Positions 1-64,000 of a stretch of DNA of 64,000 nt are shown here, piece by piece. The DNA comes from Klebsormidium nitens (Eukaryota; Plantae; Klebsormidiophyceae): positions 130,214 through 194,213 of the forward strand of contig DF237061.1 of assembly GCA_000708835.1 (NCBI GenBank), read 5' to 3'. Under the pieces are notes generated by a model, which did no database searches, was not told the origin of the DNA, and saw nothing but the letters and a program-made list of their open reading frames with translations. Every line of letters starts with the position of its first letter. Within the stretch, counting starts at the first letter, position 1. A program made the translations under genes and the position numbers.

Positions 1-107
1 GTCACACACCCAGCGGCCTTTCTCAATTCCCGTCTGGTTGCAGGGTCAGCCTCCAGCAGCAACAGCATGTGCATTCTGCCATGCTGCAACCGCACGCTGA
101 CACTCAC

Positions 108-321
108 CTGTCCAAGTCCCATTCTGGAGGACGCCTCCGGTGTTGCTTGGCGACTTGTGGAACTTCAATGTTGCATTAAGCCCAGCCAAAGCGAGCACAA
201 CAGGCAGGAGATCTACCAGCAGACCAGACCAGCCATAGGGAGAGGAGGAGTTGGAGTAGATGAATGGGGGCCGGTCCGCAGCTACAACCCGCAAAATCGT
301 CGCATTATAGGGCGCTGCCAT
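108..321 (-). CDS. Glutamate receptor-like (iGluR/GLR) channel, first coding exon; gene runs off the left edge
   Basis: Translates MAAPYNATILRVVAADRPPFIY...WSGLLVDLL...GGVLQNGTWTG, the S1 lobe of an iGluR ligand-binding domain, and ends at a G|GTGAGT donor. It is a clear paralog of exon 1 of the gene at 2076, with the intron at the same position and phase. Confidence 0.8.
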
Positions 322-969
322 ATTGGGCTTTGCAGAAGTCGTTTGCTGTAGACTTTCAGGCCTAGCTGCGTGTTTTTCAGTGAGTGGAAGCTGCAGGAGT
401 ACAGGCAAAGAAGGTTTTCACGCAAGCAGCCCCACAGCTATGTCCAGTGGAGTTGCGAGCTCTCTTTGCAGGTGGAATGGCTAACATTATTTCAGCTTGT
501 AGATCAGGCGGTTGTGCTGTTCATTGATTGCATTGCGGCTGGAAAGGGTAATAGCGTCGTGAGGGTCAATAGGCGGCGGAATAAGCACAGCTAGCTGCAC
601 AAAAGGGTCATGAGGTTCGCCCGTTTTGGGCTCCTACAGTCTGGGGCGTGCCTGAGTCTCTTCCAAGTAATATAGTACTAGTAGGCGAGGAGGAAAGGAG
701 GCCCTGACTCCTATATTAGCCTGATCAGCCAGCTAGGAGCTAGGCTGTGATTCTGATCTGCTGCTGCTGGCCCAGCCTGCCCAGGCGGCCCAGCCTGAGG
801 GGCTTCTGAACTTCAAGTTCAATGAAGGCTGCAGGGGACAGCGCCCCAAGGGCTGAATCCTGATGTCAACAATGAAGTGGGATGCGGTGGCAAGAACGTT
901 GGAACTGGAAGCGACATTCTGACGTCATTGGGATCCCCGCGCCGGATCCTTATACCGTATATCCGTAGT

Positions 970-1175
970 CAGTGGCACGATTTTTTCACGCCAAAAATAA
1001 TTATATTTGAAATGTTGCCAAATTATTGGAGCTGAAAGTTGCCTGGCTTTGTTATTCTCTTTAATAACAGGAGGTTTGACCAGGGCCCAGGGGTTTAATA
1101 AGAGAGTTGTATGAAATCAGAAGAGAGAAATAATAATTGTTGAAAACGAGGTGGTGTGAAAACGCCGCGCCACTA
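970..1175. mobile_element. Old MITE-like element with imperfect ~23-bp terminal inverted repeats and an AT-rich interior
   Basis: Left end CAGTGGCACGATTTTTTCACGCC versus reverse complement of right end TAGTGGCGCGGCGTTTTCACACC. No TSD found. Confidence 0.4.
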
Positions 1176-1424
1176 CATTGTCACGTTCCGTCGAAAGCGG
1201 CTCGCCAGCTGCTTGTGTAAGCCTGAGCCGAACGGCCAGCAGCCCGGGCCCCGGCCGGTTTTCGCGCCCACTCAGCGTACCTGCCGGTCTCTCACGGTCG
1301 GGCAGCCTGCTGACGAGTCACGAAAGTGACGTCTCAAATGTTGATTCGTTGTACCGTACTTGAAGAAATTAATTCAGGCAATGATGAATGAAGCAGGGGT
1401 TCACCGTTCTGGGAGACTGGGCCC

Positions 1425-1628
1425 CAAGACTTGCCACCCAACTTTCACCGGTGCCGGCTGTCTACCGGCTGGCCACACAGGCTACCGGCGCCCGGCCGCA
1501 CCGGGCGCCGGTTTTGCCTAGGCGCCCAGCATTTTTTGCCGGCTGTCCAGCCGGTGGGGTCCCTTCGGCACCGGTGCATCTGTCATTTCTGCCGGCCAGG
1601 TCCAGCACACCGGTTCGTGGCGACTTTG
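1425..1628. mobile_element. Degenerate CCGG-rich MITE, relative of the element at 30534-30805
   Basis: Shares TTGCCACC(C)AACTTT, TCTACCGGC, CCTTCGGCACCGGT and CACCGGTTCGTGGC with the 30.5-kb copy in the same order. TIRs are eroded and there is no TSD. Confidence 0.6.
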
Positions 1629-2075
1629 AAGTCGATCCTGTAAGTCGTAGGCTGTGACCGTGTATGGCGTCACACTGACGTGTCTGGTTCTTTACGATAT
1701 CCTTGGCAGGACGCAGAACAGCCAGCCTGCTGCCACCTCCGCAAGAACTCAAAAGCACGCAAGCGACGCTGAGCGACACAGTGGGGCGACGCCAGCTTCA
1801 ACGGAGGTCCGGCCTCTCCAGAGTCCAGACTCCAAAGAGATTTTGCAGCAACGTCTCTGCTGCGCTACAGTCACAGCGTATGTATCCTACAGGTACAGCC
1901 AGCTTATGTCAGAAGGCTGCACGGCAGGAGGGGACGGCATGCAGAGGAATGAACTAAGGAAGCAGATCAGACACCAGAGTCGATCAAGATAGTTGGAGAT
2001 TGACGCAAAGTGAATCAATATTGAATAGGGTCCAGCTGGTGATCGTCTGCTGTGTCAAACACTCGCTAGTGTGGT

Positions 2076-5000
2076 ATGGCGACAAATGTCAGACTCGTGA
2101 CAGCCCATCGGCCCCCCTTCGTGTTCAAAAGTAGTAACCCAGCTGGCGTCAAGTGGTTTGGAATGCTTGTGGAGCTGGTTCCATTGCTCTTCCAGTATGC
2201 CAACCTGACCGTGACTCCCCGTTATTACGAGTCGCCGCTGCCTATTGCTGGGGACCTTCTACCAAACGGCACTTGGAATGGTGAGAGGGGCTTTCTTTGG
2301 AGAAAGTGGGTTCAGACAAGGATTGTGATGGACCCGAGTGTTATTTGAAACCAGTCTTCTGACTTCAACTTGTTTTCCTCTTGTTGAACAGAACACTCTA
2401 TAGACTAGACTAGCCATTGTTGGTCTCTTCTCTCCACTTGCTTTTGGGCCTTGCGTCTAGGACCTACAAAGGATCAGGTTCACGAGGTCCAGCCAGGATC
2501 GTGGCAGAAGGGACACTGATCCCAAATGAATTGAGGTTAGGAAGAAAGCAGTCAGTAGCTGACAAAAGCTGCAATCAGAAGCTTGGAATACTAGCGACCG
2601 CTCCACGGAAGACCTGAAGTTACAGCTCAGGACACCCTCCATATAAGCGAGCAGACTGAGCTGGGGCAGATGTAGTACTGTGCTTGAATGGTGGAGTAGG
2701 ATCCTAGATAAAGATGAGTAGATGAGGAGGAGACTTTAGGGCAAGCAGGTAGCATCATTCGCTGATTTGAAGAAATGCGTCTTCAGCTTGCTGCCAAGTG
2801 GGACCCGTACCGGACGCTTTCTTTTCTTTTGCAAGTGTGGGAAGGAGCACAACTGATTGTCATGATTTCCTTCAAGCTGCTGAGACTGAACATCTGATTG
2901 GGTTTGCTCTAAGCGGCTCGCGCTAGACTACACAAGATCTTCGCGTGCTTCTTTGAAGGCTTACATTCGTCTCACACTCAAAATTTGGCTGCAGGAGTAA
3001 CTGGGGAGCTGCTTGCTGGGCGGGCGGACATTGCAGTGTTTCCAATAGCCAGGGGCGTTGGTCCCTCCTCAGTCATTGACCTCACTTATACTTACGATGA
3101 ACTCGGACTACAAATGCTCGTCAAGCAAGAGGTGAGCAACATATTTGATGTAAGCAGTTTCCATGCGGTATTCCTTTGGCCCAAGCATCATCCAATAAGT
3201 AACATTCCCGCTGTAGCTCATATAGCATCACATCTACCACAACGAGACAAAAAGAAGGACGTTGATGGTTGAGGCAGGCAGTCATAAATTATCTGTACAA
3301 ACTAACAGTATCTTTTCCTGATGAATCGATGTTTTGTGCCTGTAAGCCTTTTCCATTTTGACATGCCTTAGTACCGGCGGGCACGCATCTGCTTACAGAT
3401 TGCATGAATCTTGAGTCTTCATCATATCAGAAGGGTTTTCTGGCCCTCTCATCGCTTCTTCGCTTCTCTCCTCCGATGCAGCTCACAAGTGCTGCCAGCT
3501 CGAGCCTCTTCCTGGCCCCTTTTACGACCAGCCTTTGGTTGGTCCTTGTGGCCACCGTCGTTGGAATGCCTGTTCTCATCCAGATTTTTGCAAAGCTGTC
3601 TCCACTAGGAGCCTTTGAGCTCATCAAGCTACGGAACCTGACTGCTAAAAGCCGTACGCAAGAATTCAAAGTGGTGTGCGGTAAGACGGTACTTTTACAA
3701 GCCTCCGACATCTATCATTCAGCAAAAGGCAGAACCCAAGTGATGATCTTCTCTGCCTTGATTTGCTTGTGTACTGTTGGCGATTCAGTTCCCACAGAAA
3801 ACAATCTGATTGTCGGAAGATGGTCAAGCTTTTTCTTGACTTGGAAGCTGCTGTGTGTTGTAGAATCCCCTTCAAGGCAGAGCGAAAAGATTGCATTTTG
3901 TGCCCTTGGAGGACGCCATCTCATGTTGTATCATTACTGACCCGTATCTGTTATTGCTGAGTTCAGAGAATGACTCCTATTTTATGGATATCCTCCAGGT
4001 AAGTCTCAGTCGCTCAGCCTTTCCAAAAAGACTGTGACGGACAAAGCGATTCTGGCAGATCACCCTGCTCCGCATAGAAGTGAACGTGCAGGACGTAGCA
4101 GAAAAAAGCCAGGAAGCGTCCTGTCGAAAGAGGATCCAGCAAGTCAAGGAACGACATTGGCAGTTGGTTCATCGGGTGAGGCACTTGTGAGGTATGTGGA
4201 TCGATGAGGAGCAATGGAAATGTGTGTCTGGCTTTGAGTCGAAGCAGAGTCACAAACGTCCGAGTCCTGATCTTGCAGGCTGCCACGTCTTCCAATGTCG
4301 AAGGCCCCACGGCCAAAAGCTGGGCAGTCAGACTGCCCATTCTGTACTTCTACTTTTTCATGGTCGTCGTGGGTGCAGCTTACACCGTAAGTTGGTTATG
4401 AAGGAAATGTTGGAATAGCAACATCCTTCTTTGCGATCGACAAGCATTTCAGTGCCCTTACGATGTCCCCAACTAGAAGTCTCACAGCCGTATAGCGATT
4501 GTAGGATGTTACGTGCAGAAGATCAGAGCTTCGTTTGCTGGCTGAAAACTTGTTGCTAACAGGCGGGCCCGTGCCCAACATATGCTTCGCATGCTTTGAT
4601 CCATTGTCCTGCCTCCGAACGCTTGCATAGGACACACCTTAACTCGGAACGTCGTTCTTGCAGGCGAGCTTCGCGTCGTTTCTCACGGTCAACAACTTCT
4701 CATCAAAAGTCAACAGCCTGGAACAGCTGGCCAGAGATCCCACTCTCAAGTATGTCATCGAGGACAATGGTGCCACCCTCGCTTACTTCCAAGACAGCAT
4801 CGACCCCATCATCCAACAGCTTCGACCACGCCTTCAGGTATGCTATTGCGATGGTTTGCTCCACCACCCTTCATATGAGTTGAAGGTTGGATAACTCAGC
4901 CTCAAGGCTGTCCTTCTAATTAACCTTTTGGATATCCTTCTCTCAGAGGCTGCTTTGGTATAGATTGGTATGCTCGTAGAGCATTATGCCAACGGCGAAT

Positions 5001-6384
5001 GATCAAGGACTTTTGCCCTGTGGAATCTTGCTTGTAAGTTTTGAATGTTGAGCTGACCTTTCAGACATGTATATGCTCCTCGCAATGAATTTTCAGCCCA
5101 GTGAAACTCTGTGCGGAATCCTTTTGAATCTGCACGTTGGTATATATCTTGCAGACACCTCAAAACCTCTCTGTGAATCTAGACTTCTTCAGCTTCGTGC
5201 CTTGGAGCATCGCCTGTACTTGGTCTCGTTTTCCCGGTCCCGTGATGAACACCGTTTGCAATTAAATAAACGCCGTGGTATGATCTTGCTCTGCTTCCTC
5301 GTGCAGACTGTCCGAAGCATCAGGGACGGCGTCGCAGCTGTCCAATCGGGCGAGGCCTCTGCATACATCGCAGAGAGTCACGTTTTGCAGCACATTGCCG
5401 GACAGCTGCCGTGCAACTTGCAAGTGGTGGGGGCCTTATTTGGTCCCAACGGCTTAGCCCTAGGCGTTCGCCGCGGCTGGCCCTATACACAGGCGCTCAA
5501 TGTTGCCATGCTTCAACTCATGCAAAACGGTGTTGGGGATGAGCTTCGAAGGAAGTGGGTCGGAAACCAAGACATCTGCACATCTAGCAGCCAGGTTCGT
5601 TTCTTTACCGTCATTGCCTACGGCCAGCTCAACAACTGCCCCGACTTCTTCTTTTTGCAATATCAGTGTTTCCTGATGCATCTATTTCCTGTGCCCTACA
5701 GTCTGATCAAGATCAGTCAATTGGCCCGCATACACTTACCGTGCATAAGGCGAGAGCAGGACAGCCTTGTTGTCTCGCCTGCAAACGAAGGGCACAGGAA
5801 TGTCCGCAGCCCATCGTTGACATTCAAATATCTTCTTTGATTGCCCATCCGTCGAGTAGATCCACCCCAAATCCACCTTTCGCAAAGAGCCCGGCCTAAG
5901 GCTTGTTGTTGTTGGTAGCTTAACCACCAGGCGTGGAAACGGTCTGATGCATTTCTTTCCGTCTTTTCTTCAGGTATCTAACCGAGCCCTCCAGTCAACA
6001 GACTTTTCTGGCCTCTGGTACACTCTTTTTTGTGCTATTGCTATTGGGGTCGTGATCATAATCTGGGAGAACCTGATGGTCAACGTCCTCCAAAGCTTTC
6101 CGGCTCTCCGGTCGTCCTTCCTATCGGGCACAAACTCTTTGAAGTACCACGAGAGCGTAGGCGACTTGTTTTCCGCGGGTGATGAAGATCGTGCTGACTT
6201 TACAAATAACCCTGCTTATGAAGTCCCAGCAGGCAGCGCTAGTGACAGGATCGCTAAGCTGTCCTCACCGACCACCTCGCATGAAGCAGGAACCCTCAAA
6301 GACGAAAGTGTGGATCGGATCTTAGACCAGGGCGAGTATGAGTCTGCCGATGCTTGTATGACGGATCTAGCTGCAATGCTTTGA
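2076..6384 (+). CDS. Glutamate receptor-like (GLR) ion channel lacking an evident amino-terminal domain
   Basis: Exons ~2076-2280, 2995-3131, 3482-3680, 3968-3998, 4279-4386, 4664-4838, 5309-5595, 5974-6384 with GT/AG junctions. They give S1 (RPPFVF..GMLVEL..NGTWNGVTGELLAGRADIAVFP), M1 (FLAPFTTSLWLVLVATVVG), M3 (AAYTASFASFLTV), S2 (LPCNLQVVG..LALGVRRG..LRRKW..C) and M4 (DFSGLWYTLFCAIAIGVVIIIWE). Confidence 0.9.
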
Positions 6385-7704
6385 TAGGTAGTTGTTGACT
6401 AGTTGGTGCACAATCGTTGCATCTCAATTGAGTAATTCAACTTCCGCTGGTAGAAACTTGGTCTTACGTCTTATTGCAGTAGCGTCTAGGTGAGCAACTC
6501 TAGAACGTTACAATATTCTAGATTGAGCCCAAATGGTCAATGGCATCATTGAAACGCGGGAGATAATGTCACGCGGATCACATGAGGGAACTCACGGTGC
6601 GATCGACTTGAATCATACATGCATTCCTTCAACATCTGAGACTCGTGAAAGTTCTGAACATGCCAGCCCTGTCCGCTTCAGCCCGTATAACTCGTTCATA
6701 TCTTTCAACGGCTCCATAGCCTCTATGTACCGATCTTGGAACAGACTGTCCCCTTACGAGTGAAGGGAATCAAAGCTATGAGCGACTTTATCATCACCAG
6801 CTTTGATGTGTTGCCTTCAGTCATCACAATTTAGAGTGAAGTCTGATGACGACGTAAGTCGGACCGGATTGTCACTATGCCTAGGCGGCGACCCCCGGGG
6901 ACTCGTACCGGGCACCGCAGAAGGGCCTCGCGCCGGTGCATTATTCGGCATCTTGTGGACTTGGTCAATCAGAAGCTAGCGCTCGGGGCGAGCCTGCCGG
7001 GCGACTTCCGGCTCGAGGAGGACACGAACGGTGGCACGCGCAGCGGCGCTGGGAGCTCAACGAGCAGCTTGTACTAAAGCTGAGGGACGCCAAAACGAAG
7101 ATCGATAGAATCCAACTTTAGAAAATGTGCAGGTAGACTCAAGATTTCAGCTTAGCTCTGGTAGTGTCCGACAGTGGGCAAGGACAATCATTGAATCACA
7201 TAGAACGCTGCTTGCGCTGGCTGACTCGATCACGGGAAAGACAACTCAGAATCTTCCAAATCATGTTGACTTGACGTCTGAGTCGGAACCCTTGTTCCAT
7301 ACTCCGTTATGCTTAAGAAACCAAGTCATTGCCCCGCCACACTTCACGCTCTGTGTATGAATATGCAGTACTTGTTCCCTGCATGCAGGGCCTGTATTCG
7401 GATTGTCCCCAAATGATTGGCCTATGACTCTGAACAGATTCAGATTTGTCAGAGGCATTTACCCTTCCGTCAAAGTCCTGGCGTTTCGACCGTGTCACTG
7501 CTAGTCTTGGGGGCCGCTTACCCAGCAAGACGACAGCTGCTACGCGTGCTCACTGGCATCAGACTCATCTGTAGACTTCGTTGACTTCTAGGAACGCTGG
7601 CTGTCCTGTGATTTCTTTCCTCTCGTAGACTGTCCAATCAAAGGCTCGATTAGTGGAACTAATGCACCATCTTTCGCAAGCACGGCAAGTATCCGTCATT
7701 TCGC

Positions 7705-10700
7705 CTATGGTATGTCTTTCTCTTTTCTGGGCGACGGCTGGCCGCAGCCTAGGGCTCGGAAGAGGACCCCCGCTAGCAGCACCAGCATACCGCTGCGCAA
7801 GGAGGGAGAAAAGAGCCGTCAAACGACAGACAGGCCGTATCGACTCCGTACAGGAAACAGCAGAATTCTGGGAAAGCTTCAGAAAAAGACGATACCGCAA
7901 AGGGTGCGAGGAAGGATCATGATTCCTGGAAGTCGAGTGGCGACAGCATTAACGTACTCCGTCGAGGTTGAATATGCACTCTGATCAAATCCTGACCGTT
8001 ACGAGGTGCAGCATCGACGTTAAGGCGTCAAGCATCGGGGCTGGGGACCAACTTTCGAAATATAATCAGGCCCCAAAACAGCGTTTCTGCGCACAAATGA
8101 AACGGCTTCCTGATCCGTCCCGGAACAGTCCACCACGTCGGGCCCGTTACTTCCCCTCCAACGATTCTTGAAGCGTTGAAAACCATCTTGCCTTGTCGCT
8201 CTCCTTCGCAGCTGCCTCCTCAAACGGAAGTCACGGCTCAAAGAACGTTTTGACCATCCAAATCATGGGCAAAAGACAGAAAGTCGAAAATGCAGCGACG
8301 AAAAACGTCGTAAGAAGATTGTTCGCCAGACTTACCTGACAAAGCCGGGCGCCGTCGTGCCTAGCCGCGTCACCAACAGCCCCGCTAGAGTCGGTCCCAA
8401 AACTCGACACGTGGACATCAGCGTGTCCGCCAAACCCAATAACTGACCGACCTGCAGGTGACGATCGCACTGCGTGAGTTAAACGAGCTACTCAGAGTCC
8501 CAGAAAGTTACGTTGCAGGTCATACCTCCACCAGAAGTCTGGTTGGAGAGTTATACGCAAATGTCGATTTGAAGAGAGACTGTCGCTCATACGGAGAACG
8601 AGAATCTTGCACTCAGCAGATTGTATTGTTTCAGTTCTTCTTAAAGTGAAAACTCGGTTGCGAGTCTTTGGCATGCTATTTCTACGATCTACGTTTACTT
8701 GATTTGCACCGCTCGCTCTTCGCAAGTCCGTGGGGGTTCTCACCGGTGCTCGAACAAAAAAGGAGCCGATTCAGTCCGTGGACGAGCGACACGCGCGTTG
8801 GACACGTACCTCCGAGGATGGCACCGCTGACGTCAGCAGGGCCGTGAAGGTGGTTCTCACGACACCCCCCGCGAGCGCGACGGGCGCCAACAGCACGACG
8901 AGCGACCGGATCGAGGGGCCCAGGGAGGCTGCCACGTAAGCAAGGCCAAGTGACGTAATGCCGGCCTGGATGAGGAACCCCTCCTTGGGATATGACGCGA
9001 CGAGGGGACGAATGGCGAAGCCTTGAACGAGCGTGGTTAGGAAACCCTGTCATAAGAAGACTGCGGGTCAGAGTGGTTAAGGGCGGGTTAGAGCGGATTA
9101 GCTGTGGGTTCACTTATTCCTTCAGTGGACGAGTGGTCAAGTGTTGGTATGAATATTTGAAGGACAGTCGTTGCTTCAGCTGATGAGAATTACGTTAATA
9201 TGTTATTTCGAACGACTCGGCGGCTGTCCTTTCAACTAAGTTGGCAGACAAAGGACGATGAAACCGCAGGAGCACTCTTTACCAGCGGAGACTGATACGT
9301 CTTCAGATTCAAGTGACGCGGCACGCAACTCGAAGCCAGCTGTGACTGCTCACGACGTTCCGCACCCGATCCGAGATTGACTCATGGGGCGCACAGTCAA
9401 AGTCCAGAAAAGGCTGGAGCAAGCTGCGTTGCAAGACCTCGTTCTTCTGAGGGAATCGTATGCAATGCAAACGACTTGCCTAACACGGATTTCATCTTAC
9501 ATGTGCCGTTCGTCCAACACGCTCTTCACAGTTTTGCGAAACTTCTAAAGGCAGTCCGTAGGAGAACCTGGCAATTCAGAAACGTCCGAACCGTGCATCT
9601 TGTGCTTCGAACAAGGTCGAAACATTGACCGCCAGTCATCCGACTCCGCCACCTTCTGAGCAGGAAACTGAGGAAAGCGCAAGACCCAACAGGGAGGAAG
9701 AAGAAACATGACACGAGATTTTGGCCCTTAACCATAGATGGTGATGGGCTGATTATGGCTGGTCAAATGATGTTTATATGTTCAGTAACCAGGTCTGGGC
9801 TTTAACCAGCCCCGGAACAAGATTAACGCCGGATTGTTTGTCAAACAAACTGACACTCAGTCTGGAAATCAGCCTGGTTAGAAGCCAAAACTTGCCTGGT
9901 AAGAGATGAGCATCCCGTTTTGCCGCGCGTCCAGCTCAAACCGGTACAACACGAGGGTCGTGAAACCCTCCCGAAACACTTGCACAGCAAGACCCAACAC
10001 CGCGCGCACCGCCAAAAGCGCACCCACTTTTGGCCGCCGCAAGACCGCAGCTTGCGGAAGCACGGATTCCAGACGCGCGTGCCAGGAACGAATTCGCGGC
10101 GGTAGGGGGGACGGGAACGGGCTTTCTGGACCCCCTTTGTCCGAGGTCGGGCCCGGGAAAGCTGGGAGGAAGTAGGAGGCGAGTGTGGCGTTGCAGAGGA
10201 AGAGGAGCGCGGCGAGGCAGCCGGGGAGGCGCTGTCCGCCGTATCTGCAGAACACAAAAGAAATGAAAACTATATAAGTAAGGGATCGCAATGATGATAC
10301 CGAAGAGAATTATTTGGGCTTTCAGTCTTGTCTCTTTGATAGGAGTAAATGGGGTTCGTCTCATTCGAGGGCTTTTGGCTAAGAGAAAGACGCTGCCGCT
10401 TTGACAGAACGAATGTCAAGGTGCTGAATCCTGTTTAACGATCGGTACTGTCGAGAATGCAGTCAGCTGTGAATGATTGGGGCAATATTATGGGCAATGG
10501 TTGTCCAGGTCAGCAACGGGAATGAGTCACTTCGTTCGTCGAGCACGTTTTAAAGGCGGGGACGTTGGGAACGAAACAATTGGCGACCATACAGATATTT
10601 CGTAGAGCTTCCAAAGTACGGCTTGTCGTGTGCTTGCTCAATTATCATAAAGCCGTCGATTCGTACGACATGACATGCTGTGAACAACGACACAGCAGCT

Positions 10701-13450
10701 CGCCGTTCAACACGAAAGCGAAGGGTAGTACGTCGTCTCTGGCAATCACCTTCCAGATCTCATCCCGCCCTGCAATCTAGAGCCTGATTCTCAAGGAAAG
10801 CACTGAGAAGATTCCACGTAGCTTCTACTATTCGTGAAAGTGATCGACAAGGAGTCAGAGGATGCGGGAGCAATGAAAGTGAAAAAATTACCTGTGCAAG
10901 AAGCCCCCCAGCATGGGTCCCACCATGAATCCTAGCCCCGAGGCGGTGGCCATCCGTCCGAAATCAACGGACCGTTCGGACCGGGACACGCGGTCCGAGA
11001 TGTACGCCTTTACGCCGTTGCTGGAGTGGCGCACCAGGCCCGTGATAACTCGGCTCAAGAACAGGACCTGAGAGCAACGGGTAAAACGTCAATCAGGTAA
11101 AATCTTCTTTTAGGATTGGTCCTCTCCAGTATGTTCTTGACAGATTGCAGAAGAGTAGGGCACCAGATCCGTTGCTAGTCTAACTCGAAAAGCGGACTGT
11201 GCTCGACTGGCGACACGAAATGGATGCAAGCCTTTGAGAAAGAATGGTCCTTTTGAAAATGAGAAGACCAGAGTGCCGAACAGGAAGATGTAATGTTCCA
11301 TGCTGCACCAGTGCTCAATATAGAGTTTGAACTGAGCGGCAGGATATAATTCGAAACTGATGCACATCGAGGAAAGAGATGGCCCCCTCGATGTGCGACT
11401 TTGACGAGCATCAGTCAGGGAAGGGGGTTCGGAGAGACAAAGTCGACGCCGTTGCTGGAACCGATGACATTAAAACGACAATTGCTCCTTCGAAGTACAA
11501 CGTTCGAACAAGCATTAGCAGGTACTGCGATTCAAGACGAAGACGTCGAGGTCGTGACGCCCCAGGCATGGCATGGCTCGACTCGAGAGAAGGACCTGAG
11601 AGTTGTGACACAGCAGAGAGGTATTTTGATATTGTGAATGCAACTCGAAAGGACGCAGGGGAGGCACTTGTTTGTCCGCCATGGCCGATACAACTTGTAA
11701 TTGCTGGACATTGATCGCAGACAAGTGTTGTTCCTGTGAACGAAAACCGGAGAAGCAACCGTGTCCACCCATACGCACAGTGTAGAGGGGAGTTATTACA
11801 CAATCCGCAGCCCCCAAATGGCTTACCTCTAGGCTGCGGCTGAAGCCAACCAAGCCGTAGCCAATGGCAGTACCAAGGTATGCGGCCACGATGATAAAGT
11901 GACGGCCTTTGCGGTCACTGAGTAAGCCCTGGAGGCAAAAAGAGAAAAGTCCAGCACCTTGTCGGCTTGTGAGAAATCAGACTGATTTGGTTGTTCTTAA
12001 TGCTCGGGACTGTAACATGTGGGTCCTGACAGTTGCGATTCTCAAAATACCACCCGGAGTATAACATGGGCAAGTTCGAGATGCTGGCATGGCACCCTCC
12101 GCAGATGTCCAACCCCTCAAAACCGTCGAGGGGGCACAGGTTTGAAGCTTGCAAGACTTGAGCTTACAGATAGCGAAAATTGATTGTATCTACACCCTTT
12201 CGGCGGTGCTTCCTCCGGGAGCTCGGAAACAGTTGAAGATACAGCTTTGAATCAGAACTGCCACGTGAAACGACTCACATCATTTAGTCTCTATAGAGTG
12301 TTTTTCTCAAACTGAATCGCCAATGTCCGAAATTGAGTTCCAATATTCGGAACCGACTGACTGTGGGACCCACACCTATAAATTCCCTGGATGGTGGTTT
12401 GAGAGCTTTTGCAACAACAGCACTTCAGGCCGTTGCAAAGTCGCCTCAGCTCGTTGGCCCTTCACAATGAAAATCATGTTATGTACTATTACCGAATTTT
12501 AAGGAACACAAGAGGACGTTCCACTTGAGGGCTGGAAAAACTTTGTTCTCCAATTTGTTTGAGTCGCCTCTTGGAGAACTAGAAATTACCCTGCCTAGCT
12601 TCATTTGCCCCTTGACTTGATCTGAGCTCAGTGGTTTAGCTCGTTGAATCCACTAAGAAGATGTAATGCCAAGGGCGCGATCATTGCAAGCCTTTTTAGT
12701 GGTCTGATTGAGTACTTTACCATCCATCTGAGACAAGACGCTTGTTTAAACGCACGAGAAGAACGTTGACTTACCACCATAGGCCCACTCGTGAGCTGCA
12801 GGGCGCCATATGTGCTGGAGATCAAGCCCAACTGGAAAGGGGTCGCGCCTAGTTCCTTCATCAGAGGAACCAGCATAGACATCACCTGCAGAGTAAGAAC
12901 GCCATTCTTGCAGAGCTGTTTTTGGTCCACTCAATGCAAACACATCTGTTTGTCATCTGACGGGATACGGTCTAGAGAACACCACTGATCCCCTTATGAA
13001 TGAAATCCCCGGTCGGTTTACTGCGCTTTTTGAAGCTGCGGCACTGCCCTGGCTTGCGAAAGAGGACAAGCTGCAGCAAAATCAAGGAACAAGTTGAGGC
13101 TTGGCAGCTTCTCAACACTGCTTTAGGACAGAGAACTTAGAGCAAAGATGTGGACAGTTTTCAGGAGAAACACGTTGACGGACCAGCCCGTGCGTCATCC
13201 ATCCCCCTTCGGTTGGTGCCATGATCAGTTCTCCTCAATTACAGAGCTCATTTGAGATCAGAGAATCAGTGCGCTTGGTTGTCTTCTTGTGCAACAATGA
13301 GGTTAAGCACAGTAGACTGATTGAGAACCTCACCATGCCCGCAGCCATAAGATCCACGAACACCAGGAGCAGCAGGACGGATCTCCATGAATGGAGATAA
13401 GCCGGTGGCTGCCGGGGAGAGCCTGCCGCCAGCAGCGGCAGCTCAAACAT
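7705..13450 (-). CDS. Major facilitator superfamily transporter (DHA1/MFSD9-like, 12-TM)
   Basis: Exons ~13335-13450, 12775-12885, 11830-11925, 10891-11067, 9896-10244, 8808-9046, 8334-8455, 7705-7793. They include motif A (GLLSDRKGR), LFLSRVITGLVRH, AYISD, GLGFMVGPMLGG and the TM11 motif GLADTLMSTCRVLGPTLAG. The junction phases I checked are compatible. One donor is GC (9895-9894). Confidence 0.85.
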
Positions 13451-14375
13451 GCTGTCGATCAGCTGCTTTTTCTAACTATGTCAAAGTTCTTCCAACCAGA
13501 ACAATGCATTGCTCATTAATCTGGACAATTTGACAAGACTTCCAGCTGGCAGTTGCACAGATCCAATTGCTGAAAGTTGCAGCTCCCAGGTGGTGCAATC
13601 TGAGGTGTAGGAAAGTTGTAGGTGCCAGCTCGATTATCGCACTCAAGCAGGTGCAAGCGGCCTATTGCCCCGCTGAAGGGTTGAATGAAGCAGTCGAGAA
13701 CTGCCAAGTGAGCCCGTCAAAGACGAGACAGCCATGTTGCAGCGCACACACAGCTGCTCAACCTCTGTTTCAGAGCACTTTGTTTCTGTGAGCAGCATCC
13801 ACTGATCCAGAGCCTGATGTGCCTGAGGCCAGCAGAACCAGTATACGGTATACGAGCTCCGAAAATAGCGCGCAATTTTGTCAGTGCGTTTCTGACTTTG
13901 ACAAATCCGATTTTCTTCGAGAGCCCGTTTCTTGATGAGCAGCAACCATGTCTTGCGGTATCATACGAGAGAATCTGGTGCACATAATTTCTGCTTTGGT
14001 CCCATATGGTGGGCGCGTTCGTAAATTGACTCTCATATTACCTGAGGCAGCACAGGTTGGAGATGCAATGCTTGACAGCACCTTCGATCCACACACATAC
14101 GACCTTCGATCCAACACTCCCAACTTCGTGTGTGTCACTTTCGAGTTCAGGCAAACACAAGCTTTGCGCTTCTTTGGATACAGAACGATTTACTTTTAAT
14201 ACGAAGCCTGAAAGGTCAAGCCGTCAAAGCGTTCTCTTCATATTGCTGGGTAGTTCCAGTAGTTTGGCGCTTTCCAGAGTTTTTCAGGTTTCCGCCAGGT
14301 CTCTGATTCCGAGCTGCTCAAGGGTCAACAACTATCAGTCGAACCGGCGATCGCCGTTATCTGCTCTGAGGTACA

Positions 14376-15939
14376 ATGGACGATGATGATGTGCCAATTG
14401 CTTTGACCCCAACTGCCAAGGCCGAAAAGAAGCCAGCAGTAAAGAGAGTCAAAAAGGAGGAAAAGAAGAGCGATAAAGGCAAGGAAAAGAAGAAGGCCAA
14501 GCCTGCAGACAAGAAAGGGAAGGTAGGTGACAATCTGCGATCATGCACAGGATAGAACCAGTGTCTATCTGTGATATGTGATCCAGAACTATGGGGCTTA
14601 ATTGTTTTGGCTTGATTGTGTTCGCTTGATTGTGGAGGATTGGAGTCAAGAACTCTGAGTAAGAGCTCAATAGTTCTAACACAAATCTGATGCAAATGTG
14701 TCAGCATAGCGCCCTGTAATCAGTTATGCAACACTGCCGCGCACTTCCAACCCTCAAATTTGTATTTTGGGCGGCTATTTGCCTTCGGAGCACTGTTTAA
14801 GTTGCTAGTGCCCCTAGATAAACGAAACTTGTCGGAATGTACTAAGTATTGCCTGCAGGGAAAGGAGACGAAGAAGGTTGCAGACAAGAAGACGGAAGTG
14901 AAGAAGGAGCGGAAGGTCTATGACCTCCCTGGCCAGAAGCATGACATTCCTGCTGAGGTATAGGTCCATGGTTTGTTTTGTGCAGTCTCGTAGAGTAGCA
15001 TTCTGTTGCGGTGCAGAATCCTCATTGTATCGTTTCTGAAAACCTGATAAGCAATCATGTTGAGTTCCAAGGAGAAGGAGCTTTCTCAGAATGCTGTCAA
15101 GATTTCAACATCTACAGCCAGGCCTTCACGTGCTTGCTGTCCCAAAGTAGGAACCAAGTATGAGTCTGGGGATTAGATGCACCACCTTTCTTTGCAAGTT
15201 TGAGGTTGATTCTTTTTGAACGAGTAAACAGCGTCCCTTGAAAGCTTGTTGGTCCTTGTCTTGCAGCGAGATCCACTCCGAGTGTTTTATGAGAGCCTTT
15301 ACAATCAGCGACCAGAGAGCGAGATGGCTCAGTTCTGGTAAGTGTTGGTTGCTTTCCTGACTGGCTTGCTTTGTGATAAGCGGGTAGATTCAAAACTGCA
15401 CAAGGCTTCTGATTGCGAATCTGAAAGTGCATTGGTAATGCGCACTGCAAGGAAAGAGTCTGTTATTGTTTGATGCAGTCTGATTTTGACATTGGCAAGA
15501 ACCTCAGATAAAATAAGCTAATTAATGTAAAAATGCAATGCTTTTATAGACTTTCTGAGCAGGCCCCAATGAGAGCCGTTTCAGAATGTAATTGATGGTA
15601 CGTTCTCTTTCTACTCTGTTACAATTTCGTTTCGAAGACCTCGATTGATGTCAAAGCTTCCATGCGTTCGGAGTCCTTACATTGATTCGAGGGTGGTGTC
15701 GTTTCAGGATGATGGAGCATGGGTTGCTAGATGAAGACCTTGCACAAAAGGTTTTCGAAAAGAAACAAAAACTGTTGAGGAAAGGGACTATCGTAGCTAG
15801 CCCTGCCAAGGGACGGTCTGCTTCTAAGTCCAGTAGTAAATCGAAAAAAGCGACTCCTGCATCAAAGACGAAAAAGGGTAAGTCGTCCTCGAAGAAAAAG
15901 AGTGATGAGAAACCTGCCAAGAAGAAGCCTAAGAAGTGA
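14376..15939 (+). CDS. Lysine-rich conserved protein of unknown function (KVYDLPGQK...RDPLRVFYESLY...SEMAQFWMMEHGLL family)
   Basis: Exons ~14376-14522, 14859-14957, 15268-15337, 15708-15939 splice in frame. A conserved core is flanked by Lys-rich low-complexity tails. From memory it resembles an uncharacterised plant family. Confidence 0.8.
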
Positions 15940-17104
15940 GACTGCTGATGCTTGTGCAATCGAGCGCTATGCTTAGAAGACTTTATGAGAAGGCTCAGTG
16001 AGACGGAGGCAGGCCAATCCTGATAGAAATGCAAATCTGCATGACAGACAACTTAGAGACCGCACTAATATTTGGCGGAAGCGCAAAGGCAGCGTATCCT
16101 GCCAGTCCAGTTTTCATGTCGGGCCCATCAGGCCATCACGTTGGCCAATTTTTGGCAACTGGCAGATTACCATAGCTACACGATGGATCTGTTGCTAAGA
16201 GCGCGGCCACAATCAGTGCGCTTACAACGAATGTCAGCTCTTGCACGTATGCTTAAGTACCCCTTTTGTCGCTTATATGTATGAGGGTGCCGTGCCAGGC
16301 ATATCCTGCAGCATGTTCACCTCATGTCGGCTGCTTGCGTGCATCTCATACAAGTGGATGAAAGAGTTCGAGCATGTGCTGGTTAAGTGGCCCGGAAAAA
16401 CCGCACTCCCTATGAAGCATGGAGAGCTAGTGCCCTATGATATTGTTTGATTGAACAATACCAAACCATATTCAGCTTCCGGGCCTTAATTCTTACAGTG
16501 AAAGCCCGGCTTCTTCAATGAATGATGCAAAGGGTCAATTTAACCATACAGTCTGTCTGGAAGTCCGGATATGTAGAGCTGATGTTTATCAGGATATCTT
16601 TGGAATAAACGAACAAGTGTAGTGTACCCATGCGGGCAATCTGCTTGGTCATCCTGGAGCCTGAGGGATCCAAATACATTGCACAAGCGCACGCACCATA
16701 TATGCGAAATTGATTCGAGGGTGATGTGTTCACCATGCTTTCTCTCGCCTTGCACAGAACAGAACAATCCCTCGTTCCTATACTTTAACACACGCATGCC
16801 AGTCCGAACGATCAAAGAAGAATCCTCAACTCAATGAGTCCACTGTACACTTTTGAGACTGATGTGACTGCAAAAGTCCCAAGCCAATCCATACGCGAGG
16901 AGACACCTGCAACATGTGGGACTTGGTCAGATCTAAGCAACATACCATCCTGATCACAACGGCGGTACTGCTGAACAGCATACAGTTGGGAAGTTTCTCA
17001 ACCTGTCTGCAACAATACCACCAATCGATGTTCTCAACAAGTCTGCCAACCCACCAGCATCCTGCATCGGTCCGGACAGCTTCAACATACGGTTGCAACT
17101 TACT

Positions 17105-18571
17105 CTACTTGTGGCAGACTGAAGATGTGGGCATGCTGACGCACAGCCTCTTGTACTTCTTGATGGCTGCAAGCAGAAAAACCATTGTCTTCATTTCGAA
17201 AACCCTTCACACAAATCCATTTCAGTGTCACCCTCGACAACTGATATGTCACCGCTGTGCGTCAGTTTCCAAACTCCAGCTTAATGGGATCCAACTTCTG
17301 AATTCCAGAGTGCACTTTCAAATTTCAAAAAAATGGTCAGTATAAAGGTTTCGGTCGGGATCCCTTTGCTTCCGGTTGGTTGGCAGGTGACCGGATAAAG
17401 GGCGCTGCGGAATCAAAAATTTCTTGTTGGCGTGATCTTCTTGGGCATTGGCTGACCTCCTAAGTGTGGGTCGCCTATGATCTGTTCTGGATCGACAATC
17501 CTGGATGGTCTCCTTAGCCAAACTTGACCTGCCTCCAATAGGTACAGCTTTGTGGCAGAGCCTCTTTCCATCCTTGACTTGACCTACCAAACCTCTTTCA
17601 GTATCGCAACAGATTATGTGTCCTACCAAGCACCCTTGGGCACAAGATGCAAAATGCGATCATCCCTTTGAACGCAAAATGCACTCTTCCCTTGGACCCT
17701 GGAATTCAAGCGATAGTCAATTGAAACCTATAATGCACTGAAGGCCTTCCTTTCACTTTTTCCAGTGCCAACGCATTGTACTCATGTGTCAGCAAACAGA
17801 TGCCAAGAGATAGACGACAGACGCAATGAGTCCACCAGTTTCTGCAGCACTTACCCTCAGGAGTGCCACGGGTAGGCTCCTCAGCCTTGGCCTCCTCCTT
17901 TAGTACGGACGCAATCACAACGGCAGCAGTGGCGGCAAAGAATGCTCTCCTCTGCATGGCCTGCTTCTCCTGCTGGCTAGCTTGACACCTCACAACCATG
18001 AACTGCAGCACCAAGAAGCGGCCAATTAGAGGTGACTGTGCCAGAGGAACAGACCTTTGAGCAAAAGCCTGGTAGGGGGATGAAGATCAACAGCAATGAG
18101 ACGCGCGCACGAAGGCACTTCAGTCTTCTGTTTCCTGTTCCCAGGCAGAGTGCAATCGCCTCAATTGACACCATCATTCTCCAACGTCTACCTTTGGCAT
18201 TCATTGTACTTGTTGAACAGGATGTGGATAACGTGCATTGTGCACATTGCCTATGCAAGGCTCTGCAGGCATTCCCTCATATTGCAGCCATTGGACGGCG
18301 GAACTTTATGGGCACAGAGTCATGGTCTGTGTACGCAGTTCTTCTTGGCAGAAAACTCTGCTTCTTGGTGTGAATTCATATTTAGATATGGACAGTATGA
18401 ATGCATTAAAACTCTACACCTGCACATTGCCCATTGTTCTATCAAAGACAATATCTGGTGACGACTCCTCACCCTGGCATTGCCTGCTGGCCGCGCGACG
18501 ACATTCTTCTGCACACTCGCGAAGGAGCTCAGGGCAGACACGGACGAGAGGGCAGCAGCAGTGGAAGCCAT
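17105..18571 (-). CDS. psbTn: Photosystem II 5 kDa extrinsic protein (nuclear PsbTn) precursor
   Basis: Three exons give MASTAAALSSVSALSSF.. (transit peptide), RRAFFAATAAVVIASVLKEEAKA (twin-Arg lumen signal) and EEPTRGTPEAIKKYKRLCVSMPTSSVCHK*, with the diagnostic C..MPT..VC motif. Confidence 0.92.
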
Positions 18572-19355
18572 GGTTGCGTTGAGGGAGGAGACGACGCCTT
18601 GCTTCTTTCTTTGATCAACAGCTTTGGCAGAGGAGAGATTCTCGAGTGCTCATGAGTGCTCATCTCCAACGTGGACGCGCAGGCAAGATACCACGAAGTG
18701 GATAGGGCAGGCCGCAGCCACCAATCAGAGGCGGGGCGCTCTAGCCGTCCGATTTCAGACACGGCGAACATCGGACGGATAAGAATAATATACCTACAAC
18801 CTCCTCTGGGAATTCTTGAAGCCCGTCCGATCAAGCGGCAGACTGCAATTGGCGGCTCGCGCGGTGCGGTACTGACGAGTCCACCTGGTCGCTCTAGTTC
18901 CGACTGACACAAACGAACCCTTACCGTTACCGTCCACCGCCGGCCGCCGTGCACCCACTCATCCCCGTTCAAAGGGACCGCTACACGCCTCACTAGTTCT
19001 CGCCTCGCATTGCAAGCGCTGCGCTAGCGCATCTTGTCAAAATTGCACATGCAGCAGCACATTTGAATTGTGTCCCCTGCTAGCGGCCATTCTACTGGTC
19101 AATTCGTCTGCTATTCCTTCCCCAATCCACCGAGGGATTGCCTTTGCTTTCTTAAGAGCCACGAGATGACCTAGAAGGAATTACTAAGCTGTCACGCTTG
19201 CAAGGCTTTTAACCCGGTGGAAGTGCTCGCTGATTGTTCTGCTTTTCCACTTTTCCCTGTCTCCAGGCTTCTTTGTTTAGGGTACAATTGATCGTCATCA
19301 AGCTGGGTGAACACCTCGTGGACACCCACTTTTCTTATCAGCAGACGAGGTCAAG

Positions 19356-22120
19356 ATGGGGGCAGATATCATTCTGGATACGCAGATCAGGGACTGGGTG
19401 CTGGTCCCAATCACGCTGGTGATGTTCCTGATTGGAGTGTTAAGGCATTACATGACCAAGGCGCTGCAGTCAGAGAAGATTGGCGAGCCAAAGACGATCA
19501 GAGAGTCGTGAGTCTGAAATGGGTTCCCATGTGCTTGCAATATGCTGTTTGGATGAGTCCAATTTATGGCCAGCAGAAGTTGGCACCACTGTTCCTCCTT
19601 GAAAAGATTGTAAAGCAAGTAAGAGGCTATTCTTTCAAATTGCAGTTGCCCAATGTTTTTCTCTGAAAGAATGCCTTATCAAGTGTTGCTGTCGTCTGAT
19701 CATACACTATTCCACCTGCAGACAATCCATCATGAGAGCACGCTTTTTGAGAGCGAACGCTGGGTACATTCCAGCGACGTCTTTTCGGATGCGAAGGGCG
19801 TACTTCAACAACAAGGTAAAGAAAAGTTTCTGGCGTCCTCTTTGATTGGGAGAGTTGGTGGTAGAATGCTCGCACAGGAGAGCATAAGTATTTATGAACA
19901 ACCTTACTGCCCAAGTTTAGATGAGATCTTGCTCTTACTCTTTGTATTTCACCGCAGGAAGAATTCCAAATCTTGCTGCATCGGCCCTTGTTATCAGAGG
20001 CGCCATGCTCGAGCAATGCTGCGTTATCCCATCCTCTGCTCACACAAAGAGATGGGGAGGTGCACTTATTCTCCTCCCCTTTGTCGCTGCAGGAAACTGG
20101 TCTCTTGGTGCAGCAGAAGAAAGATGCGCCCAACGCTGGGGCGCAGATGATGCAGGACCCCAGCTTTGCTGTCAACATGATGAAGAACAACCTCAGCTAC
20201 ATGCTACCTCAGGTGCGCTCCATATTCTCCGAGCAGCTTGAATGTTGGAATGCGGTGCTTTTGCCCATCTTTCCCAGGCGTATTGTTTCCTTCCAACTCT
20301 CTGCTTTTGTTGCGATCTCGTTAAACCCACGTTCTCCTCACTGCCAACCGTGTTAATCTGCACATTTGCTTTGTTGCCCAGTCCGACTTGGCCTTCATAC
20401 ACAAAAATGGTGAAAGTAGCTTATGCTGTTCTCCCTCTGATATGTGCAGAGTCTTACCTTCGCATGGATCAGCTTCTTCTTCTCTGGTTTTGTGGCTGGT
20501 GAGTGTCTCAGAAATTGCACCCACTGGCCTGCACTGCCTCACTTATATGCGCCAGTAATTTGTCAACAGCTCTCTTTCGAAAGCATTCTGCTCAGGATCT
20601 TCGCCAGCGCATCTTGCTTGAAAAGGCAGCTCGTTTAACACATGAAGATCTGGGTTTGATGGTTTGCCTTGGTCGATGCAATTGTCAAGAAGTCGCTGAG
20701 TTTCGACCCGAGGGGAGTTTGACACAAACACCTAGGTTGATGTTCCAGTGGTGCCTGTAACATCGTTCTTGTGCTATGTGCAGCCAAGATTCCCTTCCCC
20801 CTGACTCAGCGGTTTCGGAGCATGCTTCAGCGGGGCATCGAGTTGGGGTCACTCGATGTCACCTACGTCAGCAGCCAGTCATGGTAAGAGGGGTCGAAGC
20901 TGCCATCATGCCTCTTGCAAGGTGCCACGAAGGAAAGGGAAACGAATTTGCGTGGCAATATTAACTTACGGCAGGCCAGCAGAACGATCATCAAAGCAGC
21001 AGGCACGGATAGTTGAGGTTTGTATCAGTATCTCTCATCGTCATATCCCTGTCCCTCGTCTCCTCGTCTTTTTCTTGTTCTCAGCGCAGGTTGTCTTCCG
21101 GCTCAAAGAATCCTGATAGAATGTCCCTATTCAACAGGTACTTTCTGAACCTGTTCGGGCTGAGAGGGGTTTTCAGTCTCGTACTTGGGGAGGGCAACGG
21201 TGAGCACACGGTTCTCATCCGTTCAGCTGCAACATGGTTATGTCTACGATTTCGCTCGTGGCTTTGGCTGCACTTGCTCGTCATTCGCATTGCAAAGTCT
21301 CAAGTTGAATAGCAGGTGCAGCGCCAACTCCTCGATGACCTCAGTTCAATGATGCTGCCTCTAAGTTCAGACTGATTAAGTGACTGTCAGAGTCGAAGTT
21401 TCCATAGACGATGAGATGTGCCGGTTCAGTCTCAACTGAGCAACGGTACCAATGACAGGACGACAAACTTGGGCCATGTTAGTTTCGGTTGATAAAAGGT
21501 GCCCCCATCGAGGAACGCTTCCAGTCGAGGTCGGTGAAGTTATAGAAGTGGTTCAAAGTTGAAGGTCTCATTAGCACTTCAGACATGGTGCTACGATCGC
21601 TTATTTCTGAGAATCGATGCAGTCGAGAGACATAGCAGCGTTCGAAGCAGCAAAAATTGTGAGGATGTCTGCGATTTTTTGCAGCCGGCGATGACACACA
21701 GAAAATGATGCAAGCACAAATGATGGGCATGGGGGGTGGTCTCGGGCCAGATGCTGCCAAGGTAAGAGCAAATCCGCCATTTATTCGGGGCAGGAAGGTG
21801 CTGGCCAGCTGCACAACAACTTCAAAATATGGTTGTTGTCATTATCAACTTGCGGCTACCAGTGGTAATTGACATTGTTTTGCTGCGGGTGACCTTTCAG
21901 CATTCTACTCTCGTACAATTCGCCTTGGCTGCTGGGCTAGCATTTCACTTGGTACTCACGAGCGAGCTTCCGCTTTGTGAGCCTTTTCGTATGTTCAACC
22001 TTTCAGGCTTTTCAAGCTGAAACGGATGCTTTGGAGCTGACGCAACACGAGTGGATACTTCCACAAATTGAGCAACACGCGGAGGAGACTCTGAGAAGGG
22101 TCCTACGTGAACGGAGTTGA
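19356..22120 (+). CDS. EMC3: ER membrane protein complex subunit 3
   Basis: Eight exons give [19 protein letters not shown]..., [91 protein letters not shown] and [14 protein letters not shown]. Confidence 0.95.
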
Positions 22121-23571
22121 GGACACGGACCCGTTTGTTCGTGTTTGCAATGCTTCGACAAACTTTTTATTCTTTGCAACTCACTACGAGATTGCTTAAG
22201 ATGGTAATATGTACTTAGAGCGTTTTCGCCATGCCATTGTATGTACGTAAACCAGGCATGCTCGTGTTGGGCCATGATGAATAAACCTCATGAAATTCCT
22301 CTTTGTCTACGTTGTGGCATGCCCCAATTATTTGCCATTTTTGAATGAGCCTTGTATACTACAATCGACAGAATTGAAATGATTTTAGGGCTATAGCATA
22401 CTCCACTTGTGGGAGTACTCCCATAAGAAACCCTTGTGCATTCTTCACGTTCCCATAACAAACCCATGTGCTTTAAGATGACTTGAAACATGAAGAATTC
22501 AAAGATGCACTTGACGCGTCGACCTAGCTCAAAGAGCTCTTGCATGACGGTGTTACGGCGTGCCGCGCACGTCTTGTATATCTAGGCGCAAGAATGGGCA
22601 AGGCTGAAGCTGGAGACGTGACCAGTTTACCTGGACTCTGGGCTTCGATCCGTGCATGGGCATGCAGGGCAGAAATTATATCAGGATTCAGCACTCGCAG
22701 GAATCAAGTTCGATCCGGTGTCCACAACCCTCCATGCATGATCGGACAATCGTACTCAGTGCAGTCAAAACCGGCGCTACGGGGGCATTGGAATTTGAGG
22801 AGGGTGTTCACTTTGTGATTCTGTGAAGATCCAGGAGCTTCTCTCATGGTAGATTTGTTGATCTGACGGATGCGAAGCTCTTGATACCGGTAATTAAAAG
22901 CACTATTTTTGCAGAAATCGAGCTTCTACTACTAGCCTTGTCGGACAAGGCTAGAGTCTGTACGGTACTCTGTCCATGTCCAGACTACAGAGTGACGGCG
23001 ACTCCATACTCCGAGTCCAGACTCCAGAGCACTGAGCAGGACTCCAGACTCCGGCCCATTGCGATTCCTGGCAACTTCCTCCGCTCTGCTCTGCTCTGGC
23101 GGGTTGGAAATGTTTCGCACACGTTAGTAAGTCTTAAGTAATATATGACATGGAATGTATCCAGCGATCCGACGATTCCGGCTAGCTCTTGTATAGCTGC
23201 ATCTCAAAATCACATCTCATCATCAAGTTTCAGGTAGGTTAGTCATAGGCGCCCTGCAGGTTTCTAAGCTGTAGAAGATTTCAGCAGGTTTGGGCTCCAC
23301 AACTTAGATTCTATGCAAGCTGTGCTATGTATTGATGGGTCTCCGACAAGCTATGATTGCCCTTTGCAGTTGATTGTGCACCGTTCGCCCGTTATTTTCA
23401 CCCAGGTTCCAATGAGCTAGCTGCGCAACTTTTACTCTCAAGTAATTTTAGATCTAGGCAGTCAAGCTGTATTCCGTATTTGGTTCGTGCATCCCAAACC
23501 CCCAAACCCCCTCAGCGCCCCTCACATCTGCAATCCTGGGGCTCTTTGCGGGGATCACCTGGCCCCCATTC

Positions 23572-26500
23572 ATGGGAGGGTCAGGTTCTAAGCTTGAGAA
23601 GGCGCTCGGTGAGGCGTTTCCTGAGGGGGAGCACTACTTTGGGCTGGAGAACTTTGGGAACACATGCTATTGCAATAGTGTGCTACAGGTGAGTCCAGAG
23701 CAGATAACTAAGATTTAGGGCAGCATGTGTTAAGGGAAGATTGGGGCAGATTTGAAAAATAGGGTTCGGAAAATTGCGCTGAGGTTTATTGGAAAAGCAG
23801 GTCTTGGATTGCTCACAAGGATATACTTGTGGGGTCTGTTGCAATTGATGTGATGTTGTTTTGAGAAGCGGAGTTTGTTTTTGAAAGAATACATTGCAGG
23901 TTGCGGCTTTCGTCCAGTCATGAACATCATGCCTTCATAGTTGCTGCCCCCAAGCGTCGGATTCATGTTTTTGATAAGTTTTTGATCAGCGGGCGGCCAT
24001 GATGAGAATGGATTGTTTGAACAGACAGGAAGCGCTCGAGCAGGGCGTTGAACTGGGTTGGGAGCAGCTTGCTTGGGTGCAACTTCATAGACAAGTGCCT
24101 CCAACTCAGTAGTAATTTTGTTCACCTGGATTCACCTGTTCCGACCATCTGAAAAGAGGCGTTTCAAATCGTTGGGATTGCCTTTTCCTCTCCTAGTAGG
24201 ACAACAAGAATGTTGCAAAGATATATATCTGGAACCAAGCAAGCAAGGTGTCATTTCAATCTGATGTAAGCCACACAGTACCTTAAAGTTGACTAAGGCT
24301 CTACTTTTTGAGAGCTTCCGCCTTATCCAGAAAGCTGACAAAATTCGCAGCTCTGTACTCTGTATGGCCCCTGAATTGCGGTAGAGACGTTTTAATGTCA
24401 TGCGGAAGTGCTTGCCTTATCAAAGAAGTACGTTGTCCTGCTGCAGGCCCTGTATTTCTGTGCCCCTTTTCGAGAGAAGCTGCTCAAGTATGCCGCCAAA
24501 ATCCCCAAGCCAGTTCCGGAGCCTGATGAGACTCTCCTGAGCAGCCTGGCTGACCTCTTTTCACAGGTGAGCGCTCTTTACTTCGCTATTTGGAAGACAA
24601 GCAGATTGGCCTATTTCTTCTGATTGACTACTTGCATTTCCCAGAACTGATTATACTTGAACAAATGTTTGAGATACCCCAATTGACAATTACGGTGTCT
24701 TTTCTTTGGGGCTGTTGGAAGGTGGCGCGATACTCTCCTCTGCATAGCGAGATTTTGGAGGTTTGATTCTTGTTGTTGAAATTGGACAGCCTTAGCCTAG
24801 ATGGGGAGGTGGCATGTATGTCGCCTTTGTTGCACAACTTAGTTGAGCCTGTGGCTAAGGAGGCATGATGAGACTGGGGCCGCCACTTGTATGCTGTTTG
24901 CACGTTGGTTGATTTTCAAAGCGGTTCGGTTTCTGTGAGCCACGCATCAAGCATGTAAGAGATTGTCAAGCAACATGTTTATTGCGATTTGAAGGTCTGT
25001 CCATTTTTTGCATCTTCCCGGTTCTTCTCTTATGAGTATTTCCTATGGCATGCCTGTCTCATCAAAGTGCGCGCTTCGTACAAGGGTGTCTCCAACAAAC
25101 TACGCAATCCAGTATCAAGCCCTTGCCGACGTGTATGCCTTACGGGCCCCTGAGCTGTTTCAAACTGTTGTGTTTAAAGAACCTCACAGGATTCACGGGC
25201 CCCTAAGCTGTTTCAAACTGTTGTGTTCAAGGAACCTCACAGGATGCCTTCCGTCACATCGTGGTCTACGCAGTTCAGTTCATGATGAAGCTTGCACAAA
25301 AGTTTCCAAGTTGCTCTTTCTTGTTTGCCTTATTTCTGACATCAGCTTTCGCACCAGCCAGGCCAGCATCCGGAAGAAGGATATGTTTCTTCTCCCCCTA
25401 GCTTACCCCTTTTTTGGGGCCCCTCTTTCCCTTTTCAAGCACAAAAAGGAAAGTTGACGGACATCGCAACACACGCATCTCTTCGTTCCTCTGAGACCTC
25501 CTGTATGTTGACACACCCTTCTGCTGCTCCCGCAGATCAGCACGCAGAAGAAGAAGACGGGCGTGATTGCGCCCAAGCGCTTTGTGCAGCGGCTCAAGAA
25601 GCAGAACGAGCTCTTCCGCAGCTACATGCACCAGGATGCGCACGAGTTCCTCAACTTTCTGCTCAACGAGCTCGCGGAAAACCTCGAGAAGGAGGAGAAA
25701 GCCCCGCGGGAGAGCGAGGCGCCGACGCCCAGCACGAGTGGGGGACATGGAGAGGGGGAAGAGTTTGGGAAAGCGAACGGGCACGTGAATGGGTTGGAGA
25801 ACGGGGTGGCGGAGGGCACGAAGAGCGGGGCGCAGGGCAGGCAAGCAAAGACGTGGGTGCACGAGATTTTCCAGGTGGGGTCCGCAAGCAACAATTTGTT
25901 CAGCTTTACTTGGTTTGTCCTGGGAGCTTGTTGTGTCTTTATTAACATGTCCGAATGTCACAGCTTCTGGTCAATTCCACAAGAAGCTCCTATGGAGAGC
26001 TTGTGCGCTGCATTCACGTTTGATATTGTTGCGGCCCAGGACAAGCTGACAAACTGGGGACGATTCAAAGATAATCGGTGACTATATTGGCAATCTCGTG
26101 CTGTTCATTAGACCCGATGCAGTCTGGCTGAAAGTCTCGTTTGTTCTCTTCGAGCGGTTCTGCCTGAGTCTGTTGCCCTTCGATGGACAGATTGGCACCG
26201 TCTTTCGAGAAAAAGTTGTAAATCTGTGAAAGAAAAATTTGAAAGTATGTATCCAGTCGATACGGGATCACCTGATCTTTTATGTACGTCACTGCCGCTG
26301 TCTATTCTGCCCTCCTCTTCATAGGAAGATGTCTGCTTAATGAGTATAGGCGAGGAACAACGATAATGAGAGGAAGTCGGAGTCTTGGTTAGAAGCACGT
26401 TGTCAGAAGGCAGAAGTTTCGCGGTTCTTCAGAACATTTTAAGTAGTTTTCTTGCTCAACGAAAGTCACACGACTCCAAAGGGCGACTACATTTGATCAG

Positions 26501-29157
26501 TACCATTCCCGGGCACTGCGGTCAACAAGACGCAGTCTTGGCTAACAAAGGGCTAACGAAATCCCTCCGCAAGTGCTTGCTTGATTCCAGGTTTCAAGTG
26601 CAAACCCGCTACAGTGCCCCGCTGACCTTCGACCGCATCTAGAAAGGATGAGCCGCTCCGAGAGAGATTCTCTGCGTTCCTTTGCACGCTTTGCTCCCCT
26701 AGGACACAATGACGGACGCAACGCATTTGCTCTTCTGTCCGCAGCGATTCAACATTCTTATTTTACTATGACAAACTGCGTACTTGCGAGGAACTCCGAA
26801 ACGGTATGCTCAAACGCTTGTCACCCCCCGACCTTACATCCTACTTGACAAGACGCTCAAGGAAACTTGTGTATCTCACTTCTTAGAGGTCTTTGATTCG
26901 ACGAGCGGTTACCCTCTTTTCCAGGGCTTGGTGACGAACGAGACGCGGTGCCTGTGCTGCGAGACGCTGACGTCACGCGACGAAACGTTCTTCGACCTGA
27001 GCCTGGACATCGAGCAGAACAGCAGTATCACCAGCTGCCTCCGCAACTTCAGCTCTACGGAGACGCTCAACGCCGAGAACAAGTTCTTTTGCGACAAGTG
27101 CTGCAGTCTGCAGGTCAGGGAAACGAGCTTATGACGGGTCTGAAGTTGTCAGACTTTTGTGCGATGGATTCTTGCTTTTCCCTTTTCGTGATCGATGACT
27201 TCTTGTGCGAGAAGCTCAACGCCGAGGACAAGTTCTTGCGGTAGAAGTGCCGCAGCCTGGAAGGTAAGGAAAACAAGGTTTGAAAATTTCCGTGCGGTTC
27301 GCAGCGATTCTTAGGCGCCCGGAACGGCCTTTTTAGTTTGGGAAACTTGAGCGAACCCATTCCCCTCCGTTTCGCAACCCAAATTTTCCGTGAGACCTGG
27401 TCCTTGCCCCGAAGTATGCTTTTGCGCTGAAAGCCCAGATTTCGTTCGAGATCAAGAAGAGGTCGCGGATCCATAGTCCGTTTGGTTTCAGAGAGTGGGC
27501 CTTCACCTTTCTTGTCTGCTGTGTGCAATCTCGCTTCTCGGGTTCCGCATCTTTTATTTATCTGGAAGGTTCAAACTCGAAGACATCGTCCGACAAACCG
27601 TCGTATGTTCTCACCTTCCGCAAAGCTTTCGTTTCTGCGCAGGCGGCCCAGAAGCGGCTAGTCAAGGCGGCCCGATACCCTGGCAAAGCCAGTCCCGCAA
27701 CATCGATATCTTTCTCCTGAAATACCCATGTATTGATTGAAACTACGGTTCTTCCTCAAGTCCTGACTTTTGCGCATGATGTGGGCTGCGCAGGAGGCCC
27801 AGAAACGGATGAAGATTAAGGCGGCGCCGCAGATTCTGGCGCTGCACCTGAAGCGCTTCAAGTACATCGAACAGCTGGGCCGCCACAAGAAGCTCATGTA
27901 CCGGGTCGTCTTCCCGCTCGAGCTGCGCCTCTGCAACACCGTCGAGGGGGGGGTCAGTCACCCGCGTTTACGCCTTGCTTTAAGCTCTCTTATACAGGCT
28001 GCTGAGCGCGTATGCTGGCTGCCGACCTCTTATGCTGGCTCTTGAGATCTTTTCGTGTGCGCTTCTGCAACACTGTCGAGGGGGGGTCAGTTGCCCGCGC
28101 GCTTACCACTTGCTTCCAAGCCCTTTTTCAGGCTGCGGATTGCGCATTAAGGAGCTGTTGAGCCCTTATGCTCGCTCTTGAGAATGATATCTGCTAGCAT
28201 CTTCCTCGCTGTGGGCTCCTTATGTCTTTGCTGCGTAATCTTCGCGGCAGAGCCCCTCTTAGGTTGATGTCATGTTGGATGAGCGCTCCTACTGCCTCGA
28301 GCACCAACTTGTTCTGCCAGCGCTTATCATCTGCAATCTTCTCTTTTGTGTCGAAGTCCGAGTTGCGTACTGTTGTGTAAGGGGTTAAGTAGAGGGCCGA
28401 GGCTGATGATTTGCTTTGGACCGAAACGGTTCTGTTCATGACGGGATCTATTTCCAATTCGGTTCATATGGATATCCTTCGTTCTGATCCGTCTGCTATG
28501 GCAAGCAGTGTCCACGTAGTCTTATCACTCACGCCCGTTCCACTCGTTTGGCGCCCCATAAGGACCAGCTTCTACTGCTGCGGTGGCTTGTATCCAGAAA
28601 CCGAGAGCAACAAACGGACAAACAATCACACCCATTCACTCGTCTTATGCGAATCCTTGCAGGATGGCGCTGAAGCGGAGTACTCGTTGTTTGGCGTAGT
28701 GGTGCATGTGGGGAGCGGCCCCAATCACGGGCACTACGTCAGCCTTGTAAAGAGCCACAGCCATTGGCTGTTCTTTGGTGAGCTTACGTTTTCAGGCCAC
28801 CTTTGGAGGCCGTCGCTTGTTAGCTTGTCAACGTATGCATGTTGCTGTTGCAAAATGGTGCATATTCGAGTGGGTCTTTGCCTTAAAATGCTGTCAAGTT
28901 GGCACACTCTTCCTACCGCTGGATTCTGTGGTCGAGATTGCAGATTTACGCGTTAATATAATGTGTAGGCTCACTGGTTTTCCCCGCCTTCTCTAGATGA
29001 CGAATCCGTGGAACCAATCGACGAGTCTATGGTCCAGAGCTTCTTCGGTTCCACACAGGAGTACTCTAATAATACCGATCATGGGTATATACTTTTCTAC
29101 GAGATGACGCGGCCGGAGAGTAGCACACTCCCGCGGCGCTCAAGCGAACAGTCATAG
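23572..29157 (+). CDS. UBP3/4: Ubiquitin-specific protease, UBP3/UBP4 (USP12/USP46) type
   Basis: N-terminus [13 protein letters not shown], Cys box [31 protein letters not shown], Zn ribbon RCLCCE...[15 protein letters not shown], His box [19 protein letters not shown] and FDDE...GYILFY. Exons ~23572-23688, 24447-24566, 25537-25875, 26924-27113, 27793-27952, 28661-28778, 28998-29157. Confidence 0.96.
25142..25245. repeat. Two-copy 53-bp tandem repeat in a UBP intron
   Basis: ACGGGCCCCT(G/A)AGCTGTTTCAAACTGTTGTGTT(T/C)AA(A/G)GAACCTCACAGGAT starts at 25142 and again at 25195. Confidence 0.9.
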
Positions 29158-29659
29158 CATTGGAGTCTGGGCCGGTATATGATATCAGACCTTTTCAAAG
29201 TACAGCGTCTGTAAAGAAAGGTCCATGTTGTCCAACCTGAGGCGAATCAATCAGTCCTACTAAATACTTATGTTGAACATGGTATAAGTTGATCATGGCT
29301 TAGTAAAAGCTTTTCCTCTGAGTTTGTGTCGTTTTGCTGGCGGCATTCTTCATTGACCGGTGTGGATGTGGCCGTGTTGCTAGCTAACAACAACTTTGTG
29401 CTCTGTAATTGTCATCCTCTTTCGCCGAAGGGTTGTGAAAACTTGAAAGGCTCGACCATGCTTGGAGCAGGAAAAATGGGACACTAGATCGACCACAGTG
29501 CATGCATGGCATTTGGCATCAATGTCTACATGGTCCGGCACATGACTGCTTATGCCATTATGGGCCATGATGGTTCCCTGACGTCGGCCAGAACACGGGA
29601 ACAGGATTCCGAATCCCGATCTGAATATTGAAAAGCTAAACATAGCTGTAAAGCGCAGC

Positions 29660-30520
29660 GCATGCACTTCGTACAGGTAGTATGTACACGCACAGGATAC
29701 CGGTATCTCTTCTACAGCACTGCAAGCGTACCTACTACCAACCGTACCGGACCTACCAGGTACTATACCTACCTGGGTAAACACCTCAGGAGAGATACCG
29801 TAGGTGTACCGTACTCCGATAGAGTCAATTTGAGGATTCCATATTTACCCAGATAATTGGTGGTACCATGAAGGTACGGTAGGTTAACTGGTTAAGTGGT
29901 ACCTACCTAATCTATCTGTACGGATCTGTACGAAAACCTTGCCGGAGCGAGGATCCCCAGTCGGCCATCTACCGCCACAAAGTGGGCCAGGACACCGGCG
30001 GTAAGGTAGGGAGAACCGTTCGATGCCGGTCTTGGCACCACATCCAACAGTCCACTGGCGGCGATCCTACTTGGCAAAGCCGCCCCAAACCCACTGCCGA
30101 TCATACCGGCCGGGTTACAAATGCCGGGCCTCACGTGTAGGGCTCACACGCGTGGGCGGTGGACATCCGACAAGCTGAATCCACCCTGTGCAACTGTGCA
30201 CACTGCACCCGTACACTGGTGTGTGCTAAGTACGGTACCTACCTAGAGACATATCAGGTACCTACCTAGAATGTGGTCCTTACGGTCAGGCCTGCCTGGT
30301 ACGTACCCATCACCACATTGCGCAGTGAGTACCGTACGGCATTCACTACCGTAGGTACCGGTACCGTATTTGAGTCCTCGATGATTCACAAATCGACTCG
30401 TGTGGTGCCGGTACGTGACCCGAGGTACGGGCCTGAGTACGGTAGCGTACCCTTGTCCACTGTGCACACTGCACGTAGGTACTGTGCACACGGCAGTACG
30501 GTCAGTACCGGTACTGTTTT
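29660..30520. repeat. GTAC-dense intergenic repeat region with a CCGG-rich core (~29935-30130)
   Basis: About 30 GTAC tetramers counted by eye in ~860 bp. Recurring GGTACCTACCTA and ACTGTGCACACTGCAC. Confidence 0.75.
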
Positions 30521-30533
30521 AATACCCTCATCA

Positions 30534-30805
30534 CAGTGATTGCCACCAACTTTGGCCGGCGCCGGCAATCTACCGGCCACCCTTCGTTCCTGCCGGCTGA
30601 GTGTAAGTTTCTACCGGCTTCCCCCAAGTCCCCGGATCCATTTAGCCGGGTATCTGGACAGTCTCTCAGCTAATCTCAGCCGGTACCCGGTCAAACACGC
30701 CGGTTTTTCAGCCGGAGCCCAGCCGGCTGAGTGCCTTCGGCACCGGTTAGACCCTCGCTCCAGCCGGCTAGGTCCACACATAACACCGGTTCGTGGCAAT
30801 CACTG
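30534..30805. mobile_element. hAT-type MITE (272 bp), CCGG-rich
   Basis: Perfect 13-bp TIR CAGTGATTGCCAC / GTGGCAATCACTG, flanked by an exact 8-bp TSD CCTCATCA (30526-30533 and 30806-30813). Confidence 0.9.
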
Positions 30806-31829
30806 CCTCATCATTGATTGAGGATTCCATTTTCGTGCATGAGCTGTTTGCTGACAGTCCGCTTGAAGGTCTCGGCCTGCGGGATGGTGCCGCACGGCCA
30901 GAAGCGAGGAGGAAGGAGGTGGTCATCCAACACGTCAGACTCAAAGCAAGCTGCCTGGAACTGTATCTAAGTAGAAAGAAGAGATCTTCCTCTGGAGTAG
31001 GTGTCTGGAGTGGTGGAAGGTTCGTAGACTTGTTTTGATCTCTGGGAGGAAGCAATCTGCTGATCGGAAGCTCGGGGCAACGGGGTAGCATCAGCTTTTC
31101 TAGGTGGTCACACAATCAACACTGACAACAGGTGGATTGGTTGGCTCGACGTCGTGGCAAAAGTTTGATCAAGTGGACAGCTTGATCAAACAAGGATCTG
31201 TGGTCCCCAGTAATGAACCTCCAGCTGACGATTTGACTTCAGTAAATAGACCACATGCTACCAATGATTTTCGTAGCTTCAGCTCCCTAAAGCAGAAAGC
31301 ACATGCGATCGAATGCGGGGTTTGACAGCAGCAGGGCCATAGCTTTGGATTGAACAGGCACCTGGAAGCTCACAAGCGACCTGATCTCAGAAACTTAGCG
31401 CAATCACCCAAAAGTTGACGGCAATTGTGGCATTCTCAGGGGTTAGAGAGGAAGGGGCACAGTTACGCGGGCAGTTTAATCCTTGATATAATTAAGGGAG
31501 GCGGGGATGATCTGGCGCCCGTTCTGCTTAGTTTGCAGTCCGCTGTGAAGACGGCGTTAAGAATGGGGGAAATGCTCGATGGGCTGGGGCTGTCAGGTAT
31601 GTTCAATGCTGAGGTCAGCCCGATGACACTCTCTGATGTGATGACAATCGCTGGTGGCCCATGAGGAGAGCCCATCTCCTGGACCTTGTTTGGGCAATGA
31701 ACACTTGACAATTTGTATAAAAGCGCCTCATGTCGGTTTACCATGCCTTTTTGGCATGTGCAGTACTGGCCTGCCACAGCGTCCTGAAGCTCGATGGTGA
31801 AGACACGTGCAGTTTGTGAAGTATGTTGA

Positions 31830-34800
31830 ATGGATGATTTAAACAAAACTCTGGCAATTGGAGGCTGCCTGCTCATTGCATGTTCTTTACTCTGCTTGTC
31901 AAATGTCCTGCGACACTTGGTTACGAATGTGCGTCTTGCCGGACAAAGAAGGCGACAAGGCCTATTTGCTTGCAAGAGTAAAGTAAGAGATAATCTCAGA
32001 TCATATTGCCGCCCTTACACAAGTTTTCTGGGAGGACAGTCAGCCCTGCCGACTTTGCCCAGAGAAGGGAAGGACAACTACCCGGTAGAGCAAGGGATTT
32101 GCAGCTAATACGGCTTTGAACATGTGGCGCTGTGCCAACACCAACCGCAATGCTGCGTGGTTGACAGCTGGCAGAGTGGTTGACAGCTGGCATGCACTGG
32201 CGCTAGCACAGCACAGCCCCAAATGGACTGGTTTCAAAGTGTTCGCACCCGAATAGTGGACTTGAGGCATGTTAGAGCAACTAGTGCTGCTTCCAAGTAC
32301 AGCTGGTATGGGGGTGCAGAGAAATGTCTGGACCAAGTCCTCCATATTTAGGGTTCTGATAGATTAGGGTTTTGGTTAGGGTTTCTCAATTTTACTCCTG
32401 GCCGAGGCATCACTGTGAAGGACCATCTTTTGACGCCTCGAAGCCCCTTCACAATCTTCCCCCATTTCAGCATGTTGATGTTACACTTGCTTCTCAATAA
32501 AAACCTCCTTAGCTTTGGTAAAGCTGGAGCAAAACAAGGGCCTCTTCCATTTTGACTGATGCCCCCCCCTCCGTCTTAGCCCCCAGAATTTGCACAGCAG
32601 AGCACGTGTTGTCCAGCTTGTACTATTTGGAACAGGGCACACAAAAGATCAGACACCTGTCATTTCACTCAGATCTCATCTGAGACAAACAATTGGAACC
32701 TTTTCGCAGGTGACGGGATGCCTCGCCGCCACCTGATTGGTCGGCAGCTGCTGCAGGCGGCGTCCCCAAATGTGACAATTGTGACATCGTCATCGGAGCA
32801 GATTCCGACATGGGTTGTGATTACTGTAGCGGGGTCGGTGGGGGCAGTGGCGTGCATCCTGTTGATTGTCCTCATTGTGGTGCTACTGATGCAGAGACGG
32901 GGCATGAAGGCGGGCCGGGCAGGTGAGTCTCACTGTACCAATTCACGATTGCAACTTTACCCTCCTGCTTGGAAAGGAAGTACATTCCAAATCATGGGAT
33001 CTACCCCCATGATCAAAGAGAACATATCTTCTCAACACAGACCTTTACCTTCTTGAGTGGGGAGAACGTACCCTTTTTACGGTAGCTTCCCCGGTTGGTG
33101 GCTTCAGTGTTCTGATCTTCCTGCTTAACTTACCTCCTTGGCTCCGAGTATCCTTGGATGTGTGAGTTCTGAGAGGGCTCCTATGAAAAAGTGCTTAAAA
33201 CAGACTCTAGCTCCAAGCTCGACCTAGTCAGCTGACATTGAAGAAGAGAGTACTTTGAACACAGAGTCCTGTGTCACGGTCTTCTGAATTGCCTTTCAAA
33301 GAGTCTCTGACTAGGAGACAGGGTCCTCTCATAAACTGAGCCGCGAGGTAAAGTAGGTGACGAGATTCATTGAGCTGAGGAATCGACCTTGGCAGGGTTT
33401 TAGCTTTTCGGTTACTTGACTCGCTGATTGCAAAAGTTGACAATTTGGAGAAAGGTGGGCACTCTTGGATCCTCCTTGACTCTGGGCTTTTACCGTAACT
33501 CCAGGCCCTCAAAGCATTTTTAAATCTTTGATTCCAGGCCTTGTCCTGCGACCAGGCTTCACCCCCTCTTAACCATTACTTGCCCCTCTCTCCTTGCCAA
33601 CCCTTCTGTCATCCATCCAGGTGCCCACTCCGGCTCTGGCCCCTCGAAGCAGCTCCTCTCAAACCCCGGCAGCAACGAGGACGTCGAGCGACAGCTGATC
33701 CCGAAGCGAGAGATGATACCGAGAGAAGCGGACGGGTGGCCGTTCTGTCTGCACCCCATCGAGCAAGTCCCGATGACGGTCGAGAACAAGATGCCCAAAT
33801 ACAGCCTGGCGGAAGTCCGTCGCGCGACGGGGGACTTTGCGGAGGACGGGCTCCTGGGGGAGGGGCGATACGGGGGGGTGTTTCGAGGTAAGCCCTTTGG
33901 TGCCCCTTTGGGTAATTGGTTAAACTGGTTACGCGGGTGGTTTGCGCCTTTCGTGGGGCTGCTGGGGGAGGGGCGCTATTTGGCAGTTGTTGAGAGGTAA
34001 ACCGGGTTACCCCTTAAAGTCGTTGGGTAACCCAAACACTCGTAGTATCCATATGACAGGTGCTCCGGCCCCTTCGTCTCGGGTGCTTTTTAGGTAACGA
34101 GAGTATCTCCTATTGTGGATCGCGGTATCTGTCCGACATGGGAAGCGTTTCGGATCTCCGTTTTACGGGGATGCTAGAAGCAGGGGGCCTTCGGGGGGGC
34201 CCAGGAAGCGGATCATGTTTCACGGAGTATGAAACGTCGTGAGTAATGTAACTAAACGACGTCAACTGAGTTGCAACAAAACTATCGGTATGAAGAGCAG
34301 AAGTAGAGCTAGTACACTTCTCATCAACAGCGGTTTTTGGAATCAGAGTGGGTTGACAATCCAACAGGGCTGATAGACATCCTCTGGTTGGGCTCCTCGA
34401 CCTGTGTCATCAAAGCAGAGCATCAGCCCGACGTCACCTATTCGCGCTGCTGATGACACTCAGCGTCGATAGTAACACACACGTGTTACTCGCGTCACCG
34501 CATCTAATCATCAAATCAGCTGCTAACATTCAATCTGCGCTTCAGAAAACAACCGCAGCTTGTCAGTTGAAAATAAGCAATCTATGTTTGACGCCAGCGG
34601 TTCTCGTCACCTGCTTCTACGTTGAGGAACGTTTAAAGCACCAGGGAAATCCATCACGAGCTGACCCACCTCTAGCGTCGCTGACGTCATGGGCCCCCCT
34701 CGTGCCGCTGACATCATGGCCCTCTCTCTCAGGCACGCTGGACGACGGGCGGCCGGTCGCGGTCAAGCGCATGCGGGTTGAGCATGTACGGGGAGAGTTG

Positions 34801-37800
34801 ACCAAATTTGGAAACCGCGCGGAAAAGGAGTTTTTGAGCGAGGCGGAAGTGATCGTTCGGGTTCATCATCGGCACCTGCTGCCTCTGATCGGCTATTGCT
34901 CTACGAGGGACGAGCGGATACTGATTCTCATGTACATGGGGCGGGGAAGCCTGGAGGCGAAGCTGAGAGGTGAGTGTGTTTAGAAAGGGGTTGGTGCTTG
35001 TGAAACTAAAGTCCTAGACGTACGTTGAGTGAGGCAGCCCCACGGCGAAGCTGCGGGGTGAATAAGGGCAATAATTTGCTGGTAGGGACATTCGCTTCTG
35101 TATTTTGTGAATTGGGACTGAGTATCCTAGAGTTGGGTCGATCACTCGGGGGTGGACCGCCGTGTTATGGCCAACCAATGAATGGGCGGTATCAGAAGGG
35201 AAGTCAAGTTGTCTGTTTCGACCAAGAGGTTGCCGGAGAGAAGGAGGACGACGTCATCCGTAGTCATCACTTTTGAAGTGGGCGTAGGGCATACATGTCA
35301 ATCCAAGGTGCAGAGAGCCCAGATTCGCCGTACTTTTGACCTCATCCGTCAAAAAGGAACTCAATTTCTGTAGTATAAGTATCGCGAGCTTTGAAATCCG
35401 ACGCCCACTCTAGAGAAAGATACGATCCTCTTCATAAGGCAGACGACTTTGGTGAGCCAACGAGAACCCACTCGGGGAAGCCAATCAAAAGAGATTAGGG
35501 AAGCCCATGCGCCCCCTTGCGTTCCTTTATCAACGAGGTGAATTTCCGTGCAGATCGGCGCAACTCCTTGGACTGGGGCGCCCGATACCGGATTGCGGTG
35601 GGGGCGGCCAAGGGCATCGCGTATCTGCACGAGGTGAGGTCGCCGTGACGTCACCTGCGGCTCCAGATAACGTCATTTGCAAGCTGCAGTTGCTCATTTA
35701 CGCTTCTGATTCCAACGGGGATTCTCTCAGGGTATATGCACCGACTCTGTTTGACGTGCCATGCTATGCCTCGACCGACGTTGAGCTGGCGTGCGACCAC
35801 GGAATGGGGGCATGTGATTGCTCTCCCTAAGCAGACTTTCACCGCCGCTCGACTTCTTCCCCTCAGAATCCATACCGATGCTAACTTTATTACGGCATCT
35901 CAGACTGTCTGCTGATATCCCTTCTGTCTGGGTACGACTTATCGCGACCTCTTGTTAAAAACCAGCAAACTGAAAGATCCTATTGCAAACCGCAACAGTT
36001 CTAGTCGTTTAGGAACCTGGCAGACGAAAGCTCCCCGTTGCTTCTGCCTTGCATTTTCGAATTTTTGACGTCCTCTCTTTCGCTTCCCCAGGACTGTCTC
36101 CCGGGGATTCTGCACCGTGACATCAAAACGTCCAATATCCTGCTTGACGAATCCGACGAGCCGAGAGTGAGACCCGTTCCATGATTCCATACACCGGCAG
36201 CCGTTTCAACATAAGTGTCTTCACCTTATTATGAGTCGGTTCGTTGCTTCCTTTGTACGCCCCGATCTCGATGAAACTCAAGTAAGATAATAAGTAAGAT
36301 ATTAAGTAAGATAATGATAAACCAAGATAATGATAAGCTCCGACTGACACTCTAAAATCACCGGACACACAAAGATACCTGCTCCGCACCCCTACCCACC
36401 CTAACCACCAAACTAACCCTACCCGTGCTAGTGCCATTACCTTGTTATCATCTCGGCTTATTTTGATCTTTCTTGAGTTCGATCCGGTTTCGGCGCATGG
36501 ATACGATGCTCATGTCGTAAAGTTTGGATGGACTCAAGATCATTTTGACAAGCGAAAGACCGTGCATTCGGGACTCAAGCCGGTAGTGGCGGTCCGGACA
36601 TGAGCGCGACTTTCAACTGGTTCGCGGTTGCGCTGCTCTTCAAAAGTGCGTCAAAGTCAGGAATAGAAGGATCTTTCTTTTCCCGAGTTGGCCAAGACAA
36701 GTTGCTCATCAACGTATCATTTGAGCAACTTGACCTTTTTCGTTTGGATCTTTTTACATGCTTTCTGGAACTAGGGCAGCTTTGACCCGGCAGATTTTAA
36801 TCTTCTTTCGAGGTACCGGCAGACCTTCCTCCCAAGCACAAGCACTTTGCTCAACATGCATACTACTTTCGTCCAGAGTGATCGCCGATTTTCGGTTCTA
36901 AGCAGGCAGTTACAGACAGCGTTTGGTTCTTTTTGGACCACAACTCTGCTTCCGAGCACTGCAGATGCTCAACCCTTCTTTCGAGCTCTCTCAGTCCTCA
37001 TCCTTTTTCCGACACTTCAACCCTTAACAATTCTTCCGACCACTCTCAATCCTTACCCCTTCTTCCAACCATTCTTACCTCTTTCCCCGGTCATCGCCTC
37101 TCCGACTTTGGCTTCGCCCGGAGCAAGGTCGGGCCTGCTTCAGCAAGCGTAAGCTTTCCCTTACAGTTACTCCCTTGCGGACAGACTTTGGCTTTGTCGG
37201 AGCAAGCCCCTTTGCTCAACCACACCCAATCCTTTTTCCTTCTCTCCAGGTGGCCGACTTCGGCTCTGCTCGGAGCAAGGAGTTCGGGCCTGCTTGAGTG
37301 AACGTTTACTTTCCCTCACCGACCGCGTCTCCTTGCAGACAGACTTTGCCTTTGTCATTGCAAACCCTTCTCCCAAACACTCCTGACCCTTTTTTTTCTC
37401 TCTCCAGGTGGCCGACTTCGGCTTCGCTCGGAGCAAGGAGTTCGGGAAGCTGTCGGGGAGCGTGCAAACACAAGTGGTCGGAACACCGGGCTATCTCCCC
37501 ATTGAGTGCGTCCTGTTCGGACAGAACAATAGCATCAAATCGGACGTGTACGCATTCGGGGTGGTGCTTTTGGAGATTCTTTCAGGGAAGCCGCCGGTCG
37601 AGGGGGAGGCGGGGTCCAAGAAGACGCTCGCGCACTTCGTAAGTACCTCCAAAAAACCAACCTTTTTTGTACTTTGGTATCGCCAGTGAATTCAACCTCC
37701 AGTTCGATTCATTAGGGCCAGGCAAAAAGAATCGTTTCGACGGACTATTTTAAGCAGGCTACCTATATCCGCCGGTGAATTTAAGAGCATTTCAAAACAG

Positions 37801-39967
37801 ACCAGGAACGGAACTTTTGCAACCGGCAGATGGAGGATCCGTTTGCCCGACGGTATGCCGTGCTCTTTTTAGGCGCCTTCACCGTCTGGACCTAAGAAAA
37901 GTTTTCAGCAACAGGATTTTCATTTGGAATCATCCATCTCTCCGATATGCCAAGATCAACTGTCCATCTTCAAATCAGGTCCCAAAACTCAAAATAGAAA
38001 TAGGCCCCAGTTCTCGACTCAGCGCCCCTTATTCCGTTGCAGGTCCTCGGCACATTCATAACCGAGTGGTCTGAATACAGATCGAGAAGGCTTGAGCAGT
38101 TTCAAAGGTGAATCATGGCGGGGTTTCAGATGACGCTCGCAGTCTTTGTAAATCCCTTCGAGCGAATTCAGACAGAAGAGTCCTTTTTCACGTCAGGACC
38201 AACCCTCAAGTCCCCTATTCCCCACAGGCGAAGGAGACCCACGACTACGGAGGCGGCCTCGCTGACGTCATCGACCCCGCGCTGGGCCGCTCGTATGACG
38301 TGGACGAGGCGGTGCGGCTGTGGCACACGGCGCTGCACTGCGTCAGCGACGACCCCATCCGGCGGCCGCGCATGGGCCACGTGGTGCTCATGCTGCGCGG
38401 GAAACAGCCCGCGCTGCCGCCCTCGCCGGAAGTGCAGCGGTGAGCATGCATTTCTCCGCTCGTCAGTTTTCTATTCTTCCTTTTTCCTTTCCAGGTTAGA
38501 GAGACGTCTTCAGGGCTTCTTTCTTTTTTTGTTGCCTCGCTTGCTTGAGCGCAACTACAGAAAGGGAGACAGACTATTCATGGTGCAAGGGAAGCAGCCC
38601 GCGCTGCCGCCCCCGCGTGCAGTGCAACGGTAAGGATCTGGTGCAGCCATTTTTGCAAAAGTTACCTTGCTGACTTCTCTTGCCCTCGTGCCGTCTGAAA
38701 CTGGTTGCATGGGAAACGGGGTGCTAAAGACAGTCCTTGCTGCTGCTCAACGCTAGAAATGCAATGGTGAGACACAACTTTCTCCGACTCGTTTGTGTGA
38801 CTTTTTGTAGGCTACGTTGAAAGGTTTCGGATTTGCTTCTCCCTTCGGTGTTCTATAGCATCGTAACATCAACACGAGCCCTTTAACGTACCTTAAATTG
38901 CCCTCCGTCTTCGCACGCGCAGGCTCGGCAACTTCGCGCGCGCCTCCCCTCGGGACCGCAACCCGCGCAATATCGTCACGCCCGAGAAAGTCGACTTGTG
39001 GCCGCGCGCTGCCGAGAGCCCGCTTGCGCGCAAATTCACACCCCCCTCCCCAGGCAACGTTCTGCGCAATTTGCAAAGCCCGCATTCGCGCGAGTCCAAG
39101 TCGCGCGAGTCCAGGTCGCGCGACTCGCGATCGACGGTCGAGCATCGACGGATGGATACGGACACCGAGTATGAGATGCGTCCCGAGAGCTCGGAGTCGC
39201 AGAAAAGGTCGACGCCGGATTACCACCACTTTCTGTACGAAAACGAAGACGGGGAGAAAGTTGTTCTCGTCGATGGGGTGGATACAGGTGTGTTGACGGA
39301 CGGGGCAAAGAGGAAACGGTCCCCCGGGGGATTCAACCGGGCGGAATACGACCCGGTTGAACAGTTTAGCGGGGAGGTTTGGAAGGACGACGATATGGAC
39401 GGTCTAGATATGTCCAAGCTGAGGTGGACCCCGGGGCAGCCGTTGATGCACTACTGGGCGGGGCCTCCCGGTGGTGACACATTGCAAGAAGCGCGTCGTG
39501 ACACGTGGCAGGGAGCCGTCCCGGCGGGAGACGCTCCGCCGATCGGCGAACCGTGGGGGGCCGAGTCGACGAGTGACGGCGCCGGCGCGGTCGCACCGCA
39601 GATCAGAGGGTTCGGAGAATCTGCTGACGGGTATTCGAAAATAATGGTGAAGTCGCACAGCGAGAGGTATAGCGTCAGAACGGAGGAGGCGGGTTGGCCG
39701 GAAATGGGGGCCGAAAGTGCGGACTGGGGCAAACGGAAACTAACCAGGTCGCTTAGTAACCCGCTTTTTGTTGGGGAAGGGGGGGGGCATCCGCTGTTTG
39801 GGGAAGAGGACGGGGAGGGCACAAACCCGCTATTTATTGAGAAGGTTGCAACGCCGGAGGATCCGTTTCTTAGCGGTAAAGGGTTTACTTACCTGGAGGT
39901 CCAGTCCCGAAGCTCGTCGCATTCGAGCCCGTTGGAGAATGCTTCTCCGCTTCCGAAGGTGTACTGA
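31830..39967 (+). CDS. Single-pass receptor-like kinase (RLK/Pelle, RD type) with a tiny ectodomain and long C-terminal tail; 5' exon uncertain
   Basis: TM exon ~32710-32922 ([30 protein letters not shown]). Kinase exons ~33620-33887 ([13 protein letters not shown]), 34733-34969 (VAVKR..EFLSE), 35554-35633 ([22 protein letters not shown]), 36091-36167 ([11 protein letters not shown]), 37408-37638 ([27 protein letters not shown]), 38228-38439 (RRPRMGHVV), 38921-39967. The start at 31830 is inferred from a signal-peptide-like stretch. Confidence 0.88.
32347..32384 (-). promoter_or_regulatory. Cluster of three telo-box-like motifs
   Basis: TTTAGGGTT, TTAGGGTTT and TTAGGGTTT (reverse complement AAACCCTAA) within 38 bp. 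Confidence 0.45.
37080..37446 (+). repeat. Degenerate ~158-bp tandem triplication of the acceptor and start of the RLK DFG exon
   Basis: CCGACTT(T/C)GGCT..GC.CGGAGCAAGG occurs at ~37102, ~37254 and ~37412. The last two follow TCTCTCCAG|GTGG. Confidence 0.9.
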
Positions 39968-40456
39968 GTGGACAGGTGCAAGCGAATTGCATGCGTCAAA
40001 TAGGGAATGGTCGATATGTGCAATCTGCAGTATTTGATCGAAGGCACCCGTTTCTATTCGTTCCCTTCTTTGAGTAATTGCAGCCGAGCCTTGTACGATT
40101 CTTTCTAAGCCTATGTATAGAAGCAGCTGATTGTAGAATAGGACTAATTGCTGGTGGAGGCACGTTATTTGTACATGTTGATGTGTTGGGGTGGTATCGG
40201 AGTCAAGGTCAGTTGCATTGAGGACTTGATAGGCAGCTGTGAAGGTGATCTGTTGAGAACTTAACGATTGAGCAGATCTGATCAGTGGTCAACCTTTGTA
40301 CTTGGAACTTTGTGAGACGATCAGGGCACGATCGATAAATGTCCAGATTTTATACTTGCGATCAAAGATGCATACTCAAGTTGGTGATACCACTTTCCTG
40401 CATGCATTGATCCGACATAGTGAGTGCGAATATAGTGCCTATCGGTGCGCAGAAGA

Positions 40457-40487
40457 CGGTCGATCACGGTCGATCACGGTCGATCAC
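40457..40487. repeat. 10-bp microrepeat (CGGTCGATCA)x3
   Basis: Read directly from the sequence. Confidence 0.9.
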
Positions 40488-41444
40488 ATGCATACTAGTC
40501 ACAGTGAGTATGGTTGCATCGTGAGAATCACCACTGGGCCCCCGCATCATTCTGTTAAGTCTGTAATTGCCAGACCGTTGGCTCGTATGGTCGATCGATC
40601 TCACATGTGTGATTGTGGCAAATATATTTATCTGCGACAAGCATGACTACGTAAGCAACAGTACGCCGTCTTGTTACCTACCCGTCGCGCGGCGTATCAA
40701 GGATTCTAAAAGCTGGCACACATATATTTGTATGTACATGTACACCATGAGCATGCCGAATAGGCCCGGGCCGGTTCCACGAGAACTCGAACGATTAAAA
40801 TAATTTGGGCCAGAGTGCCTTGACTTCGGAAGTTTTGTTGATTGTGGCGATGCCTGACTCGTCCATAAGATCATCACAGCCTTCCGCGGCCTTCAGCTCA
40901 TCGACCGGTCCACAATGGAGCCATTTACACTTGTAAAACTGAGGTTGCTAGCCGGATCTTAAAGAGCGATATAGCATCAACTTTCTAGCTAGTTGCATCT
41001 TCGTCATGTGCGGACAGTCGGTGTTGAGACCTGATTTGTGATGACGTGATAGAGTCGATAGAGACTCAGTTGCCGCCACATGACAGAGGGAATGGCCCCA
41101 CTGAGGTACTACAGAGACAATTTTCTGCTCTTATCATGCAGGTGATCTGGCCCTTCCATGATCGAATGCATTGCGCTGACATCCGCCGGCCAGGCTACCA
41201 AGGAACCTTGATTACTGTATTCGAGTGTGACCATACAACCAGGACAGACTGTTGAATTTGGCTAAGTGCAGCCATCTGATCGCAAACGTGGCCATACTCA
41301 TACTTTTGATTTGAAGCCCAATGCAGAATACGCTGACTCGTCCTATGCAAGCAGATCGCTCTTTGGTGGCACAATGCTGCCTCAACCTTCAGATCAGCAT
41401 TCAATCTGTACTGCGCTGCATTCAGCCTGTTCGCAGATGCGGTT

Positions 41445-42406
41445 CTACTTGGATGGTGGTACAGCTTTTTGCAACTCCTCTAACCATGCCTCAACCCGTT
41501 TTTGATTCACGCCAAGGTCGCCATAGCCGACCCGGCTGGCAGAGTAAACCGCTATGCTAGTTCTGCCATTCTCAGGTATGAAGTCTGCGTAGATGTCGTC
41601 CGCAAATCTGAATATGAGAGATTTTTGTGTATGGTGTGTCCGGACCACCTTCCCCTCTATATCTTCCCCCTGCAGTTGACATGGAAAGCACTCTTTCGAT
41701 TGAGGACTTCAAAGTGATATAGATCTCACTGAATTCTCACCTCATCTGATCCAGGGCGGTAACATGCTCCACCGTCGTGCTTGCGCTCCATTAGCATTGC
41801 AGTTGCATTGAAAGGTAGTGTTAAATCTTCCCAGCTCGCAAGCCACAACTGAGCTGGAAGCAGCGCACCGTTGAGCTTACCTCTAGTTTGGTTCTAACTT
41901 GCTGCTGCGCGACCTTTTTCCAGGCTTCTGCTACTTCCTTTGGGCTTTGCCGGAAACTAGGAGCGGGCCGCATAGAGGGGGACACTGTGTAACCTGCAGA
42001 AGAGATGGTCGTTTGAACTGAGGTGCTCACTGTTCCTTGATCTCTATCACAATCTTAAAAGATGTAGAATAGACATGTTGTGCTACTGCTGAGTGTCCAG
42101 GCAGGCACTGCTCTGCATCTGTGGAATGAAATGAAAGATTCAAGAGAGGATCTGGAGAAAGGAAGGTCGTGCTGGAGTGATGGGTGTTTGCGTGAAACGA
42201 TGGTAAGATTCAACAAGGCCCGGTTCGAGAGACTGGCACTGAGGAAATCACACCACCATTGGAGGTTGTCATCCAGTCGCCTTGATGCACAAGAAGCAAC
42301 ATATTCCTGGTCGAATGTGCTCACCATTGGGGGCCACCAAGTACTGATTGGGGGAGGGTTTCAGGGTGAGCCCCTTCAGTGTCCGAGAGATGGTGGCGGC
42401 CGCCAT
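41445..42406 (-). CDS. DUF1499-family protein
   Basis: Three in-phase exons (~42325-42406, 41882-41993, 41445-41669): MAAATISRTLKGLTLKPSPNQYLVAPNG-YTVSP..WKKVAQQQVRTKLE-GEDIEGK..QKSLIFRFADDIYADF..SIAVYSASRVGYGDLGVNQKRVEAWLEEL. The SRVGYxDLGVNxxRV motif is typical of DUF1499. An in-frame ATG at 42448 is an alternative start. Confidence 0.8.
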
Positions 42407-42479
42407 ACTTGCCTGCTTGTTCATCCAATGCTGCAATGCTGTTGTCATTGATTGCCTGCCGCCATGATCATTTTGTGCC

Positions 42480-42670
42480 CATCGCGCTTCGCGGCCGCCT
42501 GCGCTATTTGAAGCGGCCGCGTACTGAGGGCCGCCGCGCGCAAGTACGGTCACGGCCGGGTGCCTTAAACCCCGCGAGTACCGTCCGGGCGGCCGCGACT
42601 GCAATGCGCGGCCCGCGGGTTCGCGGCCTTACGGTCACACGGCCGGCGCGCGCGCGAGGCGCCAGTCATG
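42480..42670. repeat. Very GC-rich island dense in GCGGCCGC/CGCG/GGCC palindromes
   Basis: Three GCGGCCGC sites plus many CGCG within ~190 bp. No clear TIR or TSD. Confidence 0.5.
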
Positions 42671-43134
42671 AAGCCATATGGCCATAGCCTGCTGCATGGC
42701 ATTGCCAGCATTTCAAGTTGGTGCATGTGTGGAAGCTGCCCTCCTAGCACGAGCGCAGACGTCTCGTGAGCTGAGCGTGCATCAAGTCATGGCTACCACA
42801 CGGCTACCAGCGCCAGCTGCAAGTGGACGTGCAGGTCTTGTCAGGCTCAGCGAGGTTCAGACCCGGTTCAGAGCAACATTTTCTGAGCGAGTTGCTGGTT
42901 GCATCTTTTGGTTCCTTAGGAACAGTAAATCTCAAGACCCATCGAATGCATCTCTTTCTTCCTTGAAGAGTAGCTTACACGCGGAGCGTCAGCAATGAGC
43001 CGGGCAATGAGCCGTGTTGAGTTGTTGAGGCGTGTCTTTCGCGCAGTCTACTTAAAACGGCGGACGGCTCAACATGCTGGTATGTCGCTGATGAACTGTC
43101 GGTGTGCGAACAGGCCCTATGTCGATGCTTGCAG

Positions 43135-43870
43135 GTCTATTGTGAGTATCCCGCCTTTGACAAGAAGCTGACTGGGGCATCGAATCGGTTTGTCTACTAA
43201 GTGTCTACACGGTTCGCTCTAAGAAGCAACTAGGGCCAGGCCGTAAGCGCCTCCTCCATTTGGGTTGTTGATTCTTCTCAGAACCTTCTATTATGGAAGC
43301 TCAACAGTTGAGAAGGTAAGGTGTGTCAGACAACCTCTTGCTTCTCTTCAGGTGTGTCCGCTTTGTTGTTTCCCTTTCACTGCATGAGCTCGGCGCCTAC
43401 ATGTGTTTTGACGGGCTGCTTCGATTTCCCCTTCGGGTGTCTTTTATGCCATTCAGAGCTTTGTAGGACACTGCGCAACTTGAATTGCAGTCCCCGTTGT
43501 TGTTTGGGAAGTCAAAAAGAAATGTCGAGTCTGCGTCTCAGGTGCGGGGGTTCCAATGTTCGACGCTCTCCTCAAGCACGATCTGAAAACAGGCGCGTTA
43601 AGCAATATCCATCCTTTCGGGCATCAACAGTATGGCGGCGAGCCGATCTTCGCTCCTTCCACTCAGAGGACCGAAGCGGAGGAAGATGAATTCGAAGACA
43701 GAGGATTCCTGCTAACGCATGTTTATGACGAGGTTTCTGAGCGACTCGGATGCGCTCGGTGCTCTTTCTGGATGCAAGAAAAGTTGACGCGCCAGAGCCC
43801 TTAGCGAGTTAGCGAGGGTGATGCTATTCGCTAGAGTTCCGTATAGTTTCCATGGCATTTTTTTGGATCG
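43135..43870 (+). pseudogene. Carotenoid cleavage dioxygenase (RPE65/CCD family) C-terminal remnant
   Basis: VYCEYPAFDKKLTGASNRFVY*, then PMFDALLKHDLKTG..HPFGHQQYGGEPIFAP..EDRGFLLTHVYDE, then (after a shift) SVLFLDARK..PEPLA, then (after a shift) RVMLFARVPYSFHGIF. These match the CCD motifs CEFP, GGEPxFxP, DxGxLL and RVPYGFHG. There is one premature stop, two frameshifts, and no N-terminal part found. Confidence 0.85.
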
Positions 43871-45083
43871 AAGCGTAAGGTGCGATAGGTTATGTTTGGT
43901 TTGGAAGTTGTTCGGATTGCATAGTGCTGCAGCCAGCTGATTTCACAATTCATGAGAGCATAGTCTGTTAGTGAAATATTGAGCACCGTCATTGAGCACT
44001 GGCATATCCAAGACTTCGGACTGAACATAAAGATTGCTCGCTAAAGAAGTTGTATTGAGTCTACTAGAAAATGATTATGCGATAGAACGAACCATGCCAC
44101 GTAGATACATTATTTGTAAGCTTAGTCACGGTAAGTTGAAGTGATCAAGATTCAAGGCACCAACATAGGTTTAGCTGTACAGACATCCGAGCAGAAAGTG
44201 CCACGAGGACCGACTTGTTTGTTGGGACAGCAACGGATTGCTTCAATTGAATTCTGCGTTGAGCATATGCAGTGGATCGATCTTTTAGAGAGTCATGCAC
44301 TTCATGTCGTCACGGTGTGTATACCTAACGCTTCAATGCAGCAGAAACTGGCCGCACATGCGCGCTTAAGTCGATATCCACTCCGACATGAAAGAAGAGC
44401 TAGCTAGAGTCCAGTAGAGTCCGACTGGCTTCAATATTGATGACTGTCATGCGATCACCCGCTTCATATGTCTGATACATGACTCTTCTTTCAGTTTCTC
44501 CTGTATATGGTCACAGCAACGATTGGACTAGCATGCATTGATAAGCTAGCACGGCTCTAATTGGGGTCTAATTGCATTCGGATTGCAATTGAACAGCGTA
44601 GCTTGACGCGGGGCCGGCAGTGTTGCGTTTAGTAAGTGTGGTCCGATCGCAACAATTACACTGAGATCGGATGTAGCCATTCACTCCACAAGTGCAGGCT
44701 TGATTTCAGTTGTACCAGCATTTATTTGATTCATCGCATGCATTGCATTAACGCTTTCAGCAAACCGTTTGGATCACAGCGGGCAGCTCGCAACCTTGTG
44801 ATGTCCACGATTCGTTCACAAGCGAGGGCACAGATGAACGTACACAAAGGGCTATCCGTAAAAGTCAGCCAGCTTCGTTTCGACGTTGGTTTGCTAATTT
44901 AGCAATCATGCAGGGTGCTATAGCTATTGTAAGAGTTGGTAACACTCAGCCGAGGACATGGCGTCAAATAAGGTAGACTTTTGCATGCATACAGTCCCTG
45001 GCGCAACCTGGAGACCAAGCCCTCCTATCATATAATTAATCCATTGAGCCCTTTACAACACGGATGAACAAAGACTATCCCGA

Positions 45084-48000
45084 TCAACTACTCGTCAGAT
45101 GTGTAGCCAAGCAGGAGCCCACAAGTGAGGCCATCTGCCAGGTGACAAATTGCGCCTGCGAAACAAGATGGTCATCATCAAAAATGAGACAACTATTGGG
45201 CATGCAGAAACGCGCTATCTACTGGCCTCATACGTTCGAAAGGAGACGCTGAAGCACTTTTACGAACCGTGTTCTTTCTGCAAGTCACATAGTAAAGGCA
45301 ATCTTGTCTTCTGCTGGTGGCAGCATTTCGTTGGCTCCAACTCGGTCCTTACACGTGCTGATAGTCGCAAGAAAGAATATGGTATTCAACTTAGCTAGGT
45401 TCACAACTGAGCTCTTCAAGCTACGTCTTGTTCCTGAAGTGCACAACAAAACGCTGGGTAGATGCTGGGACTACAAGGATTTGAGCATGAGGCACGTACC
45501 TTCCCGGTTGCCAATCCCATGAACCCTGGCCCCGGGCAAATGCCACCTAGGCCCCAACCGACTCCAAAAAGGGCGGATCCGACAAGTAGCTTCATGTCGA
45601 TCGTTGTGTCTGCATACAACGCACAAGGCCAGAGTCAATAAAAGACATTGTCGAGCATGTAAGCCTTCATGGCATCAGAGCATTGAGCAGTTCAAAGAGA
45701 AGCCACCCACGCAGGGTTTTCGTCGTTCCCCTGCTTGTCGTTTGCCTTTCAGGACTCCAGCCGGGAGGAGGACCGCGTAGGACGAACCTGCTAAGTAGAC
45801 ATCGCTCGTACGAACACGTCTGGCTGGGCAGGACTCCAAAGCATATCATACTTCACTGACGGGCTTCCGTTGTGTGTTGCAGGTAGTAGATAGTTTCCGA
45901 TCCTGATCAGGCTCCTTGCTACAAGAGTCTGCTTCTCGAGCGTTTTGCAAGAGAAGGTAACAGCTATGGAATGCAGATTGAGTCAAGCGCTCTGTGCAGA
46001 GGGGCTGATGATCGACGGGGCTTACTTGTAACCGGCTCGAACTTGCTGCGAAGCAGCGGGCGCTTCCATTTGTAAATCAAGTTGAACGACACCACGTTTA
46101 AGCAAACGGCTCCTGCCATCACCTGTAGTAAGCACGGCTGCGTCAGGAGCTCGAAAACGCTTTTACAGTCTAGATGGAGTGTGGAACTAAAGTTTCCAGC
46201 TGACTAGAGTCCGTGTTGGTGAGAGAGAGAAACAAATACACCAGAGACGAATGGACGAAAGTACAGCGCTCTGCATGAGTACCAAAAATCCTTTGTCGCT
46301 AATGCAATCCGTAACCATACAGTAAGCAGATCCGCATGGCATGGTTGCTTTGAATGATAAGCTTGTCGAATGCGTCTAACATAGTGTCTCAAGCCCTGTG
46401 ACAATCGGGACAATTTCGACAATCGGGACAAGCACCAACTTACAACGGATCAAACTTCCAGTCCTTGGGCTGCCTACAAGTGCAACGAACGTGGGATTGG
46501 TCCACTTACAAAGGCCAAACTGGGATCCCAGTCGCCTGCCACGTTCAGGAAGCCAGTCACCTTGGCAGGATTAGTCCTGCAACAGAAGCGACCTCTTCTC
46601 AGTACGTAGGATGGCCGTCCTATAAACGAACTGACAGGGAAACCCGTAGATATGATGCCATCTAGTCCCTTCCTGTCGCATGTAGGGTCAATTGTCCTTG
46701 ATTCTGCCCACAATGAAAATTGCTCATCGATTTAACGGCTGGCAATCTAGAGCAACTTAGGCCTCTAAGTTTCACTTCTTGCAATCACGAGAGCTTTCGG
46801 ACATTGACAATAAGATGATGTTCCATACTGGTAGGTATAAGCTGGTTTTTCCAAGCAAGCAGATAGTACAAACCACGTAAATGCTCACATGCCACTCAGT
46901 CCCAGGCCAGCCGAAAAGACGAGCCCTGACGCAAGGGCCGCCAGAAGGCTTGCAAAGGTGTCCTCCTCTGTTGCTGGAGGAGGCGCAGGCTTCACCAAGG
47001 GTTCCTGCTTGGATAAGAAAATGTAAGCACAAGGAAGGCACAAGCTGAGGAAGAAAGACGTCAACACACTCCGGTTCAAGCTGTGGCTTCTAGGCAAGTC
47101 CGGGTTGAGAGTGTGCTTCTGAAACGTGTCTTTTTGCATGTTACATGACACGTCCATAGAACAGAATCGGACTAGATCCAACCGGTCGATGGATATTCAG
47201 TCGGCTTACCTTGGAAGACTCCGGAGCATTGGTATCAGCGGTGCTGACGCTTGGGGCTCTCAAGGACTTCAACAGGGCCCAAGCTGGAAGTGCCAGCATC
47301 GCTGCAACAGAACTTTCGAAAAGTCAACGCTCAGGCTTGAACAACTTTCGAAATGTCAACGCTCAGGCTTGACCCAAACAAGTTCTATGCGACGCCGTTA
47401 ATGAACTCAAATGGATCGAAGCCAATCATGCGGTCCAGCTACTATCAGTTTGTTGTCAGAACTCGAAAATAACTGCAGATCCGGCCCCTTGCAGCACAAA
47501 ACAACAGGCAACCTACTACATAGTCAAAGGTAATTTTACCTGCAGCATAAACAACTGAGATGATTGGTAAGCGCTGTGTGCTGGTACGCATCAAGCCGGA
47601 TAGACCAAAACTGTTTGTCTTGCTTGCAGCGACTGCTGTTGCGACTCCTGTTGCCATGAATGTTCCGACGGCTGCAAACGACCGCTTCGAGAGTCTCGGA
47701 AGTCCACAGACTCCATGACCACTTGTGCAACCATTCGCCAGCTGCAGACACGAGGCACTTGATTTCACATAGTGTATGAAGGACTTCAAGACTCTGGTTC
47801 AAAAAGGCTGCAATTGACATTGGGGCTTTAGTGACCCCTGTGATTTCTAAATTCACAATTGCATGCCAGACTGGGGGCGTGAGAGCAGAGGTGCCCCTTA
47901 TTAAATCCTCCAGGGTACAACCAATAGATTATCTGTCAGATCACCAAATATCTTGTGGACAGAAGATCAGCAACGCACAAAAAAAGGGTCTTTTTGCTTG

Positions 48001-49633
48001 CCAAGGAAGCGTCTGTGTCTTGTACAGGCCAGCGGCACTCACAGAAGGAGACAGCTTCAGCTGAAACACTTTTCTGTTCAATGGGAGTAGAAAAAGGACT
48101 ATTTATACAATGTTTTCCAAACCAGAAGCTCTTTCATTGGTGTGGCCTCACCATGGTGCCGAAGCCAACCAGTGTCCCCGCAAGAGCCGGGACAGCAGTA
48201 CTTGCAGACGGGCTTGCTTCAATCACCGGGCCATAGACGGTTGGCTGAATCGCTTCCCAAACGATGGCGCCGCAACCCAGACCTCCTAAAAAGGTGCTCT
48301 TCCATCGGAAGCCCTGACTCTTCAGTAGGGTTCCTGTACATCAATAAATCTGTCCGCTGAGAAAGCATTCTGCATGCAATAGAAGGTTGCAATAGACAGC
48401 ACAAAAGTCACACTCCATGAAAATCCTTTGTGCTCAAAAGCTGCCCCTTGATCATCTTGACAATAGACCTGCGGAGCGCTTCCCTTGAGACAGAATATTC
48501 CAAAGCTGGTAACCTCAACAGGCGGGCANNNNNNNNNNNNNNNNNNNNNNNNNNNNNNNNNNNNNNNNNNNNNNNNNNNNNNNNNNNNNNNNNNNNNNNN
48601 NNNNNNNNNNNNNNNNNNNNNNNNNNNNNNNNNNNNNNNNNNNNNNNNNNNNNNNNNNNNNNNNNNNNNNNNNNNNNNNNNNNNNNNNNNNNNNNNNNNN
48701 NNNNNNNNNNNNNNNNNNNNNNNNNNNNNNNNNNNNNNNNNNNNNNNNNNNNNNNNNNNNNNNNNNNNNNNNNNNNNNNNNNNNNNNNNNNNNNNNNNNN
48801 NNNNNNNNNNNNNNNNNNNNNNNNNNNNNNNNNNNNNNNNNNNNNNNNNNNNNNNNNNNNNNNNNNNNNNNNNNNNNNNNNNNNNNNNNNNNNNNNNNNN
48901 NNNNNNNNNNNNNNNNNNNNNNNNNNNNNNNNNNNNNNNNNNNNNNNNNNNNNNNNNNNNNNNNNNNNNNNNNNNNNNNNNNNNNNNNNNNNNNNNNNNN
49001 NNNNNNNNNNNNNNNNNNNNNNNNNNNNNNNNNNNNNNNNNNNNNNNNNNNNNNNNNNNNNNNNNNNNNNNNNNNNNNNNNNNNNNNNNNNNNNNNNNNN
49101 NNNNNNNNNNNNNNNNNNNNNNNNNNNNNNNNNNNNNNNNNNNNNNNNNNNNNNNNNNNNNNNNNNNNNNNNNNNNNNNNNNNNNNNNNNNNNNNNNNNN
49201 NNNNNNNNNNNNNNNNNNNNNNNNNNNNNNNNNNNNNNNNNNNNNNNNNNNNNNNNNNNNNNNNNNNNNNNNNNNNNNNNNNNNNNNNNNCACTCTCACG
49301 GATTTGGTGAGCTCAGGGGTCATCCGGTGCACCAGTATTTAAGTGGTCGCTGCCGGACCACGTCAAAATCTACTACGGTACTCGATGTTGATCAAATTAA
49401 GAGCTCATTTCAATAATCACATCTCGACACAATTCTACCAGCTGGTGGCCAGCTTATGACAACAAAGCAGCGCAGGCAGCCTTCAATGTGCTGACTAGCA
49501 GCTCACCTCTAATGATACTCGAAAGGCCGCTGAGCCTCCCACTACAGGCAAGATACAATGTTGCCGCAGCACCTATAAGCACGCCTCCAGCAAGGGATGC
49601 GGCTGGGGTAAAGTCAGGTGAGATCTGCGGCAT
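45084..49633 (-). CDS. YeeE/YedE-family sulfur-compound (thiosulfate) transporter, two-module fusion
   Basis: Eight exons: [22 protein letters not shown]; [35 protein letters not shown]; [42 protein letters not shown]; [26 protein letters not shown]. An assembly gap lies in intron 1, and the flanking exons are phase compatible. Confidence 0.9.
48529..49290. other. Assembly gap (762 N)
   Basis: Run of N. Confidence 1.
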
Positions 49634-50239
49634 TGTCTTCAATGACTGCGACTTCAACGACGGATAATTTTTAACAAGCCCCTAATATTCACACCAGGAA
49701 AGGACAACCAAACCTACAAGTGGATCTGATCAAAAGCAGCCCGTAATTTTCCACAAATGCTGATCAACCAGCCCAGCTCAAATAACAGATGGCTGCATCT
49801 CAATGCCCCGCGTGATCTTGTTTGCAACTCGTCACCAACAGGTACAATCAAATTGTGACAATGAATCCAAGACAGAGCTGGGACACAGCGCTCGATCTTT
49901 GTTGCAGCTTGAACTGGGCTTCCTATGCAGATGGAAGCAGAACGACCGGACGTCGGCTGAGCTTCTGGCCAGACTTTACTCGGACGTTCCCTGCTCTGGA
50001 GTATCTCCTGAGTTAGGACTATCTCCTACTGTAGTAGTGGTTTGCCTGTACTGTCAGTCTTGCTTTGTCCTGATCAACAGAGAATGGTTCAGCCTGCACA
50101 ATCTGGCGCTTTCCTTTGCCTTTGGATGTCATGCACGCAAGCAAATGACCTCGCAGAAGTTAGAACCTACTAGTCGATGTCACCAGTGTCAGTGTCACGT
50201 GACTGTCGCTCAGTACTCGGCGGGCCTTTTGTCGTCACT

Positions 50240-50460
50240 ATCCTACCGTCCGATGATCGGAGGTTTACACGGCCAGAGTAGGTATACCGTATGTAGGTAC
50301 TTGACGGGCACCCGAGGGGCCTAAGGCCCAGGGCCTGCGGCCTGCCTAGCTTCGGCGGTACATGTAAGAGGTAGGCTTAGGTATGAGTACCTACCTACCT
50401 ATTAGTAACTTGATGGGTACCGTACGCTAGGTGCATGTATCAAAAAGTCCCTAGGTACGT
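50240..50460. repeat. Second GTAC/CTAG-rich patch related to 29660-30520
   Basis: Shares GTACCTACCTA and GGCCTGCCT with the 29.9-30.3 kb region. Confidence 0.55.
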
Positions 50461-51314
50461 CTCTTCTGACAGCAACTGTTCGTTGACATCAGCACAAGCT
50501 CATGGATGGGCCTAGCTATAGAAGGCTGTAGGCTGGCTGCGGGCTCAGTGGCTGAAAATCACCTGACCCCTTCAGCTGACATCACTTTCGAACGCGCTTA
50601 TGTTTTTATCAACGGCCCCAATCGTTTTGCTTGAACTGTACGGCTGCGATTGCACGCCGAAGTTGCCGCTAGAGCAGCGGTTACGGGGGTGGATGACTTC
50701 ACATGGGACCGTGACGCACGAGCGAGGGCGGCATTGAGCAGCTTTTTGCATGGTGCATTTGTGGCCTTGAGTCCACAATACAATCAAGCAAGACCACGCT
50801 CTGGCTCAGAACTTGAGGCTCAGCTTCGCAGCCCTGGTTTGAGATACCTTGCAAAGCGAAACCTTCGTCACGTGGAACCTCAAGCACACGTTTTGACAGC
50901 GTGCGCCCTAGTAAGGCCCAGGGCGGCTGGAAGACGGTAGCTAAATTTGCGGTCCCTCCATTCAAGCGTTCTAGAGGTCCTCCTTGCTTTACACAGGGCT
51001 CCAGAAGGGGATAAAGCTGAAATCCACGGCCTCTTGCATATCAAAAGATCTTACCGGTAGGAAAATATCAGCAGCTGGAGACGAATATGACAGGGTCATT
51101 GAAGCTTTGGAGAAGAATTGATAAGGAGAAGTCGGAACGCCATTGACAGCCATTGTAACGAGCACCTCAGAAGCATTTGTAGTCAGTGAAGCTTTTCGAA
51201 GGGATGCTCTTTTCCACCAAGGAAAGCTACAAAGTTGAAAGCGAGCAGGGTTGAGGTGTTCTCTTGATCAGCATGATTGCTCTAGAATTGTTCACCTTTT
51301 GCAGTTCCCAGTGA

Positions 51315-53786
51315 ATGTCAGCAAGCAAGATGGAGGCCATCTTGGCAGAAGCGTTGCCCAAGACGCCCCCCAGAAACAGAGTTTTTCCCATACTCATGCC
51401 TCCACGACCTCTGTCCATTGAGGTAGATGCTATCCTGGAGAAAGAAGCGGCTGTGCTGAGTCCCACTGGACCCAGGACGAGGTCTCCGTCGGTCACTCCC
51501 ATGTCAAGGCTGCCAAGCCCTACTGCTGAGGAGCTTGTGTTGAGGTGAGAACATTTGACTGTTTGAAGGATGCTGATCAACAAAGTGACCATTTGGTTCA
51601 TCGCTGACATGAAGGCAGTCCATTTTGGACCCAAGCAGGCTGGCTGGCAGTGGAAAATGGTGATCCTCTTCCTTGAACAGCTCAATTGTATCCAAATTGT
51701 CTGCAATAGTAAGACATCGTGCTCTGCTTGTATGAAACCAGAACCCATGCCAACATACTGCCATCTTCTTGTCGTCCCAATGGCGATCATGACTTTAGGA
51801 CAGCACAACAGGCTTAGTTTGACATTGCGAAGTTTTGGAAGGCTGCATAAGTTTACATAGACAATAAGACCTTTTGAAATCCACAGCATATTAAGAGAGA
51901 TGGACAAGTCTCTTTTTCGGCTTCAGTTGTTCAATGGGTGGAATGTATGTAGAGGTGCAAACGCATACCTCCATGCACTGACTGGACAAATCTTTCCTGT
52001 CTAAAACCTGTGCAAACGCACTGCTGACAGAAGACCTTTTTGTCCAGATTCTGTGCAAGCGAGTAATGCATATGTGGCCGGATTATCCTGCAGGGAGCAC
52101 ATGGATCTGCTTATGCTTGATGTTGCCAACAAGACACAGGAGGCTGGCCTAAATCTAGAAGATGCCTTTCCAGAGGACGCGGCCAAGGTGACCAGCAGTG
52201 AGTTGACAGCCTTTCTGCAAGAGGCGGGGTTGGATAACGCAGCAGAGACAGCGAATGAGATGGTAAGTTCTTTGTTGCGCAGGATTTGTGTGCCTGCAAA
52301 GAGCAGGATCTGAATAGGCTCTGCCTCAGCAGGGGTTAAATTGCATATTGTTTGTGATTTGGCAACCTTGACTCTGCGCGCACTTGTTTACTCACCAAAA
52401 TGGTAGTCTCAGCTTTAAGCACGTTCTCTGGGCGTTTCCACAAGATCGAGTGTTCCAAGAGCTCAAAGCCTTGTAATAACCAAGAATCTTCTGATGGATG
52501 CAGATTGCTGGCTGTAAGAAGTACGTCGGCGACAAGTCTTCAATGAGCCCCGCTGAGTTGAAGGTACACACACTGAAGCAGGCCCTCCGAGTAGCAGTTG
52601 CAAAGTAAGTGACCGTTCAAGAACGTTTCAACCTCTGTGTCTCAGATGTATCCATTGTTCCCTCTTTACACATCTACAGGAATCAACGCAGCTGAATCCA
52701 AGTTAAGTTGCATTGCAAGCCCTGCGTTGACCTGTCTCATTGGTATCAAGTTTTGAGTGCCCTTGACCTGTTTCTCTCTGCAGCGGTCCCTTCTGCACGA
52801 TGATCAGACCACCCGTGAGCCTTTGAAAGGTTGCTTGTTGAACGAACTGATCTTCAAGAAAGTCGCTAACACTACCCAACTCTTCCAAGTCTTTCAAAGG
52901 TCTAATCAAACCCTTGCTGTTCCTCTGCAGATCCCTCAGGCCCCGCAGCCGCAGCAGCTGTCACTCCAGCCCCTCCACCCTTCCCAACTCCCGCCTCACG
53001 ACCCCTCTGTCTACCCACGTCAGCGGCAGCCCCACACTCGCCCTGATCGAAGAAAACCCGCAGCCCCTCCAAGCGAGCCCCGCCAGCCCTGGCGGCAGCC
53101 GCAAGAAGCTCGGTCGCACCCGGTTTGGGCGGTCCCCAGATAGCGCCTGCCTGCAACGCAGCCCGGAGAGAGCGCCCCGGGCGGTCCCGATCGTCATTGA
53201 CGAGAACCAGCCGACGGCACCGGGCAGGAAAGAGCTGAGCCCGCCGCTGCGGGGGCCTGCGAGCGCCGACCCCTTCGCGTGCCAAAACGGCGTGCGCCTG
53301 CAAAAGGAAGCTTCGAAGGAGGCCGCTCTATTCGGCTCCCCCCCGAAGCAGCCCTTCCTGGAGCTGAGAGACCTCAACTCCAAACCCCTGCCAGGGTTTA
53401 TCAGCCAGGTGGCAATCACAGCGTCCGCCAAGCAGCACCTCGCGGCCGGGGCTGCGGGCTTTGGCAACGGGACGCAGCGCAAGCTCACGTTCGGCTCCGA
53501 GGGGATGAGCGAGGATCTGTTGGCCGGGTTTGCCCTACCGGGAAGCGCAAGGGGAAAGAAAAGGGCGAGTCGGAGAAAGTATCGGCAGGTGCCCGGGGAT
53601 GCCAGCGGGGAGACGGGGGAGGCTACCGGCGTGGGGTCGGCGGCCGGGGGGCCCAGCTCTGTAGCAACGGAGGGGGTTTCCAAGACCCCGCCTCTGTCTC
53701 CGCTCCATTTTCTGATGAAACTGACGAGCCTCTGGCAGCGAGACTCGCCGAAGGCAGCAGATCGGACCGCTGTTGAGGCACAATGA
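51315..53786 (+). CDS. Hypothetical Ser/Pro-rich, largely disordered protein
   Basis: Candidate exons 51315-51544, ~52048-52262, 52504-52604, 52931-53786. The last three splice in phase. The first junction does not, so an exon is missing or mis-set. No recognisable domain. Confidence 0.55.
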
Positions 53787-55811
53787 TTGAGGACTTTCCT
53801 ATTAAGCACAGGTTGAGGTGATACTGTATAAAAGAGTGAAGCTTGTTGACGTCAAACGGTAATGATCATTGCCGAGGGTAAGACCAGAGCTATAGAACCG
53901 TATGCTAGTGATGCCAGGTGTCATCGAAACTCTTTAATCTACACGCGCGCGTAGGCCTTGGTGATCTCGAAATAGTAGACTGGGTAACGTAGCGAACAAG
54001 CGGGTTAAGTGATGCGCGTGGGTAGAAAGTAAGATAAAAGCCGTTTGAAGTCGGGTCTCGTGCTTCTGGTAGCAGTCGTCGACTTCAACCGTCTATACGT
54101 TAGAAAGCTATTACACGAAGCACCCGTCGTGAGTATAGGACCGTTGTATGTCAAATTGAACGCGTGTGTATCCGTGCTTTCACTCTCTATATAGAGATCA
54201 GAAGCCACCTCATACTTTACGAAAGTACTTTTCTGAGGACCGCACAAGGAGCAGGTTCGAAGCAATTTGTCCTTCCGCAAGATCTAAAAACGACATATCG
54301 CATTTGATATCTACCGCCGATATTTCGTTTTTGAACAATTTGTCATGCATGAGCCTATCTAGTGTGCTTAACTATGGGCACGTATATTCTGACGGTATAC
54401 CGTCAGAACATGGATAGTCGCATGGAGACTCTCAGAACTCCAATGTAAATCAATCTTGAACTATAGCAAAAGGCGACTCCTACCTGAGCTCCACGGGGGA
54501 AAGTATGAATCTTGCTCGAAATCATCGACCACTGCAAATGGGTCCGACGCAAGCTTTCCTTGACTTCGGCGCAATCAAGTACTCATCTTCCTGTAATCAA
54601 CGTCCTGATCCGTGGCTCTATCACCAAATCCATACGTGTAATCAAAGTGAACGCCGTGGCAAAAGCATAAAACAGTATGGCCGCATTCCGTGTCTGGCCG
54701 CAATCCGTGCTCGTCAGGCTGATTGAGGCAGCCAAATGCTCCTAAACGAGGCTTTATCCAGATCACTGATGAAGGGCAGTGAACATTGAATGCTAGGAAA
54801 GAGTTCAGCCGTTGATATGGGCTGATGAAGATTGTGAAGGAGAGAGTTCGCGGGATCTGCATGAGCGTGAGCGAATCAAGACGACGAAGTTGACTTGTTC
54901 GGCACATCCAATGGCCGCAGGGGGCAGACTGCCCTCCTCTCCGAGTCTACCGACAAAGGCATCAAAGCATATGTAAAACATTTAATCGTCATCGGAGCGA
55001 AATGAGCCAAAAACAGACGTGAGGTGACATGTATTTGACGCCCAGAGCCATGAACGTAACACTCGATGTTGATTCAAAAATTTGGAAAGTCCCTTTCAGT
55101 CTGCGGACCTACCCTTGTGGATCGCTGATGGGCAAAAGATACGAGATTCCTGAAATCGCCCTTCGGGGCAACGTCGATCCTCTGTGACCCTCATGATCAG
55201 ACTCCTACCTAAAGTGGAAACAAATCATGCAAGAGGATCCCAAAGGAACACGCACCTATCTAGGTTCGTACGGGTTAGCTTTCGTGTCTGACTTCTCCGT
55301 TCGTCGAGAATGCTCAGGGCCAGACTCACCGGCGGATTGCTTCGGAAAGTTTCCCTGCATCTTCTGCCGGTTCTCCACACTCATTTGCAGCCAGTGTTTC
55401 CCTGCCAAAATCGTGCGTGGGTAGTAAGAGCGTAGTTGCAGATGAGAAGCGACTGTAGGTACGCAGATCAAAGTACAAGAGTCAGAAAGGATAACCTATG
55501 AGGCCACTGCATTTTGAAGCTTGGATGCGATCACCCCATCAATTGCAGAATGGTCGGCCGTCTCAGAGTCAGCTTTCGCCAACCAGCTCATCAGAACGCT
55601 CCGCTCCCTTCGAGTTTGACTTTCCTTCTGAATTGAACATGAAAGCGTGAAATCTTTTCACCCTCACATTGTTAACTTTGCGAAACTCCATCCATGTGTT
55701 TTATTGGAAGGTCCTACTTTATTGAACTCTGGTTCATTCATAAGCTTTGGAAGAGCGGAGGTCGCCGGTCGTCAAACCTCGACGGGTTTGGAAACGGGGA
55801 TTGCAAAAGTG

Positions 55812-55988
55812 TGGAGCCGGCTGGAGTCGAACCCGCATCTCTCACGGCAATCGCTCAGCTTTCTGATCGTCACTGTGCCTCGTTTTGGGCTCAAGCTGAC
55901 GTCTCAGTGCGTCCTGACGCCATTCAATCGCTCGGGCAACCGCGTTCAGCAGTCCGCCCTGGCGCTCTACCAATTGAGCTACGGCCCC
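55812..55988 (-). ncRNA. tRNA-Ala-like RNA 'A' (177 nt): acceptor, D and T arms intact, anticodon arm replaced by a ~115-nt structured insert
   Basis: GGGGCCG-TA-GCTC-AATTGGTA-GAGC-G-CCAG...GAGAGAT-GCGGG-TTCGACT-CCAGC-CGGCTCC-A, followed by CAC-TTTT. G3.U70 and A73 are present. No canonical anticodon loop. Confidence 0.8.
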
Positions 55989-56021
55989 ATTCCCGAACTT
56001 CTTATCTGTAAATCTGTTCGG

Positions 56022-56091
56022 TATATAAGTCTTCAGTCTAGAAAACAGCTTAATTGTGGGTATGTCTCGTCAACGGGCAGCTCGGCCGTCC
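56022..56091 (-). promoter_or_regulatory. Putative Pol III upstream promoter of RNA A
   Basis: GGACGGCCGAG (56091-56081), CCCACAATT (56060-56052) and TTATATA (56028-56022). All three have counterparts upstream of RNA B. Confidence 0.6.
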
Positions 56092-57458
56092 AACTCCGAA
56101 TCTACGGTGCAGGTGCTGCTTCAGGGCCTATTCGGACAGTTCGAGGTAGCAGAGTCAGCCGTTGAAACCTCTGCAAACAGTCAATGATTCGTTTGCGTCT
56201 ACTGATGAGAGGTTGGAGATAAGATGTTGATAATGAAAAGGAAGCGTTCCAGTCATGGTTCTTCCAGTGATACTCTACAAAACATACATTCGAATCACTA
56301 TGTTCCATGTCAGATATGTACGTCAAGGACCTTTGACTTGCGTAAGTCAAGGCTGACTGGTAAGTTCAGTTTCTTTGGCGATTGCGGGGCGATCAAAATA
56401 GTGAGCTTCGCATCTTTACTGCGTTTGCAGCTCTCCTCCCTTCTATAAATGTCAGCCTGCAGCCCCGGCCGTTACATACTCATAGCGCCCAGTAATGAGG
56501 GCGAGGGAAAAGTATGGCCCCCGAAAATCGACCACCCTCTTTTCCTTATTCAGCGCCTAGCAGCCTTGATCCGCTTGAGCGCTAAATCGACTATACCAAT
56601 GAAAGGAGTTGTCAGGATTTTTGGGCATGGTTGTGGTTGCATGAATGGATATGGCTCCACATGTCTGAACATCCAGTTAATTTCCTGATAAGTCGACTTG
56701 TGACGCCGGCTGTCTCCCAGTGGCAAATCAGAACGTAATGGAAAATCGATAATCTGGCGATCAAGGCCGAGGCCAAACTGTTGGACAGCTTTGGCGACGA
56801 GGCGAGGTCGTCCGGATCCAGGAGGCGCCTTCGACTGTTTTTTCGTTTGGCTATGCCAGTATGACCAAGGTTCATGACGTGTTTGAATTCTGTCACGTCT
56901 AACGCTCAAACAGCATTTCAACCTCGGGTAATGGAAAGATCCATTGTTTCTAACCCCTTACGTCGTAGTTGCAGAGACCCATAGTCAGGAGGGGCCCATG
57001 GCGGAATCGATGCATTGAAGCTGGAGTCTTGCGACCGCCAGGCGACGCCCCGTCTTTCTTCGCAATCATGTCAGCTTGGCTATGAACCAAAAGTTTTACT
57101 GCTGCTGAAGCAGAGGCACTGAAAGAGGACTGAATCGCTCAGAAAGACAGTGCGTCTTGATCAGGTGCGCCTTCACAAGCAACGCAGTGGCAGAATATCT
57201 CAAGTCTAAACAGATCACAAGATAGTCAAACGCCCCCGTAGGATACGAATTTTACCGTCCAACCATCTTTGACGCATCCCTTTTGACACCTGTCCAGCAT
57301 TATTCACTTGTCACATCATGTTGGTCTGTCTGCAGAACCAAGACGGACGTGTCGACGTGGCAAAAAAAGGCTACGTGACCGCAGTTCTACGCCATTGCTG
57401 GACAGGACAGCCGGTGCGGGCGCTTAATTGTGGTCTTCTCAGTTCGAGGGATTGAAAA

Positions 57459-59392
57459 ATGGCGTCAAGCATGTCAATGGCGCCGGCGGCGGGTCATTGG
57501 CTGGCAGCATCGCGTCGCGTCCTGAATCCTGAAGGTGGCGCGTCTGTGGGAAAGAGGGACGTCCACATTTTGCAGAGGTTAAATATCACTATGCCAAACG
57601 GGCCTTCAAATCTCCTTGGTAGAGAGCTTCAGCGCTCTCAGAATATGGCACTGCCCACTACAAGGTTAAAATTCCATTGCACTAAGAGGCCCTGTCACAT
57701 GGCCCGCCCTTTCTGTACTCTCGCATCAAGCAGAACCCCAGATGCATCCTGGCAGTGGCCACGTGGCGAAGCCTTTTTTCGGAGGCAGCCGTCCCGTCTA
57801 AGCAGATCAGACGCTCGCCCGTTGTACAAGACCATGCCAGCTTTGGGTCTGAACACGGGAGCGCCGCTCAGGAAGTGGGTGCAAAAAGATGCACCTGGCT
57901 ATGCTTTTGGCTTCACAGCAACGCCAAGTGACCTCGCGAGGGCGCAGCCAAGCGCCGCGGAAGCTAAGGCAGGGAGTATCGAACGGCTGGAAAAGAGGGG
58001 GAAGGGGAAAATGAAAGCAGGGGGAGCGAGCCCCGGGGAACCTAGCTCAGGAGAGCAGAGCCCGGAGGAGCCCACCGAGCCGCCCCTGGGCCCCGACGTC
58101 TCGCTCAGACTTTCCGCGGAGACCGTGACCCTGGCTGCTTTCGCTCTCAGTTTGTTCGCCCTTTCGTGCTCTGTCCTCCCGCCTCTGAGGATCGCAAACT
58201 TGCCCCTTCCTGACGCCGTTCTTCTCCACATATTGCTGACGTCAAACGCCATCTACCTCGAATGGGCGGCGCTGCAATCATTCAAGAACGGCACAGCTAC
58301 GACGGGCAGGCTGCTGACGCGGCACCCGGGGCTTCCCCCCGACTGGCACATGTTATCCGACCCCAAAACTGTTGGAGATAAGTACTTCAACTTATCCACC
58401 TAGGCCATCCCTGCGCAGGGATGGCCTAGGTGGATAAGTTGAAGTACTTATCTCCAACAAAAACAAACCGGGCTTGCTTCTACAACTCGGTCAGCAAAGT
58501 CGTTCAGTGGGATCCCCCGCCCTCGCTCCTACTTACTACCTCAAGGGCCTCCCCCGGGCTGTTTGGAACTCTGACCCTGTTCTTCGACGGTTTCTTTCAG
58601 CAACTCGGGGGACTCCTGCAGCCAGTCGTGACGATCGGGCTGTACTTGAGCACAGTCGTAACGGTCTACTGCTTCTCGCGCGGTCTCTACGGGGGCCAAC
58701 TAGGTGTGGGGACGAGTTTCTTCCTCTCGGCGGCTTTCCTCACGCTTCCACAGCCGCTGCTCCTCCTAGTTATTGCGCTCAGTTCACGGCCTTCCTTCCT
58801 GAACGGAATTGTTGCCGCTCGGTGCGAGTCAGCTCTCTGCGTCACGCTCCTCATCAGTGTTCTCCCCGGGCTCTTCTCCACCCTCGGAACAATCCACCGG
58901 GCTGCCGAAGCGCGCCTGCCTCGTTGCCGTCTTCCCTGGAACTGCGAGTGTTTCCTGCGACTCCTGGTCGCTCTTTGCCCCGCCCTCAGTTCGAGGCTCC
59001 ACCCCTACGCCCTCAGACTGGACTACGCCCGGGTGGCGCTTCTCCCGCTACCCTATAGTGTTCCCCTTCCGGTGCCCGTACCACGCTGGGAACTCTTGAA
59101 GTCTTCCTGGAGAGCGCTTTTGTACGCCGCGCCGATGGTACTCCCCCTGGCGCGGCTGCTCGCGGCCGCGCCGATGGGTTTACCAGCGCGCACATTTTGC
59201 ACCCTGGTTGTTTGGTCGAGGCCGGTGCAGATCAGTGCGTGTGTCTCGGCCGTCACTTTTCTGCTCGGGCGACAGAGGGCGGCGTACGAGGTCGCTTTGG
59301 AGGAGAAGAACAAGGAAGAAGATGCGGAGGTCGAGACCTTGGACAAAATGCTGCTTCAGGAGTTTGACAGCAGGATGCTGGATCACACATAA
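57459..59392 (+). pseudogene. Intronless multi-TM protein with a central WW domain; reading frame broken by a 95-bp insertion
   Basis: ORFs 57459-58403 and 58430-59392 join into one 612-codon frame when the palindrome plus one TSD copy is removed. This restores the WW motif LPPDWHMLSDPKTNRACFYNSVSKVVQWDPP. Confidence 0.8.
58370..58459. mobile_element. Perfect 90-bp palindromic mini-element, TG...CA ends, 5-bp TSD
   Basis: TGTTGGAGATAAGTACTTCAACTTATCCACCTAGGCCATCCCTGC followed immediately by its exact reverse complement. AAAAC lies at 58365-58369 and 58460-58464. Confidence 0.95.
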
Positions 59393-60506
59393 CTTGCTCT
59401 TTTTGATAAGATCTGGCGATAAGAAATCAGAGAACGAGTGAGAATCCCAGAGCACTGCCGAATTCAGCCGGATCTATAGAGTAGACGTGCCTTATGCTGT
59501 CCAGTGACTGGAACAATTGACCCAAGAAGTGATGTAAGAGGACCTCAGTCTCGCACGTTTTTCGTGTCGACGTCAGATCCACAAATTCGTCTAGCTTTGG
59601 ACTTTCTTCATGAAATTTTATCGGCAGTGTCGGAACGGGCTCGGTTCATTATTTATGCCCAATGACATGGCTTAATTGATTGTGGGTCACATTTGAGCAG
59701 CCAGATCCGGACGCTTTAACGTGTCCATATGATCTCGGTACGTCATTGACGTCATTTGCGGACCGTTCACAGTACTAATCGCGACCACATGAGTACGAAC
59801 AAAAAAAAAGCTGAAGACACTGGAAATGAGTTGCTATTGGACGAGCAAAGCTTGGCGCCGGAGGTTGCAGTGAGGTTGTTAAATGAGAACTTAGAGGCGA
59901 CAGGGAAAGGCGGAGTCAACAGGCCACTTGAGCGCAGATTGCAATGATATCTGCATAGCCCCTATTTCCTGCTTCACATCTTCAATAAGTAGATTTGTTT
60001 GCATGAAGCGTACGCGTCGGGTTTTCATATAATGATTCGCAAAAAAGATGGCTTCGTAGCACACAGGCTGAGTAGTTGGTATGCCTGCAATCCTTCAGGA
60101 GCGGCGGCTATTGCGACGAGCATGGACAAAATACCTCGGGAGTCCTTGCATACGTCTTAAGCAGAAGCATCAATTTTTCCCGGCAGTCCAATTTGTATTA
60201 CACCGCTCATGAGTATACGTACTTCTTATGACACGTCAAGAAGATGATCAACATGAATCTCTCAACAATCTGAACGTCTACGGATGTCTTGCTCTTCCGA
60301 GAGTTCAACATGGGATTTCGACGTACGCTGTAAGCCGCCTTTGCGCCACGACAAGATGACAGAGCGGCGGTTCTACAAGACGGAGCCTCTGGCTCGGCGG
60401 GACTCGGTGGCACGTCGCGGGCACTTTACGCAACGTACAGTTTCATTTTGAACCCGTATAACTGGTTAGATGTTAGCAGAACACCTCGACCGTCGAGTGT
60501 GACATC

Positions 60507-60584
60507 GGACGGTCGAGACTCGAAGTCCGACGCAGGCGACGTTCGCCCACAAATTTCGACGCCCGCCGATTGACGGTTTATTTA
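60507..60584 (+). promoter_or_regulatory. Putative Pol III upstream promoter of RNA B
   Basis: GGACGGTCGAG (60507-60517), CCCACAAATT (60546-60555) and TTTATTTA (60577-60584). Confidence 0.6.
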
Positions 60585-60611
60585 CCGGCCAACCTCTGTC
60601 TGGACAGTTCA

Positions 60612-60920
60612 GGGGCTGCAGCTCAAATGGCAGAGCGCCAGAATGACCGGCATTGCCAAAGTGGCATGCATGTTAACGGTCTTCGCCTCAATCTGAGCTC
60701 GCCCCGCGAGGATTGCGTGTGTGCGAGCTACGGGGGTTGCCGTTGCGGTCTCGTTTCGTAAGTTCGGGCGAGACCGGCCTGGTGAACCGGGGCCGCGGAT
60801 ACCTGCCTTGCCGGGCCCGGGGAGTCTCTCGGGATAGTCCAGGGGGCTTCGCAGGGCGGTCAAAGAAACCGGGTTTGCTAGGTTGGCTGAGAGATGCGGG
60901 TTCAAGTCCCGCCAGCTCCA
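60612..60920 (+). ncRNA. tRNA-Ala-like RNA 'B' (309 nt): acceptor, D and T arms intact, anticodon arm replaced by a ~250-nt multi-hairpin insert
   Basis: GGGGCTG-CA-GCTC-AAATGGCA-GAGC-G-CCAG...GAGAGAT-GCGGG-TTCAAGT-CCCGC-CAGCTCC-A, followed by AAC-TTTTT. G3.U70 and A73 are present and the T stem is perfect. Confidence 0.85.
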
Positions 60921-61549
60921 AACTTTTTCATACCGACAGCTTGGTACAGTGGTCGTTTTGCAACACTCGCCGTTTTCGCAGTTCCTGCGGCCATGCATGC
61001 TTTTCATAGCAGAGATGCATCTATAGTGTTTACCATGGCCTGGCCAGATGCCGTGCAAGCGATGCAAGACAATGTATGTACGGTCAATAAAAGGTGAGCT
61101 ACTTGAATTCCAACCTGCTTGAAGCCCACTCATTGCACCGCCCTGGAGTAAAGTGGTGCGGCATGCCAGCTCTAGAGTCGCTAGCTGGCCATGGCGCATA
61201 CAATGCGAAGCTTTGATTCAGCAAGGATCAGGACAAAACGTTCGCATCACTGGTCATTCGCAAACGAGTTCTTACAGGCTTTCGATACGATGTGCAATAA
61301 GAAGAAGGCTATCTAGCGCACCCGGTGTACGAGTACGGTCATGTGCCCCGAACCAAATATCATGTGGCGAAAGGACAAGAAGCTATAGAGCCATACCAAG
61401 AGCCCCAACCATTGACGGGGTAGATGCCAAACAGGATCAATGGTGAAATGAAGCAACACCATCTCAAATGGACTTCATGAGTATGTTACAAGTGTAGCCG
61501 GGTCGTTTCTAGTTGTCAATCGAAGAATCTGCTTGTGAGACAATTCCTC

Positions 61550-63695
61550 CTACCCAACTCTGTCACGGGGAATCAATCGTAGATCTGACCCGTATTTCAA
61601 AAAGACGTTGCCTGCAAACATCAAGGTCGTCCCATGCTATTAGCGGAATGGCAACTCTTCAATTCAGTGTCGTATTCAGCTATACGTGCACGATTGTTTT
61701 GCTACTCATTGAGCAATTCAATTTGGCAACAATAAGGCAAAGAAACAGAGAGAGATTCCATACGCTTTCGAGCTCCAAGAAGAATGCGAGGCGGACCGAG
61801 ATTCACCTGCACTTTGCTGTGGGCTGATGCCAACACCGTCTGCAAGAAGGTGAGGCAAAAGGCAGGACAAAGGACTGGCGTCAGCACACATGTTTGAAGA
61901 AGGTCTCACGATTCTTTCTCTCTCCCGTCTAACAGACTTCCCGCTTCAACCTCTTACGGCTGAACCACAGAGCCCCGCACACATGCTGGGTAATGCGCAA
62001 CGAGAAGACTTGTTCAAAGCAAGAGCCGTCTGTACTGTTTCGGGTAAACCCTCAATGGACTCAGTCCATTGGAATGTCGAGCGATTGCCGTCTGCCGCAC
62101 GCGGCATTCGTGGACTCCTCAGAACGAGCCAAAGGCGTCTTAGGGCCCAGATTGTTTCTAGGCAAGAGGAACGACAATGAAGTATGATTTTCGTTTCACG
62201 AGCCCAAGTCTACATCAAGCTTCAGATGATTCCGAAAAGCTCATTGGATATTGAGAAGGGTCTGCCTAAAAAGACCGGTCCGAACACGTTCTAAATACTC
62301 ACCGTTTGTAATGATCGCGCTCGTCTGAGGAGGAACTTTGAACTGCCCAAGAAGGGAAAAGGTGAAGTAAGAAGGGACACCCCCGAGCTCCTGGGGTAAC
62401 TGCTTCTACTGTTGAGCTGAACGAGGCGTGCGAAGACCGCTAACTTTCAGATGTTTATGCCTTGAAATACTCGAGAAGTCGCAAGTTCCTCTTTCATGTG
62501 TAAGCAAGCACGGACTGCCTGCTTAGTGGTTTTTTGAGGTGGTGTTGGATAGAATCCCTCACAGAACAACTGGTGTCAATGGCCACGGAGTACAGAATCA
62601 TCTTTTGCTGATAAAACTTACCTCCTCGGCTGCAAACTTTAGCACAGCAAGAAACGGTGCCTCTTCTGGGACATTGAACCTGAACGAAGAAAAATGGAAA
62701 CGCGTAAGGCCTTCCACGAACCGCCCCGGTGGTTCTTCACACAATCTCGGAAGTCTCCTTCTGGCCGGTGGCAAACACGGGTGACACTTGGATCAGCTCT
62801 GTTAAAACTAACCACAGCCTCTCCAATTACCGACGTCTGCGAAGCAGAATATGTTAGCCCCTTTCTACTCGTCTTGCTTGATTCTCCTGCCCTGACTGAG
62901 GAAACGGGCAGCGACCGGCCTCTGCAAACACTTTGGTACAGAGCGCGTGGCATCCGGTTAAAGAAAGTCAACCAGCGTGTTCCAGTTGCAGCTGTCATGG
63001 CTAACATCTTGAGAAACTAATCAAGTGGGTTGAATGCTAGAAGACTCACACTTTGTACGGTAGCTTGGGATCACTTGTCAGAGTGACCTTGAAAGAGACC
63101 TTGCCCCCTCCTGACCTGCAGCAGAGAAGTGGCGGGGTCACAGGTGTGATTTGAAAAGTCCCCTCCTCACAGATGTACGGTCACCAAAATCGTCCATCAT
63201 GAGCCCAGATGGATAGTCTTACCTGTTGATTCTTAATGAGGCGACACATTTCACTATCTGAGTTAAATTAGGCAACTGTCCATTCATATCCTTCAGAACT
63301 TCGCAGAGGCAGTTTTACTCACTTTCCTCGTTGCAGGCTGATCATAGTCAAACACTTCGATCACTCTATAAGCCCCAAGTCGGACAATAAAACTGGTCGA
63401 GTGCACACAGTGCTTCTTGACAACGTCTCTCTATCAATAAGAGGCCAGCCTCGTCGAAGCGTCTTTGTCAGCTGAGATCTTACTGTAGAAGGCTCCCAAT
63501 GTTGTGATGCCATCATACAGGCTGCATTGAGTACTAAGTCGTAAGATCTTATTACATGCTTAGAGGAAAGGAATGTCAAGCAGAAACTTCTTTACGTGTT
63601 ACAAAAACTGCATTATCTTCAGCATTGCAGGTGCTTCACCTCGCATCGCTGATACAAAATCTTTCGCTGCAGAAAGGGCGCTTTCAAGCTCACAT
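61550..63695 (-). CDS. UFM1: Ubiquitin-fold modifier 1
   Basis: Exons 63694-63695 (AT|GTGAGC), 63050-63115, 62622-62679, 62303-62342, 61807-61839, 61550-61611 give [86 protein letters not shown]. Confidence 0.96.
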
Positions 63696-64000
63696 CTTGT
63701 TGCTTGATCAACCACGTTTCAACCACGCCCAGGGATGCCGATAAGCTGCAAGGCCAGGCAATCCAATGTCACTGATCAGTGCTCAGTATAGTTGACTGTT
63801 GCTCCCATGGTATTCAGGTTGTTGCTCAAGGATTCTGAGCAGCAATGACACTGACAGAGCCAGCAGGGTTTGCAGCGAGTCATGGCCTGGGGACTGTTCG
63901 ATCTAGAACGAGGCGTCCCTTTCGAGATTGTCTGGCACCTAGCAACACAAAGGAACGAGTCGCTATTATCGCAGACCGTTACCACGTTTGGCCGCCCACA

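Follow-up and report, generated by a model that had tools for sequence, protein, structure and literature searches.

What kind of RNA is encoded by a gene in which a tRNA-Ala body, with its acceptor stem, D arm and T arm, encloses a long insert? Two such genes, here called c1 (short type, 177 nt) and c2 (long type, 309 nt), lie in the window, the whole 64,000-nucleotide stretch of Klebsormidium nitens scaffold DF237061.1 that was analysed. They are divergently transcribed with 4.6 kb between their 5′ ends and wrap the same shell round unrelated inserts. The original prediction had described them as a related pair of this kind, and reading of the sequence confirmed both the coordinates and the shell features.

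55812–55988, minus strand: short-type gene c1, tRNA-Ala shell with 113-nt cargo (Rfam tRNA match at 35.2 bits; ortholog o1)
55959–55988, minus strand: 5′ shell of c1, with acceptor GGGGCCG, U8 A9, D arm GCTC-AATTGGTA-GAGC, then GCCAG (identical in o1)
55846–55958, minus strand: cargo of c1, 113 nt, replacing the anticodon arm (77% identical to o1)
55812–55845, minus strand: 3′ shell of c1, with GTGAGAGAT, T arm GCGGG-TTCGACT-CCAGC, acceptor CGGCTCC and A73 (the UGAGAGAU block is invariant in all seven copies compared)
60612–60920, plus strand: long-type gene c2, tRNA-Ala shell with 245-nt cargo (ortholog o2)
60612–60641, plus strand: 5′ shell of c2, with GGGGCTG, C8 A9, D arm GCTC-AAATGGCA-GAGC, then GCCAG (shell–shell match)
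60642–60886, plus strand: cargo of c2, 245 nt, multi-branched, 63% G+C (90% identical to o2)
60776–60884, plus strand: cargo arm H4 of c2, built of an outer stem, an internal loop and a three-way junction that bears two hairpins, one small and one long (covariance model R1)
60887–60920, plus strand: 3′ shell of c2, with CTGAGAGAT, T arm GCGGG-TTCAAGT-CCCGC, CAGCTCC and A73 (family alignment)

Both copies share the D arm GCTC/GAGC with G18 G19 and a T arm of the form GCGGG-TTCRANT-CCNGC. Their acceptor stems (GGGGCCG/CGGCTCC in c1, GGGGCTG/CAGCTCC in c2) both retain G3:U70 and A73 and differ by a compensatory change at pair 6:67, C-G versus U-A. Given a 5-nt variable loop GAGAT, the A15/U48 pair and G46 fall in place, and all of these elements were read where they had been claimed. 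The two shells match each other by blastn (E values of 5e-8 and 2e-6), while similarity between the two inserts was undetectable by the same program. A cloverleaf-constrained fold lies just 2–3 kcal/mol above the free minimum-energy fold.

The comparison set comprised seven copies in three genomes: c1 and c2, two copies (o1, o2) at the syntenic locus of a close relative (L133; Logan assembly SRR23617307), and three (m1, m2, m3) at that of a more distant relative (L134; JGI 3300060284). Both loci were reached through an exon of a neighbouring gene, whose ortholog is 81% identical in the close and 50% in the distant relative, and the shells lie downstream of this gene in each case. The ortholog of c1, o1 (L133 5063–5242), is 85% identical, and that of c2, o2 (L133 9988–10297), is 91.6% identical over 310 nt. 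The c2/o2 BLAST match is sharply bounded, running from 1 nt before G1 to 22 nt past A73; its identity exceeds that of nearby coding exons (74–78%), while other intergenic DNA gives no match. Shells are 96–97% identical between orthologs and 78–88% identical to those of the distant relative, and the c2 cargo is about as conserved as the c2 shell between c2 and o2. Only ~63 nt are conserved across the seven copies, with UGAGAGAU, the T arm and positions 9–29 near-invariant. The six intact copies keep G3.U70 and A73 without exception; m3 has a decayed acceptor stem and U73. Covariation within the shell was found at 6:67 (C-G or U-A) and at 50:64 (C-G, or U-A in m3), and the acceptor, D and T helices are already present in the unconstrained minimum-energy folds of o1, o2, m1 and m2.

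Such constraint bears on the possibility that these are dead tRNA-Ala pseudogenes or SINE-like retroposons with a junk insert, whose shells resemble each other through recent origin or gene conversion. Single copies do carry defects (C8 in place of the near-universal U8 in c2, a G51.A63 mismatch in the T stem of c1, the decayed m3), the K. nitens window alone gave two copies, and ordinary tRNAs share the 5′ junction GAGCGCCAG. However, the copies are orthologous and syntenic in three genomes, the elements are better conserved than coding exons, and promoter and terminator motifs are kept. U8 is restored and the T-stem mismatch repaired in the close-relative orthologs, so that the K. nitens defects are absent there. 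Neither a poly(A) or repeat tail nor a convincing target-site duplication was seen, and ~85 kb from other loci of Klebsormidium type gave no further copies, at odds with a decayed many-copy SINE. With syntenic orthologs forming a conservation island above their flanks, the pseudogene or SINE reading is extremely improbable.

The original prediction had placed the genes in a nuclear Pol III context, and here the promoter required a correction. All seven copies are preceded by CCCACAA at −60 to −76, which resembles the plant snRNA-type upstream sequence element (USE), followed after 24–28 bp by a TATA-like box. A T4–5 run lies within ~20 nt past the 3′ end in six copies, o1 being without a T4 run, and no T4 run occurs within any of the seven.

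56054–56060, minus strand: USE-like motif CCCACAA, 66–72 nt upstream of c1 (compared with the green-lineage USE consensus, PMC8287931)
56022–56027, minus strand: TATA-like box TATATA, 26 nt after the USE and 34–39 nt upstream of G1 of c1 (motif reading)
55805–55808, minus strand: T4 run, 3 nt past A73 of c1, Pol III terminator-like (sequence reading)
60546–60552, plus strand: USE-like motif CCCACAA, 60–66 nt upstream of c2 (motif reading)
60577–60584, plus strand: TATA-like box TTTATTTA, 24 nt after the USE and 28–35 nt upstream of G1 of c2 (motif reading)
60924–60928, plus strand: T5 run, 3 nt past A73 of c2, Pol III terminator-like (AAC-TTTTT also follows the ortholog)

In green algae the USE takes the form ACCCAYAW or ACCCATAA, and a USE–TATA spacing of 23–24 bp marks Pol III genes in Arabidopsis (PMC8287931). 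The USE-like motif, TATA-like box and T4–5 run together point to an external (type 3) Pol III promoter, judged against the plant and green-algal consensus and with chance occurrences of CCCACAA followed by an A/T-rich hexamer elsewhere in the window. The Pol III setting is thereby supported, while a simply tRNA-type promoter is not. Plant type 3 genes encode U6, U3, 7SL, MRP and telomerase RNA (PMC8287931) and share with the Klebsormidium genes the USE-like motif, the TATA-like box about 24–28 bp downstream and the oligo-T terminator. Unlike them, the Klebsormidium genes also have intact internal A and B boxes in the tRNA shell, and no Rfam match links their product to any of these RNAs.

If the anticodon arm were restored by splicing, the loci would be bona fide intron-containing tRNA genes yielding a decoding tRNA-Ala after removal of non-canonical introns. 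The Rfam tRNA model RF00005 gives c1 35.2 bits, against a threshold of 29, and spans a 120-nt insertion, with matches to c1, o1 and m3 ranging from 30 to 44 bits; ARAGORN accepts many artificially spliced variants, and conserved exons with fast-evolving introns are the usual pattern of tRNA genes. However, the ~63 nt common to all copies include no conserved source block for positions 30–40. The anticodons predicted do not agree with one another (Val, Ser, Leu, Ile and others), and none gives Ala with U33 and R37. A bulge-helix-bulge motif is absent, as is a USE from ordinary tRNA genes, and the c2 "intron" is 90% conserved against unalignable neutral DNA nearby. Splicing to an ordinary tRNA is a most improbable reading. 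The earlier statement that the anticodon loop is replaced stands insofar as both c1 and c2 lack a usable anticodon arm; nevertheless, c1 has a weak local hairpin at this position (CCAGG-GCGGACT-GCTGA, only 3 bp, C33) and c2, if forced, yields a 37/38-type reading with loop AUGACCG; neither is common to the copies or kept in relatives.

A more serious alternative, although still an unlikely one, treats the shell as a mere expression and processing cassette from which the cargo is released as a free RNA, linear or circular, the joined shell being a by-product, on the model of tRNA intronic circular RNAs, archaeal intron-borne snoRNAs and plant tRNA-snoRNA precursors. The cargo does sit at the tRNA-intron position, ~34% of K. 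nitens tRNA genes contain introns (PMC13578239), an insertion of 37/38 type, closed by CCAGA/GTTGG, can be drawn in c2, and cargo conservation between c2 and o2 equals that of the shell. Yet neither copy has a strict bulge-helix-bulge for insert removal, no junction reading is common to c1 and c2 or conserved, and with an external promoter there would be no need for acceptor stem, G3.U70, A73 and UGAGAGAU to be invariant between species. Known intron-hosting tRNAs, such as those giving rise to metazoan tricRNAs (PMC6614914), likewise embed a long structured RNA in a tRNA-shaped transcript, at the anticodon loop or close to it; in these hosts, which are genuine tRNAs, anticodon arms and splice motifs are conserved, whereas the Klebsormidium genes have neither. 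The archaeal tRNA-Trp intron offers a further case of a stable RNA, a snoRNA, within a tRNA intron.

The cargo itself appears to be maintained as structure. A long helix had been anticipated in place of the anticodon arm, but the inserts fold as multi-branched domains. The c1/o1 consensus fold shows three compensatory pair changes and none broken, and in a c1-only fold the real c1/o1 substitutions break 4 pairs versus 9.0 expected if randomly placed (P = 0.009). For c2/o2, the consensus fold has seven wobble-compatible changes, no double changes and no broken pairs, and in an independently predicted fold the real substitutions break fewer pairs than random placement (P = 0.056). An H4 equivalent was found in m1 (L134 13664–13756) at 17.7 bits and E about 0.1 with covariance model R1, the alignment being fitted to the model; of its 39 pairs, seven are compensatory between c2 and m1, six changed on one side and two broken. 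Covariation is limited overall, the folds of the two cargos reach only modest z-scores (−1.7 and −1.8), and the cargo diverges fast between distant copies, m1 and m2 having little in common. Taken with the syntenic orthologs, the conservation island and the lack of a conserved anticodon block, these structure-preserving changes support the prediction that the genes form a family of RNAs under selection, with an alanine-identity tRNA shell but no anticodon and in a nuclear Pol III setting, as opposed to a SINE, pseudogene or spliceable tRNA.

As to identity, Rfam gave RF00005 on the shell only, and the cargo, including that of all orthologs, matched no known family, in keeping with the suggestion of an undescribed class; every Rfam family is rejected or unsupported as an identity. 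Telomerase RNA likewise found no support, with no Rfam match and no telomere-template permutation save one 7-mer in m2.

The label "tmRNA-like" applied to these genes proved apt for topology and not for kinship. Like bacterial and organellar tmRNA (SsrA), the RNAs would combine a G3:U70 alanine acceptor and T arm from their 5′ and 3′ ends with a large structured domain in place of the anticodon arm, and the invariance of G3.U70 and A73 in the intact copies would suit a nuclear counterpart that is alanylated, enters stalled ribosomes and adds a cargo-encoded tag. However, tmRNA models reach 22–26 bits against a threshold of 47 and cover the 3′ minihelix only, and ARAGORN finds neither tmRNA nor tag. 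The D arm with its G18 G19 is complete, and no pseudoknot-plus-tag reading frame was detected. Ortholog differences follow RNA pairing with no conserved reading frame seen, the short-type and long-type cargos are unrelated, and the genes are nuclear with a USE/TATA promoter and oligo-T terminator. An identity as tmRNA is unsupported, and a nuclear counterpart is very improbable.

Other non-decoding relatives of tRNA share single traits. Recombinant RNAs have been engineered into a "tRNA scaffold", where they replace the anticodon stem-loop and the tRNA body provides for their processing and protection; the design is the same, but the Klebsormidium family occurs naturally, is conserved and is of alanine type, and its shell would stabilise the cargo by analogy. 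Bacterial Y RNA-like YrlA (PMC4201824, bioRxiv 10.1101/312249) is also non-decoding and joins a tRNA-like acceptor/D/T module to a helix at the anticodon-stem position; it differs in being permuted, with RNA ends in the Ro60-binding stem and a closed acceptor stem that is not chargeable. Rfam found no YrlA or Y RNA match in the Klebsormidium elements. One c2 stem has a 4-bp resemblance to the Ro-binding helix, not conserved in m1 or m2. Arabidopsis GUT15 and vertebrate mascRNA, both eukaryotic, are tRNA-like RNAs that lack a canonical anticodon stem-loop and are processed and CCA-added by the tRNA machinery, GUT15 being possibly aminoacylated (PMC6152437). In contrast to these tRNA-sized, cargo-free pieces of Pol II transcripts, the Klebsormidium RNAs are autonomous, of 177–310 nt and with their own promoter.

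Overall, c1 and c2 are probably short-type and long-type members of a conserved small non-coding RNA family of Klebsormidium-type streptophyte algae, formed by an Ala shell and a cargo under type 3 Pol III control. As a USE-like and TATA-like promoter precedes the genes and a T4–5 run ends them, they would most likely be transcribed by RNA polymerase III with a short leader and trailer, and because this promoter lies upstream, the best explanation for strict conservation throughout the shell is that it serves the RNA itself. The transcript ends would fold as tRNA-Ala acceptor stem (G1-C72, G2-C71, G3.U70, G4-C69, A73), D arm and T arm, the anticodon arm being swapped for a G+C-rich structured cargo of 113 or 245 nt. 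Such a shell would let RNase P or PRORP, RNase Z and the CCA-adding enzyme define and cap both ends; its tRNA elbow may promote stability and transport, and alanyl-tRNA synthetase may charge the RNA. The specific work would then fall to the cargo, most likely as a scaffold that binds protein. Since genes and promoters are conserved in at least two related genomes, c1 and c2 look like an undescribed class of tRNA-scaffolded RNA.

Direct reading of the window between 55600 and 61100 placed the two genes exactly where the original prediction had them, as a divergently transcribed pair of a short-type gene (c1) and a long-type gene (c2), with gene KFL_001120250 between them. In both, a shell made up of tRNA-Ala acceptor stem, D arm and T arm encloses an insert, the cargo, which takes the place of the anticodon arm. 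Members of the family were also found at the syntenic loci of a close relative (L133) and of a more distant relative (L134).

Shell-bearing genes in the window and at the syntenic loci L133 and L134
Window 55812–55988, (−) strand: c1, short-type gene, 177 nt, from sequence reading
Window 60612–60920, (+) strand: c2, long-type gene, 309 nt, from sequence reading
L133 5063–5242, (−) strand: o1, ortholog of c1, 180 nt
L133 9988–10297, (+) strand: o2, ortholog of c2, 310 nt
L134 13522–13806, (+) strand: m1, 285 nt
L134 15625–15900, (−) strand: m2, 276 nt
L134 18370–18548, (+) strand: m3, 179 nt

The 5′ shell of c1 and c2 runs from GGGGCYG over (U/C)8, A9 and a GCTC/GAGC D arm, whose 8-nt loop includes G18 and G19, to GCCAG, and the 3′ shell leads from (G/C)TGAGAGAT through the T arm GCGGG-TTCRANT-CCNGC to CRGCTCC and a final A. 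The acceptor pairs G1-C72, G2-C71, G3.U70 and G4-C69 and the discriminator A73 were recovered in both genes, together with the compensatory difference at 6:67 (C-G in c1, U-A in c2), while A15/U48 and G46 fit once GAGAT is taken as the variable loop. Blastn confirmed that the two shells are alike (E values of 5e-8 and 2e-6) and that the inserts have no mutual match, and forcing the three shell helices placed the two copies only 3.0 and 1.9 kcal/mol above the free minimum-energy fold. The C8 of c2 and the G51.A63 mismatch of c1 are blemishes private to K. nitens, as o2 carries U8 and the T stem of o1 is perfect. In each K. nitens copy, the 4–5 nt that close the acceptor 5′ strand recur directly 5′ of (U)GAGAGAU (GCCG in c1, window 55846–55851; GGCUG in c2, window 60881–60887). 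This repeat covaries with pair 6:67, so an alternative minihelix could form in the 3′ part, and it is this minihelix that weak matches to tmRNA and mascRNA reflect.

The last exon of the upstream neighbour gene (window 52914–53786) served as synteny bait and yielded three orthologs. The first, 81% identical, lies on the 45.8-kb Logan contig L133 (SRR23617307); the second, 50% identical, lies on the 45.6-kb JGI contig L134 (3300060284), which also holds the DUF6691 gene found upstream in K. nitens; the third, also 50% identical, is on short contigs of three Logan assemblies (L135–L137), in which no shells were detected. In L133 and L134 the family members are located downstream of the neighbour gene, and o1 and o2 retain the spacing and divergent orientation seen in K. 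nitens. The shells of the distant relative are 78–88% identical to those of K. nitens, and in m3 a decayed acceptor stem (GAAACUG, U73) is accompanied by a compensatory T stem (GUGGG/CCCAC). The WW/transmembrane gene KFL_001120250 (window 57459–59392) has no counterpart between the RNA genes in L133 (5243–9987) or L134, and the inter-gene spacing is similar despite its absence (4.6 versus 4.7 kb). As its paralog loci (L002, L003, L124 and L125) contain neither shells nor tRNAs, the family is not linked to this gene. Between o1 and o2, a decayed 5′-shell-like fragment (GTAGTTCAGGTGGTAAAGCGTCAG; L133 7878–7901, (−) strand) was observed, with no recognisable 3′ half.

KFL_001120250 itself showed a perfect 90-nt palindrome (window 58370–58459) interrupting its WW-domain coding part: a paralog reads ...DPKTNRVYFCNSV... 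at this place and the K. nitens window reads DPKT, then the palindrome, then TKTNRACFYNSV. The annotated protein model omits the WW domain, and no second copy of the palindrome was found in the window or the related loci. A stretch of 18–19 nt in c2 (nt 250–268, window 60861–60879) resembles the WW-domain coding part of this neighbouring gene family, probably by chance, as the score of 31 compares with a shuffled 95th percentile of 29. Elsewhere in the window, an N run at about 48.5–49.3 kb, i.e. an assembly gap, lies behind an apparent G+C dip and long X-filled ORFs.

When K. nitens was compared with L133 by blastn, coding exons were 74–78% identical and intergenic DNA was nearly unaligned except for the elements. 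The c2/o2 match (89.9% identical) begins 1 nt ahead of G1 and stops 22 nt past A73, and the c1/o1 match (76% identical) additionally takes in about 170 nt of upstream sequence. Global alignment gave 91.6% identity for c2/o2 (cargo 90.3%, shell 95.8%) and 85% for c1/o1 (cargo 76.9%, shell 97.2%). Across all seven copies, positions 1–29 and the last 33–34 nt are conserved, and this pattern, together with the constraint, led us to reject the reading of the elements as pseudogenes or tRNA-derived SINEs. Syntenic orthologs in three genomes, tRNA halves that flank the body, the absence of a tail and the lack of any convincing duplication likewise speak against that origin, as does the failure to detect further copies in 85 kb of related loci. 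Relatives sought in protein databases via spurious ORFs across the elements were not found.

Unconstrained minimum-energy folds of o1, o2, m1 and m2 already contain the acceptor, D and T helices, and RNAalifold consensus structures comprised 103 pairs for c2 and o2, with 7 one-sided wobble-compatible changes, and 51 pairs for c1 and o1, with 3 double compensatory changes; no pair was broken in either. Because consensus folds favour compatible pairs, the K. nitens-only fold was also used, and the pairs broken by the real substitutions were compared with those broken by the same substitutions placed at random. This gave 8 broken pairs versus 11.7 at random for c2/o2 (P = 0.056) and 4 versus 9.0 for c1/o1 (P = 0.009), a structure-preserving signal that is real but modest. 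The fold z-scores of the cargo are only −1.7 and −1.8. A covariance model of H4, an arm of the c2 cargo (window 60776–60884), built from c2/o2, matched the equivalent place in m1 with 17.7 bits (E about 0.1 in 198 kb) and the same three-way junction; in this model-fitted alignment, 20 of the 39 pairs are unchanged, 6 differ on one side, 7 are compensatory and 2 are broken, the rest being gapped.

The tRNA character of the shell was recognised in part by standard models. The Rfam tRNA family RF00005 matched c1 (35.2 bits, spanning a 120-nt insertion), o1 (43.9 bits) and m3 (30.0 bits) above its threshold of 29, and the long types including c2 were not reported, yet the same helices appear when they are folded at minimum energy. 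Acceptor stem, D arm, T arm and the conserved tertiary nucleotides are thus all present, whereas a conserved anticodon arm (5-bp stem, 7-nt loop, U33, purine 37) was found neither by ARAGORN with default settings, which reported no tRNA and no tmRNA in c1 or c2, nor in forced readings or the 7-way alignment.

Another reading is that the cargo is an intron whose removal would yield an ordinary tRNA. Canonical introns are present in about 34% of the tRNA genes of K. nitens, and most streptophyte algae have canonical tRNA introns only (2026 review, PMC13578239). We deleted every possible single intron before running ARAGORN, also ran the program with long introns and lowered thresholds, and added a strict bulge-helix-bulge search. 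The deletions produced many weak and mutually inconsistent ‘tRNAs’ (Ser-GGA, Val-GAC, Leu, Ile and others), none of them common to c1 and c2 and none with an Ala anticodon flanked by U33 and R37, and the strict 3-4-3 search returned no motif in c1 and none that would remove the insert in c2. Locally, c1 contains a 3-bp hairpin (CCAGG-GCGGACT-GCTGA) where the anticodon arm is expected, and c2 can be read with CCAGA/GTTGG closing an insertion of 232 nt at 37/38, but neither reading was upheld by comparison with the relatives. As the 7-way alignment holds no conserved block able to supply an anticodon stem-loop, the conservation pattern and constraint that exclude a pseudogene also led us to reject a spliceable tRNA, in line with the original prediction of anticodon-less genes.

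The Rfam search that had been proposed as a check assigned the cargo to no known family: no match to any cargo, whether from the window or the orthologs, was obtained even at permissive E-values. The predicted likeness to tmRNA holds only for the topology, with an alanine-identity acceptor formed by the RNA ends: tmRNA models touched nothing but the 3′ minihelix, where they reached 22–26 bits versus a threshold of 47, and ARAGORN identified no tmRNA or tag reading frame. Neither did Y RNA or YrlA models (RF00019 and RF02553; Ro60-binding helix) match in the window region. By eye, parts of the c2 cargo recall SRP helix 8 (GGUGAACC..., GCAGG...GUCAAA), the CR-I motif of RNase P/MRP (GGAUAGUCC) and the Ro-binding helix of Y RNA (CUGGU/GCUAG); none of these has Rfam backing or is conserved in m1/m2. 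With the Klebsormidium telomere repeat taken as CCCTAAAA or CCTAAAA, no permutation of a telomerase RNA template occurs in c1, c2, o1, o2, m1 or m3, and m2 contains one 7-mer.

Alignment of the flanks revealed an invariant CCCACAA at −60 to −76 in all seven copies, followed after 24–28 nt by an A/T-rich TATA-like box at about −27 to −43. Six of the seven copies have a T4-5 run no more than 20 nt past the discriminator, the exception being o1 with only TTTCTCTT, and no copy contains an internal T4 run. The land-plant USE, the upstream sequence element of snRNA-type promoters, has the consensus TCCCACATCG. In plants, promoters of this snRNA type (type 3) pair a USE with a TATA box; the USEs of two green algae are ACCCAYAW and ACCCATAA (Table 1 of PMC8287931), and in Arabidopsis a USE–TATA spacing of 23–24 bp specifies Pol III and one of 32–34 bp Pol II (PMC8287931). 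Judged by these reference values, which may not represent the K. nitens USE, the genes carry the USE-like element, TATA-like box and oligo-T run of a type 3 Pol III gene. Chance occurrences of CCCACAA with an A/T-rich hexamer are also seen at other places in the window; one such instance (59680–59686, (−) strand), followed 24 nt on by ATAAATAA and facing the 3′ end of KFL_001120250, is probably fortuitous, as it is not conserved in L133. Known products of type 3 promoters include U6, U3, 7SL, MRP and telomerase RNA (PMC8287931), for none of which an Rfam match was obtained even at E up to 10.

Genes of the c1/c2 type thus combine a predicted external type 3 promoter with a tRNA-shaped product. 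Given an external promoter, internal promoter boxes cannot account for acceptor stem, G3.U70, A73 and UGAGAGAU being almost invariant, and this points to a role in the RNA. The predicted selected family is supported by syntenic orthologs, constraint and structure-preserving changes, with the amendment that its promoter arrangement is of the external type 3.

When metagenomes were scanned for the 5′ shell motif, ordinary tRNAs came up (for Ala, His, Gly, Val and other amino acids), which identifies GAGCGCCAG as merely the D stem and 5′ anticodon-stem strand (CCAGC/GCTGG type) of a common tRNA type. Among the by-products was a bacterial look-alike on a bacterial-looking soil-metagenome contig (L037, with a VapB-like Rv0623-family ORF), a tRNA-like gene at 49–166 (−) with G3:U70, A73 and an encoded CCA, in which a 7-bp stem and two hairpins (58-nt insert) replace the anticodon arm. 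It folds at minimum energy into a clean cloverleaf shell and shares with c2 an identical variable loop and T arm (GAGATGCGGGTTCAAGTCCCG). A search for similar shells with inserts of 45–75 nt in reference bacterial and archaeal genomes gave 7 chance matches, none of them tRNA-like. The scan further yielded metagenomic tRNA-Phe(GAA) genes that are interrupted twice, behind the anticodon and, by about 55 nt, within the T arm (L096 2255–2395 and L103 4924–5065), as well as two tandem sub-threshold YrlA matches (L047 7064–7360; 37 and 30 bits, threshold 69), the D-arm motif of one of which was caught by the 5′ shell pattern.

Overall, the best-supported interpretation is that these Pol III-type small RNA genes make up a conserved family and that in their predicted products a tRNA-Ala shell scaffolds a structured cargo. 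The shell would recruit the tRNA end-maturation and CCA-adding enzymes and would stabilise the RNA, and as a working guess the cargo RNA may act as a protein-binding RNP scaffold. The main rival holds that the shell is a cassette that releases the cargo. Direct reading of the shell base pairs in the 7-way alignment showed that the RNA ends form the alanine-identity acceptor (G3:U70, A73) in the six intact copies, in which the full acceptor identity set is invariant though the stem evolves (6:67). Because AlaRS does not read the anticodon (bioRxiv 10.1101/2022.11.23.517754) and the identity set is invariant in an evolving stem, alanylation of the shelled RNAs is plausible. It seems rather improbable to us that the shell is more than a handle, with AlaRS charging the RNAs with alanine and their function depending in part on being charged or AlaRS-bound; an example would be a passport taking structured cargo where cytosolic tRNA-Ala goes, such as an organelle or a ribosome-associated pathway. 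Mitochondrial import of plant cytosolic tRNA-Ala depends on U70. If charged, these RNAs would be a class of aminoacylated non-decoding RNAs encoded in the eukaryotic nucleus.

Our literature search returned no account of such genes in Klebsormidium or elsewhere. Non-decoding tRNA-like RNAs are an already known kind, including bacterial tmRNA and YrlA, viral examples and fragments of Pol II transcripts; the new part is a conserved autonomous nuclear gene family with a complete alanine-type tRNA body around a large structured cargo, for which we found no earlier description. The nearest in kind are tmRNA, YrlA, the GUT15 tRNA-like RNA, mascRNA, engineered tRNA scaffolds and intron-hosted RNAs, each of which differs in a defining respect. 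Expression and charging are testable by existing methods and probably with existing data. As tRNA gene finders and Rfam miss genes of this type, similar families may hide in other algal and plant genomes. If expressed as predicted, the family would be nature's equivalent of the engineered tRNA scaffold, would add a new class to the products of plant snRNA-type promoters, and would offer a direct test of whether eukaryotic cells aminoacylate non-decoding RNAs.
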